Assembly: GCF_000023965.1 (NCBI RefSeq)
Contig: NC_013202.1
Location: 2,220,001-2,252,000 of the forward strand
Origin: Halomicrobium mukohataei DSM 12286
GTDB lineage: Archaea; Halobacteriota; Halobacteria; Halobacteriales; Haloarculaceae
Direction: 5' to 3'
Length of the DNA stretch: 32,000 nt
The position numbers were made by a program, and so were the translations under genes. This document shows, piece after piece, positions 1 to 32,000 of this stretch. How positions within the stretch are numbered: position 1 is the stretch's first letter; every line of letters begins with the position of its first letter. The notes beneath the pieces are model-generated. The model was not told where the DNA came from. It was given only the letters and a program-made list of their open reading frames with translations, and ran no database searches.

Positions 1-512
1 TCGCCGGAGACGGTGGTGTCGAGCTGGAAGACGACGTCCGCGAAGTGCTCGGTCGTGTCTCGCAACGACGCGACCTCGCGGCCGTCCAGACAGTGGAGGA
101 TGGCGATGCTGCCCGTGTTGACGATGTGTGTCTGCAGGTCGTTCATGAAGGCACGGAACCGGGAGTGTGGTTCCTGGGCCTCCAGCACGTCGAGCGGGTC
201 GACGATCAGGTTCGACGTCTCCGGGAGCGCACTGACCAGTTTGCCGGCGTTGTCCAGCGGCGCTTCGCCCGAGATGTGTCGCACCGTCGGGTCGCCGGTC
301 TCTGCCGGGGTCTGCTCGATGCTCGCCTGCACCGCGGTGGCCGTTCGATCCAGTGAGAGCCAGAGCGTCCCCCGCGTCGCGGTCAACTCGTACAGAAACA
401 GCTCTGCCTGGCTCGCTGGATCCGCCGTCAGGGCCACGATGCTCCCCTCCGGGATTCCCCCATCCAGTTTGCGGTCGAGAACGTCGATCCCCGTCCGCAG
501 ACGATTCACCAT
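1..512 (-). CDS. RecA-superfamily KaiC/RAD55-like protein, N-terminal part; runs off the window start; Walker A position degenerate
   Basis: Absent from the ORF track because it has no stop in the window. Translating the minus strand from the ATG (complement of 510-512) gives MVNRLRTGIDVLDRKLDGGIPEGSIVALTADPASQAELFLYEL... This carries the GIDxLDxxLxGGIPxGS entry motif of KaiC/RadA-like ATPases, but ADPASQAE stands where GxxGxGK[ST] is expected. Acidic composition and GC-rich third positions. Confidence 0.7.
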   Translation of the reverse strand, partial: MVNRLRTGIDVLDRKLDGGIPEGSIVALTADPASQAELFLYELTATRGTLWLSLDRTATAVQASIEQTPAETGDPTVRHISGEAPLDNAGKLVSALPETSNLIVDPLDVLEAQEPHSRFRAFMNDLQTHIVNTGSIAILHCLDGREVASLRDTTEHFADVVFQLDTTVSG

Positions 513-540
513 GCCACTGTGAGATACGTCCCGACACGGA

Positions 541-1167
541 TTAAATATTCCGTTCGACCACCTCGTCGACGACGCGGTCGTACCGCGCCGCCACGGTCCC
601 GTCGGTCAGCGGCGCTGTCACGTCCGGAACGTGGGCCAGCGTCTGGCAGCCCAGCAGCGGTTCCGGCTCTATTTGTCCCGCGCTCCTGGTCACCACCGCA
701 CCGAGGACGCGAGTCCCCAGCGTGCGAGCCATGGCCGCGGTCTTCGCTGCGTCTTCGAGACTCTCCGGCGTGGCCGTCGAGACGACGACGACCGCGTCGG
801 CCGCGCGCAACGCGGTCGCCACGACCGGCGACGCGCCGGCCGGCGTATCGACGACGACCGGCCGCGGCGTCGCGGCCAACTGCTCTAGGGTCGCTTCGAG
901 TGCCCCGACGCCGCCACGACCCGCCGGCAGCACCTCGACGCCGGGCAACTCCACGGCCGAGTGCGTGACTTCGTCGAGGGACGCTCCGTCCTCGTAGGCA
1001 CCGATGCCCGGCCGTGGGCACGTTCCGGCGACGAGGTGCAGGTCCGGCATGTCACAGTCGCCGTCGACGGCGATCGGAGGAGGCCCCTCGCCCGCCAGTC
1101 CGCGAGCGAGACACGCCGTCGTCGTGGTCTTTCCCGACCCGCCCTTCCCGCCTGCGATCGCGAGCAT
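541..1167 (-). CDS. MinD/ParA-family P-loop ATPase
   Basis: Internal ATG (M45) of track ORF 541..1299. [24 protein letters not shown] contains the deviant Walker A KGGxGKT. The upstream 44 codons are Arg/Trp-rich and atypical. Lies 28 nt upstream of the KaiC-like gene on the same strand. Confidence 0.8.
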
Positions 1168-1249
1168 GGCGGGGCCTGTCTCGTCATCCGTCTTGAACGC
1201 TCGGGACGGTTCGGGAGATTCAAGGCCGTCGCGGCCACGGTACCTATCG

Positions 1250-2164
1250 ATGCGCCAGGACCACATCATCAGCGCCAAACAGCTCTCCCGCCGGGACATC
1301 GAGGCGGTGCTGGACCGCGCTGCCGAGATCGCGGCGGATCCGTCGGCCTACGCGGACCGACACGAGGGGTCCCTGCTCGGCCTCCTCTTTTTCGAACCCA
1401 GTACCCGGACGAAGATGAGTTTCAGTGCCGCAATGAAACGCCTCGGCGGCGACATCGTCGACATGGGCACGGTCGAGTCCTCCAGCGTCAAGAAAGGCGA
1501 GTCGCTGGCAGACACCGTCCGCGTCGTCGAGGGCTACGCCGACGCGCTCGTCTTGCGCCACCCGAGCGAGGGCGCGGCCCAGATGGCCAGCGAGTTCGTC
1601 GACGCGCCGCTGATCAACGCGGGCGACGGTGCGGGCCAGCACCCGACACAGACGCTCCTGGATCTGTACACGATCCGCGAGAACGCCGGCTTCGACGACC
1701 TCTCGATCGGGATCATGGGCGACCTGAAGTACGGCCGCACCGTCCACTCGCTGGCACACGCCCTGACGGTCTTCGACGCTCGCCAGCACTTCGTCAGCCC
1801 CGAGAGCCTCCAACTGCCCCGCTCGGTGCGGTACGACCTCCACGAATCCGGCGCGGAGGTCCGCGAGCACACCGACCTCGACGACGTGCTGTCGGAACTG
1901 GACGTTCTCTACGTCACCCGGATCCAGAAAGAGCGGTTCCCCGACGAGAGCGAGTACCACGAGGTCGCCGGGGAGTACCAGATCGACGCGGCGACGATCC
2001 GCGAGCACAACGAGGATCTGACGGTCATGCACCCGCTCCCGCGAGTCGACGAGATCGACCACGACGTGGACGAACTCGACGGCGCACAGTACTTCCAGCA
2101 GGCACACAACGGCGTCCCCGTCCGGATGGCGCTCCTGGACATGGTTCTGGAGGAATCACGATGA
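1250..2164 (+). CDS. pyrB: aspartate carbamoyltransferase catalytic subunit
   Basis: Internal ATG at 1250 of track ORF 1004..2164. [24 protein letters not shown]..., with [17 protein letters not shown] and HPLPRV motifs characteristic of ATCase catalytic chains. 304 aa. Confidence 0.95.
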
Positions 2165-2625
2165 GCGACGATCCCGAGCTCCGCGTCAGCAAGATCCGCA
2201 ACGGCACCGTGATCGACCACATTCCCGGCGGCCAGGCGCTGAACGTGCTGGCAATCATCGGCATCGACGGGACCAGCGGCGAGGAGGTCTCCGTCGCGAT
2301 GAACATCCCCTCGGACCGGCTGGGCAAGAAAGACATCGTGAAAGTCGAGGGCCGTGAGCTCTCACAGAACGAGGTCGACGTGCTGTCGCTGATCGCACCC
2401 GCCGCGACGATCAACATCGTCCGGGAGTTCGACGTGGCCGAGAAACACCGCGTCGAGCGCCCCGGCCGCGTACAGGGCGTCCTGGAGTGCCCGAACCGCA
2501 ACTGCATCACGACCGAGTCCGAGCCCGTCGACTCCGCGTTCGAGGTGCTCGACGACGGCGTCCGCTGTGAGTACTGCGACACGATCATCCGCGAGGACAT
2601 CGCCGCCCACATTCTGGTAAGTTAG
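2161..2625 (+). CDS. pyrI: aspartate carbamoyltransferase regulatory subunit
   Basis: The ATG at 2161 overlaps the pyrB stop (ATGA). [24 protein letters not shown]..., with a C-terminal Zn cluster CPNRNC...CEYC. It is the last 154 aa of the artefactually long track ORF 961..2625. Confidence 0.95.
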
Positions 2626-2700
2626 CACCGCCGCGGTGCCAGCGTCCGCCTGCAGCCGAATACCTCCAACTTATTTGCGGCACCCTCCCCAGTCGTCGGT

Positions 2701-3072
2701 ATGAACTCGCTTCCGGTCGACGGTGTGGCCCCGCTCGCGATCGGCGGGGCCGCGGTGCTCGTCTTGGCGTTCGTCGCGATCTGGTGGCGTCGACGCGGCT
2801 CCTCGGACCGCCGTCAGTCGAAGAAAGCCCACGAAGCCGCCCAGCAACGTGACCCTCCAGTAGAGATCGGAGAGACCTACGAGTTCGGTATCACGGACTT
2901 CAGCGAGCACCACTCCGGTGAAACGAACGCCGTCGGGAAAGTCGAGGGGTTCGTCCTCTTCGTCGAGGACATTCCGGACGGGCTCTCGGAGGGCGATATA
3001 ATCGAGGCGAAAGTGCTCTCGTTCAACGAGGGCCGGACCTCCGCCGACGCGCGGTTCGTCGAACGCCGCTGA
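2701..3072 (+). CDS. membrane-anchored TRAM-domain protein
   Basis: N-terminal hydrophobic helix (APLAIGGAAVLVLAFVAIWW), then PVEIGETYEFGITDF...GKVEGFVLFVEDIPDGLSEGDIIEAKVLSFNEG, matching the TRAM beta-barrel pattern as I recall it. TTATTT at 2671-2676 is about 25-30 nt upstream of the ATG. Confidence 0.8.
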   Translation: MNSLPVDGVAPLAIGGAAVLVLAFVAIWWRRRGSSDRRQSKKAHEAAQQRDPPVEIGETYEFGITDFSEHHSGETNAVGKVEGFVLFVEDIPDGLSEGDIIEAKVLSFNEGRTSADARFVERR

Positions 3073-3156
3073 TATAGTAACGATTGAAACGATTTACACA
3101 CCGATCGCACTGCCGTCGTGCGATCGGGTGTGCATTGATTTTCAATGGCTACTATA
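3073..3156. mobile_element. 84-nt imperfect palindrome (type A element, intact copy) starting on the base after the TRAM-gene TGA
   Basis: Left arm is TATAGTAACGATTGAAACGATTTACACACCGATCGCAC, loop is TGCCGTC, right arm is GTGCGATCGGGTGTGCATTGATTTTCAATGGCTACTATA. Outer arms are AT-rich and the inner stem is GC-rich. A diverged, interrupted second copy lies at 9148-9315. Confidence 0.7.
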
Positions 3157-3231
3157 CCGCCGCTCGATTCTCGGTGTCGGTGTTCGGAACGACCGGTAGA
3201 TTGCGCGACAGCGACGCGACTGGGGGACGTG

Positions 3232-3237
3232 AAAAAA
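3232..3237 (-). terminator. oligo-T run (T6 on the minus strand) about 22 nt downstream of the FKBP gene stop
   Basis: The minus strand reads TAA gtcgctccgatcactcaccctg TTTTTT cacg. Oligo-T is the usual archaeal termination signal. Confidence 0.4.
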
Positions 3238-3259
3238 CAGGGTGAGTGATCGGAGCGAC

Positions 3260-4222
3260 TTACTCGTCGGCCGCGCCTTCGACTTCTTCCATGATCTCCT
3301 CGGCGTCGACGTCGGCGTCCTCGAGCGCTTCCTCGATGTCAGCGCCGCCGGCACCGCCCATGCCGCCCATCATGCCGGGCATGCCCATGCCGCCACCGCC
3401 GAGCTCTTCCTGGACGATGATGCGGTCGATGTCGAGCAGCTGGGTGAGCTGCTGGGCGATCTGCTGTTTGCCCATCATCCACTGCTGGTTCATCGTCAGC
3501 TGGGGCGTCGCCTCGATGTAGAGCGTGTCCTTCTCGACCTCGACGGTCTCGGTCTCGGGTTCGGCGTCCTCGTCGTCCTCGTCGGACTCGACGAGCTGCT
3601 CTTCCTCGACGGTGTCGGTCTCGAACCACACGTCGAGCTCCATGTCGAGCATCATCGAGAGGATGCCCTGGGCCTGCTCTTCGCGGTCCTCGACCTCGCT
3701 GAGGACCTCGTAGTCGTACTCGATGTCCTCGCCGGCCAGCGGGTGGTTGAAGTCGACGCGTGCGCGGCCGCCGATGATCGTCTCGACGTGGCCGTGCTCG
3801 CCGTCGACGTCGACGTGTGCACCGGGGTAGCGGTCGTCTTCCGGGATCTTGTCGGCCGCGACGGTTCGGACCTCGCTCTCGTCGTACTCGCCGAAGGCCT
3901 CGGCCGCGGGGACGGTGACGGTGCCGGAGTGTCCGACTTCCTCACCGTACACGTCCTCTTCGACGGCCTCGAACAGGTGGCCCTGGCCGAGCACGATCGT
4001 TCGCGGTGCGAACTCCTGGTCCTCGCCGACGCCTTCCTCTTCTGCGACTTCCGGGTCCGTCGTGTCGACGAGGTCGCCGCCCTCGACGGTGCGTGCGGTG
4101 TAGGCCATCTCGACGAAGTCGCCCGCTTCGAAGCCCTGGGCTTCCTCTTCATCGGCCGCTGATTCTTCTGCGTCCTGCTCTTCGAGTTCTTCTTCCGCGT
4201 CGGCCTCGGATTCGTTGCTCAT
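3260..4222 (-). CDS. long-type FKBP peptidyl-prolyl cis-trans isomerase with acidic linkers and a Gly/Met-rich C-terminal tract
   Basis: GDFVEMAYTARTVEGGDLVDTT..., GQGHLFEAVEEDVYG and RVDFNHPLAGEDIEYDYEVL are typical FKBP/SlyD motifs. The C-terminal GGGGMGMPGMMGGMGGAGG tract is seen directly. Confidence 0.9.
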   Translation of the reverse strand: MSNESEADAEEELEEQDAEESAADEEEAQGFEAGDFVEMAYTARTVEGGDLVDTTDPEVAEEEGVGEDQEFAPRTIVLGQGHLFEAVEEDVYGEEVGHSGTVTVPAAEAFGEYDESEVRTVAADKIPEDDRYPGAHVDVDGEHGHVETIIGGRARVDFNHPLAGEDIEYDYEVLSEVEDREEQAQGILSMMLDMELDVWFETDTVEEEQLVESDEDDEDAEPETETVEVEKDTLYIEATPQLTMNQQWMMGKQQIAQQLTQLLDIDRIIVQEELGGGGMGMPGMMGGMGGAGGADIEEALEDADVDAEEIMEEVEGAADE

Positions 4223-4354
4223 ACCCTATCGGTCTGGCGTTGCACTCTTAAGAACAACGTTTCGGCTGCGTGACCTGGGCGGATGGAGCCAGATATCGCA
4301 CACACTCTCGTGGTTCTCGAATGCGTTTTATCCCCTGGCGGTCAGTTGCGGGGT

Positions 4355-4900
4355 ATGTACGAGGTCGAACTCAAGGTCGAGACCGACCACGAGCCCGTGC
4401 GCGAGCGACTCGACGAGCTCGGGGCGACGTTCCTGGGCACCGTCGAACAGGCAGACACCTACTACGACGCGCCCCACAGAGAGTTCGCCGAGACCGACGA
4501 GGCACTGCGGGTGCGTCGCGAGACCGTCGACGGCGAGTCCTCGGCGGTGATGACTTACAAGGGACCCAAAGTCGACGCGGCGTCGAAGACCCGCGAGGAG
4601 ATCGAGACCGCGGTCGGTGACGGTGACGACGCGGCGGCGATCTTCGAGTCGGTCGGGTTCGCGGCCGCGGCGACGGTTCGCAAAGAGCGCGACCGGTATC
4701 GGCTCGACGGCTACACGGTCACGCTGGACACGGTGGCGGGCGCGGGCTCGTTCGTCGAGGTCGAGACCGAGGCCGAGGAGATCGACGCCGCGCGCGAGGG
4801 GGCAGCCGATCTCGTTCGCGATCTCGGACTGGATCCCGACGAGCAGATCCGGACCTCGTACCTCGGGCTGTTGCTCGACGACGGTGATGCAGGAGAGTAA
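4355..4900 (+). CDS. CYTH-domain protein (class IV adenylate cyclase / triphosphatase family)
   Basis: Internal ATG at 4355 of track ORF 4283..4900. MYEVELKVE carries the ExExK signature of CYTH. TTTTAT at 4326-4331 is 24-29 nt upstream of this ATG. Confidence 0.85.
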   Translation: MYEVELKVETDHEPVRERLDELGATFLGTVEQADTYYDAPHREFAETDEALRVRRETVDGESSAVMTYKGPKVDAASKTREEIETAVGDGDDAAAIFESVGFAAAATVRKERDRYRLDGYTVTLDTVAGAGSFVEVETEAEEIDAAREGAADLVRDLGLDPDEQIRTSYLGLLLDDGDAGE

Positions 4901-4960
4901 TCAGATAGGGAGGTTTGGTTTCCGCAAGTTATAGAACCGGGGACATCGAACGCAGTACCA

Positions 4961-6163
4961 ATGACAGATCGGAACATCCACGTGCAGCCGTCTTCTGGGC
5001 TGGCAGTCGAGGAACAGGGCGTCGAAATCGTCGAGCGAAAGGGAATCGGTCACCCGGACTCGATCTGTGACGGCGTCGCGGAGACGGTCTCGCGGGCCCT
5101 CGCACAGACGTACCTCGACCGCTTCGGAACGGTCCTGCACTACAACACCGACGAGAGCCAGCTCGTCGCCGGGACCGCCGCTCCGGCCTTCGGCGGCGGC
5201 GAGGTACTGGAGCCGATCTATCTGCTGATCGTCGGACGCGCGACCAAGTCCTACGAGGGCGAGCGCATTCCCGCGGAGACGATCGCGCTCGAAGCGGCCC
5301 GGGACTACCTGGAAGCGAACTTCCCGTATCTGGACGTCGGGACGGACATCGTCGTCGACGTTCGCCTCGGCGAGGGCAGCGGCGACCTCCAGGACGTGTT
5401 CGGCGACGAGGGCTCCGTGCCGATGGCCAACGACACGAGCTACGGCGTCGGGCACGCACCGCTCTCGGAAACCGAGCAGATCGTCAAGGCCACCGAGCAA
5501 CGGCTCAACGGCGAGTACTCCGTCGACCACCCGGAAGTCGGGCAGGACGTGAAGGTGATGGGCAAGCGCGAGGGCGACCACATCGACGTGACCGTCGCCG
5601 CGGCGATGGTGGATCGACACATCGAGGACCTCGAAGCGTACAAGGACGCCGTCGCCAGCGTCCGCCGATACGTCGAAGACCTCGCCACGGAGTTCACCGA
5701 TCGCACGGTGACGGTCCACGTCAACACCGCCGACGACTACGAAGAGGGGTCGATCTACCTGACGACGACCGGCACCTCCGCCGAGCAGGGCGACGACGGC
5801 TCCGTCGGCCGCGGCAACCGCGCGAACGGCCTGATCACTCCGAACCGACCGATGAGTATGGAGGCCACCTCCGGCAAGAACCCGGTCAACCACATCGGGA
5901 AGATCTACAACCTCCTCTCGACGGAGATCGCAAAGAGCGTCGTCGACGAGGTCGACGGCATCGAACAACTCCAGATCAGACTGCTCTCTCAGATCGGATC
6001 GCCGATCGACGAACCCCACGTCGCCGACGCCGAACTGGTCACCGAGGACGGCGTTACCGTCGCCGACATCGAAGACGAGGTCGAGGCCGCGATCGACGAC
6101 GAACTGGCCGACGTGACCAACGTCACCCGACGCGTCGTCGATGGGGAGCTGTCGACGTTCTAA
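4961..6163 (+). CDS. metK: archaeal-type S-adenosylmethionine synthetase
   Basis: 400 aa. [37 protein letters not shown] and [13 protein letters not shown] are typical of archaeal MAT. Confidence 0.95.
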
Positions 6164-6164
6164 G

Positions 6165-6193
6165 GGAGACTCCGACCGACGGGAGGAGTCTCC
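6165..6193 (+). terminator. 9-bp perfect hairpin directly after the metK stop
   Basis: GGAGACTCC (6165-6173), an 11-nt loop, then GGAGTCTCC (6185-6193). No T-run follows it. Confidence 0.35.
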
Positions 6194-6197
6194 GAGT

Positions 6198-6321
6198 GCG
6201 AGCGGCGAGGCGCGGAGCGACGGGCCTCGAAAACTGCGAGCGGGAGTGAGCGAAGCGGACGACACGCGAGCGGCGAGGCGCGGAGCGACTGACGGGAGCG
6301 ACGGGCCTCGAAAACTGCGAG
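6198..6321. repeat. tandem duplication (period about 68 nt) in the metK-thiI spacer
   Basis: GCGAGCGGCGAGGCGCGGAGCGAC...GGGCCTCGAAAACTGCGAGC occurs at 6198-6241 and again at 6266-6321. The second copy carries a 12-nt internal duplication. Each unit can fold as CGAGGC / GCCTCG. Confidence 0.75.
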
Positions 6322-6396
6322 CAGGAGAGAACGGAGTGACCCGCGGAGCGCGGTCTGAGGCGACATTCCTTTATCGCGGATCGGTCAAACATCGGT

Positions 6397-7584
6397 ATGC
6401 ACCCGCCGGGAGCCGACATCGTCCTCGTTCGCCACGGCGAGATCGGGACCAAGAGCGAGCAGGTCCGTCGATCCATGGAGGAGCGGCTGGCGCGGAACCT
6501 CTCGGCCCTGCTCGCGGATCGCGGCGTCGACGGCTCCGTCGAGCGCGAACGGACGCGGCTGTTCGTCCACAGCGACGAGCCCAGCGCCGCCGTCGGGGCC
6601 GCGACAGACACCTTCGGCGTCGTCTCTGCCAGCGCTGCCGTCCGCACCGAGCCGACGCTCGACGCCATCTGTGAGGGGCTGGCAGCGATCGCGCGCGAGC
6701 GATTCGACGGTGGCACCTTCGCCGTCGACGCCCGCCGGGCGGGCCAGCAGTCCGCCCACGACTTCTCCAGCGAGGACATCGAGTCCGACGGCGGCGCTGC
6801 CGTGTGGGCCGCGATCGAAGCGGCGGGCGGCGATCCGGCGGTCGATCTCGACGAGCCGGACCTGACGTTCCACGTCGAGTGTCGTCGGGAGGTCGCGTAC
6901 CTGTTTCTCGACAAGCAGGCGGGTCCCGGCGGGCTTCCCGTCGGGACTCAAGAGCCCGTCGTCGTCTTGCTCTCCGGGGGAATCGACTCTCCCGTCGCGG
7001 CCTGGAAGCTGCTCAAGCGCGGCTGTCCCGTCGTGCCGGTGTACGTCGATCTCGGGGCGTACGGCGGTCCGGACCACCGCGCGCGAGCCCTCTCGACCGC
7101 CGAGACGCTCGCCAGCTACGTCCCGAACGTCGACCTCTCGGTGCGGGTCGCCGACGGAGGGGCCGTCGTGGAGCGGCTCGCAGACGAGCTGGACGCACGG
7201 CGGATGCTCGCCCTGCGGCGGTTCATGCTCGCCGTCGGGGCCCGGGTCGCCGAGCGTACCGACGCCGTCGGCGTGGCGACCGGCGAGGCGATCGGACAGA
7301 AGTCGAGCCAGACGAGCGCCAACCTCGCGGTGACGGACGTGGCCGTCGACTGTCCCGTCTTCCGGCCGAACCTGACCGCCGACAAGGCCGACATCACGCA
7401 GCTGGCCCGCGAGATCGGGACCTTCGAGGCGTCGACGATCCCGACCGGCTGTAACCGCGTCGCGCCGTCGCTGCCCGAGACGAACGCCGACCTGCACGCC
7501 GTCCGCGAACGCGAACCGGACGACCTGTTCGAGCGTGCGAGGGCCGTCGCTGACCGCGCCGAAGTCGTCGCCCTCGACCGCTGA
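6397..7584 (+). CDS. thiI: tRNA 4-thiouridine synthase ThiI (THUMP domain plus PP-loop ATPase)
   Basis: ADIVLVRHGEIGTKS start and PP-loop VVLLSGGIDSPVAAW. 395 aa. CCTTTATCG at 6367-6375 is upstream of the ATG. Confidence 0.9.
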   Translation: MHPPGADIVLVRHGEIGTKSEQVRRSMEERLARNLSALLADRGVDGSVERERTRLFVHSDEPSAAVGAATDTFGVVSASAAVRTEPTLDAICEGLAAIARERFDGGTFAVDARRAGQQSAHDFSSEDIESDGGAAVWAAIEAAGGDPAVDLDEPDLTFHVECRREVAYLFLDKQAGPGGLPVGTQEPVVVLLSGGIDSPVAAWKLLKRGCPVVPVYVDLGAYGGPDHRARALSTAETLASYVPNVDLSVRVADGGAVVERLADELDARRMLALRRFMLAVGARVAERTDAVGVATGEAIGQKSSQTSANLAVTDVAVDCPVFRPNLTADKADITQLAREIGTFEASTIPTGCNRVAPSLPETNADLHAVREREPDDLFERARAVADRAEVVALDR

Positions 7585-7625
7585 GAGCGAAACCACTATC
7601 CCCGGCGACGGTCTCGGATAGCACG

Positions 7626-8099
7626 ATGGCGCGAGTGTGTCTCGTCGGCTCCGAGGACTGCAACCTCCGGTACGAACTGCTCTCGCGCGAGACCGCACGG
7701 GAAGCGCTGGCGACCTACGACATTCGGGAGCCGTTCGCCAACACCCTGGCCGTCGAGACCGTCAGCCTGGGGGCCGCGGTGGCGCTTTGCAACGACCTCA
7801 ACTGGTATCTCGTCCGCTTTACCGACGCTGCGATGGTGCTCGAACCGTCGGTCAGCGAGACGGAGTGGCTCTCGCGGTCGCTGGCGACGGCGATGCGGGA
7901 CGACGCCGTCGACGAGGACGAACGCGACCGCTTCCTGAAGGTGTACGGCGTCGAACCGCCCGAGGACGACGACGCTGAACCCCGGCTCGTCGAGCCGATG
8001 CTGGTGACGCGGACCGGCGATTCGATCCCCGAGTACGATCTGCGTGCGGTCGACGAGACGGTGGTCGTCAGGGTGTCGAGAGACGAGTTCGGGGCGTGA
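7626..8099 (+). CDS. conserved-looking acidic hypothetical protein
   Basis: 157-aa ORF with haloarchaeal composition and GC-rich third positions. I recognise no motif. Confidence 0.65.
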   Translation: MARVCLVGSEDCNLRYELLSRETAREALATYDIREPFANTLAVETVSLGAAVALCNDLNWYLVRFTDAAMVLEPSVSETEWLSRSLATAMRDDAVDEDERDRFLKVYGVEPPEDDDAEPRLVEPMLVTRTGDSIPEYDLRAVDETVVVRVSRDEFGA

Positions 8100-8114
8100 G
8101 ACTGCCGGCGACCG

Positions 8115-9074
8115 TCAGCGGACCCACTCTCTGCTCTGGAGCAGCGACCGCTCTCCGTCGAGGGCGACGTACCACGCGTCGTCGTTCGGGTGGGGGAGCT
8201 GCTCGACCTCGGACAGGCGCTCTTGGAGCGCCGACAGCGCCGTCGACGCCGGGGCGCACTCCTCGTAGCGGCCGTCAATCGCGGCGGTGAGGATCGACCG
8301 CTGGGCTTCGGGCAGGTCGTCGAGCGCGACGAGATACCGCTCGGCGGCGAACGAACGGAGCGCGGACTCGTCCGCGGCGACCCGTTCGAGAGTGTACTCG
8401 AACGTTCGCCGCTCTTTGGTCCCCTCGGAGTCGCCGGCCACGTCGACGCGCATCGTCCGGTCTCGCCACCGGACCCAGGTTCGACTTCCGACGAGCCGCG
8501 AGTCCGTCTCGCCGTCGGGGTAGGGTGCCGGGTACGCTCGGATCGAGAGCTGGCGCTGTGGGAGCCCGTCTCCCTCGCCCTCAGACTCGGGATCTAACGC
8601 TGCCGATTCGAGCGCGGCCCGGTCAGATTCGGGCAGCTCCTCGAAGTGGACGACCGTCGCGCCGTCGGGCGCGGTCTGTCCCTCCTCCCAGGACACGTCC
8701 ATCTCGTAGGCCGGGATCGCATCGACGGCGACGATCTCGGATTTCGTCCGGTAGAACGCGCCGTCGTGGCGTACGATCACGCCGTCACGCAGGGGGCTAG
8801 CGCCGTCGGTCGTGTACGACGCGGGCCCGTCGCTGGCTGCCCGTTCGACGATCGACCGCTCCGTCTCGTTCAGGTTGGCCGGGAGGTCGGCGGCCGGTGC
8901 GTACGGCCCGGTCGTGAGGACGATCCCCGACGTACAGCTGTCCGTTTCGGAGCCGTTCGGGCTCGAAGTCGGCGATCGCTGGTCCCGGCGGTCGCTCTCC
9001 GGATCGGTCCCGACACAGCCGGCCGCCAGCAGCGAGGCGCTGGCTGCGAGGACGCGGCGGCGAGATCGTTGCAT
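8115..9074 (-). CDS. Tat-secreted lipoprotein, function unknown
   Basis: MQRSRRRVLAASASLLAAGC has a twin-arginine motif plus a lipobox Cys. GTTTATC (minus sense, about 9097-9104) is a TATA-like box. Confidence 0.8.
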   Translation of the reverse strand: MQRSRRRVLAASASLLAAGCVGTDPESDRRDQRSPTSSPNGSETDSCTSGIVLTTGPYAPAADLPANLNETERSIVERAASDGPASYTTDGASPLRDGVIVRHDGAFYRTKSEIVAVDAIPAYEMDVSWEEGQTAPDGATVVHFEELPESDRAALESAALDPESEGEGDGLPQRQLSIRAYPAPYPDGETDSRLVGSRTWVRWRDRTMRVDVAGDSEGTKERRTFEYTLERVAADESALRSFAAERYLVALDDLPEAQRSILTAAIDGRYEECAPASTALSALQERLSEVEQLPHPNDDAWYVALDGERSLLQSREWVR

Positions 9075-9147
9075 ACCCGTCCCTGCCGTCCGTACTGATA
9101 AACTCCTTGTGGAGGCTCAAAACGCGGTCGAGGCGACCTCGGAGGGG

Positions 9148-9315
9148 ACTGTCGCGGCCATCGAACGTCGATGCAGACCCGACCGCACGACGGCAGTGCG
9201 ATCGGTGTGTGAATCCGTTCATACGGAACGTTGTAGTTGCTTACCGGTGAGCGTCGCCACGGGGTAGACGCTCACCGGTAAATTCCTACAACCGTCCGTA
9301 TCAATCGCTACTGTA
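9148..9315. mobile_element. type A palindromic element, second copy, inverted relative to 3073-3156, diverged and interrupted by the type B element
   Basis: 9184-9210 is the exact reverse complement of 3096-3122 (27 nt). 9171-9210 versus 3096-3135 matches at 38/40. Weaker similarity continues to about 9148, and across the insertion to 9304-9315. Confidence 0.6.
9219..9303. mobile_element. type B palindromic element, copy 1 (79-nt palindrome 9222-9300 flanked by TCA...TCA, which is TGA on the cysK strand)
   Basis: TCA TACGGAACGTTGTAGTTGCTTACCGGTGAGCGTC GCCACGGGGTA GACGCTCACCGGTAAATTCCTACAACCGTCCGTA TCA. The right-hand TCA (9301-9303) is the cysK stop codon. Confidence 0.75.
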
Positions 9316-10227
9316 CTCGTCGAACATCCCCGTCGACATGTAGCGCTCGCCGCTGTCCCAGTAGACGGTCACGACGAGCGGGTCCGCGACGCCCTCGTCG
9401 AGCAACTCGGCGGCCTTCTCTCTGGCGGCGAGGTTCGACGCCCCGGAGGACTGGCCCACGAGGATCCCCTCCTCGCGCGCCAGCCGTCGGCACTCGGCTT
9501 CGGCGTCGGCGAGTTCGACCGTCGTCACCGAATCGAGCAGCTCCACGTCGAGGTTCGGGCTGACGAAGCCCGGCCCCATCCCCTGGAAGCTGTCCTCGCC
9601 GGTCCCGGGCTCCTGGCCCGAGAGGACGGCGTTGTCGGCCGGCTCGACGCCGACGATGTCCACGTCCGGGAACGCCTCGCGGAGCCGCCGGCCGACGCCG
9701 GTGACGGTCCCGCCCGTGCCGATGCCGGCGACGAACGCGTCGATGGTCCGGTCGCCGACCTGCTCGACGATCTCCGGCCCCGTCGTCTCGTAGTGTGCCC
9801 GGGGGTTGGCCTCGTTCTCGAACTGCCGGAGCTGGACGTACCCCTCTTCGGCTTCGAGTTCGTCGGCACGGTCCTTCGCTGCGGAGATGTCGCCGTCGAC
9901 GAGTTCGATCTCCGCGCCGTAGGCTGCCATTATCTGGCGGCGCTCGGGCGACTTCGAGCCCGGCATCACGAGGCGCACGTCGTACCCCTTGGCCGCGCCG
10001 GCCATCGCGAGCCCGATCCCCGTGTTGCCACTCGTCGGCTCGACGAGCGCGTCGCCCTCGGTCAGCTCGCCGGCCTCCTCGGCGGCCTCGATCATGAACC
10101 GCGCCGGTCGGTCCTTCGCGGAACCGCCGGGGTTGAACGACTCGACCTTGGCTGCGACCGTCGCTCCCTCGGGAGCCGCGACCGAGACGAGCGGCGACCC
10201 CAGCGTCTCCAGGATTGTCTCGTTCAT
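9301..10227 (-). CDS. cysK: cysteine synthase A (O-acetylserine sulfhydrylase), PLP-dependent
   Basis: SFNPGGSAKDR (PLP lysine), TSGNTGIGLA, GIGTGGT and GERYMSTGMF motifs. 308 aa. Confidence 0.93.
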   Translation of the reverse strand: MNETILETLGSPLVSVAAPEGATVAAKVESFNPGGSAKDRPARFMIEAAEEAGELTEGDALVEPTSGNTGIGLAMAGAAKGYDVRLVMPGSKSPERRQIMAAYGAEIELVDGDISAAKDRADELEAEEGYVQLRQFENEANPRAHYETTGPEIVEQVGDRTIDAFVAGIGTGGTVTGVGRRLREAFPDVDIVGVEPADNAVLSGQEPGTGEDSFQGMGPGFVSPNLDVELLDSVTTVELADAEAECRRLAREEGILVGQSSGASNLAAREKAAELLDEGVADPLVVTVYWDSGERYMSTGMFDEYSSD

Positions 10228-10250
10228 TACCGCCCTCTTGACGGTCCCCG

Positions 10251-10258
10251 GTTAAAAC
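10251..10258 (-). promoter_or_regulatory. TATA-like box for cysK (GTTTTAAC on the minus strand), 24-31 nt upstream of the ATG; implies a leaderless mRNA
   Basis: An AT-rich octamer in otherwise GC-rich spacer, at the canonical archaeal distance. Confidence 0.4.
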
Positions 10259-10299
10259 CCTCCCCGTCACCAGCATGGCGTGCCGTTACCGGTGACGAC

Positions 10300-10384
10300 T
10301 GATACGGATTATTGTAGCGATTTACCGGTGATCGTCTACTCCGTGGCGACGATCACCGGTAAGCAACTACAATAAACCGTATGA
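10300..10384. mobile_element. type B palindromic element, copy 2 (79-nt palindrome 10303-10381 flanked by TGA...TGA), inverted relative to copy 1
   Basis: TGA TACGGATTATTGTAGCGATTTACCGGTGATCGTC TACTCCGTGGC GACGATCACCGGTAAGCAACTACAATAAACCGTA TGA. Its reverse complement matches 9219-9303 at 73/85 positions. Confidence 0.75.
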
Positions 10385-10395
10385 GAGAGCGCGAG

Positions 10396-10403
10396 CGTTA
10401 AGC
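10396..10403 (+). promoter_or_regulatory. TATA-like box (CGTTAAGC) about 27 nt upstream of the thioredoxin-fold gene ATG
   Basis: Position and AT content. It lies 12 nt to the right of type B copy 2. Confidence 0.35.
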
Positions 10404-10426
10404 GACTCCGGGCGCTACTCCGGGGT

Positions 10427-10810
10427 ATGCCACTGACAACGATGGAACCCAACCCCGTCTGGTCGGAGGGTGCCTACGAGGACACCGTCGACGTGCTGGC
10501 CGAGCACCGCGACGAACTGGTCTACAAGGTCTGGGGCGGCGACTGGTGCAAGGACTGCCGCTCGCAACTGCCCGACTTCGGCGCGGCGCTAGACGCCGCC
10601 GAGGTCCCCGAAGAGAACGTCGTCCACCACGAGACCGAGAAGGAAGACGACGGCTCGAAGACCGGCCCGGGCGTCGAGGAGTACGGGATCGAGTACATCC
10701 CGACCGTGGTGGTCGAACGCGACGGCGAGGAGATCGCACGCTTCGTCGAGGACGCCGACGTTCCGATTGCCGTCTCTCTCGCCGAGGAGATCCAGGCGGC
10801 ACTCGACTGA
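10427..10810 (+). CDS. thioredoxin-fold protein (CxxC = WCKDC)
   Basis: VWGGDWCKDCRSQLP and IEYIPTVVV fit a thioredoxin-like fold. An alternative start is M6 at 10442. Confidence 0.8.
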   Translation: MPLTTMEPNPVWSEGAYEDTVDVLAEHRDELVYKVWGGDWCKDCRSQLPDFGAALDAAEVPEENVVHHETEKEDDGSKTGPGVEEYGIEYIPTVVVERDGEEIARFVEDADVPIAVSLAEEIQAALD

Positions 10811-10822
10811 TACTGCCGGCTG

Positions 10823-11476
10823 TCACTCGCTGCATCTGAGCGTTTGGACGGTCGGGAGATTCCAGCTGAAGGTAACCGCAGCCAACCGCGTTACCACAAC
10901 TACCCCCGCGCACACGCCAGCAGCAGTGCCCTCGGCCACACCGACCGTGCCCGCAAGCCAGTACGCGATGCCACCGAGGACTGCGCAACTCGCGTAGAAG
11001 TCTTCGAAGAGGATGAACGGCGGTCGGTCGAGTAAAATATCCGCAAATGCTCCGCCTCCGACGGCGTTTATCGTCCCGATAGCAACGATACCGAAGGCTG
11101 ACACGCCGGCTTCGGTGGCGACGATCGCCCCCGCCGTCGTAAATGCCGCCAAGCCGATGGCATCTGAGACGACCGTCACCGGATGCGTATCTGGCGTCGG
11201 CAGAACGATACTCAGCGTGACGGCCAGGCCAACGCCGAGCAGTCCCAGTCCGATTTCGACTGGCGACTGGAGGGCAAGCGGGATTCGGGTCACGAGTAGA
11301 TCGCGTGTCGCCCCGCCAGCAAACGCCATCGCCAATCCGACGATGGTGATGCCAAACAGGTCGAACTCTTCGCGGATCGCTTTCGAGGCCCCGACGAGTG
11401 CGAACGCCACCAGACCGATCGTGTTCATCACCGCGAACGGATCGCCGAACAGTGTCTGGAGGGCGCTCTGACCCAT
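10823..11476 (-). CDS. TRIC / UPF0126 (YadS-like) membrane channel family protein
   Basis: Two internal repeats carry the glycine motifs AGGATRDLL and VGGGAFADILL. Multi-pass hydrophobic protein of 217 aa. Confidence 0.85.
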   Translation of the reverse strand: MGQSALQTLFGDPFAVMNTIGLVAFALVGASKAIREEFDLFGITIVGLAMAFAGGATRDLLVTRIPLALQSPVEIGLGLLGVGLAVTLSIVLPTPDTHPVTVVSDAIGLAAFTTAGAIVATEAGVSAFGIVAIGTINAVGGGAFADILLDRPPFILFEDFYASCAVLGGIAYWLAGTVGVAEGTAAGVCAGVVVVTRLAAVTFSWNLPTVQTLRCSE

Positions 11477-11534
11477 TACGTTCGCCTTTGTGGGTGTCTC
11501 TCTTGAGTGCTACGTATCAGCGAACGCCACCTCG

Positions 11535-11570
11535 TACGATCGGCTGTCCATCTGTGACAGCCGGCAGTGT
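11535..11570 (-). repeat. short-form relative of the type C palindrome
   Basis: The minus strand reads ACACTGCCGGCTGTCAC agatg GACAGCCGATCGTA. ACTGCCGGCTGTCAC (revcomp of 11554-11568) is identical to 15487-15501 and 10812-10826. Confidence 0.55.
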
Positions 11571-11700
11571 TAGACCGTCCGGTTCAACTGTCCCGCAGGG
11601 GCCTGCGATCTGGAGAGTGACCCGCGCGTCGGTGGATCTGTTGCCGGCGACCATCGTCGGACGGCCGTGACGACGGTGTGGCGGATTCGGGTTGGTTTTC

Positions 11701-11982
11701 CTACTCGCTCCTCCCGGTCCGGTGCCACCAGTAGAGCACGCCGACACCGGCGAGCGCGGCGACACCGACGGCGACCAGCGCACCGGCCAGGGACCACTGG
11801 CCGAGGACGACGCCGTACAGCGCGCCGAGGCTGACGGCGGCGAGCCCGAACTGTGACAGCACCAGCGCGGCGACGAACGCCCAGAACGTCCCCCGCGAGA
11901 CCTCGCCGACGGTCGCAGCCGTCACGTCCGGCGACGCATCGTCTTCGGTCAGCAGTGAGAAGGGGTCGAGCACGTTACGCAC
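11701..11982 (-). CDS. small two-helix membrane protein, function unknown
   Basis: 93 aa with two hydrophobic stretches (FWAFVAALVLSQFGLAAVSLGALYGVV and LAGALVAVGVAALAGVGVLYWW). GC-rich third positions. Confidence 0.6.
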   Translation of the reverse strand: MRNVLDPFSLLTEDDASPDVTAATVGEVSRGTFWAFVAALVLSQFGLAAVSLGALYGVVLGQWSLAGALVAVGVAALAGVGVLYWWHRTGRSE

Positions 11983-12033
11983 CGCTCGAAGGCGGCCACG
12001 CCGACGGAGACGATCCGGAGACGGTGCGCCGTC

Positions 12034-14181
12034 TCACGCCTGCTCTGTCGCCCAGTCGAGCGCGTTCCGCAGGTGGTGTTGTGGCGGCGAACACGTGAAC
12101 TGGCGGCAGGCGTAGACGGTCGCCTCGCCGTCGCGCTCGGTCCGATCTGCCCAGATCGGTGGGACATCGTCCAGCCCCAGCACGTCGAGCCACGCGTCGA
12201 GGTCGCCGTCGCCCGGCGGCCGCCACGCGAGCAGTCGGTCCGGGAGGTACGTCTCGGCCAGCGTCGTTCGCCACTCCGCCGGGACCTCGTCGGCGACCAG
12301 CGTGAGTTCGAGGTCGCCCCGCAGATACCGGTCGGCCGCGACGACCAGCGAGGCGTGTTGCATCGGATTCGCCTCGATCTTGTTGGCGTGTGTCTCCAGG
12401 ACGCCCGCCGCGATCGTCTCGAAGCGATCGTGCGGGACGAACGCCGACAGCGAGAGCAGCGCCTGGACCGCGACGCCGGTGCTGGAGGGCGTCGACTGGT
12501 CGGTGAGCTCCTGTGGGCGGGCCACCAGCGACTCGCCGCTGGTCGGGGTGAAGTACAGCGTGCCGTCGTCCGCGTCCCAGAACTCTCGCTCGATGGCGTG
12601 GGCGAGGTCCAGAGCGAAGGCGAGGTGTTCGACTTCGCCGGTCGCCTCGAACAGCGTCAGCGCGCCGCGAGCGAGGAAGGCGTAGTCTTCGAGGTACCCG
12701 TCGATCGCCACGTCGCCGTCCTTGTAGCGCCGCGCCAGCCGTTGCTCGCTCTCGTCCCAGAGGTGTTCGCGGACGAACGCGAGGGCGTCGGCGGCCGGGT
12801 CCGGATCGACATCATCGAGGACGATCGCGCCCTCCGCGATGGCCGTGATCATCAGTCCGTTCCAGCCCGCGAGCACCTTCTCGTCGCGTGCGGGGCGTGG
12901 CCGCTCCTCGCGTGCCTCGAAGACCTGCTCGCGTGCGCTTGCCAGCGTGCGCTCGACGTCGCTCGCTTCGAGGCCGCTGGACTCGCTCAGGGCCTCGATG
13001 GAGGCGTCGACGGTCAGCACCGTCTTGCCCTCGAAGTTGCCCGACTCGGTGATCCCGAAGCGGTCACACAGCAGGTCGGCCGCCGTCTCGCTGTCCACGG
13101 CCGCGCGGACCTCATCGGGGATCCAGACGAAGTACGCGCCCTCCTCGGGCTCGGCGTCTGCGTCCTCGCGACGGCCGGCGGGTGGGACGCTCTGTGCGTC
13201 GAGCGTGCTGAAGAAGCCGCCGTCCTCGTGTGTGAGTTCGCGCTCGACGAAGGCGAACGTCTCCCGAGCGACCTCCGCGTACCGCTCGTCGCCGGTGAGC
13301 TGGTAGCCCGCGAGGTAGGCTCGCGGGAGCGTCGCGTTGTCGTAGAGCATCTTCTCGAAGTGGGGAACGACCCACTCCCGGTCCGTGCAGTAGCGGTGGA
13401 AGCCGCCGCCGACGTGGTCGAAGAGCCCGCCGTCGGCCATCGCATCGAGCGTCTCGGTGACGACCGAGCGCACGTCGTCGCGGTCCGAACGGGCGACCTC
13501 GCGCATGAGGTAGTGGAGTCGCCCCGGCTGTGGGAACTTCGGGCCGTTCCCCCAGCCGCCGTGTTCGCGGTCTGCGGCCCGAATCGCGGCGTCGACGGCC
13601 GCCTGCAGCGCCTCGTCGTCGGGCACGTCGCCCGGCTGCCCCACGTCGCCGACGTCGCTCTCGATGGCGTCGGTCCACTGCCGAGCGCGGTTGTACATCT
13701 CCTCGCGTTGCTCCGAATCGGACCACGAACCCGCGATGTCTTCGAGCAGCTGACCGAACGCCGGCATCCCGCGGCGCTCCTCGGGTGGGAAGTAGGTCCC
13801 GACGTAGAATGGTTCCCCGTCGGGAGTGAGCCACGCCGACAGCGGCCAGCCACCGCGGCCGGTCACCTGCTGACAGATGCTCATGTAGATGGCGTCGAGG
13901 TCCGGGCGCTCCTCGCGGTCGACCTTGATCGGGACGAAGTGCTCGTTGAGTAGCGTCGCCGTCTCGGGGTCGGAGAAGCTCTCGTCTTCCATGACGTGAC
14001 ACCAGTGACACGCCGAGTACCCGATCGAGAGGAAGATCGGCGCGTCGTGTTCTCTGGCGGTTTCGAGTGCCTGTTCGTCCCACGGCTGCCAGTTGACGGG
14101 GTTGTCCGCGTGCTGGCGGAGGTAGGGACTCTCCGCCTCGTCGAGGCGGTTCCGGTCCGTCGGACCCGAGTCGCTGCTCAT
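12034..14181 (-). CDS. thioredoxin-domain protein of the DUF255 / YyaL family (thioredoxin-like N-terminus plus six-hairpin domain)
   Basis: Internal ATG (M34) of track ORF 12034..14280. NRLDEAESPYLRQHADNPVNWQPW and FLSIGYSACHWCHVMEDESF are the hallmark N-terminus. 715 aa. Confidence 0.9.
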   Translation of the reverse strand: MSSDSGPTDRNRLDEAESPYLRQHADNPVNWQPWDEQALETAREHDAPIFLSIGYSACHWCHVMEDESFSDPETATLLNEHFVPIKVDREERPDLDAIYMSICQQVTGRGGWPLSAWLTPDGEPFYVGTYFPPEERRGMPAFGQLLEDIAGSWSDSEQREEMYNRARQWTDAIESDVGDVGQPGDVPDDEALQAAVDAAIRAADREHGGWGNGPKFPQPGRLHYLMREVARSDRDDVRSVVTETLDAMADGGLFDHVGGGFHRYCTDREWVVPHFEKMLYDNATLPRAYLAGYQLTGDERYAEVARETFAFVERELTHEDGGFFSTLDAQSVPPAGRREDADAEPEEGAYFVWIPDEVRAAVDSETAADLLCDRFGITESGNFEGKTVLTVDASIEALSESSGLEASDVERTLASAREQVFEAREERPRPARDEKVLAGWNGLMITAIAEGAIVLDDVDPDPAADALAFVREHLWDESEQRLARRYKDGDVAIDGYLEDYAFLARGALTLFEATGEVEHLAFALDLAHAIEREFWDADDGTLYFTPTSGESLVARPQELTDQSTPSSTGVAVQALLSLSAFVPHDRFETIAAGVLETHANKIEANPMQHASLVVAADRYLRGDLELTLVADEVPAEWRTTLAETYLPDRLLAWRPPGDGDLDAWLDVLGLDDVPPIWADRTERDGEATVYACRQFTCSPPQHHLRNALDWATEQA

Positions 14182-14294
14182 AGCCGACCGTCCGGGTGGC
14201 AGACGGGAAAGCCTGTCCGTCTCTGGGGTCGTCGATCCGCGTCCGAACGTGACCGGTGACACGATGTCTCTCGGTCGCACTGTCGCCCCACGAT

Positions 14295-14346
14295 CGGCTG
14301 TCGGTTGGCTTTCATGGCCGCTACAGTTTGGTCCGATCGATAGCCG
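14295..14346 (-). repeat. diverged relative of the type C palindrome arms
   Basis: CGGCTGTCG (14295-14303) pairs with CGATAGCCG (14338-14346) with one mismatch. CACGATCGGCTGTC (14289-14302) matches TACGATCGGCTGTC (11535-11548) at 13/14. Confidence 0.4.
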
Positions 14347-14447
14347 ACTACCTTCGATCTGGGGTCACTGAACTGACCGATTAGTGGCGGACTTACCGGC
14401 CGTACACGACCCATTACGAAATCGATACGCCGAGTAGGGTACCACCG

Positions 14448-15485
14448 ATGAGTCCAACAGACGACGCGACCGACGAGAACGGCGTCGACCGACGACGCGT
14501 GCTGAAGACGATCGGAGCGGCGACCGCGGGGCTGCTCGCCGCCAGCGGCACTGCAGCGGCACACGAGGCCCAGTTCGAGGGCTGTGATCGCGTCTGTACG
14601 GGGACGGAGGGCAGTTTCGCCGTCGTCGCCGTCGACGGGAGCTTCACCTGTCGCCCGATGACGGCGACGAGCGGCGTCGACGTGCCCTGGAGCTGGCAGA
14701 GCTACTGTTACGAGGCGTCGGCCGACGAGGCGATCGTCGGGCTGCTCGAAGAGAACGTCGTCCGGGGCGGAACTACCGATTCGAGCGGCTCGTGTAGCCT
14801 GTGTGTTAACCCCAACGACTGCGCCGCGTCGGCCTACGACAGCGTCGACGATATCGTGGCGGCCCTGGACCAGAACGACGCCTGTGGCGTGTGCGCAGGA
14901 CACGTCGAGGCAGGGGGCGACTGTACGACGTACGCGGTCGACGGCGACAGCGGCAGCGACGGCAGTGGCGGATCGGACGGCGACGACACCGATGGCGGCA
15001 GCGACGGCGGCGACGGCGATGGGAGTGACGAGACGGACGGCAGTGAGACGGGCGACGATAGCTCGGACGGAGACGACCCAGACGGCGGTGGTGTGGACGA
15101 TGGCGACGAGGACGACGGAGACGATGGCGGCGGTGACGACGGTGGTGCGGACGATGGCGACGGGAGCGATGACAATAATGACGACAATGACGACGGAGAC
15201 GATGGCGGCGGTGACGACTACGATACGAACCAGCACTACTCGGACGACCGAGAGCTCTGGCGCAGCGACCTCGTGGACGACGGCTCGGACGACGGCCCGG
15301 CGTGGGAGTGTGAGAACACGACCGAGAACCCGACCGCGATGGAGTTGTGGTACGATCGAGACGACACGCCGGTCGATCCCGCGGACAGAGAACGTTGCGG
15401 GTCGGGAACCGACGAGGACGACGGCCTGCTGACGGCGATGCAGCGGTGGCTCGCTCGCGACGACACGCCCGACAGCCTGGACTGA
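14448..15485 (+). CDS. Tat-secreted cysteine-rich protein with an Asp/Gly/Ser low-complexity tract of about 100 aa
   Basis: Tat signal DRRRVLKTIGAATAGLLAASGTAAA. 12 Cys residues, 10 of them in the first roughly 165 aa. Acidic tract from about 14940 to 15234. The C-terminal region repeats W-x-x-RDDTP. Confidence 0.8.
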   Translation: MSPTDDATDENGVDRRRVLKTIGAATAGLLAASGTAAAHEAQFEGCDRVCTGTEGSFAVVAVDGSFTCRPMTATSGVDVPWSWQSYCYEASADEAIVGLLEENVVRGGTTDSSGSCSLCVNPNDCAASAYDSVDDIVAALDQNDACGVCAGHVEAGGDCTTYAVDGDSGSDGSGGSDGDDTDGGSDGGDGDGSDETDGSETGDDSSDGDDPDGGGVDDGDEDDGDDGGGDDGGADDGDGSDDNNDDNDDGDDGGGDDYDTNQHYSDDRELWRSDLVDDGSDDGPAWECENTTENPTAMELWYDRDDTPVDPADRERCGSGTDEDDGLLTAMQRWLARDDTPDSLD

Positions 15486-15565
15486 TACTGCCGGCTGTCA
15501 CTGTGTCACGAGATTCGCGATACGGAGTCGCGACATTCGTCACAGACGGACAGCCGGTAGTATGA
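15483..15565. mobile_element. type C palindromic element (77 nt, 15486-15562) flanked by TGA...TGA; the left TGA is the stop of the Cys-rich gene
   Basis: TGA TACTGCCGGCTGTC ACTGTGTCACGAGATTCGCGA TACGGAG TCGCGACATTCGTCACAGACG GACAGCCGGTAGTA TGA. The outer 14-nt arms pair with one G:U. The inner arms pair partially. Confidence 0.7.
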
Positions 15566-15670
15566 GACGGAGTATCGTCGGTGTCCGGGAAGGCGGCCGT
15601 GAGATACGGAGCAGCCGCCGACGCGAGGGGAAAGGCAAGGTTTAGGCCCCTCCCAGTCGCCCCCTCAGGT

Positions 15671-17011
15671 ATGACAGAGACCGTGGTGCTGATCGGTGGC
15701 GGGGGCCGCGAGCACGCGATCGCCCGCTCGCTGGCCGAATCAGAGGCCCGACTGTACGCGTGTGCCGGCAACAGGAACCCCGGAATCGCGGCGCTGGCCG
15801 ACGGGTTCGAGACGCTGGACACGACGAACCCGACGGCGGTCCGGACCTACGCCGACGAGGTCGACGCGACCCTCGCGGTGGTCGGCCCCGAGGCCGCACT
15901 CGAAGCCGGCGTCGCCGACGCGCTCGACGAGGCGGGCGTGTACACGTTCGGTCCCCGGCAGGACGCGGCTCGCATCGAGACGGACAAGGCCTTCCAGCGG
16001 CGGTTCATGCGGGAACACGACATTCCCGGCTGTCCAGACTTCGAGACCTTCGACGACATGGCGGCCGCCTGCGCGTACATCGACGACTACGACGGCGACC
16101 TCGCGGTCAAGCCGGCCGGGCTCACCGGCGGCAAGGGCGTCCGAGTCATCGGCGACCAGGTCACCGCCGAGGAGGCAAAAGAGCATCTCCGGAGTGCGGA
16201 CTACGATCGGGTCGTCCTCGAGGAGCGCCTCGTCGGCGAGGAGTTCACCGTCCAGGCGTTCGTCGCCAACGGTCAGCTCCGGGTCACGCCCGCCGTACAG
16301 GACCACAAGCGCGCCTACGAGGGCGACGAAGGGCCTAACACCGGCGGGATGGGCAGCTACTCCGACGCCGGACTGGAGCTGCCCTTCATGTCGGAAGACG
16401 ACTACATGGAGGCCGTCGACGTGCTCCGGGCGGTCGTCGACGCGCTGGACGACTACAAGGGCGTCCTCTACGGGCAGTTCATGCTCACCGCCGACGGGAT
16501 CAAGGTCGTCGAGTTCAACGCTCGCTTCGGCGATCCGGAGGCGATGAACACGCTGCCCGTCCTCAACACCGACTTCCTCGACGTGCTGACGGCGGCCCGC
16601 GAGGACGAGCCCCTGCCACAGCTCTCGTTCGCCCCGAAGGCGACGGTCTGCAAGTACGCCGTCCCCGAGGGCTACCCGACCGAGCCGAAAGCCGGTGCGA
16701 AAGTGAAAATCGACGAGGACAGCGTGGCGAAAGCCACGGAACGGTCGAGCGGCGACGAGCCGCGAGACAGCGCCGGTGACGCGCTCCTGTTCTACGCCAG
16801 CGTCGACGAGCGCGACGACGGCATCTACACGACGACGTCCCGGTCGTTCGCCGTCGTCGGCCTGGCGGAGACGATCACCGAGGCCGAGGAGATCGCGGAG
16901 GCGGCCCTCGACGCTGCCGGCGAGGACGGGGTCCGGATGCGCCACGACATCGGCAAGCCCGACCTCGTCCAGCAGCGGATCGACCACGTGAACGAACTGC
17001 GCGGCGAGTAA
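15671..17011 (+). CDS. purD: phosphoribosylamine-glycine ligase
   Basis: Internal ATG at 15671 of track ORF 15581..17011. MTETVVLIGGGGREHAI, ATP-grasp region and VVEFNARFGDPE. GGTTTAGG at 15639-15646 is a TATA-like box. Confidence 0.95.
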   Translation: MTETVVLIGGGGREHAIARSLAESEARLYACAGNRNPGIAALADGFETLDTTNPTAVRTYADEVDATLAVVGPEAALEAGVADALDEAGVYTFGPRQDAARIETDKAFQRRFMREHDIPGCPDFETFDDMAAACAYIDDYDGDLAVKPAGLTGGKGVRVIGDQVTAEEAKEHLRSADYDRVVLEERLVGEEFTVQAFVANGQLRVTPAVQDHKRAYEGDEGPNTGGMGSYSDAGLELPFMSEDDYMEAVDVLRAVVDALDDYKGVLYGQFMLTADGIKVVEFNARFGDPEAMNTLPVLNTDFLDVLTAAREDEPLPQLSFAPKATVCKYAVPEGYPTEPKAGAKVKIDEDSVAKATERSSGDEPRDSAGDALLFYASVDERDDGIYTTTSRSFAVVGLAETITEAEEIAEAALDAAGEDGVRMRHDIGKPDLVQQRIDHVNELRGE

Positions 17012-17032
17012 CGCGGGCCGAGATCGAACCGT

Positions 17033-17052
17033 CCGCGACGACGCGGGTTTTT
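17033..17052 (+). terminator. hairpin plus T5 after purD
   Basis: CCGCG acga CGCGG g TTTTT, starting 22 nt after the purD TAA. The T-run continues as GTTTTTAGAC, which is also positioned 23-32 nt upstream of the next gene start (17079). Confidence 0.5.
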
Positions 17053-17078
17053 AGACGGCTCCTGACGAACGGTCGGTC

Positions 17079-17597
17079 GTGACTGGGCCACGACGACACG
17101 ACCGCCTCGACCGGACGGCGACACCGGGGCCGCACAACTCCCTGCACCACTGGCCGTCGGCCAAGCACCCGCTCAGGCTGGTGGTGAACTTCCTCGTCGT
17201 CTGGACCCTGCGGTACTCTCCGAGCCTCGCGCTCAAGCGGTGGCTGCTCCGTCGACTCGGCGCGACGGTCGGCGAGGGGGTCTCGCTGGCGCTGACGGCC
17301 ACTCCGGACGTGTTCTGGCCCGAACTGCTGACGATCGAGGACCACGCGGTCGTCGGCTACGACGCAACGCTGCTGTGTCACGAGTTCCTCAGAGACGAGT
17401 ATCGGACCGGTGAGGTCGTCGTCGGCGAGGGCGCGATGATCGGCGCGGGAGCGATCGTCCTCCCCGGCGTCGAGATCGGTCACGACGCCAAGGTCGGTGC
17501 CAACGCCGTCGTCACGGCAGACGTTCCGCCGGAGACGACGGTCGTCGGTGCGCCGGCCGAGCCGGTCGACGAGGACGGAACCGACAGCACCCTTTAG
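17079..17597 (+). CDS. hexapeptide-repeat (left-handed beta-helix) acetyltransferase
   Basis: The C-terminal half, IEDHAVVGYDATLL...VVVGEGAMIGAGAIVLPGVEIGHDAKVGANAVVTADV, shows hexapeptide periodicity. The GTG start is uncertain. Confidence 0.75.
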   Translation: MTGPRRHDRLDRTATPGPHNSLHHWPSAKHPLRLVVNFLVVWTLRYSPSLALKRWLLRRLGATVGEGVSLALTATPDVFWPELLTIEDHAVVGYDATLLCHEFLRDEYRTGEVVVGEGAMIGAGAIVLPGVEIGHDAKVGANAVVTADVPPETTVVGAPAEPVDEDGTDSTL

Positions 17598-17621
17598 CCC
17601 TCGGGGACCCTACCTCCGGTC

Positions 17622-18356
17622 GTGTGTACGCTCGTCTTCGCCTGGCAGGTCTTCGAACAGCCACTCGTCGTCGCTGCCAACCGTGACGAACGGCTCGACC
17701 GGGAGTCGAATCCGCCCGCCGTCCGCGACTGGCGCGCACGGGCCGTCGCACCGACCGACGCGGAAGCCGGCGGCACGTGGATCGGCTACAACGAGCACGG
17801 CGTCTTCGTCGCAGTCACCAACCGCTGGACGGACGCCGACCTCGCGGGCGAGCGCTCTCGGGGCCTGCTCGTGCGCGACGCGCTGGGCGAGCGATCCGCG
17901 GAGGACGCTGCTCGTCTCGTCGAGCGCGCCGTCGACGCCGACGAGTATCAGGGGTTCAACCTCGTCGTCGCCGACGCGTCCGCGGCCGTCTACACCGAGT
18001 GGGACGGGACCCTCTCGGTTCGCACGCTGACTCCCGGTGTCCACGTGGTCGTCAACGTCGGTGCCGACGGCGACTACCGGATGCCCGACGATCGACGGGC
18101 GGCGGCACAGCGCCAGGCCGACAGCGCCGGTCGACTGGTCCGGGCCCTCCAGCCGGAACCAGACGAGAACGGGGGCTCGTGGCTCGACCGCGCGGCCGAG
18201 ACGGTCGCGGACCACGACTACGGCGTCTGCGTCCACGGTGAGGGGTTCGGCACCCGCTCGTCGTCGCTCGTCGTCCTCGGCGACGAGCGGTGGTTCCGCT
18301 ACGCCGACGGACCGCCCTGTGAGACTGCGTATCGTCCGGTCGAAGGTCAGGTTTAA
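17622..18356 (+). CDS. NRDE-family protein (TANGO2/DUF833-like)
   Basis: GTG start giving M-C-TLVFAW, with the N-terminal Cys typical of this family, and VVAANRDE. 244 aa. Confidence 0.85.
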   Translation: MCTLVFAWQVFEQPLVVAANRDERLDRESNPPAVRDWRARAVAPTDAEAGGTWIGYNEHGVFVAVTNRWTDADLAGERSRGLLVRDALGERSAEDAARLVERAVDADEYQGFNLVVADASAAVYTEWDGTLSVRTLTPGVHVVVNVGADGDYRMPDDRRAAAQRQADSAGRLVRALQPEPDENGGSWLDRAAETVADHDYGVCVHGEGFGTRSSSLVVLGDERWFRYADGPPCETAYRPVEGQV

Positions 18357-18383
18357 GCGGCCGACCCTCCCATAACGGAGTAT

Positions 18384-18734
18384 ATGAGCATGGCAGCCAT
18401 CGAGGAGGAGCTCTCGGACGACGAGCGTGCCGGCCTGGAACTCATCAGAGAGTCCGGTGGCATCCACCAGAGCGACTTCTGGAAGGAACTGGACGTGTCT
18501 TCGCGCAAGGGGAGTCGGATCGTCGACTCGCTGGCGGACAAGGAACTGATCCAGCGCGAGGAGACCATCTACGAGGGGCACAACACGTACCACCTCACGC
18601 CGGCACCCAGGGATCTGGACTTCTCGCTGTTGATGGCCGGCGATCAGCTCTCGCCGTTCATCGGCGACGAAGAGGTCGACGCCCGGAGCGACGCCTTCTC
18701 GCAGTGGGTCATGAGCCTCGCGTACAACGAGTAG
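18384..18734 (+). CDS. winged-helix DNA-binding protein (MarR/TrmB-like fold), small
   Basis: GLELIRESGGIHQSDFWKELDVSSRKGSRIVDSLADKELIQRE fits the wHTH helix-turn-helix-wing pattern. GTTTAAG (18348-18356) overlaps the upstream stop codon and lies about 30 nt before the ATG. Confidence 0.7.
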   Translation: MSMAAIEEELSDDERAGLELIRESGGIHQSDFWKELDVSSRKGSRIVDSLADKELIQREETIYEGHNTYHLTPAPRDLDFSLLMAGDQLSPFIGDEEVDARSDAFSQWVMSLAYNE

Positions 18735-18738
18735 CGCC

Positions 18739-18778
18739 GCTTCTCGAACGGCAAAACGCAGAACGGACTGTTCGAAGC
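18739..18778. terminator. hairpin between convergent stops (TAG 18732-18734 and CTA 18780-18782)
   Basis: GCTTC(TC)GAAC pairs with GTTCGAAGC: TCGAAC/GTTCGA (6 bp) plus GC/GC after a 2-nt bulge, with a 20-nt loop. Confidence 0.3.
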
Positions 18779-18779
18779 G

Positions 18780-19205
18780 CTAGTCTTCGAGCGCGTCGGC
18801 GATCCGGTCGAGCGTGCGGCGCACGTCGTGGACCTCGTCGCGCAGCTTTCGGACTTCGCGGGTCAGCTCTTCGTTGTCGCCGCTCTCCTCTTCTCGACCG
18901 CCCGGTCCCATGCCGCCGGCACCGCCGGGGCCGCCTGGACCGCCGCCCATCATGCCGCCCATCATCTGTGCGAAGGGGTTCCCGCCGCCACCGCCGCCGC
19001 CCATGCCGGGCGGGCCGCCGCCACCGCCCATCATCTCTTCCATGCGCTCCTCGCGGCTCATCTCGCCGTCTTCGCCCTCGCGTTCCTCTGCCCGTTCCTG
19101 ACGGATCTCCTCGACGCGCTCGCGGAAGGACTTCTCCTCGTCCCCGCCCGCGTCGGAGGGTTCGTCTGCCGGCGATTCGTTCTCCTCAGGGTCGTCTTCT
19201 GCCAT
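18780..19205 (-). CDS. acidic protein with a central Gly/Met/Pro-rich tract and charged helical ends, function unknown
   Basis: MAEDDPEENES...MMGGGGGPPGMGGGGGGGNPFAQMMGGMMGGGPGGPGGAGGMGPGG...REVRKLRDEVHDVRRTLDRIADALED. Last gene of a three-gene same-strand cluster. Confidence 0.7.
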   Translation of the reverse strand: MAEDDPEENESPADEPSDAGGDEEKSFRERVEEIRQERAEEREGEDGEMSREERMEEMMGGGGGPPGMGGGGGGGNPFAQMMGGMMGGGPGGPGGAGGMGPGGREEESGDNEELTREVRKLRDEVHDVRRTLDRIADALED

Positions 19206-19244
19206 GGACGGCCGTTGGCGTGCGGGTCGGAAAAGGGTTGTCGT

Positions 19245-19577
19245 CTACGTGATCCGACGGACGAGCACGGACAGGCCCAGCGCGCTGGCCAGCAGGATCA
19301 CGAGATTGAAGATCGCCTGGAACAGCGGCCGGTAGTCCGGCGTGACGAAGTTCCGGATCGCGTTCGAGGCCGCGAAGTAGAACTGCAGCGTCGCGATCAG
19401 GGCCACGAGGATCAGCATGGCGAAGGCGGCCCACTGGAGCGCGTCGATGACTCGCTGGCCGGTGTTGGACGCCGCCGTCTCGTCGTCCTCGTCGTCGTTG
19501 CGACGCTGGGCCGGACTCTCGAACGGCTCGTCGTCGTGCTGTGCCTCGGTCGCGCCGCCGGTGTCGTCGTCACTCAT
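19245..19577 (-). CDS. small membrane protein (acidic N-terminus, two TM helices)
   Basis: 110 aa with helices WAAFAMLILVALIATLQFYF and LFQAIFNLVILLASALGLSVLV. Overlaps the upstream gene by 8 nt. Confidence 0.65.
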   Translation of the reverse strand: MSDDDTGGATEAQHDDEPFESPAQRRNDDEDDETAASNTGQRVIDALQWAAFAMLILVALIATLQFYFAASNAIRNFVTPDYRPLFQAIFNLVILLASALGLSVLVRRIT

Positions 19578-20601
19578 TGGTCTGTCTCCGTGCAGTCAGC
19601 AGTGCGGTTGCGAGCAGTGCCACGAGGGCGAGGGCGACGCCGAAGCCGGGACCGCTACCAGTGGTCGTTCTGGTCTCTTCCCGTCGGCCAGCGTCTCCCC
19701 CGTCGGTGGTCTCGTCGTCGAAGTCGCCGGTGTCGAACTCGACCTCTCGGCGCGTCTCGTTGGCCTCGACGACGCGGGTCGGATCGAGGTTGGCGACGCC
19801 GATGGCGGTGTCGATCACCACGCCGTCACGCAGCAGGATCGCGTCGATGTAGTAGTTGTAGCCGTCGGGGACCGTCAGCGTCGTGCCGGGCTCGACGGTC
19901 CGGCCCGGACGGATCGAGCCGACCTCCTGTCGGGACTGTGCGGCGACGAGGTTCGACTCGGCCTGGCGGGCCCGGAGTCGCAGCGTCACGTCGCCGGCTT
20001 CCGTATCGCCGTCGTTGGTCAGTGCGGCCGTCACCGACAGCTCCGAGCGGTTGTCGCTCGTCGTCGTCGGATCGACGGCGATCGTCGGAATGTCTGCCGG
20101 GGAGTTCTCGTACCGCTCGAACGTCACCGTCGAGTCGGCGTAGTCGGGCGTCAGTGCCTGGACGCCGCTGATCGTCCGCGTGCCGCGGGCGACGCGGTCG
20201 CCGTCCTCGTAGACGATCGTCTCGATGCGATAGCCGCCCTGGCGCTCGACCGAGAGGTCGGTCAGCACCGAGATCGATCGCTCACCCGTCACGTTCCCGA
20301 CGGACTCGTGGACCTGATCTTCCAGCAGGCCCGACTCGGCGTCGATCGCGCGGACTTCGAGCGTGACGTTTCGCGCCGGCCCGCCGCGATGGACGAGCCG
20401 GGTGTCGAGCTGGAGGTTCGCCGTCCGACCGGGCACCGAGGTGACGTTGATCGTCGAGTCCTCGGTCTGGAGGTGGAGGTGGCTCGGACGGACGTTCTCG
20501 TCGTCGGGCTCGTCGAGAACCCCGGGAACCGCGAGCGGTGTGACGAGCATGGCGACGACGAGAACGACCATGCCGCCGGTGAGTATCGTTTCGCGTTGCA
20601 C
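19570..20601 (-). CDS. surface protein with an N-terminal anchor/signal helix, two beta-rich repeats and a PGF-CTERM sorting signal
   Basis: The C-terminus TGSGPGFGVALALVALLATALLTARRQ matches the PGF-CTERM (archaeosortase A substrate) pattern. GTG start at 20601, with an alternative ATG at 20571. ACATTTATGAC (minus sense, 20628-20638) is a TATA-like box. Confidence 0.8.
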   Translation of the reverse strand: MQRETILTGGMVVLVVAMLVTPLAVPGVLDEPDDENVRPSHLHLQTEDSTINVTSVPGRTANLQLDTRLVHRGGPARNVTLEVRAIDAESGLLEDQVHESVGNVTGERSISVLTDLSVERQGGYRIETIVYEDGDRVARGTRTISGVQALTPDYADSTVTFERYENSPADIPTIAVDPTTTSDNRSELSVTAALTNDGDTEAGDVTLRLRARQAESNLVAAQSRQEVGSIRPGRTVEPGTTLTVPDGYNYYIDAILLRDGVVIDTAIGVANLDPTRVVEANETRREVEFDTGDFDDETTDGGDAGRREETRTTTGSGPGFGVALALVALLATALLTARRQTNE

Positions 20602-20709
20602 GTCCCAGTGCCCTCCACGGAGTCATAAATGTTTTCTGACTAACCGACTCGGTGTGCAATTCGGTCGGTGGGGGCAAAATTCATGCCGTCGCAGTGAGAC
20701 CCCAACGAC

Positions 20710-21192
20710 ATGAACGGACGAACTGCCCTCTCGATCGCCCTCTCGGTCGTCGGCCTCGCCGCCGTCGTCGTCGGCATTCACCAGGAGTTGCTGCAGTTCC
20801 GGCCGATGTACGACGCGACCGTCGAGACCGGCTGGGGCGGCCCGCTCAATCACGAGGAGCGCCTGCTCGCACGCGTCGCCGTCGTCGGCGTTCTCGGTGT
20901 CGTCGCTTCTCTCCGGTGGCGGCGGGCCGCGCTCGCAGCGGTCGCCGCGAGCGGCGTCGTGCTGTTCTACGCGGCGAAAGCGGTCGGCTACTACGCCGCC
21001 GACAGGTCGCTGTACACCGGCTTCTCGGTCGCTGGCGGCGACGCCGGACGTTTCGTACTGGGTGCCGAACCGTACTGGCTCGTCCTGGGGGCCGCCTGCC
21101 TCCTCGCGGGCGGCGTGGCCCGGCTCTACACGGGACGAAACGGGACCGCGAGTACCACCGTCCCAGCTGACGCCGACGCCAGCATCAACTGA
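20710..21192 (+). CDS. four-helix membrane protein, function unknown
   Basis: 160 aa with four hydrophobic segments. Overlaps the convergent downstream gene by 8 nt. Confidence 0.65.
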   Translation: MNGRTALSIALSVVGLAAVVVGIHQELLQFRPMYDATVETGWGGPLNHEERLLARVAVVGVLGVVASLRWRRAALAAVAASGVVLFYAAKAVGYYAADRSLYTGFSVAGGDAGRFVLGAEPYWLVLGAACLLAGGVARLYTGRNGTASTTVPADADASIN

Positions 21193-21940
21193 ACGCGCCG
21201 AGGCTGGCCTGGAGTTGCCGATCGGCGCTGTCCTCGCTGACCTCGTAGCCGACGGTGTCCCGGAGGTCGACGGCGTAGGTTCCGCCGCTGTTCTCGACGA
21301 CGAGGAGACGCCCCTGGGTGCCGACGACGGTACCGGACAGCAGCGTCTCGGCGATCGGGCGGTCGGTCAGGGCCAGCCCGTACTCGAACTCGAACGTCTC
21401 GATCGGCTCGAACTCGTCGAGCAGCGTCCGCCAGGCGGCCTCCTCGACCGATCGGTGTAGCCCCTCGATCTTCGTTTGCACCCGGACGCTGTCGCCCACC
21501 GTCGCGGCGATCTCGGCCTCGATCTGGCGAGCGACTCGTCCGTTCGCGACGGTCCGGAGGTGGGCCGCCCGGTCAGCCCCCTGTTCTCGCAGTCGCCGTT
21601 CGAGCCGCCACGAGCGGGTGACGCCGACTTTGAACGTCGCGGGGGCGAAGGCGGCCAGGTAGACGGCGTGTTCCTCGTGACAGCTCTCCAGTGGCATCGC
21701 ACAGTCCCCGCGACACCGCGCACAGGGCCAGCGGTCAGTGTGTCTGTCACAGTAGGGTGCCGTCGGCTCCTCGCAAGCGACGTGCGTTCCCTCGTCGATC
21801 GTGCCCGCGCAGTGGCGCTCGCCGAGCGAGTACGACACCTGCTGGCCGGGCTCCAGTGGTTCCGTTCGAACGGTTCCGTCGGTACCGAGCAGGAGCGCGG
21901 CCGACTCGTCGACGCGAGCGCGATAGCCGACGACTTGCAC
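21185..21940 (-). CDS. Cys-cluster (Zn-ribbon-like) protein resembling the DUF2797 family
   Basis: HCAG...HVAC...YCDRH...PCARCRGDC...SCHEEH, followed by FKVGVTRSWRLERRLREQGA. The family assignment is from memory of the motif. GTG start. Confidence 0.65.
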   Translation of the reverse strand: MQVVGYRARVDESAALLLGTDGTVRTEPLEPGQQVSYSLGERHCAGTIDEGTHVACEEPTAPYCDRHTDRWPCARCRGDCAMPLESCHEEHAVYLAAFAPATFKVGVTRSWRLERRLREQGADRAAHLRTVANGRVARQIEAEIAATVGDSVRVQTKIEGLHRSVEEAAWRTLLDEFEPIETFEFEYGLALTDRPIAETLLSGTVVGTQGRLLVVENSGGTYAVDLRDTVGYEVSEDSADRQLQASLGAFS

Positions 21941-22083
21941 GGCGGCGGCTACGTGGTGGCGGGCAAAATACCCGTGGATCGTCGCCGTCCCCGACGCCCG
22001 CGTCGGACTCGCCCCCGCTCTCGGCGCGGATTCTACAGCACACAGACCGCGAAACTAAAGTGCGCGAACCCCGATTGCCGACT

Positions 22084-22740
22084 ATGGACGAGCACTCTCC
22101 GACGCGGCGCTCGCTGTTGCTGGCCGGCGGTGCGGCGGCCGCCTCGCTCGCGGGCTGTCTCGACTCCTCGAGTGGTGGCTCCGAGCAACCGGACGGAACG
22201 GCGACGGTGACGACCGGTTCGATCTCGACGCCGGTGGCGGGCGATCCCGAGGCCGACGTGACGGTCGCCGTCTACGAGGACTTCGCCTGTCCACACTGTG
22301 CGACCTTCAACCAGGAAGTGTACCCCGACATCCGCTCTGAGTACGTCGACAGCGGGGCGATCCGGTACGAACACCACGACTTCCCTCTGCCGGTCGATCA
22401 GAGCGTCTCTCTGGAGGCTCCGAACGCGGCCCGAGCGGTACAGGACGGCGTCGGCGACGAGGCGTTCTTCGAGTACGCCGACCTCCTGTTCGAGAACCAG
22501 GGCTCGCTGGGTCCGGACCGCTACGCGTCGCTGGCTCGGGAGGTCGACGCGGACCCGTCCACGGTGAAGACCGCAGCGGTCGAGCAGGCCTACGAGGCGA
22601 CCATCGAGGCCGATCGCGAGGGCGGCATCGACGCGGGGGTCGACCGGACGCCGACGGCGCTGGTCGACGGCGAGAAGGTCGAGGCCAGCTACGAGGCACT
22701 CAGCGCCGCGATCGACGCGGCCCAGTCCGACAGCACTTAA
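22084..22740 (+). CDS. DsbA-family thiol:disulfide oxidoreductase, Tat lipoprotein
   Basis: Internal ATG at 22084 of track ORF 21691..22740. TRRSLLLAGGAAAASLAGC (Tat motif plus lipobox) and active site FACPHC. CGAAACTAAAG at about 22050-22062 is BRE/TATA-like. Confidence 0.85.
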   Translation: MDEHSPTRRSLLLAGGAAAASLAGCLDSSSGGSEQPDGTATVTTGSISTPVAGDPEADVTVAVYEDFACPHCATFNQEVYPDIRSEYVDSGAIRYEHHDFPLPVDQSVSLEAPNAARAVQDGVGDEAFFEYADLLFENQGSLGPDRYASLAREVDADPSTVKTAAVEQAYEATIEADREGGIDAGVDRTPTALVDGEKVEASYEALSAAIDAAQSDST

Positions 22741-22764
22741 CGGCCGACGCCCCTCCTCTCGGGT

Positions 22765-23325
22765 ATGCAAGGCGAACCCGAGGTCGCCGTCCTCCGACTC
22801 GGCCACCGTCCCGGCCGGGACGAACGGATGACGACCCACGTCGGACTCACGGCTCGGGCCCTGGGTGCGGATCGGCTCGTCCTCGCGAACGCGGGCGCGA
22901 GCCGGCAGGACACCGTCGAGGACATCACCGACCGCTTCGGCGGCCCCTTCGATGTCGAGGTCACCGAGCAACCGAACCGCTTCCTGAAAGACTGGTCGGG
23001 CTCGATCGCCCACCTCACCATGTACGGCCTCCCGGTGCAGGAGGTCGAAGGCGAGATCCGCGCGGCCCACCGCAGCGAGCCGCTGCTGCTGGTCGTGGGC
23101 GCGGAGAAGGTCAGTTTCGAAGTGTACGAGCGGGCCGACTGGAACGTCGGCGTGACGAACCAGCCCCACTCAGAGGTCGCCGGGCTGGCGGTCTTCCTCG
23201 ATCGACTCTTCGAGGGGCGCGAACTCGACCGCGAGTGGGAAGACGCGGATCGCGTCGTCCAGCCCCAGCCGGAGGGAAAGCGGGTCGTCCCGGCCGAGGA
23301 AGCGGCCGAGACAGCCGACGAGTAG
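22765..23325 (+). CDS. trm56: tRNA (cytidine56-2'-O)-methyltransferase (SPOUT family)
   Basis: VLRLGHRPGRDERMTTHVGLTARALGA and the SPOUT C-terminal half. 186 aa. Confidence 0.88.
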   Translation: MQGEPEVAVLRLGHRPGRDERMTTHVGLTARALGADRLVLANAGASRQDTVEDITDRFGGPFDVEVTEQPNRFLKDWSGSIAHLTMYGLPVQEVEGEIRAAHRSEPLLLVVGAEKVSFEVYERADWNVGVTNQPHSEVAGLAVFLDRLFEGRELDREWEDADRVVQPQPEGKRVVPAEEAAETADE

Positions 23326-23355
23326 TCGCCGAGGGCGGGGAGCCGCCGGTCGCGC

Positions 23356-24069
23356 TCACTCGCTGGCGTCGACGTTGACGTTGGCCCACTGCGTGACGCC
23401 GCGATCCGTCGGTGCGGCCCACTCGACGGCGTTCGCGAGCACGTCCTGAATCGTCTCGTCGTGGTAGATCGGGTACGTCTCGTGGCCCGGCCGGAAGTAG
23501 AAGATCCGGCCGCTGCCGCGGCGATAGCAGACGCCGGACCGGAACACCTCGCCGCCCTCGAACCAGGAGCTGAGGACGTGTTCGTCGGGCTGTGGGATCC
23601 CGAACGGCTCGCCGTAGGTCTCGGCCTCGGGGACGACGATCGGCGTCTCGATGCCGTCGAGGATCGCGTGGTCGGGATCGATCGCCCAGAGACGCTCACG
23701 CTCGCCGGCCTCTCGCCAGTTCAGGGTACAGGGCGTCCCCAGCAGTCGACGGAAGGGCTTCGAGAAGTGCGCGGAGTGGAGCACGAGCAGGCCGAGGCCG
23801 TCGGTGACCGCGCGACAGACCCGCTCGACCACGTCGTCTGCGACCTCGTCGTGAGCGGCGTGCCCCCACCAGAGCAACACGTCGGTGTCGTCGAGCACCG
23901 ACTCGGTGAGGCCGTGCTCGGGTTCTTGCAGGGTCGCCGTTCGCGTCTCGTGGCCGCGCTCGGCCAGCGCGTCGGCGATCGTCTCGTGGATGCCGTCGGG
24001 GTAGATCTCCGCGACGGCGTCGTTCTCCCGCTCGTGTACGTACTCGTTCCAGACAGTGACAGCGACCAT
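23356..24069 (-). CDS. ThuA-domain protein (trehalose-utilisation-like, class I glutamine amidotransferase-like fold)
   Basis: [10 protein letters not shown]..., [14 protein letters not shown] and [13 protein letters not shown] match the ThuA pattern as I recall it. Confidence 0.85.
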
Positions 24070-24161
24070 GCGTGACCTCGGTCGGGACGTGTGGAAAAGT
24101 CTGGCGGCCCGTCACAGCGGTGTCCTGACACTTCGGTGGCCGGCTCTCGTCGACACCTTCG

Positions 24162-24695
24162 CTACGCGGACTCGCCGTCGGACAACTGGAGGGAGTCGTT
24201 CCCGTAGACCCGTTCGACCAAGAGCAGCGCGACCAGCGCGAGAATGATGATCGCGTACGACCCGGCGGCCAACACGGCGTCCTCCAGCGTGGCGTACTCT
24301 CCGGTGCGGAAGATGATGGCCTTCCGAACCATCGCGATGACACCGGTGTAGATGACCAGTCTGACGACTCTCCGGGTGTCGTTCTGTTCGACGTAGGCCA
24401 GCACCGTCTGGTACACCTCGACGATGATCAACAGGAGGAGCCCGGTGTCGATGAACCTGATGACGACGAGCGGATCGGTGATCCTGCCCGATCGCACGGT
24501 ATCGAGTATCTCCAGAATCAGGTCGAACACCCCGACCGCAAAGAGCAGTGCAAAGACCGTCGCGGCAGCGAGTTCGACTCCGTGGACGAATTGATCCACG
24601 ACACGTGAGTACCGCTCTCCCAGCGACACCGAAGATCCACTCTCGACGGGATCAGACGAGCTCTGAGCGGGCGAGGGCTGCTCGTCGCCGCTCAT
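24162..24695 (-). CDS. psiE: PsiE-family (phosphate-starvation-inducible) membrane protein
   Basis: 177 aa. Helices plus FIDTGLLLLIIVEVYQTVLAYV and VIAMVRKAIIF are typical of PsiE. Confidence 0.8.
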   Translation of the reverse strand: MSGDEQPSPAQSSSDPVESGSSVSLGERYSRVVDQFVHGVELAAATVFALLFAVGVFDLILEILDTVRSGRITDPLVVIRFIDTGLLLLIIVEVYQTVLAYVEQNDTRRVVRLVIYTGVIAMVRKAIIFRTGEYATLEDAVLAAGSYAIIILALVALLLVERVYGNDSLQLSDGESA

Positions 24696-24850
24696 TCGTC
24701 CAGACCCGTCTTCCGAGGGCCGTTGTCAAACATACACCGTCTCGTACGTGTCTTGGACACATATACCATTTGTCGCGCCGGGACCGTCCCTCGCTCCAGA
24801 ACTCTCCCGTGCCCTCGTCTGCTGGTACCGCTCCTCTACTACCGTCTTCC

Positions 24851-24931
24851 CAGCTCGTACTGCCCCGTCTCCGTATCGTTCCACGGGACGGAGACGCTCG
24901 CCGGTACGTTCCGACGACCGTCCGTATACTC
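24851..24931. repeat. decayed type B element relic
   Basis: 24881-24929 aligns to 9257-9303 with 39 identities and one 2-nt gap, including ACCGTCCGTAT, CCGGTA and GACGCTC. A residual 9-bp hairpin remains, CGTCTCCGT / ACGGAGACG. Confidence 0.5.
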
Positions 24932-24962
24932 GGGCCAGCGCCTCGGCGGACAGTCCCCGGAG

Positions 24963-26372
24963 TCAGGCCGGACGGATCCGGACCAGTCGATCGTCGTCGT
25001 CGCGCGGGAACGGTCCGTTCGCGCGGCCGTCACGGTTCGACGTGATCGCGTAGAGATCGCCCTCCGGTCCCTGTTCGACGTGGCGGACACGGCCGAGTTC
25101 CTCGCTCAGGAGCCCGCTGGTCCCGGCCCGGTAGTCGGCGTCGTACCACGAGGCATCGTGGCGTCGCTCGTGTCCGTCTGCGGGCTGTGGCCCGTCGGCG
25201 GGCGTGATCGTCGCGGCCGTGACTCGCTGACTGATCAGGCCACCGAACACGAACCGGTTCCGCAGGCTCGGAACGCTCTCGCCGGTGTAGAACACGCCCC
25301 CGGCCGGGGCCCACGACGAGGCGTCCGCGACCGGCGACTGGAACTCGGTCTCTGGGTATCGCTCGTGATCGCCGCTGTTCCGGACCACTGGCCAGCCGTA
25401 GTCGACGCCCGGCCTGAGGACGTTGAGCTCGTCTCCAGCGCCGGGTCCGTGCTCGGTGATTATCGGGGTCCCGTCCGGGAGCCAGTCGATACCCTGGGGG
25501 TTCCGGTGGCCGTAGGTGAACACGCGCGGGTCGGCGTCCGACGTGCTGTCGGGGTTGTCCGGTGGTGGCGACCCGTCGGGCCGAACGCGGAGGACTTTCC
25601 CGGCCAGGGAGGCGGGGTCTCTCGTCTGTTCCGTGTGTTCGAGTCCGGGATCGGCGTCGCCGGTCGTAATCCACAGGTAGTCGGCCGGTCCGAACGCGAT
25701 CCGACCGCCGTTGTGGTAGGTGTCGGCCGGGATCTCGTCGACGACCGGGACGACAGTCTCGTCGGGAGCTGGTGCGCTGGCGTCGAAGGCGACCACCCGA
25801 TTGCGCTTCCCCTCGCTCGTCTCGGCCGTGTAGTAGACGTAGACGACCGGCGGATCCGGATACGACGGGTGGGCGGCGACGCCGAGCAGACCGCCTTCTC
25901 CGCCGGTGAGCCGCCACCGACTCTCGTCGGAGCCCGCCTCGATCGCGGCTGCGTCGATGATGTCGGACGGCTCGGCGACCGTCCGCAGCGTCCCGCTGTC
26001 GAACTCGGTGATACGGCCGGTCCGCTCTGTCACGAACAGCGTGTCTTCGCCCGCAAACGAGAGGTCCCAGGGCACTTCGAGCCCGGTCGCCAGCACCTCC
26101 GCGGTGTACTCCTCTCGGGGCGAGTCGCTCGGCGGTTCCCAGTCGGGATCGTAGCGGTCCCACTCTGTGAGCTCGTGGGTCACCGAGAGATCGTATCCGA
26201 GCGCCGCGGGGCCGGCCGGCGTGTCGGTACCGCCCTCGCTCGTCGTTCGAGTGCCGTCGTTCGGATTCGATCCCGTACAACCGGCGACGAGGCCGACGCC
26301 GACGATCGCACCGCTCCGTCGGAGAAACCGACGGCGACTGATCCCCCTGCTGCTGGCTCGATTGCCACCCAT
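24963..26372 (-). CDS. PQQ-dependent sugar (glucose/sorbosone) dehydrogenase, Tat lipoprotein
   Basis: SRRRFLRRSGAIVGVGLVAGC signal. YHNGGRIAFGP, FTYGHRNPQG and DELNVLRPGVDYGWP are beta-propeller motifs. Confidence 0.9.
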   Translation of the reverse strand: MGGNRASSRGISRRRFLRRSGAIVGVGLVAGCTGSNPNDGTRTTSEGGTDTPAGPAALGYDLSVTHELTEWDRYDPDWEPPSDSPREEYTAEVLATGLEVPWDLSFAGEDTLFVTERTGRITEFDSGTLRTVAEPSDIIDAAAIEAGSDESRWRLTGGEGGLLGVAAHPSYPDPPVVYVYYTAETSEGKRNRVVAFDASAPAPDETVVPVVDEIPADTYHNGGRIAFGPADYLWITTGDADPGLEHTEQTRDPASLAGKVLRVRPDGSPPPDNPDSTSDADPRVFTYGHRNPQGIDWLPDGTPIITEHGPGAGDELNVLRPGVDYGWPVVRNSGDHERYPETEFQSPVADASSWAPAGGVFYTGESVPSLRNRFVFGGLISQRVTAATITPADGPQPADGHERRHDASWYDADYRAGTSGLLSEELGRVRHVEQGPEGDLYAITSNRDGRANGPFPRDDDDRLVRIRPA

Positions 26373-26387
26373 GGACTTTGGCTCTCC

Positions 26388-26448
26388 TAAAAATATATCG
26401 TACTTGCGGTTTCGACCCCGGGAGTCGTACGGGAAAGCTAAAACTTAA
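26388..26448. promoter_or_regulatory. divergent promoter region (AT-rich boxes for the dehydrogenase gene and for tfe)
   Basis: CGATATATTTTTA (minus sense) ends about 15-21 nt from the ATG at 26372. GGGAAAG-CTAAAACTTAA (26431-26448) lies about 27-31 nt before the tfe ATG. Confidence 0.45.
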
Positions 26449-26474
26449 CCGGACGACGGCCCGAAGAGCATACA

Positions 26475-27014
26475 ATGGCTTTTGAGGACCTCCTGGAGGA
26501 TCCTGTGATACAGAAATACCTCCACGAACTCGTCGGACCGAAAGGGATGCCGGTCGCCGCCGCGCCGCCGGACGGCGAAGTGACCGACGAAGAACTCGCC
26601 GAAGAGCTGGGACTGGAGCTCAACGACGTGCGTCGGGCGCTGTTCATTCTCTACGAGAACGACCTGGCGTCGTATCGGCGACTCCGGGACGAAGACTCGG
26701 GGTGGCTCACCTACCTCTGGACGTTCAAGTACGAGAACATCCCGGAGAAGCTCGAAGAGGAGATGCACCGCCTGCTCGACGCGCTCGAAGACCGCGAATC
26801 GTACGAGCGAGACAACGAGTTTTACCTCTGTGAGCGCTGTGGCATCCGCTTCGAGTTCGACGAGGCGATGGAGTTTGGCTTCCAGTGTCCCGAGTGCGGT
26901 GACCAGGTCGAATCGATGGAGAACACGCGACTCGTCGACGCCATGGACGAACGGATCGCGAAGCTCCGCGACGAACTCAACGTCGACCACGAACGAGAGG
27001 ACGCCGAAGCCTGA
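26475..27014 (+). CDS. tfe: transcription factor E (TFIIE-alpha homologue)
   Basis: The N-terminal wHTH (EELAEELGLELNDVRRALFILYENDLASY) plus the Zn ribbon CERCGIRFEFDEAMEFGFQCPECG. Confidence 0.9.
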   Translation: MAFEDLLEDPVIQKYLHELVGPKGMPVAAAPPDGEVTDEELAEELGLELNDVRRALFILYENDLASYRRLRDEDSGWLTYLWTFKYENIPEKLEEEMHRLLDALEDRESYERDNEFYLCERCGIRFEFDEAMEFGFQCPECGDQVESMENTRLVDAMDERIAKLRDELNVDHEREDAEA

Positions 27015-27685
27015 TGGTCGTACTCGCAACGAAGCTGTACGTCGACGGCGACGCTCGCCAGCGTGCGCTCGACTCGCTGACCTCGCTCGTGGGGAACGAA
27101 CTCGCGGATCTGGACGTGGAGTACGACGTGGGGATCCGCGACGACGACTTCCCGAGCGTCACGATCACGGGGCCAGACGAGACGATCGCCCGGAACCTCC
27201 TGGGCGAGGAGTTCGGCGAGATCGTCCCGACCCTCGAAGCCGGCGAGACCTACGTCGGCACGCTCGACTCCTGGGACGACGACGGGTTCGTCCTCGACGT
27301 CGGCCACGGCGACTCCGTCCGGATTCCGGCCGACGAGATCGGACTGGGCCGGGGGAGTCCCGAACAGGTCCGGACCCGCTTCGGACTTGTCCAGCATCTC
27401 CCGCTGGAGTTCGTCAACGACGATCCGCCACGGCTCAGTGACGCCGCCCAGGACGAGCTGTACGAGTGGACCCGAGGCCAGGGCCGCGTCAACGTCAACA
27501 GCGCGACCCGGGCAGAGGTTCGAGCGACCGTCAACCGCGCCGGCCACGCCCAGGACATCGTCACCGTCGAGCGCGTCGGCCTGCTTGAACAGAGTATCGT
27601 CTGCCGTGACGAGACCGATCCGCCGGGGCTGGTGTCCAGCATCGGCCAGTACCTGCCCTCGGAGCTGCTCTGTATCGTCCCATGA
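27014..27685 (+). CDS. DUF2110-like protein (conserved tfe neighbour)
   Basis: The ATG overlaps the tfe stop (TGATG). 223 aa. The family name is from memory of the tfe-adjacent archaeal gene. Confidence 0.7.
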   Translation: MVVLATKLYVDGDARQRALDSLTSLVGNELADLDVEYDVGIRDDDFPSVTITGPDETIARNLLGEEFGEIVPTLEAGETYVGTLDSWDDDGFVLDVGHGDSVRIPADEIGLGRGSPEQVRTRFGLVQHLPLEFVNDDPPRLSDAAQDELYEWTRGQGRVNVNSATRAEVRATVNRAGHAQDIVTVERVGLLEQSIVCRDETDPPGLVSSIGQYLPSELLCIVP

Positions 27686-28455
27686 GGCGTCGGGGTCTCG
27701 TGCTCGCTGCGGTGCTCGCACTCGTCGCCCTGAGTGGCTGTACCTCGCTTCTCGGGCCGGGCGAACCGGACCCCCAGCAGCTCAACGAATCCGCCGACTA
27801 CGACTGGGATTCGAGCGTCAACGCCTCCATCACTCTCGAAAAGAACGCCTCTGCCCACGTGTACGGTACCGAGAACCGCTCGGAGCTACGTGTGTACGAG
27901 CGCGACGCGCTGGGCCAGGAGACCCACCTCGAAATCAGGGCGCTCCAGTACCGATATCCGAACGGGACCGTCGTCACCGCCGACCACTCGGCGCTGTCGG
28001 TGAGCCAGACCCGCGAGCGGACCATCATCGACGTACCCAACGAGACCGCCGGACAGGTCGCGTTCACCGCGCCTCGACAGGGCAAACGCTACTCGACGCC
28101 GGTGTTCGTCGAGGGGGCGACGAACCTCACCCTTCCGCCGGGGGCTCGCGTCGGGGTCCCGCTGCTCTCGCAGGTGAACCCACCGGCCGGCGAGCGATCG
28201 GTGACGGACAACCGGATGACGCTGACCTACGAGAACGTGACCGCCCAGACGATCCGCGTGCGCTACTACCTCCAGCGTGACCTGCTGATCTTCGGCTCGG
28301 TCTTCGGGGGTGGGATCGTCCTGGCGATCGGCGGGAGCGTCTACTACTGGCGACAGATCCAGTCGCTGAAACGAAAGCGCGAGGAGACCGCCATCGACAT
28401 CGACACGGACGGCGACGACTTCGGCGACGACGGGCCGCCGCCGGGCATGCGGTAG
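27682..28455 (+). CDS. lipobox protein with a C-terminal TM anchor and many N-glycosylation sequons
   Basis: The ATG overlaps the upstream stop (ATGA). MRRRGLVLAAVLALVALSGC signal. At least 8 N-x-S/T sequons (NES, NAS x2, NRS, NGT, NET, NLT, NVT). C-terminal helix LLIFGSVFGGGIVLAIGGSVYYW. Confidence 0.75.
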   Translation: MRRRGLVLAAVLALVALSGCTSLLGPGEPDPQQLNESADYDWDSSVNASITLEKNASAHVYGTENRSELRVYERDALGQETHLEIRALQYRYPNGTVVTADHSALSVSQTRERTIIDVPNETAGQVAFTAPRQGKRYSTPVFVEGATNLTLPPGARVGVPLLSQVNPPAGERSVTDNRMTLTYENVTAQTIRVRYYLQRDLLIFGSVFGGGIVLAIGGSVYYWRQIQSLKRKREETAIDIDTDGDDFGDDGPPPGMR

Positions 28456-28501
28456 CCGCGACGACGAGAGGCTTTTACTCGGTGACGACCAACGCCGCGA
28501 C

Positions 28502-29194
28502 ATGCACGTCGCGCTGGTCACGGTCGGCGACGAACTACTCGCTGGCGACACCGTCAACACGAACGCCGCGTGGCTCGGCCGCCAGCTCGCCGACCGCGGA
28601 GTGTCGGTCGAACGGACGACGGTGGTCCCGGATCGGCTGGCGGACATCGCCCGCGTCGTCAACGAGTACCACGCCGAGTACGACGCCGTCGTCGTCACCG
28701 GCGGGCTCGGACCGACACACGACGACAAGACGATCGAGGGCGTCGCCGCCGCCTTCGGCCGTGACGTGGTCGAGAGCGAGGAAGCGCTGTCGTGGCTGGA
28801 AGAACACGGCGGCTACGAGCGTGCCGATCTCACCGACGGCACCGGCCACGTCCCCGAAGGGGCGCGTGTGCTGCCCAACCACGAGGGCGTCGCGCCGGGC
28901 TGTATCGTCGAGAACTGCTACGTACTGCCGGGTGTCCCCGCAGAGATGAAACGGATGTTCGAGGAGATCGAAGACGCGTTCGACGGGGACGGGCGACACG
29001 TCACCGTCGTCGAGACCGACGAACCCGAGAGCGCGCTGCTGGATCGCCTCGCCGCGGTCCAGGAGCGGTTCCCGGTGAAAGTCGGCAGCTACCCTGGCGA
29101 GCGTGTCAGCGTCAAGTTCGAGGGAACCGATCGGGAACTCGTACAGGAAGCGGCGGCGTGGTTCGAAGCGCGGGTCGACTCCGTCGACGACTAG
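28502..29194 (+). CDS. MoCF-biosynthesis (CinA N-terminal-like / molybdopterin-binding) domain protein
   Basis: VALVTVGDELLAGDTVNTNAAWL and VVVTGGLGPTHDDKT motifs. 230 aa. Confidence 0.85.
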   Translation: MHVALVTVGDELLAGDTVNTNAAWLGRQLADRGVSVERTTVVPDRLADIARVVNEYHAEYDAVVVTGGLGPTHDDKTIEGVAAAFGRDVVESEEALSWLEEHGGYERADLTDGTGHVPEGARVLPNHEGVAPGCIVENCYVLPGVPAEMKRMFEEIEDAFDGDGRHVTVVETDEPESALLDRLAAVQERFPVKVGSYPGERVSVKFEGTDRELVQEAAAWFEARVDSVDD

Positions 29195-29307
29195 CGCGCG
29201 AGGAACTTGAGCCAGAGCGCCGTCGCGAGGATCCCGCCGAGCGTGATGACGTAGCCGGCCGCGTCGATGATCCCGGGCTGTACGGTTTCTTGCAGCGGAA
29301 CGAACAT
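29191..29307 (-). CDS. candidate 38-aa single-helix membrane micro-protein (below the ORF-track size cutoff)
   Basis: Own translation gives MFVPLQETVQPGIIDAAGYVITLGGILATALWLKFLAR*. Third positions are almost all G/C. TCTTTGAA (minus sense, about 29333-29343) lies about 26-36 nt upstream. The stop overlaps the convergent CinA-like stop. Confidence 0.35.
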   Translation of the reverse strand: MFVPLQETVQPGIIDAAGYVITLGGILATALWLKFLAR

Positions 29308-29384
29308 ACGACTACGTCCATCGCCCTCCCGCTTCAAAGATTCGTTCCCGGGTGGCTTTTGCGAGTGGCGACCGAACGCGTGGT

Positions 29385-30443
29385 ATGCGCCGAATCGGTG
29401 TCGTCGTCAACCCCATCGCTGGGATGGGTGGGCGGGTCGGACTCAAAGGGACGGACGGCAAGGTCGAAGCGGCTCGCGAGCGGGGGGCCGAGCCCCGCGC
29501 ACCCGAGCGTGCGGCCACCGCGCTGGCCGCACTCCGGGAGTACGGCGACGAGATCGAGGTGCTCACTTGGGGCGAGCCGATGGGTGCCGGGGCGGCTCGG
29601 GACGCGGGGTTCGAGCCGGTCGTGCTCGGGGAGCCAGCGGGCGACGAGACGACGAGGGAGGATACGCGGGCCGCCGTACGTGCCTTCCGCGAGCACGGGG
29701 TCGATCTCGTGTTCTTCGTGGGCGGGGACGGCACCGCTGTCGACGTGGCCGAGGAACTCGGCGAGGAGACGCCGATGCTCGGCGTACCGGCCGGCGTCAA
29801 GGTGTACTCGTCTGTCTTCGGCGTCTCACCGCGTGCGGCCGGCCGTATCGCCGCCCGCTTTACCGACACCGAACGGGCGGAGGTCAACGACATCGACGAG
29901 GACGAGTACCGCCGAGGCGAGGTCGTCACCGAGCTTCGGGCCGTCGTTCGCGTCCCACAGGCAGACGAGCGCCAGTCCGCGAAGCAACTCGGCGGCGGCA
30001 CCGTCGAGACGCTGGCCGAGGCCGTCGCAGAGGAGGCACGATCGGGAGTCACCTACGTCCTCGGACCCGGCAGCACCGTCGGCGCGATCAAGTCCGCGCT
30101 GGGGTTCGACGGCACGACCCTGGGCGTCGACGTGTGGCGAGACGGGGCGGTTCTCGTCAGGGACGGCGGCGAGGCGGAGATCGTCGACGCGCTCGGCGAG
30201 GACAACGTCGTGATCGTCTCGCCCATCGGCGGACAGGGGTTCGTCTTCGGCCGGGGGAACCAACAGCTGTCGCCGGCCGTCATCGAACGCTGTGAGATCG
30301 AGGTCGTCGCATCGCGGGCCAAGCTCGACGACATCGGCGTGTTGCGCGTCGACACCGGCGATCCGGAACTGGACGAGCAGTTGCGGGGCTGGCTCCGGGT
30401 GCGCGTCGGGGCCTTCGAGCGCCGTCTCGTCGAGGTCGCCTGA
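29385..30443 (+). CDS. ATP-NAD kinase family protein
   Basis: Internal ATG at 29385 of track ORF 29352..30443. MRRIGVVVNPIAGMGG and LVFFVGGDGTAVDV (GGDGT motif). Confidence 0.85.
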   Translation: MRRIGVVVNPIAGMGGRVGLKGTDGKVEAARERGAEPRAPERAATALAALREYGDEIEVLTWGEPMGAGAARDAGFEPVVLGEPAGDETTREDTRAAVRAFREHGVDLVFFVGGDGTAVDVAEELGEETPMLGVPAGVKVYSSVFGVSPRAAGRIAARFTDTERAEVNDIDEDEYRRGEVVTELRAVVRVPQADERQSAKQLGGGTVETLAEAVAEEARSGVTYVLGPGSTVGAIKSALGFDGTTLGVDVWRDGAVLVRDGGEAEIVDALGEDNVVIVSPIGGQGFVFGRGNQQLSPAVIERCEIEVVASRAKLDDIGVLRVDTGDPELDEQLRGWLRVRVGAFERRLVEVA

Positions 30444-30451
30444 CGCCGCGA

Positions 30452-30477
30452 CGATCGGTGGATGTTCGTCCACCGAT
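30452..30477 (+). terminator. hairpin directly after the NAD-kinase-like gene stop
   Basis: GATCGGTGGA tgttcg TCCACCGAT (9 bp), starting about 9 nt after the TGA. Followed by AT-rich sequence (CTCAATATTATTATTCG) that probably holds the promoter of the PhoU-like gene. Confidence 0.35.
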
Positions 30478-30566
30478 TCCCGGCAACGAATCTCAATATT
30501 ATTATTCGCGGAATGTATTCGTCCGTATGGACAACATTAAGGTGAGCTGGGACAAGTAAAGGACAT

Positions 30567-31601
30567 ATGGAAACCCGAAAGGTACAGCGGTTGGGCCCTT
30601 CGACGCTCGCGATGACGTTGCCGGCAGAGTGGGCCAGCGCCCACGACGTGGAGAAGGGCGACGAAGTGTCGCTGCGAATCAGCGGCAACGGTGCCCTCAC
30701 CGTGTTGCCCGAATCGGTGCAGGCAGAGGAGTCCGAGGCGATCATCTACGCCGCCAATCTCGACGCCGACGCCGTCGAGCGAGCGATCGTCGCCCAGTAC
30801 GTGCTGGGCCGCCGGATCATCCACATCGACGCTGGCGAGGGCGAGACGCTCCCCTCGGAACACATCAACGCCGTCTACAACGCCGAGACCCAGCTGATGG
30901 GGCTGGGCGTCATCGAGGAACGCCCGGAACGCATCGCCATCCGGTGCTCGGTCGACCCCGAAGACTTCACGCTGAACAACCTCCTCGAACGGCTCGAATC
31001 GACCGGCAGCACCATGCGAAACGAGGCCGTCAAGTCGCTGGCCCACGGCAACCCCGACCTCGCACAGCGCGCACTCAACCGGGAACGCCAGGCCAACAAG
31101 ATCTTCGTGCTCCTCCTTCGGCTCATCTTCACCTCCTACCAGAACCCCAATCTGGCGCGGGCGGTCGGCCTCGACGACGGCTTCCCGCTGATCGGGTACC
31201 GATCGATCGCGAAGAACCTGGAGTTGACTGCCGACAACGCCGAGGACATCGCCGAGATCGCCCTGGAGTCCGACGATCACACGCTCACGGTCGAGTCGTC
31301 GACGATGCGTCGGATCCGCGATTTCACCGATCAGGTCAACGAGATCACGGAGAAAGCGGTGACCGCCACCGTCGAGCGCGACTACGACACCGCAATCGAG
31401 GTCCGCGAGACCTACGCCGAGATCGGCGACCGGGAGACCGAGATTCTTGACGATCTGCCGGAGATGGGCAACGAGTCGCTCCTGCAGGTGCGAGAAGTCC
31501 TCGTGAGCCTCCAGCAGACCGCCGAGTACGCCGTCCGAAACGCCGAAATCGCGACGAACCTCGCGCTCAACGAGGAGTCCGAGCACACCGAGATCAAGTA
31601 A
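30567..31601 (+). CDS. AbrB/SpoVT-domain plus PhoU-domain phosphate uptake regulator
   Basis: RKVQRLGPSTLAMTLPAEWA (AbrB-like swapped hairpin) followed by two PhoU-like helical repeats. 344 aa. Confidence 0.88.
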   Translation: METRKVQRLGPSTLAMTLPAEWASAHDVEKGDEVSLRISGNGALTVLPESVQAEESEAIIYAANLDADAVERAIVAQYVLGRRIIHIDAGEGETLPSEHINAVYNAETQLMGLGVIEERPERIAIRCSVDPEDFTLNNLLERLESTGSTMRNEAVKSLAHGNPDLAQRALNRERQANKIFVLLLRLIFTSYQNPNLARAVGLDDGFPLIGYRSIAKNLELTADNAEDIAEIALESDDHTLTVESSTMRRIRDFTDQVNEITEKAVTATVERDYDTAIEVRETYAEIGDRETEILDDLPEMGNESLLQVREVLVSLQQTAEYAVRNAEIATNLALNEESEHTEIK

Positions 31602-31608
31602 TCGTCCG

Positions 31609-32000
31609 TCAGAGCACGCCGTCGCCGGTCTCGGATCCACCATCGAGGATGCCGTCGTCGGTCTCGGTCGGCGTTGCCGTTGGCGTCGTCTCCGTCCCGG
31701 TGACGGTCGTTTCTGTTACCTCCGAGCCCGTCGGATCGAGTCCGTCGTCGGAGTCTGTTTCTGTGGTTCTGCTATCTGCTCCTGTCGTGGCGCTGTCGTT
31801 CGACGCTGACGCCGGCGTCGCCTCGTCAGTCGTCGCACTCTCGTTTGTCGCCTTGGTGCCGAAGATGTCGGTCTCGATCCGCTGCTCGTAATCGATCGCG
31901 TCGAGATCGATCCTGAACTGTTCCTCGCCCACCTCGACGAGCAGATAGAAGTCGATCCGTAGATCCGTGACCTGGTCCCGATCGATGTGGCTGACCCACC
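31609..32000 (-). CDS. hypothetical protein, C-terminal part, with a Thr/Asp/Glu-rich tail; continues beyond the window end
   Basis: The track ORF starts at a GTG at 31932, but the frame stays open to 32000 (...WVSHIDRDQVTDLRIDFYLLVEVGEEQFRIDLDAIDYEQRIETDIFG...). I therefore treat it as partial. Confidence 0.55.
   Translation of the reverse strand, partial: WVSHIDRDQVTDLRIDFYLLVEVGEEQFRIDLDAIDYEQRIETDIFGTKATNESATTDEATPASASNDSATTGADSRTTETDSDDGLDPTGSEVTETTVTGTETTPTATPTETDDGILDGGSETGDGVL

Follow-up and report, generated by a model that had tools for sequence, protein, structure and literature searches.

TA-duplicating MITEs include the SM1 elements of Sulfolobus (~80 bp), Stowaway, and the Correia elements of Neisseria, and are found mostly in intergenic regions or at the ends of genes. 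The ends of IS5-family elements typically start with GA or GG, the PIF target is CWCTTAGWG, IS200/IS605 insertion is strand and orientation specific, and REPs are 20 to 40 nt long. Elements of the IS1031 group insert at TNA and are flanked by an exclusive 3-bp repeat, which is TGA in one described case where the element end reads GAACC... (PMC12016507), and mPing, which is mobilized by PIF/Harbinger, makes a 3-bp duplication of TTA (PMC2836001). In Haloquadratum walsbyi, transposase-free MITEs, PATEs, and small mobile repeats (HqIRS) are abundant, their insertions are strain specific, and mobile elements have a strong tendency to enter other mobile elements; the enzyme that mobilizes the small repeats, one of which is only 80 bp long, is not known (PMC3119063). 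Finally, enterobacterial palindromic repeats of the RU/ERIC type are reported within genes (PMC2759123).

Here, we analyzed a 32,000-nt stretch of the Halomicrobium mukohataei DSM 12286 genome (the window), in which two MITE families are nested exactly on the stop codon of cysK, a real and well-documented event of an ordinary kind. The product of this gene is 100% identical to H. mukohataei ACV48422.1/QCD66830.1. A first-pass annotation, made from the sequence alone, had described one palindrome inside another at the cysK stop, and inspection of the sequence confirmed it: the minus strand reads, as claimed, GAG TAC AGT AGC GAT TGA, then a 79-nt element running from TACGG to CCGTA, then TGA and ACGGATTCACACACCGATCGCAC. 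The annotation also proposed that the DNA on either side is a single older element with an uninterrupted relative elsewhere in the window. Its alignments were reproduced (27 nt exact between 3096-3122 and the reverse complement of 9184-9210; 38/40 positions matching between 3096-3135 and 9171-9210), and the flanks joined after deletion of 79+3 nt match 3076-3135 across the junction (90% over 60 nt; blastn E=7e-16). Aligned to the 84-nt element, the joined flanks correspond over essentially its whole length, with one gap far to the left (GA-TA against GAGTA) and none at the junction, and the outer-family profile matches at 9157-9222 (E=4e-15). The reading of the cysK 3' end as a nested insertion is thus supported, and all three checks by which the annotation could have failed came out in its favor. 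Features are listed in Table 1, among them a second full inner copy, a truncated half-copy, and three empty targets that the annotation had missed.

TABLE 1 Features of the cysK locus and related elements and target sites in the window (position 1 is the first nucleotide of the window)
Feature	Position	Strand	Basis
cysK (PLP-dependent cysteine synthase), 308 aa	9301..10227	-	Translation and Pfam PALP match
cysK stop, the left TGA of the 3-bp target duplication	9301-9303	-	Sequence and family-wide TGA/TGA statistics
Right TGA of the 3-bp target duplication at cysK	9219-9221	-	Sequence
Inner 79-nt foldback MITE, GAGCGTC-stem subfamily, terminal inverted repeats TACGG.../...CCGTA	9222..9300	-	Sequence, family copies, hairpin
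Outer 84-nt palindromic MITE, old diverged copy split by the inner element	9150..9315	-	Alignment, profile, orthologous loci
Outer copy at cysK, left part: TA + CAGTAGCGATTGA	9301-9315	-	
Outer copy at cysK, right part	9150-9218	-	
Outer family, intact copy, TA|TAGTAAC...GCTACTA|TA	3073..3156	+	Fold; profile E=2e-30
Degenerate outer-like palindrome, weak call	14257..14323	+	nhmmer E-value 0.0095
Second full inner copy (GATCGTC-stem subfamily), 73 nt upstream of cysK start	10303..10381	+	Sequence
TGA duplications of second inner copy	10300-10302 and 10382-10384	+	
Empty inner target: TGA stop of ORF 10427-10810	10808..10810	+	Filled in H. katesii (L055 2657-2734)
Empty inner target: TCA on + strand, TGA stop of ORF 24963-26372(-)	24963..24965	-	
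Empty inner target: TTA on + strand, TAA stop of ORF 3260-4222(-)	3260..3262	-	
Inner half-copy, truncated and decayed	24881..24926	-	Profile E=2e-4; common to H. katesii

Orthologous loci show in which order the insertions took place and that the C-terminal tail of CysK stems from an element. Loci without one or both elements, which the first-pass annotation had proposed looking for, do exist. Neither element is present at cysK in H. salinisoli and two metagenome relatives (empty loci L076, L083, and L084), and element-free loci read GAG TAG. In Halomicrobium sp. LC1Hm, the outer element stands alone and uninterrupted, and H. urmianum likewise carries an outer-family element without interruption (outer-only loci L205 and L075). 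In H. katesii, an inner copy occupies the same cysK site with its loop inverted. Among the best 120 CysK homologues, 77 have a C terminus in ...MFD, and the closest ones have MFDE, MFDD, or MFEE. Because CysK orthologues terminate at ...MFD(E/D), the YSSD tail and TGA stop, which lie at positions within the outer element, are element derived, as the first-pass annotation had suggested. Its stronger statement, that Y-S-S-D and the stop are element sequence throughout, holds except for the TA of the Tyr codon, which is a remnant of an ancestral TAG left by the outer TA duplication. The remains of that duplication are TA at 9314-9315 and CA at 9150-9151, and position 9149 keeps the final G of the ancestral TAG.

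From these comparisons, the locus developed in four steps. The ancestral gene ended in ...MFDE-TAG. The outer element entered the TA of this TAG stop in a lineage ancestral to LC1Hm, H. mukohataei, and H. katesii. On the mukohataei/katesii branch, the codon that follows glutamate then became a sense codon (TAC or CAC), producing a reading frame four codons longer (YSSD or HSSD) that ends at an internal TGA of the outer element. Last, the inner element inserted into that TGA, and duplication of the triplet kept the cysK stop intact. The locus is a clean, fully reconstructed case of small mobile palindromes reshaping how a core metabolic gene ends: the first displaced the stop, with a gain of four residues, and the next one came to lie on the new stop and left the protein unchanged. 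As with Rickettsia palindromic elements and RU/ERIC, a mobile palindrome has added codons to a host gene, here four residues and a stop; unlike in those systems, the C terminus was extended through a displaced stop rather than by an in-frame internal insertion.

Both families have the properties of MITEs: they are short, non-coding, and multi-copy, with terminal inverted repeats (96% of cells paired in 34 distinct copies), a duplication of fixed length, and insertion polymorphism between close genomes. Both elements form full-length hairpins that fold far better than shuffled sequence (z = -6 to -8; z=-7.3 for the inner element). They resemble the H. walsbyi elements in that small transposase-free mobile repeats are abundant, strain specific, and inserted into one another. 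They differ from the small mobile repeats of that species, which make no target duplication, and have no sequence relation to the H. walsbyi families. Four core motifs of the two elements had no match in the searchable literature, neither Rfam (gathering thresholds) nor tRNA scanning returned a match in the window, and a viral collection scanned with each element core gave 0 matches.

The outer family measures 84 nt including both TA copies, and its canonical members are mostly bounded by TATAG...CTATA. In its TA duplication and terminal inverted repeats, it matches IS630/Tc1-mariner-type MITEs, which it also resembles in length (~80 nt), in its many copies, and in their mostly intergenic or gene-end positions; it is distinguished from them by its wide occurrence, in more than 15 haloarchaeal genera and with identities as high as 94%. 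The TA duplication is seen in one filled/empty pair, in which JP60 plasmid positions 106384-106467 are filled and the LC1Hm site has a single TA. The intact copy in the window begins directly after the TGA stop of ORF 2701-3072, and it contains a TGA at 3085-3087 that corresponds to the insertion site at cysK but is unoccupied. This copy is absent in H. katesii, where the orthologous spacer is rearranged.

Inner-family elements measure 78 to 80 nt, and their ends are TACGGnnnnTTGTAR....TTACCGG and the complement. H. katesii has at least 70 copies, and hypersaline metagenomes contain at least 98 that are related; Natrinema, Halomontanus, and Natrialbaceae plasmids carry related elements with TGA or TCA flanks. 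The first-pass annotation had taken the two TGA triplets at cysK for a transposition footprint, and the many further copies bear this out, nearly all having TGA/TGA or TCA/TCA flanks. We compiled flanks for 77 copies (75 from H. katesii and a related metagenome-assembled genome and the 2 of the window), among which TGA/TGA occurs 33 times, TCA/TCA 28 times, TTA/TTA once, and TGA/TCA mixtures 0 times. Matching flanks of the first two kinds thus account for 61/77, and 86/98 are identical in an independent metagenome set (~80 to 88%). TTA/TTA flanks were found at two independent copies whose element sequence is otherwise ordinary, and because of these two copies, the triplet must derive from the target and not from the element. 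The target is T-N-A, nearly always TGA/TCA, in the preferred context G-A-C|TGA|G-a-C. This consensus (G.C-T.A-G.C), which is valid also at sites other than stop codons, is partly symmetric and falls short of a full palindrome, with A at both -2 and +2 and a stronger preference on the left side than on the right. With respect to the TGA strand, whole elements lie in either orientation at random (19:22), as scored by a marker at position 6 to which the internal bubble is linked.

Mobility of the inner family, with a 3-bp target duplication, is documented by five precise filled/empty pairs between close strains. At the second full copy, upstream of cysK, the window holds an exact 82-nt extra segment relative to LC1Hm, which is empty there and otherwise identical in its flanks; the same site is likewise empty in ENA contig L084. 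The H. katesii equivalents of the two minus-strand empty targets in Table 1 are filled, that of the TCA site by an inner copy (L039 690-770) and that of the TTA site by a copy flanked TTA/TTA. On the JP60 plasmid, an inner site at 113134 is filled and its LC1Hm plasmid equivalent is empty. In LC1Hm, no inner copy was seen at either cysK site or over the initial 100 kb of the plasmid, and PLSDB blastn returned no inner copy on the LC1Hm plasmid. Both families should make good strain markers, and masking them would improve the annotation of 3' ends and small ORFs.

We think it probable that both palindromes are non-coding foldback MITEs served in trans by DDE-type transposases, and that they built the cysK end stepwise as described above. 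The inner element would insert into double-stranded DNA through a staggered 3-bp cut at T-N-A, with duplication of the triplet, and the outer element would insert at TA, with duplication of TA. The inner mobilizer is presumably an IS5/IS1031- or PIF/Harbinger-like DDE enzyme and the outer one presumably IS630/Tc1-mariner-like; we infer the DDE class for both. The inner family resembles the IS1031 group (IS5) and PIF/Harbinger/Tourist MITEs in its 3-bp T-N-A duplication and terminal inverted repeats, resembles Tourist-type MITEs such as mPing in comprising many copies of short non-coding derivatives, and has, with C at -1 and G at +1, an extended target similar to that of PIF. It differs from them in its ends (TACGG, against GAACC in the IS1031-group example and GA or GG in the IS5 family), in the central base of the target (G/C rather than A/T), and in that all 79 nt form one hairpin with a variable but compensated center; its membership in these groups is tentative.

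Searches for an autonomous partner with matching ends found none in a plasmid collection or in ~1.5 Mb of sequence, which included 560 kb of H. katesii loci and 707 kb of metagenome contigs. When ORFs of ≥180 aa from the examined loci were compared all against all, none proved to be multi-copy, and no IS5-family gene was present in the loci or plasmids examined. The whole JP60 plasmid contained no partner (its annotation lists one TnpB and one IS1595 transposase), and its unannotated interval at 37.6 to 43.5 kb contained no convincing ORFs. Unpaired element ends at three loci (L010, L036, and L063) were considered as partners and proved to be truncated copies beside thiC/biotin-type genes and sod. 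The sole long end-pair in the metagenome loci (L115, 1,612 nt) proved to comprise a moaA-like gene together with one half-copy and one full copy. Comparison of H. mukohataei with Halomicrobium sp. LC1Hm could reveal the missing transposase.

Some features of the inner family sit awkwardly with a simple DDE picture. The center is highly variable between lineages while keeping its self-complementarity, which a DDE transposase that reads only the ends leaves unexplained; the ends are TACGG, the target is not fully palindromic, and one TGA in the outer element was entered by three inner subfamilies despite its poor context. In a reading that we consider unlikely, the inner element belongs to a pan-haloarchaeal superfamily of ~80-nt foldback elements with an unrecognized hairpin-dependent mechanism and an evolved specificity for GAC-TGA. 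Such a mechanism would explain the self-complementary, hypervariable center and the unseen partner IS. If this were so, GAC-TGA, a typical haloarchaeal gene end, would serve as a safe haven where the stop is regenerated upon insertion, and snap-back copying of one end together with adjacent DNA would give rise to new family variants.

The first-pass annotation had left open whether the TGA/TGA flanks reflect a 3-bp target duplication or an IS200/IS605-like insertion. In the latter case, the inner element would be a single-strand hairpin element (IS200/IS605-PATE or REP/RAYT) that inserts 3' of TGA without duplication and ends in a TGA of its own. The strongly hairpin-forming nature of the whole element and the pairing of its center despite sequence variation would be as expected if a folded strand were recognized; IS605-type elements and PATEs are numerous in haloarchaea (PMC3119063), a TnpB gene lies on an H. 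mukohataei plasmid, and the target preference is stronger to the left of TGA. Against this, the TTA/TTA copies sit at TTA targets, so that the right triplet was copied from the target; orientation is 19:22 where orientation-specific insertion would be expected; and true terminal inverted repeats are present, unlike in PATEs (PMC3119063). Co-variation of the TTA/TTA flanks, random orientation, and inverted repeats together decide for the 3-bp duplication. The traits of PATEs (no terminal inverted repeats, no duplication, fixed orientation) are thus contradicted one by one, the empty sites included, and those of REP/RAYT systems (20- to 40-nt hairpins in BIME-type clusters) do not fit elements of 79 to 84 nt that are dispersed singly and flanked by duplications. 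We therefore judge a single-strand origin very unlikely.

Movement as a circle through a site-specific recombinase acting on a CCGTA-TGA-TACGG core, with TGA as the shared overlap at the crossover, has in its favor that joining the ends would give a nearly perfect palindrome with an asymmetric 3-bp core, that specificity for one triplet is very high, and that no transposase was found. The TTA/TTA copies would require a mismatched overlap, however, an asymmetric core would fix the orientation that is observed at 19:22, and no recombinase genes are associated with the elements, which makes this route highly improbable. A conserved structured 3' UTR or terminator, which strong hairpins immediately after the cysK stop and conservation of the region between H. 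mukohataei and H. katesii might suggest, is refuted by close orthologous loci empty of both elements, by the lack of the inner element in LC1Hm, and by the strain-specific presence of the same sequences at dozens of unrelated loci.

Because the inner family duplicates TGA, it often lands on stop codons and regenerates them. About half of the inner copies lie exactly on stop codons (33/64 occupied TGA sites, compared with 2.7% of other TGA triplets, counted with a GC3-based filter). The filter was introduced because taking any open frame of ≥100 codons as a gene over-counts in GC-rich DNA (as in a spurious cysK-antisense frame that ends at 10302). The H. katesii insertions missing from the H. 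mukohataei window are all on stop codons (3/3). Sequence context raises the stop share of TGA sites from 2.7% to 10 to 18%, and purifying selection against insertions within genes can account for the rest of the excess. Active sensing of stop codons by the inner family, which we had considered, is weakened, given that context and purifying selection can explain the excess. A TNA-duplicating element is silent on TGA or TAA, which offers a simple rule for the pile-up of elements at gene 3' ends in GC-rich genomes.

The weak outer-like call in Table 1 was also compared with H. katesii. No empty outer site was obtained from comparison of the spacer at 14223-14330, and the equivalent H. katesii spacer carries a canonical outer copy.

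The 3' end of cysK in the Halomicrobium mukohataei chromosome (G+C ~67% in the window) lies in two nested palindromic MITEs (non-autonomous terminal-inverted-repeat transposons), an inner element of 79 nt inside an outer one of 84 nt. The first-pass annotation, made from the sequence alone, had interpreted this arrangement as a nested mobile-element insertion, and we find that interpretation supported and the finding real. The sense-strand layout it gave for cysK agrees exactly with the window, its identity counts (27/27 and 38/40) were reproduced, and the empty site that it reconstructed is borne out: the flanks, joined after removal of 82 nt, align to the intact palindrome at 3073-3156 (90% over 60 nt spanning the junction, E=7e-16). 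The alignment covers essentially all 84 nt; it is gap-free at the junction and has a single gap, at the far left. Compared with shuffled sequence, the two elements fold much better, each as a hairpin along its full length, and no Rfam families or tRNAs are involved. The encoded CysK is identical to ACV48422.1, QCD66830.1, and QFR21640.1, and the locus is present in assembly GCA_009217585.1.

Features of the cysK locus and of the inner family in the window
Feature	Position	Strand	Remark
cysK stop codon TGA	9301-9303	-	sense-strand reading
Inner 79-nt palindrome	9222-9300	-	sense-strand reading
Second TGA	9219-9221	-	sense-strand reading
Second full inner-family copy	10303-10381		73 nt upstream of cysK start; TGA both sides
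Decayed inner-family half-copy	24881-24926		
Empty inner-family site, TGA	10808-10810		filled in H. katesii
Empty inner-family site, TCA	24963-24965		filled in H. katesii
Empty inner-family site, TTA	3260-3262		filled in H. katesii

With one genome for each prokaryotic species as the database, a strict central-stem pattern matched H. katesii DSM 19301 at 62 stretches and a related metagenome-assembled genome from the Halobacteriales at 5; three bacterial matches were attributed to chance. The flanks of 77 inner copies were TGA/TGA (33), TCA/TCA (28, which is TGA/TGA seen on the opposite strand), or TTA/TTA (1), the remaining copies being truncated or differing by single bases, and mixed TGA/TCA flanks occurred in none of the 77. 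A looser end pattern applied to hypersaline metagenomes gave, among the matches listed, at least 98 scorable elements of 78 to 80 nt with at least 89 different central parts; 86 of these 98 had identical flanks (TCA 46, TGA 39, TTA 1). On plasmids of Natrinema, Halomontanus, and one Natrialbaceae strain there are also related elements that share these ends and are flanked by TGA or TCA.

Comparison with close relatives reveals filled and empty sites directly. Over syntenic stretches H. katesii is 95 to 98% identical to the window, where three of its inner copies are absent and a single triplet stands at each site. Conversely, the copy that the window carries upstream of cysK is absent from Halomicrobium sp. 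LC1Hm; the flanks are otherwise identical, and the extra segment in the window measures exactly 82 nt. One further pair, in which the empty site has a single TGA, comes from the homologous plasmids of H. mukohataei JP60 and LC1Hm. The two TTA/TTA copies, of which one is in H. katesii and the other in a metagenome contig, show that the flanking triplet is a copy of target sequence and is not element-borne. With a position-6 mismatch linked to an internal bubble as orientation marker, element orientation relative to the TGA strand was 19:22. The preferred target, G-A-C|TGA|G-a-C, was found in two independent data sets and also at non-stop sites. On the basis of these filled/empty pairs, TTA/TTA copies, orientations, and targets, we favor a DDE-type reaction with a 3-bp stagger in duplex DNA. 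Single-strand insertion of the IS200/IS605 or RAYT type, as for PATE or REP elements, is improbable given the duplication, the TTA/TTA copies, and the 19:22 orientation; movement by a recombinase with a fixed crossover core is slightly less probable still, as the same TTA/TTA copies and orientation argue against it.

An enzyme of the DDE class would presumably move the inner family. The IS1031 group of the IS5 family behaves in exactly the same way, targeting TNA and producing exclusively 3-bp repeats (of TGA in the example cited; PMC12016507), and the PIF/Harbinger elements that mobilize mPing likewise make 3-bp duplications (PMC2836001). No autonomous partner was found in the examined H. katesii loci, metagenome contigs, JP60 plasmid, or plasmid collection. 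The first 100 kb of the LC1Hm plasmid (L210 and L211) contain three outer and no inner copies, which, with the empty cysK sites of this strain, suggests that expansion of the inner family postdates the split of the mukohataei/katesii line from LC1Hm. A literature search with four core motifs of the elements returned no published description of either family. What stands out is that TGA is duplicated almost exclusively, that stop codons are habitually occupied, that the center varies with compensation, and that the transposase is missing.

All three H. katesii-only insertions fall on stop codons of window ORFs. Gene stops, called with a GC3-based gene filter, make up 33/64 occupied TGA sites versus 2.7% of all other TGA triplets and 10 to 18% of other TGA triplets in the preferred context. 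This excess can be explained by sequence preference together with the loss of those insertions that fall within genes, so no active sensing of stop codons need be invoked.

Of the outer family (TA|TAGTAAC...GCTACTA|TA), the examined H. katesii loci contain at least 15 copies and the JP60 plasmid contains 6. The family also matches, at up to 94% identity, 61 plasmid records that represent more than 15 haloarchaeal genera. At one site where the JP60 plasmid carries a copy, the LC1Hm plasmid is empty and has just one TA; the family thus duplicates TA, as do IS630/Tc1-mariner-type elements. The left-arm TGA of the outer element is also occupied in three other H. katesii outer copies. Two further inner subfamilies are among the occupants, implying at least three independent insertions at this TGA; alternatively, some composites were remobilized as units. 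In Haloquadratum walsbyi, mobile elements tend to insert into other mobile elements (PMC3119063).

Orthologues allow the events at cysK to be ordered. Among the best 120 CysK homologues, 77 have C-termini in ...STGMFD, the closest end in MFDE, MFDD, or MFEE, and a four-residue extension like the YSSD of H. mukohataei occurs in H. urmianum alone (YNRD). H. katesii CysK, also 308 aa, has HSSD at these codons. Element-free genes, in H. salinisoli and relatives with 88 to 90% identical CysK, end in GAG or GAC followed by TAG. In LC1Hm the outer element lies directly at GAG TAG, with the TAG stop kept and the inner element absent; at this position H. urmianum too carries an outer-family element, which is uninterrupted and whose core is different. 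Together, these ends and the element-free, outer-only, and nested loci show the order of events. The outer element entered the TA of the ancestral TAG stop; in the mukohataei/katesii line this triplet became a sense codon, the frame now ending at the outer element's own TGA; and the inner element then inserted at that TGA, whose duplication left the stop intact.

Pairing within the inner hairpin is maintained between subfamilies, in which the arms co-vary (at pair 9-71, 21 copies have AU and 12 have GC; at pair 30-50, 22 have UA and 11 have GC), and distant relatives have entirely different centers that still pair. In the orthologous copy at cysK the 11-nt loop at 9256-9266 is GCCACGGGGTA in the window versus the inverted TACCTCGTGGC in H. 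katesii (L055); both arms are identical, so the loop flipped in place. Across the family, the loop and the arms are oriented roughly independently of each other. Template switching, or recombination inside the palindrome, is the probable cause of this loop behavior.

Several further arrangements were observed in H. katesii. Head-to-tail inner copies share one TGA (L036 ~5087-5170, L072 ~7120-7205), so the element junction (GTA TGA) can itself be a target. A superoxide dismutase gene (sod) lies between two truncated inner copies (L063 3430-4795), and the junction sequence ...GTTCTATGACACCCTC there also adjoins truncated inner copies in L024 and L054; sod paralogues may have been duplicated or rearranged in association with the element. 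A third inner-type family has the same ends and a core, GACCGCACGCCGTCGTGCGGTC, like that of the outer family (L066 4042-4200, L021 3630-3790), which suggests modular exchange between the families; these nearly identical composites may have moved as units.

The spacer between ORFs 2701-3072 and 3260-4222 is replaced between H. mukohataei and H. katesii (window 3061-3260 versus L023 2851-3005), with an outer element in the window and an inner-family copy on the TAA stop in H. katesii; the upstream ORF ends …ERR* versus …GRK*. A weak, degenerate outer-like palindrome lies at 14257-14323 (nhmmer E ~0.01), in a spacer where H. katesii has a canonical outer copy. At 14949-15218, successive imperfect repeats of 15 nt, rich in GAC/GGC, encode a low-complexity segment rich in Asp and Gly; the protein (window 14448-15485, equivalent to L001 4743-5780) is 345 aa long and has no recorded Pfam hit.

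Follow-up and report, generated by a model that had tools for sequence, protein, structure and literature searches.

Two hairpin units flanking cysK in Halomicrobium mukohataei are very probably independent insertions of a 79-bp non-autonomous transposon

Short non-coding elements with inverted ends and fixed-length duplications are well represented among prokaryotic MITEs, such as the Correia elements of Neisseria, MITEHsal, HqIRS and the Tourist-like elements with TNA/TWA targets. They occur as many dispersed, mostly intergenic copies, and their presence or absence differs between close strains. The 79-bp family described here resembles them in all of these features, but its length is far below the 400–520 bp or so given for haloarchaeal MITEs in two studies (PMC7002104, PMC3119063). 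Closer in size is SMR-A of Haloquadratum, whose roughly 110 bp end in prominent inverted repeats and whose transposase is unknown; this element makes no target duplication and prefers insertion into PATEs and IS605-type elements (PMC3119063). The 79-bp family is like SMR-A in its inverted ends and its frequency in a haloarchaeon, and differs from it by a 3-bp duplication and a TGA target. Also comparable are the REP/REPIN sequences, in which two inverted units form a hairpin of about 80 nt. They lie at the 3′ ends of genes, carry a GTAG-like motif, are present in hundreds of copies and are targeted by other insertion sequences. However, REPINs create no target duplications and rely on a Y1 gene present in single copy, whereas the 79-bp family makes 3-bp duplications and no Y1 gene was seen in the surroundings of its copies. 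RAYTs have been described in bacteria and are not known from archaea.

The locus studied here lies in a 32,000-nucleotide stretch of the H. mukohataei DSM 12286 genome (the window). It contains cysK (9301..10227, minus strand), encoding a PLP-dependent cysteine synthase of 308 aa (Pfam PALP, E 3.5e-69). Two 79-bp near-palindromes were found on either side of this gene in opposite orientation, copy A at 9222..9300 (plus strand) and copy B at 10303..10381 (minus strand). The inverted 85-nt pair reported in the initial annotation was reproduced: the reverse complement of 10300–10384 is identical to 9219–9303 at 73/85 positions (67/79 inside the element proper), and a repeat search of the window scored the pair as 89-nt arms with 85% complementarity. 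Each unit is also the near-perfect palindrome that had been described, with arms of 38 nt, 82–84% complementary, and an 11-nt spacer. The element boundaries were refined to TACGG...CCGTA, and the outer trinucleotides are target-site duplications that lie outside the element. The core motif and the terminal motif each had four exact matches in the window, one per arm of both units. With two mismatches allowed, 6–7 matches were obtained, against about 0.3–0.4 expected by chance, and the observed count was reached by 0/100 shuffles.

Copy A, of subfamily S2, has the inner stem GAGCGTC/GACGCTC and the loop GCCACGGGGTA. Based on flank comparison, it is framed by TCA at 9219..9221 and TCA at 9301..9303, the latter being, on the minus strand, the TGA stop codon of cysK, which copy A directly adjoins. 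Copy B, of subfamily S1, has the inner stem GATCGTC/GACGATC, and its orientation opposite to that of copy A was called from the asymmetric internal loop. It is framed by TGA at 10300..10302 and at 10382..10384; counted with this duplication, it begins at a distance of 73 nt from the cysK ATG, on its upstream side, and 43 nt separate its end from the start codon (ATG, 10427) of the next ORF. In H. katesii, cysK occupies the same chromosomal place with the same two-element arrangement (L050). The ortholog of copy A (L050:1066) shares with it the private arm variant AACG and has its loop inverted, and the ortholog of copy B is L050:2147. A degenerate half-copy, consisting of one arm, was found in the window at 24893..24927 (minus strand) and has an orthologous remnant in H. 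katesii (L033:651).

The exact inner-stem pattern matched 67 loci, about 60 of them in H. katesii and five in the MAG QS_4_62_28, and at least 77 full copies were present in about 0.5 Mb of sampled H. katesii loci. Hypersaline metagenomes contained 93 distinct divergent copies of 77–84 bp, and divergent copies were also found on plasmids of Natrialbaceae, Halomontanus, Halostella and Salinibaculum; the viral contigs searched held no copies of this element (hereafter type 1). The element comprises only a pair of inverted arms, 34 nt each, around a loop of 11 nt, lacks coding capacity, and has termini, TACGG/CCGTA, that are invariant across the family. Two S1 master sequences were represented by 14 and 15 identical copies, and such bursts point to recent amplification. 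A search of the literature on haloarchaeal MITEs, stop-codon targets and IS5 subgroups returned no description of the 79-bp family.

A perfect 3-bp duplication, TGA/TGA or TCA/TCA, was found in 58/67 Halomicrobium copies and in 85/93 metagenome copies, while TTA occurs rarely as the duplicated triplet. Four sites that are occupied in H. katesii are empty in the window, each with a clean single TNA. The first, at 10808..10810 (plus strand), is the TGA stop of ORF 10427–10810, where H. katesii has a type-1 MITE with TGA/TGA (L050:2652). The second and the third are TCA triplets at 24963..24965 and 31609..31611, corresponding to the H. katesii copies L033:688 and L033:7416, respectively; in H. 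katesii the target of the former is the stop codon that ends a coding-like ORF of 493 codons. The fourth is TTA at 3260..3262 (minus strand), which reads as the TAA end of a putative minus-strand ORF 3260–4225; at this site H. katesii carries a copy with TTA/TTA (L018:2923). The four insertions appear to be specific to H. katesii, while copies A and B at cysK predate the split from that species. The four H. katesii-specific insertions suggest that the family was active recently. Four hallmarks of a MITE were found in this family: a short non-coding body, terminal inverted repeats, a fixed 3-bp duplication and multiple copies with insertion polymorphism and empty sites.

The preferred target, GAC-TGA-GAC, was the same at stop and non-stop insertions, unlike ordinary stop-codon contexts, and this preference recurred in the metagenome copies. 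Orientation relative to the target or to the gene was random in the H. katesii table (33 vs 32), which fits a staggered cut rather than site-specific recombination on an asymmetric core. Of the H. katesii copies, 34/65 coincided exactly with a stop codon, or 34/58 when only tolerated sites (stop or intergenic) were counted, against a null share of 11% for all such TGA sites and 23% for those in the CTGAG context. The corresponding counts were 31/61 for metagenome copies and 5/7 for the RefSeq-annotated H. mukohataei JP60 plasmid, where the copies lay exactly on CDS stop codons. The stop codon is rebuilt by the 3-bp duplication. A special sensing of stop codons was considered and proved unneeded, since the target-weighted null of 30–64% encompasses the observed 59%. 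Target preference and selection largely reproduce the stop-codon enrichment.

Based on the above results, we consider it very probable that the two units flanking cysK arose by separate insertion events of a non-autonomous DNA transposon (MITE), and suggest the following course of events. The element would insert at T-S-A, preferably within GAC-TGA-GAC, and duplicate those 3 bp. Such a duplication is what remains after a staggered cut of 3 bp, here made by a transposase acting in trans, and it would point to an enzyme of the DDE type. In this GC-rich genome GAC-TGA is very common as a gene end, and insertions inside genes would be purged, so that about half of the surviving copies would come to lie on stop codons. 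Copy A (S2) would have struck the TGA ending cysK, and copy B (S1) a TGA within the region of the divergent promoters.

The substitutions between the two copies had been described as coupled across the stem. At the inner stem this coupling, GAGCGTC/GACGCTC versus GATCGTC/GACGATC, is present and compensated; at the outer stem, AACG/CCGT versus TTTA/TAAT, it is partly compensatory, but only 2/4 and 3/4 positions pair, respectively. The coupling extends to the whole family, because covariation across 81 diverse copies exceeded both shuffled and slid controls. Among these copies, 84.7% of cells were paired vs 75.9% in shuffles (0/500 shuffles), double-sided changes numbered 293 vs 138 expected, and slid controls reached only 23–46% pairing. 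Arm positions 1–15 and 20–34 pair, a conserved 4×4 internal loop never pairs, and a GTAG/GTAA motif is conserved in each arm. The units folded at −48 to −55 kcal/mol as RNA (z −7.6 to −10.3, 0/200 shuffles as good) and at −27 and −28 kcal/mol as DNA (z −7.7 and −8.3).

For an inserted transposon, the paired substitutions would reflect a symmetry constraint on DNA that is equal on both strands. It is possible that like recognition is required of both arms, or that recombination or template switching within the element keeps the arms alike. The 11-nt loop is inverted in place between copy A of the window and its H. katesii ortholog, which is direct evidence for recombination or template switching within the element, although either cause may underlie the paired substitutions. 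A similar behaviour is known from small hairpin-associated inversions in non-coding plastid DNA and from the flip/flop of parvoviral terminal hairpins, in which a short loop between perfect inverted arms occurs both ways and flips in situ. In contrast to those cases, it is the central part of a transposable element that flips here, presumably by arm–arm recombination or template switching. The in situ inversion also marks palindrome dynamics in an archaeal chromosome.

The internal loop that never pairs is not predicted by simple recognition of terminal repeats, and a folded-DNA intermediate or a host function of the element is therefore possible. There is also a speculative alternative, which we think unlikely: the element would be a hairpin transposon of Halobacteria specialised for safe sites, whose GAC-TGA-GAC target evolved to home on stop codons that the 3-bp duplication rebuilds, whose whole body, with its invariant unpaired internal loop and a tip that flips back and forth, served as a folded or cruciform DNA substrate, and whose enzyme might be a single-copy transposase with no classical IS parent.

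Much less probable is that the hairpins are functional RNAs, acting as 3′-UTR stabilisers, terminators or regulatory RNAs of the cysK region, with the covariation arising from an RNA fold. Such a role would agree with the very stable RNA hairpins, with the family-wide stem covariation and with the position of about half of the copies directly 3′ of stop codons, from which they would enter 3′ UTRs. However, an Rfam search of the units gave no match at gathering score, no T-run follows the hairpin at cysK, and the units show the properties of neither a curated structured RNA nor an intrinsic terminator. The random gene-relative orientation also speaks against an RNA, as do the duplications, empty sites and bursts of identical copies, which show spread as mobile DNA. 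Furthermore, G·U and A·C mismatches were about equally frequent in the sense orientation (62 vs 64). This makes the stem constraint strand-symmetric, which gives no support to an mRNA hairpin and fits symmetry at the DNA level. Of the earlier proposal that selection or conversion acts on the folded form, conversion and an ssDNA/cruciform substrate accordingly fit better than an RNA hairpin. Thus, paired substitutions in a hairpin need not mean a functional RNA.

We likewise give little credence to the possibility that the units are REPIN-like hairpins moved as folded ssDNA by an HUH/Y1 enzyme of the RAYT or IS200/IS605 type instead of a DDE enzyme. The entire element is indeed one long imperfect hairpin with a conserved unpaired internal loop and GTAG/GTAA in each arm, it shares with REPs a location at the 3′ ends of genes, its flipping loop suggests hairpin or cruciform dynamics, and a DDE parent was not found in the sampled loci. 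Nevertheless, REP/REPIN and IS200/IS605 elements insert without duplicating their target, whereas the 3-bp duplication is nearly universal here and the empty sites retain a single target copy. In addition, single-strand transposition is strand-specific, whereas the orientation of our elements is uncoupled from the asymmetric target, so that neither the lack of duplication nor the strand-specific insertion of the REP/REPIN-RAYT systems was observed.

The suggestion that cysK and its inverted copies form a composite mobile cassette moving as a unit, prompted by a single gene bracketed by two related inverted elements, can practically be discarded, given that each copy has its own duplication (TCA/TCA; TGA/TGA) with differing outer flanks, that the copies belong to different subfamilies and encode no transposase, that the chromosomal position of cysK is the same in H. 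katesii, and that copies of the element are found at the ends of dozens of unrelated genes and bracket other genes as well (acs in L186; L013, L028 and L032) because consecutive gene ends and stop codons are targets, a pattern that does not describe a composite transposon. Inversion or deletion by recombination between the copies, proposed in the same context, is possible in principle but was not seen, the H. katesii arrangement being identical. The units at cysK are ordinary mobile DNA, neither a cysK cassette nor a regulatory RNA.

The family also has traits that set it apart from known MITEs: its 79-bp body forms a single hairpin with covariation across subfamilies, it has the defined target GAC-TGA-GAC with half of the copies on stop codons, and it has no known parent IS. 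The sampled loci, about 1.4 Mb in total, yielded no autonomous element whose ends match the TACGG termini, and the full annotation of the 222-kb H. mukohataei JP60 plasmid contained no parent, its transposition genes being IS1595 and TnpB only. The IS5 superfamily (IS1031/ISL2, PIF/Harbinger) produces a 3-bp TNA duplication in a C-TNA-G context (ISfinder) and offers a lead, since the 79-bp family matches both the 3-bp duplication and the C-TSA-G context. The ends of the IS5 family are GA/GG, from which the TACGG ends differ, and no IS5-type transposase gene with TACGG ends was found in the sampled loci or on the JP60 plasmid.

An ISNpe28-like IS of the IS1595 family in the metagenome locus L193, with apparent TACGG ends and a TCA duplication, was considered as a parent and rejected. 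A comparison with the Natrinema pellirubrum and Halobaculum copies placed the true ends of ISNpe28 and its relatives at CGCTCATC...GATGAGCG with 8-bp duplications (CTAAGGAA in L194 and TACATCTC in L195). The IS in L193 had inserted inside a MITE, with the duplication ATAACTAA. Both the ends and the duplication length thus differ from those of the 79-bp element. The protein P0019, an OrfA on an H. katesii scaffold, belongs to this rejected IS1595 lead. Repeated ORFs and DNA among the 67 H. katesii loci yielded an unrelated 1047-bp IS1595-family IS (L017/L055), and pairs of TACGG ends 130–4000 bp apart with equal duplications turned out to be adjacent MITEs, variants of about 160 bp, or L193. 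The solo arms at L006, L030 and L040 were rejected as IS ends and are truncations. The same comparison of repeats in H. katesii also revealed a 397-bp MITE with GAGGGTGTCATAGAAC ends.

The 3′ end of cysK has a history of its own. The protein ends in ...GERYMSTGMFDEYSSD before the stop, while the closest of 120 homologues compared stop at ...MFD or ...MFDE. Copy A was found to be inserted into the internal TGA of a degenerate palindromic MITE of a second type, whose distal part was aligned at 9148..9218 (minus strand; boundaries approximate) to an intact type-2 copy at 3073–3156, and whose proximal end at 9304..9317 (minus strand) reads TA CAGTAGCGAT. This proximal end, with the TGA at 9301–9303, encodes the cysK tail Y-S-S-D-stop. 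The last four codons of cysK and its stop thus derive from an older, different MITE family. The statement of the initial annotation that one copy forms the cysK 3′ end comes close, in that copy A adjoins the stop, which is one copy of its target duplication, but the tail codons and the stop itself come from the type-2 element. On the other side of the gene, the region upstream of cysK was moved 82 bp from the neighbouring promoter by the element.

Together, the type-1 and the second palindromic family account for many otherwise puzzling inverted repeats that occur at the ends of genes in Halomicrobium and hypersaline metagenomes. The choice of the commonest gene end as a target, combined with a duplication that rebuilds the stop, allows a high copy number at low cost in a compact genome. 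The elements also create spurious small ORFs, one example being a CDS of 66 aa on the JP60 plasmid, which overlaps a copy.

The cysK gene (9301–10227, minus strand; PALP domain) is bracketed by two units that the initial annotation had described as a pair of inverted hairpins. This description was confirmed: the reverse complement of 10300–10384 is identical to 9219–9303 at 73 of 85 positions, both units are near-perfect palindromes with an 11-nt spacer, and their RNA folds (−48 to −55 kcal/mol) were matched by none of 200 shuffled sequences. The DNA folds reach −27 and −28 kcal/mol (0/200 shuffles equal them). The core motif and the terminal motif have four exact matches apiece in the window, one in every arm of both units, and with two mismatches allowed, 6–7 matches were found at a chance expectation of about 0.3–0.4. 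The units are copies of a 79-bp element, designated type 1. Copy A (9222–9300; subfamily S2, with G-C at the inner-stem position that varies) is flanked by TCA at 9219–9221 and 9301–9303, and copy B (10303–10381; subfamily S1, T-A at that position) by TGA at 10300–10302 and 10382–10384. Since each copy has its own duplication and the outer flanks differ, cysK and its hairpins do not form the composite cassette that had been proposed. H. katesii (L050) carries both copies as well, and there the stop codon of the ORF that follows holds a third type-1 copy. Such bracketing recurs at other genes, e.g., acs in L186, because consecutive gene ends are targets.

The hairpin unit is a dispersed repeat rather than a local feature. 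A search of one genome per species gave 67 loci matching the inner stem exactly, including about 60 from Halomicrobium katesii DSM 19301, five from a Halobacteriales MAG and one chance hit; H. katesii shares 95–98% identity with the window across orthologous stretches. The 0.5 Mb sampled contained 77 full type-1 copies, all of exactly 79 bp (TACGG...CCGTA). A perfect TGA/TGA or TCA/TCA direct repeat surrounds 58 of 67 copies, and TTA/TTA surrounds one. Moreover, four sites occupied in H. katesii (3260–3262, 10808–10810, 24963–24965 and 31609–31611) are empty in the window, with a single trinucleotide copy each. Insertion therefore generates a 3-bp target-site duplication. How the arms are oriented does not depend on the orientation of the asymmetric target (TGA 19/17, TCA 15/14), which fits a staggered cut and not recombination on an asymmetric core. 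Two S1 master sequences, represented by 14 and 15 identical copies, indicate recent amplification. A degenerate single type-1 arm (24893–24927, minus strand), retained in H. katesii (L033, ~651), lies 36 nt from the empty site 24963–24965, which H. katesii has filled. On the plasmid NZ_CP039376.1, a RefSeq 66-aa "hypothetical protein" (94428–94628; L072 44428–44628) overlaps a type-1 copy and is probably an annotation artefact due to the repeat.

In structure and behaviour, the type-1 element is a MITE in all respects except the identification of a partner IS. The haloarchaeal MITEs described are several times longer (PMC7002104, PMC3119063), and the Haloquadratum SMR-A elements, unlike type 1, lack duplications (PMC3119063). 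REP/REPIN sequences are the closest functional look-alikes; however, they have no duplications, whereas type 1 has a 3-bp one. No description of the 79-bp family was found in the literature searched. Its noteworthy traits are a hairpin that covaries across the whole body, a loop that flips and a target coinciding with stop codons.

The termini (TACGG), TTGTAR and TTACCGG are conserved in the family, positions 6–9 and 27–34 differ among subfamilies yet stay paired, and a 4x4 internal loop at positions 16–19 is almost never paired. In an alignment of 81 diverse copies, pairing was observed in 84.7% of cells versus 75.9% in shuffles (0/500 shuffles), with 293 versus 138 double-sided changes and a covariation score of 0.261 versus 0.126; slid-register controls gave 23–46% pairing. 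Because the stem covaries family-wide beyond both kinds of control, the constraint on the paired form suggested by the two cysK copies is correct. Based on a one-arm pattern, at least 120 metagenome loci were collected; those listed contained 93 distinct elements of 77–84 bp, and in 85 the TGA or TCA duplication was perfect.

Selection for an mRNA hairpin is one explanation of this constraint. When every copy is turned so that its target reads TGA, G·U and A·C mismatches are equally frequent (62 vs 64), although this test is limited by the non-independence of the copies and by the fact that only about half lie behind a confirmed gene. Type 1 is also randomly oriented with respect to the gene. 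These results argue against mRNA-hairpin selection and for symmetry at the DNA level; the constraint is strand-symmetric. Part of the covariation may instead have a mechanistic origin, in recombination or template switching between the arms, and not a selective one. The S1 consensus, in a common arm orientation, has both loop orientations at nearly equal frequency. The loop of copy A reads GCCACGGGGTA in the window and TACCTCGTGGC in its H. katesii orthologue, although the private arm variant AACG is common to the two; therefore, the inversion took place in situ. It implies that the perfect inner arms (15 bp) underwent recombination or template switching, which would also maintain their complementarity. 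In H. katesii loci, when the targets are set to read TGA, the loop has the TAC..GTGGC orientation in 42 copies and the GCCAC..GTA orientation in 23, a weak bias, and the arms have no orientation bias (33 vs 32).

Using a codon-usage gene caller (coding coverage 82%), 34 of 65 insertions were placed exactly on a TGA stop. Among copies at tolerated sites only (stop codon or intergenic) the share was 34/58, compared with 11% expected from all such TGA sites and 23% from CTGAG sites (p ~1e-8 or lower). Of the seven full copies on the H. mukohataei plasmid, whose annotation is from RefSeq, 5 adjoin annotated CDS ends, as do distant copies from plasmids of Halomontanus and Natrialbaceae and 31/61 metagenome copies. 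The flanks of all sites oriented as TGA read G-A-C|TGA|G-A-C-(G)-G on and off stop codons alike, and G-A-C|TGA|G was also obtained from independent metagenome copies. This context is unlike that of uninserted stop codons (e.g., G at +1 in 65–71% of insertions vs 25%). A target-logo-weighted null predicted an on-stop share of 30–64%, so the coincidence is explained by DNA preference together with loss of intragenic insertions. The preferred sequence coincides with the most frequent gene end, in which TGA follows an Asp codon, and stop-codon sensing is not required.

A second palindromic MITE-like family, type 2 (~84–87 nt, TATAGTAAC...GCTACTATA), has flanks compatible with a TA duplication and is represented by 18 or more copies in the Halomicrobium DNA sampled. 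The window contains an intact copy (3073–3156) and, downstream of cysK, a degenerate one (9148–9218 and 9304–9317) interrupted by copy A at an internal TGA. The internal AAT-TGA-AAC of type 2 is a repeated type-1 target (window copy A, L015, L016, L059), the nesting having arisen independently in the last three loci. The CysK of the window ends in ...MFDEYSSD, and 120 close homologues end in ...MFD, ...MFDE or ...MFDD. The Y-S-S-D tail and stop codon (9301–9317, minus strand) match the type-2 terminus TA TAGTAACAAT TGA; thus, a type-2 element probably hit the TA of the original cysK stop, replaced it and lengthened the protein by four residues. In S3, a third subfamily found in Halomicrobium (L014 ~2800, L016 ~3640–3718, L059 ~4020–4101), the outer arms of type 1 are joined to a central hairpin similar to that of type 2 (GATCGCAC...GTGCGGTC), which indicates modular exchange between the families. 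Type-1 variants of ~160 bp in metagenomes (L163 536–698, L171 7177–7340) have one more palindromic module, placed between the ATTACCGG hairpin and the left terminus, and keep the 3-bp TGA duplications.

Within the sampled loci, no transposase with matching ends emerged from repeats at the ORF or DNA level, from solo arms or from end pairs lying far apart, and the H. mukohataei plasmid annotation, with IS1595 and TnpB genes only, held no candidate parent. As a lead only, some IS5-superfamily groups make a 3-bp TNA duplication within C-TNA-G. An IS1595-family element in L193 resembled a parent, having TACGG ends, a hairpin at one of them and TCA flanks, but was ruled out: its relatives, including ISNpe28, have CGCTCATC...GATGAGCG ends and 8-bp duplications, and the IS sits within a MITE, inserted at ATAACTAA. 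Beyond this IS (L193, reverse complement 1065–2097), further elements have hit the AT-rich outer arms of type-1 copies (L019 3657–5667; L049 ~1535; L056 4324–4720). These insertions, an ISNpe28-like IS1595-family IS and GAGGGTGTCATAGAAC-ended elements that include a 397-bp MITE, have 6–8-bp duplications. Against a genomic GC content of 67%, type-1 MITEs serve as AT-rich landing pads.

In transposase genes of the ISNpe28-like type, an A7 tract separates the zinc-ribbon part from the DDE part (L193, reverse complement ~1602–1608); in L194 and L195 it is located ~440–500 nt into the gene. Many database entries are 169-aa N-terminal ORFs and others are fused 294-aa proteins. Together these observations suggest that this IS1595 subgroup has a conserved site of −1 frameshifting or slippage. 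Another IS1595-family IS, 1047 bp long and 99.6% identical at two places (L017 1498–2544 and L055 2997–4043), has no relation to the hairpin elements; its ends are CGCTCTTACG...AGCGAAAA, and the 7-bp repeat flanking it was read as GGCAGCA.

Follow-up and report, generated by a model that had tools for sequence, protein, structure and literature searches.

The hairpin that follows the stop codon of a secreted cysteine-rich gene of Halomicrobium mukohataei is very probably a copy of a family of MITEs (non-autonomous DNA transposons) that duplicate a 3-bp TNA target and often sit on stop codons. Within the window, i.e. the whole 32,000-nucleotide stretch of DNA that we analysed, positions 15486–15562 form an imperfect palindrome of 77 nt with TGA on each side. 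The order at the locus is gac, TGA (15483–15485), TACTGCCGGCTGTC...TACGGAG...GACAGCCGGTAGTA (15486–15562), TGA (15563–15565) and gac, just as a first, sequence-only reading had described it, and TACTGCCGGCTGTC and GACAGCCGGTAGTA are the terminal inverted repeats. The arms (left 15486–15520, right 15528–15562) are 35 nt each, enclose a 7-nt loop (TACGGAG, 15521–15527) and are complementary at about 27 of 36 positions. The predicted single-strand fold has an energy of −51.8 kcal/mol (z = −6.95), and none of 200 shuffled sequences folded as well. This copy, which we call type C, matches the family model with an nhmmer E-value of 5e-19 and shares about 78% identity with the 78-nt consensus of the family; its assignment rests on sequence, fold, nhmmer and orthology.

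The left TGA (plus strand) doubles as stop codon for the upstream gene, as had been proposed: the open reading frame at 14448–15485 (plus strand) ends there. Its product of 345 aa is highly acidic and carries a twin-arginine (Tat) signal and 12 cysteines, and no Pfam domain was found in it. We regard this TGA as the left copy of the target-site duplication on the basis of the sequence and of the outgroup contig L138, and the TGA at 15563–15565 (plus strand) as the right copy on the basis of the sequence and of the identical TNA flanks seen throughout the family. The element lies 105 nt upstream of the start codon of purD (GARS domains; 15671–17011, plus strand), with a TATA-like TTTAGG at about 15642 in between.

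The type C copy is orthologous in six Halomicrobium genomes, i.e. in the window and at the same site in five others; all five of these are filled, and no empty allele of 15486–15562 was found within Halomicrobium. Contig L138, a metagenome sequence from a more distant relative, keeps this TGA stop and lacks the element. The copy entered the TGA stop of the cysteine-rich gene before the sequenced Halomicrobium strains split, and later drifted to its present identity with the consensus.

A predicted stem of this stability, starting directly after a stop codon and kept in six genomes, could also be a selected structure at the 3′ end, in RNA or DNA (a stem-loop that stabilises the transcript, a terminator, or an element that regulates translation termination), with repetition reflecting function. 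Bacterial REPs near stop codons do affect upstream genes. REPs of the GTAG type often provide TAG stops (PMC3733652). However, several observations make such a role very improbable for the hairpin family. The stem is followed by TGAGACGG instead of a U-tract, and no Rfam family matched at threshold: a search of window positions 9000–16000 at a permissive E-value returned only miRNA-precursor hairpin matches, well below threshold and on a copy of a second type, B. At stop codons eight elements share the orientation of the gene and 12 have the opposite one (p = 0.5), and this random orientation argues against a strand-specific RNA role. The copy diverges between strains about as much as the adjoining spacer does. 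Members of the family also occur in promoter regions, and they exist as presence/absence alleles with a target duplication.

The element is not single-copy, a possibility that the sequence-only reading had allowed for, since a pattern scan of reference genomes found at least 120 loci, all but four of them in Halobacteriales among the matches listed. The scan pattern requires one intact terminus and the core of the other arm, so that old and divergent copies are under-sampled. The same pattern matched nothing among IMG/VR viral contigs, giving no sign of carriage by viruses. Family members are present in 7–16 PLSDB plasmid records, from Haloarcula, Halomicrobium, Natribaculum and Haloplanus, and searches of PLSDB with family sequences gave no match in Haloquadratum. 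Near-identical copies are carried by Halovenus sp. NA-5cm_bin.7 and by Halobacteriales QS_5_68_33 and QS_9_67_15. Members are non-coding and 77–79 bp long, essentially two arms and a loop, and the termini TACTGCCGGCTGT.../...ACAGCCGGCAGTA are kept across more than 130 copies.

The proposal that these hairpins are dispersed insertions flanked by direct repeats was borne out by their flanks and by empty sites. Among the matches listed, 99 of 131 copies have an identical TNA triplet on both sides (TCA 50, TGA 35, TTA 7, TAA 7). The flanks are mostly identical also in 31 further copies (13 of type B) that were found by HMM, independently of the scan pattern. Six pairs of filled and empty alleles are available, four of type B and one of type C between plasmids pLC1Hm-01 and JP60, and one of type B between H. 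katesii (filled) and the window (empty). An ABC ATPase gene, for example, is empty on pLC1Hm-01 (142060..142701) and filled on JP60 (4953..5978). All six insertions are precise and the triplet is single in every empty allele; therefore the flanks are a 3-bp target-site duplication. An extension of the palindrome is disfavoured as an explanation of the flanks, because all four central bases are seen and the triplets are not complementary pairs. Small and non-coding, with terminal inverted repeats, a duplication of fixed length and dispersed polymorphic copies, the family has the properties of MITEs.

The target is T-N-A with any central base. The earlier suggestion that the elements target TGA specifically thus did not hold. 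The central base of the duplication is S or W in a ratio of 85:14 among the matches listed, compared to 82:18 for all TNA sites and to 457:84 for TGA versus TAA stops. The ratio simply follows how common the TNA sites are; TGA as such is not the target.

The other copies in the window fit the same pattern. A type B copy at 9222–9300 (9219–9303 with its flanks) lies between TCA duplications at 9219–9221 and 9301–9303, the right one of which is the TGA stop of a minus-strand cysteine-synthase-like (PALP) gene (9301–10227). Another type B copy, at 10303–10381 (10300–10384 with its TGA duplications), sits in the divergent promoter region between this PALP gene (start 10227, minus strand) and a thioredoxin-like gene (start 10427, plus strand), and is missing from L138. 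It had been thought that all three hairpins share TGA flanks and lie at or next to stop codons. The flanks agree for 10303–10381 and not for 9222–9300, which has TCA on both sides, and two of the three are at stops, the promoter copy being the exception. Likewise, types B and C do have common termini (TACKRCCGGYTGT), as noted before, but their interiors are not unrelated, because they also share a central CCACGGGGT-like core.

Remnants are found as well. Directly behind the TGA stop of the thioredoxin-like gene (10427–10810) stands the left terminus of type C on its own, TACTGCCGGCTGTCAC, so that 10808–10827 (plus strand) is identical to 15483–15502 across 20 nt; in outgroups L138 and L139 the TGA of this gene stands without the terminus, and in H. 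katesii an extra type B copy is inserted at the same stop triplet. A core-deleted type C remnant at 11535–11569 retains only the two termini (TACGATCGGCTGTC-catctgt-GACAGCCGGCAGTG), and the right half of a type B element remains at 24882–24926, in the spacer downstream of the stop of the GSDH gene (24963).

The type C termini at 10811–10826 and 11535–11569 bracket a TRIC/UPF0126 membrane gene (217 aa, 10823–11476, minus strand), and we considered whether the unit 10811–11569 is a cargo-carrying transposon. Besides this arrangement, the TRIC gene is missing from both outgroups, L138 and L139. Against such a unit, its flanks differ (TGA and TTA), H. katesii lacks its outer terminus, and TRIC homologues of other genera have no type C termini.

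The association with stop codons is real. In annotated sequence 21 of 39 copies (54%) adjoin an annotated stop codon; the JP60 plasmid contributes 11 of its 18 copies, pLC1Hm-01 7 of 15 and the window 3 of 6. The genome scan, set against a random expectation as had been suggested at the outset, gave 40 of 115 copies adjoining a stop among the matches listed, against a null of 9.7% (p = 2e-13). In this comparison stops were called by a GC3-periodicity classifier, with GC1 > GC2 required against antisense frames sharing the third codon position; on an annotated plasmid the classifier has a sensitivity of about 73% and a precision of about 75%. Part of the excess comes from the sequence around the target, as under the preference for C-TNA-G about 21% of copies are expected at stops, compared with about 10% otherwise. 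With context matched, the observed fraction of about 0.40 compares with about 0.21 (p ~0.02), i.e. a twofold excess is left, and the measured sequence context explains the association only in part.

Does the machinery then recognise the ends of genes or translation stops beyond C-TNA-G, as a programmed safe harbour and not mainly through survivorship? All six polymorphic, and hence recent, insertions lie in stop codons that pre-exist in the empty allele, and the twofold excess persists after context matching. Single stops have also been hit repeatedly: that of a GH2 gene carries a type C element in pLC1Hm-01 and a type B element plus a type C remnant in JP60, and the thioredoxin-like stop has the type C terminus and, in H. 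katesii, the additional type B copy. Moreover, the flank logo is asymmetric, with K-A-C before TGA and G after it, and the K-A-C preference on the left holds even at sites classified as intergenic. The asymmetry could come from unrecognised stop codons or from an additional targeting cue. Candidate cues are a feature of the DNA or of an R-loop, located downstream of terminating ribosomes, and the likeness of the target (TAC/GAC-TGA) to the element's own end (TAC-TGC).

We nevertheless think that active targeting of gene ends is unlikely. Many copies lie in divergent promoters and other spacers (window 10303–10381; JP60 9544, 118737 and 193672; pLC1Hm-01 148226 and 154994). About 27% of true stops escape the classifier, so that the asymmetry at "intergenic" sites is inflated, and detection of polymorphic insertions is biased to alignable, coding flanks. 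Purifying selection against insertions in promoters and coding sequence is in any case expected. A broader version, in which a transposase of no described IS family would run a stop-directed safe-harbour system and the termini would act as portable sites of recombination or capture (the TRIC/UPF0126 gene on the thioredoxin-like stop, horizontally acquired, being an example), we hold to be equally doubtful. The original alternative between targeting and survival where a stop is preserved thus does not resolve to one side, as both seem to contribute: the C-TNA-G preference accounts for part of the excess and a further part is left over.

For the MITE family itself we propose the following scheme. 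The element consists essentially of two terminal inverted repeats of about 38 bp, placed head to head, and a transposase supplied in trans would bind the common termini TACTGCCGGCTGT... and cut 5′-T-N-A-3′ with a 3-nt stagger, preferably within C-TNA-G. Repair of the gaps would then double the triplet. On one of the two strands every TNA triplet reads TGA or TAA, i.e. a stop codon, and upon insertion into a real stop the upstream copy of the triplet would still close the frame and leave the protein unchanged. That the regenerated triplet preserves the stop had been suggested already and agrees with the sequence. Because the protein would be unchanged, insertions into stop codons should be close to neutral, and this near-neutrality together with the target preference probably explains why about half of the copies in annotated sequence are on stops. 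The enzyme would presumably be of the DDE type, whatever its identity, it may work by cut-and-paste or by copy-out, and the hairpin may have an effect on the mRNA.

Among known systems, the family resembles IS5/PIF-Harbinger MITEs (Tourist-like) in being short, non-coding and present in many copies, with terminal inverted repeats and a 3-bp duplication centred on T-N-A. In Tourist elements and in the IS1031 and ISL2 groups of IS5 the triplet is TWA or TNA, and the termini of IS5 groups typically begin with GAG/GG. In contrast, the termini of the hairpin family start with TAC, its elements are near-complete palindromes of 77–79 bp, and it is archaeal with a marked stop-codon bias. The Correia/NEMIS elements of Neisseria are also palindromic MITEs that form long hairpins close to genes; however, they are bacterial, measure 100–155 bp, duplicate the dinucleotide TA and have no reported preference for stop codons. 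Canonical Harbinger elements are relatives of prokaryotic IS5 and likewise duplicate 3 bp (PMC12730594).

The haloarchaeal MITEs MITEHsal, HqIRS35-39 and ISH2 share the host group, mobilisation in trans and strain-specific insertions (PMC7002104, PMC3119063). They are 118–530 bp long, with duplications of 5–10 bp and identified parent ISH elements, whereas the hairpin family is shorter, duplicates a TNA triplet and yielded no parent in the sequence searched. The small mobile repeats of Haloquadratum are similar by description only, in their size class and in having inverted terminal repeats unrelated to known transposons; one of them, HqIRS41 (Haloquadratum walsbyi C23, FR746099, 1517965–1518044), is 79–80 bp long with inverted terminal repeats of 17/21 (PMC3119063 and supplements). 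Their mobilisation was called "enigmatic", with a strong target preference and the same position hit by different elements ("switch repeats"; PMC3119063). Unlike the hairpin family with its 3-bp duplication, they reportedly lack a target duplication and are directed to PATE/IS605 palindromes and not to stops. It could be that those who first described HqIRS41 counted a 3-bp T..A flank among the bases of its inverted repeat.

A last reading would make the hairpins REP/REPIN- or PATE-like elements, moved as single-stranded DNA by a Y1 transposase (IS200/IS605/RAYT) that recognises the hairpin. The element does fold into a hairpin over its whole length, haloarchaea are rich in elements of the TnpB/IS605 type (PMC3119063), and the annotation of the JP60 plasmid includes a TnpB gene. 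REPs are likewise dispersed extragenic palindromes that often adjoin genes, and PATEs, which had been named as the closest concept, are haloarchaeal, non-coding and palindrome-containing. But Y1 transposition does not duplicate the target, and insertion takes place 3′ of a fixed sequence of 4–5 nt, while the hairpin family has the 3-bp duplication with a variable central base, both in the 99 of 131 copies among the matches listed and in all empty-site pairs. REPs are 20–40 bp long, carry a tetranucleotide tag (GTAG/CGTC), do not duplicate their target and are associated with RAYT Y1 enzymes (definition in PMC3733652); here the elements are 77–79 bp with TAC...GTA termini in place of these tags, and the stop codon pre-exists and is duplicated. 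PATEs measure 370–690 bp, derive from IS605/IS1341 ends and have subterminal palindromes at both ends, with neither terminal inverted repeats nor a target duplication (PMC3119063), in contrast to the true terminal inverted repeats, single hairpin and 3-bp duplication of the present family. We therefore find the Y1 reading hardly credible, and the observations agree better with a MITE whose 3-bp duplication is Harbinger/IS5-like than with a PATE.

In about 1.3 Mb of sequence we found no autonomous element with matching termini and no element of the IS5 or Harbinger family. Wherever two termini lay 200–5000 bp from each other with an identical TNA flank in these 1.3 Mb, they belonged to separate MITEs. 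The plasmids carry no IS other than an ISH1-like element (termini TGCCTTGTTGAATCC), further DDE_Tnp_1 pseudogenes, and IS1595- and TnpB-type genes, and phmmer comparison of the plasmid DDE proteins with all ORFs of the family loci returned nothing further. ORFs in unannotated plasmid gaps were considered as partners and rejected: they were artefacts of CRISPR arrays or rRNA, or belonged to an ISH1-like IS or to DDE_Tnp_1 pseudogenes whose termini are unrelated. A search of the published literature (ISfinder being outside its scope) found no described family with these properties.

In the compact, GC-rich genomes of haloarchaea harmless landing sites are a real constraint, and the family's solution is a 3-bp target that is a stop codon on one strand and whose duplication keeps the gene closed. 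As a result, dozens to hundreds of genes in Haloarculaceae, Natrialbaceae and relatives have a hairpin of about −50 kcal/mol directly after the stop, which may bear on how 3′ ends form and how the downstream gene is expressed. The elements can serve as strain markers, and annotation pipelines should recognise them, as spurious small ORFs run into them (e.g. JP60 CDS 94428..94628). Identifying the parent transposase would show whether the enzyme active across haloarchaeal genera is Harbinger/IS5-like or new.

The element proper is a 77-nt hairpin (type C; 15486-15562), with arms of 35 nt, a loop of 7 nt and about 27 of 36 positions complementary. Its sequence and setting (15480-15570: gac TGA, TACTGCCGGCTGTCACTGTGTCACGAGATTCGCGA TACGGAG TCGCGACATTCGTCACAGACGGACAGCCGGTAGTA, TGA gac) bear out the description of a TGA-flanked palindrome sitting on the stop codon of the Cys-rich gene, since the left TGA is the stop of the ORF 14448-15485 (plus strand), which is annotated as a gene in the Halomicrobium chromosome CP045142.1. 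The single-strand folding energy of the element is -51.8 kcal/mol, compared with -27 +/- 3.6 for shuffled sequences (z = -6.95, with 0 of 200 shuffles as good). The product of the ORF has a twin-arginine signal, 12 cysteines and a long acidic tract, and the next gene after the hairpin is purD, starting at 15671. The protein has no Pfam domain and ranges from 292 to 374 aa among Halomicrobium strains (the window and loci L133-L137) because an Asp/Gly-rich tract expands and contracts. A 37-nt indel (window ~15582 versus L134-L137), absent from the window and from H. katesii, distinguishes the spacers that lead from the element to the purD promoter.

This hairpin belongs to a family that is widespread in Halobacteriales and not single-copy. 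A scan of GTDB species-representative genomes with the pattern TACTRCCGGCTGT-N(38-66)-ACAGCCGG, leaving both flanks and one terminus free, gave at least 120 loci; among the matches listed, all but 4 chance matches were in Halobacteriales, with Halomicrobium katesii, Halovenus, Haloarcula, Halapricum, Natrarchaeobius, Halostagnicola, Salinirussus and many MAGs as hosts. Among PLSDB plasmids, blastn with the type C element found matches in Halomicrobium and Haloarcula, and with type B in still more genera; the family consensus matched 16 plasmids (Haloarcula 9, Halomicrobium 3, Natribaculum 3, Haloplanus 1). Copies are mostly 78 nt long and the consensus, TACTGCCGGCTGTAAGTCTGTGAAGAATTTCGCCACCCCGGGGTGGCGAATATCTTCACGAAGTTACAGCCGGCAGTA, is a near-perfect palindrome in which three small conserved asymmetric patches give orientation; the type C copy in the window is ~78% identical to it. 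The termini, TACKRCCGGYTGT, are the same in types B and C, as first noticed, but the interior of type C is not unrelated to that of type B, since a CCACGGGGT-like centre is common to both, and the two types co-occur in the same genomes. Of the two 79-nt type B hairpins in the window, that at 10303-10381 is flanked by TGA like the type C copy, but that at 9222-9300 is flanked by TCA.

The flanks identify the target. Among the 131 scan copies listed we found TCA/TCA 50 times, TGA/TGA 35 times, and TTA/TTA and TAA/TAA 7 times each, other pairs being mostly one substitution apart; 31 further copies, detected by HMM and so not chosen by the scan pattern (13 of them type B), mostly have the same TNA flanks (N, any base). 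These triplets are a duplication and not an extension of the palindrome, because their central bases are identical, whereas extension would make them complementary. Comparison of pLC1Hm-01 and the related H. mukohataei JP60 plasmid at full length for filled and empty sites gave four type B pairs (filled at JP60 5979, 113134 and 213044, empty at pLC1Hm-01 142699-142701, 43364-43366 and 191198-191200, respectively; filled at pLC1Hm-01 123655, empty at JP60 52622-52624) and one type C pair (filled at pLC1Hm-01 12941, empty at JP60 144684-144686), the triplet being single in the empty allele in all five. A sixth pair is chromosomal: H. katesii (locus L140, ~2155-2250) carries one more type B copy, flanked by duplicated TCA, exactly at the stop codon (TCA) of the thioredoxin-like gene and beside a type C terminus, and the window at 10805-10830 is without it. 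Such precise pairs mean that the elements are mobile and that the duplication is 3 bp; the element is a miniature inverted-repeat transposable element (MITE) with a TNA duplication. The central base is not selected (S:W 85:14 in the duplications of listed scan copies versus 82:18 across all TNA triplets) and all four bases are seen, so that targeting of TGA as such does not hold.

What moves these elements? A search of 1.3 Mb of sequence gave no ORF-bearing element with matching termini, and the transposon genes on the plasmids are limited to an ISH1-like IS, further DDE_Tnp_1 pseudogenes, and genes of the IS1595 and TnpB types. Some IS5 subgroups make 3-bp duplications. A duplication of this length is also characteristic of PIF/Harbinger transposons, relatives of prokaryotic IS5 (PMC12730594), and because of it a DDE enzyme of the PIF/Harbinger-IS5 kind would be the most economical guess as candidate mover. 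The target duplication rules out Y1 (IS200/RAYT) transposition. Described haloarchaeal MITEs make 5-10-bp duplications and have known parents (PMC7002104; PMC3119063), in contrast to the 3-bp duplication here and the lack of a parent in the 1.3 Mb. PATEs, suggested by the sequence-only reading as the closest concept, have neither terminal repeats nor duplications (PMC3119063), whereas this family has both. Among published elements the nearest in architecture, compared by description only, is HqIRS41, a 79-80-bp 'small mobile repeat' of Haloquadratum with inverted termini and 'enigmatic' mobilisation, reported, unlike our family, without a duplication. The likeness to bacterial REPs extends to outcome but not to mechanism: ORFs next to GTAG-tagged REPs often take their TAG stop from the repeat (PMC3733652). 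We found no paper on this family or its stop-codon habit, in agreement with the initial impression that no haloarchaeal family of such form had been described (ISfinder lay outside this literature search).

A strand-specific RNA role is unlikely. Stop-associated copies run with the gene 8 times and against it 12 times (p = 0.5), some copies lie between divergent genes (for example, window 10303-10381; JP60 9544 and 193672; pLC1Hm-01 148226 and 154994), the stem of the 77-nt hairpin has no U-tract after it, and Rfam gave only sub-threshold miRNA-hairpin matches. A secondary effect of the element on mRNA 3' ends is possible.

The type C copy is shared, behind the same stop, by H. katesii, LC1Hm, IBSBa and two more genomes of the H. 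mukohataei group, and has diverged among strains about as much as the neighbouring spacer. A metagenomic relative (outgroup contig L138, cysteine-synthase-like protein 90% identical) keeps the TGA stop and lacks the element, and therefore the insertion is old and fixed within this Halomicrobium clade; the promoter-region type B copy (10303-10381) is likewise absent from L138. In H. urmianum (L139, ~8925-9000) the place that type B occupies in the window, after the TGA stop of the cysteine-synthase-like gene, is taken by a different hairpin of ~60 nt (…ACACATCGAGGGACACCCGGGGTGTCCCTCGAGTGTGT…). Its CCCGGGG centre is similar, the TAC…GTA termini are missing, and it may represent a separate family or a degraded relative.

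Remnants are frequent directly after stop codons. They include a 15-nt right end at pLC1Hm-01 18551, where JP60 has a full copy, degenerate termini after stops at pLC1Hm-01 17044 and 207954, a 20-nt left end on the thioredoxin-like stop (window 10808-10827) and a core-deleted hairpin of two termini (11535-11569). A type B right half (24882-24926) lies 36 nt beyond the stop of the GSDH gene. Between type C termini (10808-11572) lies a 217-aa TRIC/UPF0126 membrane gene (10823-11476, minus strand), with TACTGCCGGCTGTCAC directly after the thioredoxin-like stop on one side and the two-termini mini-hairpin on the other; its own stop (TCA, 10823-10825) is inside a type C terminus. The gene is absent at the corresponding position in L138 and H. 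urmianum, and its nearest homologues beyond Halomicrobium are in Natrialbaceae and Halorubrum (84-86% identity). The region may have arisen by capture of the gene or by recombination at MITE ends; with TGA on one flank and TTA on the other, there is no clean duplication around the unit. On the plasmids, ~2.5 tandem type C copies follow an HTH gene stop (JP60 46524-46725, piece L128), with one copy at the orthologous pLC1Hm-01 129904-129981, and the JP60 CDS 94428..94628 (piece L129), annotated as a hypothetical protein of 66 aa, extends into a type B copy (94583-94661) and terminates there; the element has probably given rise to a spurious call. From repetitive translated ORFs, gaps in the PLSDB annotation look like a CRISPR array (pLC1Hm-01 114.7-119.0 kb, piece L005) and rRNA operons (pLC1Hm-01 136-142 kb and JP60 37.6-43.5 kb).

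Where the sequence is annotated, one flank triplet is an annotated stop codon in 21 of 39 copies (JP60 plasmid 11 of 18, pLC1Hm-01 7 of 15, window 3 of 6), although not at 10303-10381, which lies between divergent genes: of the three window hairpins first placed at or next to stops, 15486-15562 and 9222-9300 stand and this one does not. For unannotated loci we called stops from codon-position GC content (sensitivity ~73%, precision ~75% on 71 annotated genes): the gene-proximal triplet is the in-frame stop of a coding ORF in 40 of 115 listed scan copies and the distal triplet in none, whereas stops make up 9.7% of 'permissible' TNA sites, that is, non-coding sites and stop codons (binomial p = 2e-13). 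At insertion sites the triplet tends to be preceded by C and followed by G, and even when observed and null sites alike are restricted to C.TNA.G or AC.TNA contexts, the excess over expectation persists (~0.40 versus ~0.21, p ~0.02). Each of the six polymorphic insertions, which are presumably recent, occupies a stop codon already there in the empty allele, and the GH2 glycosidase stop carries type C in pLC1Hm-01 (166547-166625, piece L006) and type B with an adjoining C remnant in JP60 (29965-30099, L128), which indicates repeated insertion at one triplet. Whatever its central base, TNA reads as TGA or TAA on one of the two strands, so that the duplication always regenerates a stop; TAG, 25% of called stops, cannot serve as a target. 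The sequence-only reading was right in outline, in that these are multi-copy, stop-biased insertions, and of its two alternatives, targeting and survival, both seem to contribute, with TNA in place of TGA. The association with stop codons is real and strong but only partly explained: our reading is that a sequence preference for typical gene ends, the near-neutrality of insertions into stops and counter-selection in coding and promoter sites all contribute, and the excess that remains allows for a targeting cue of greater specificity.
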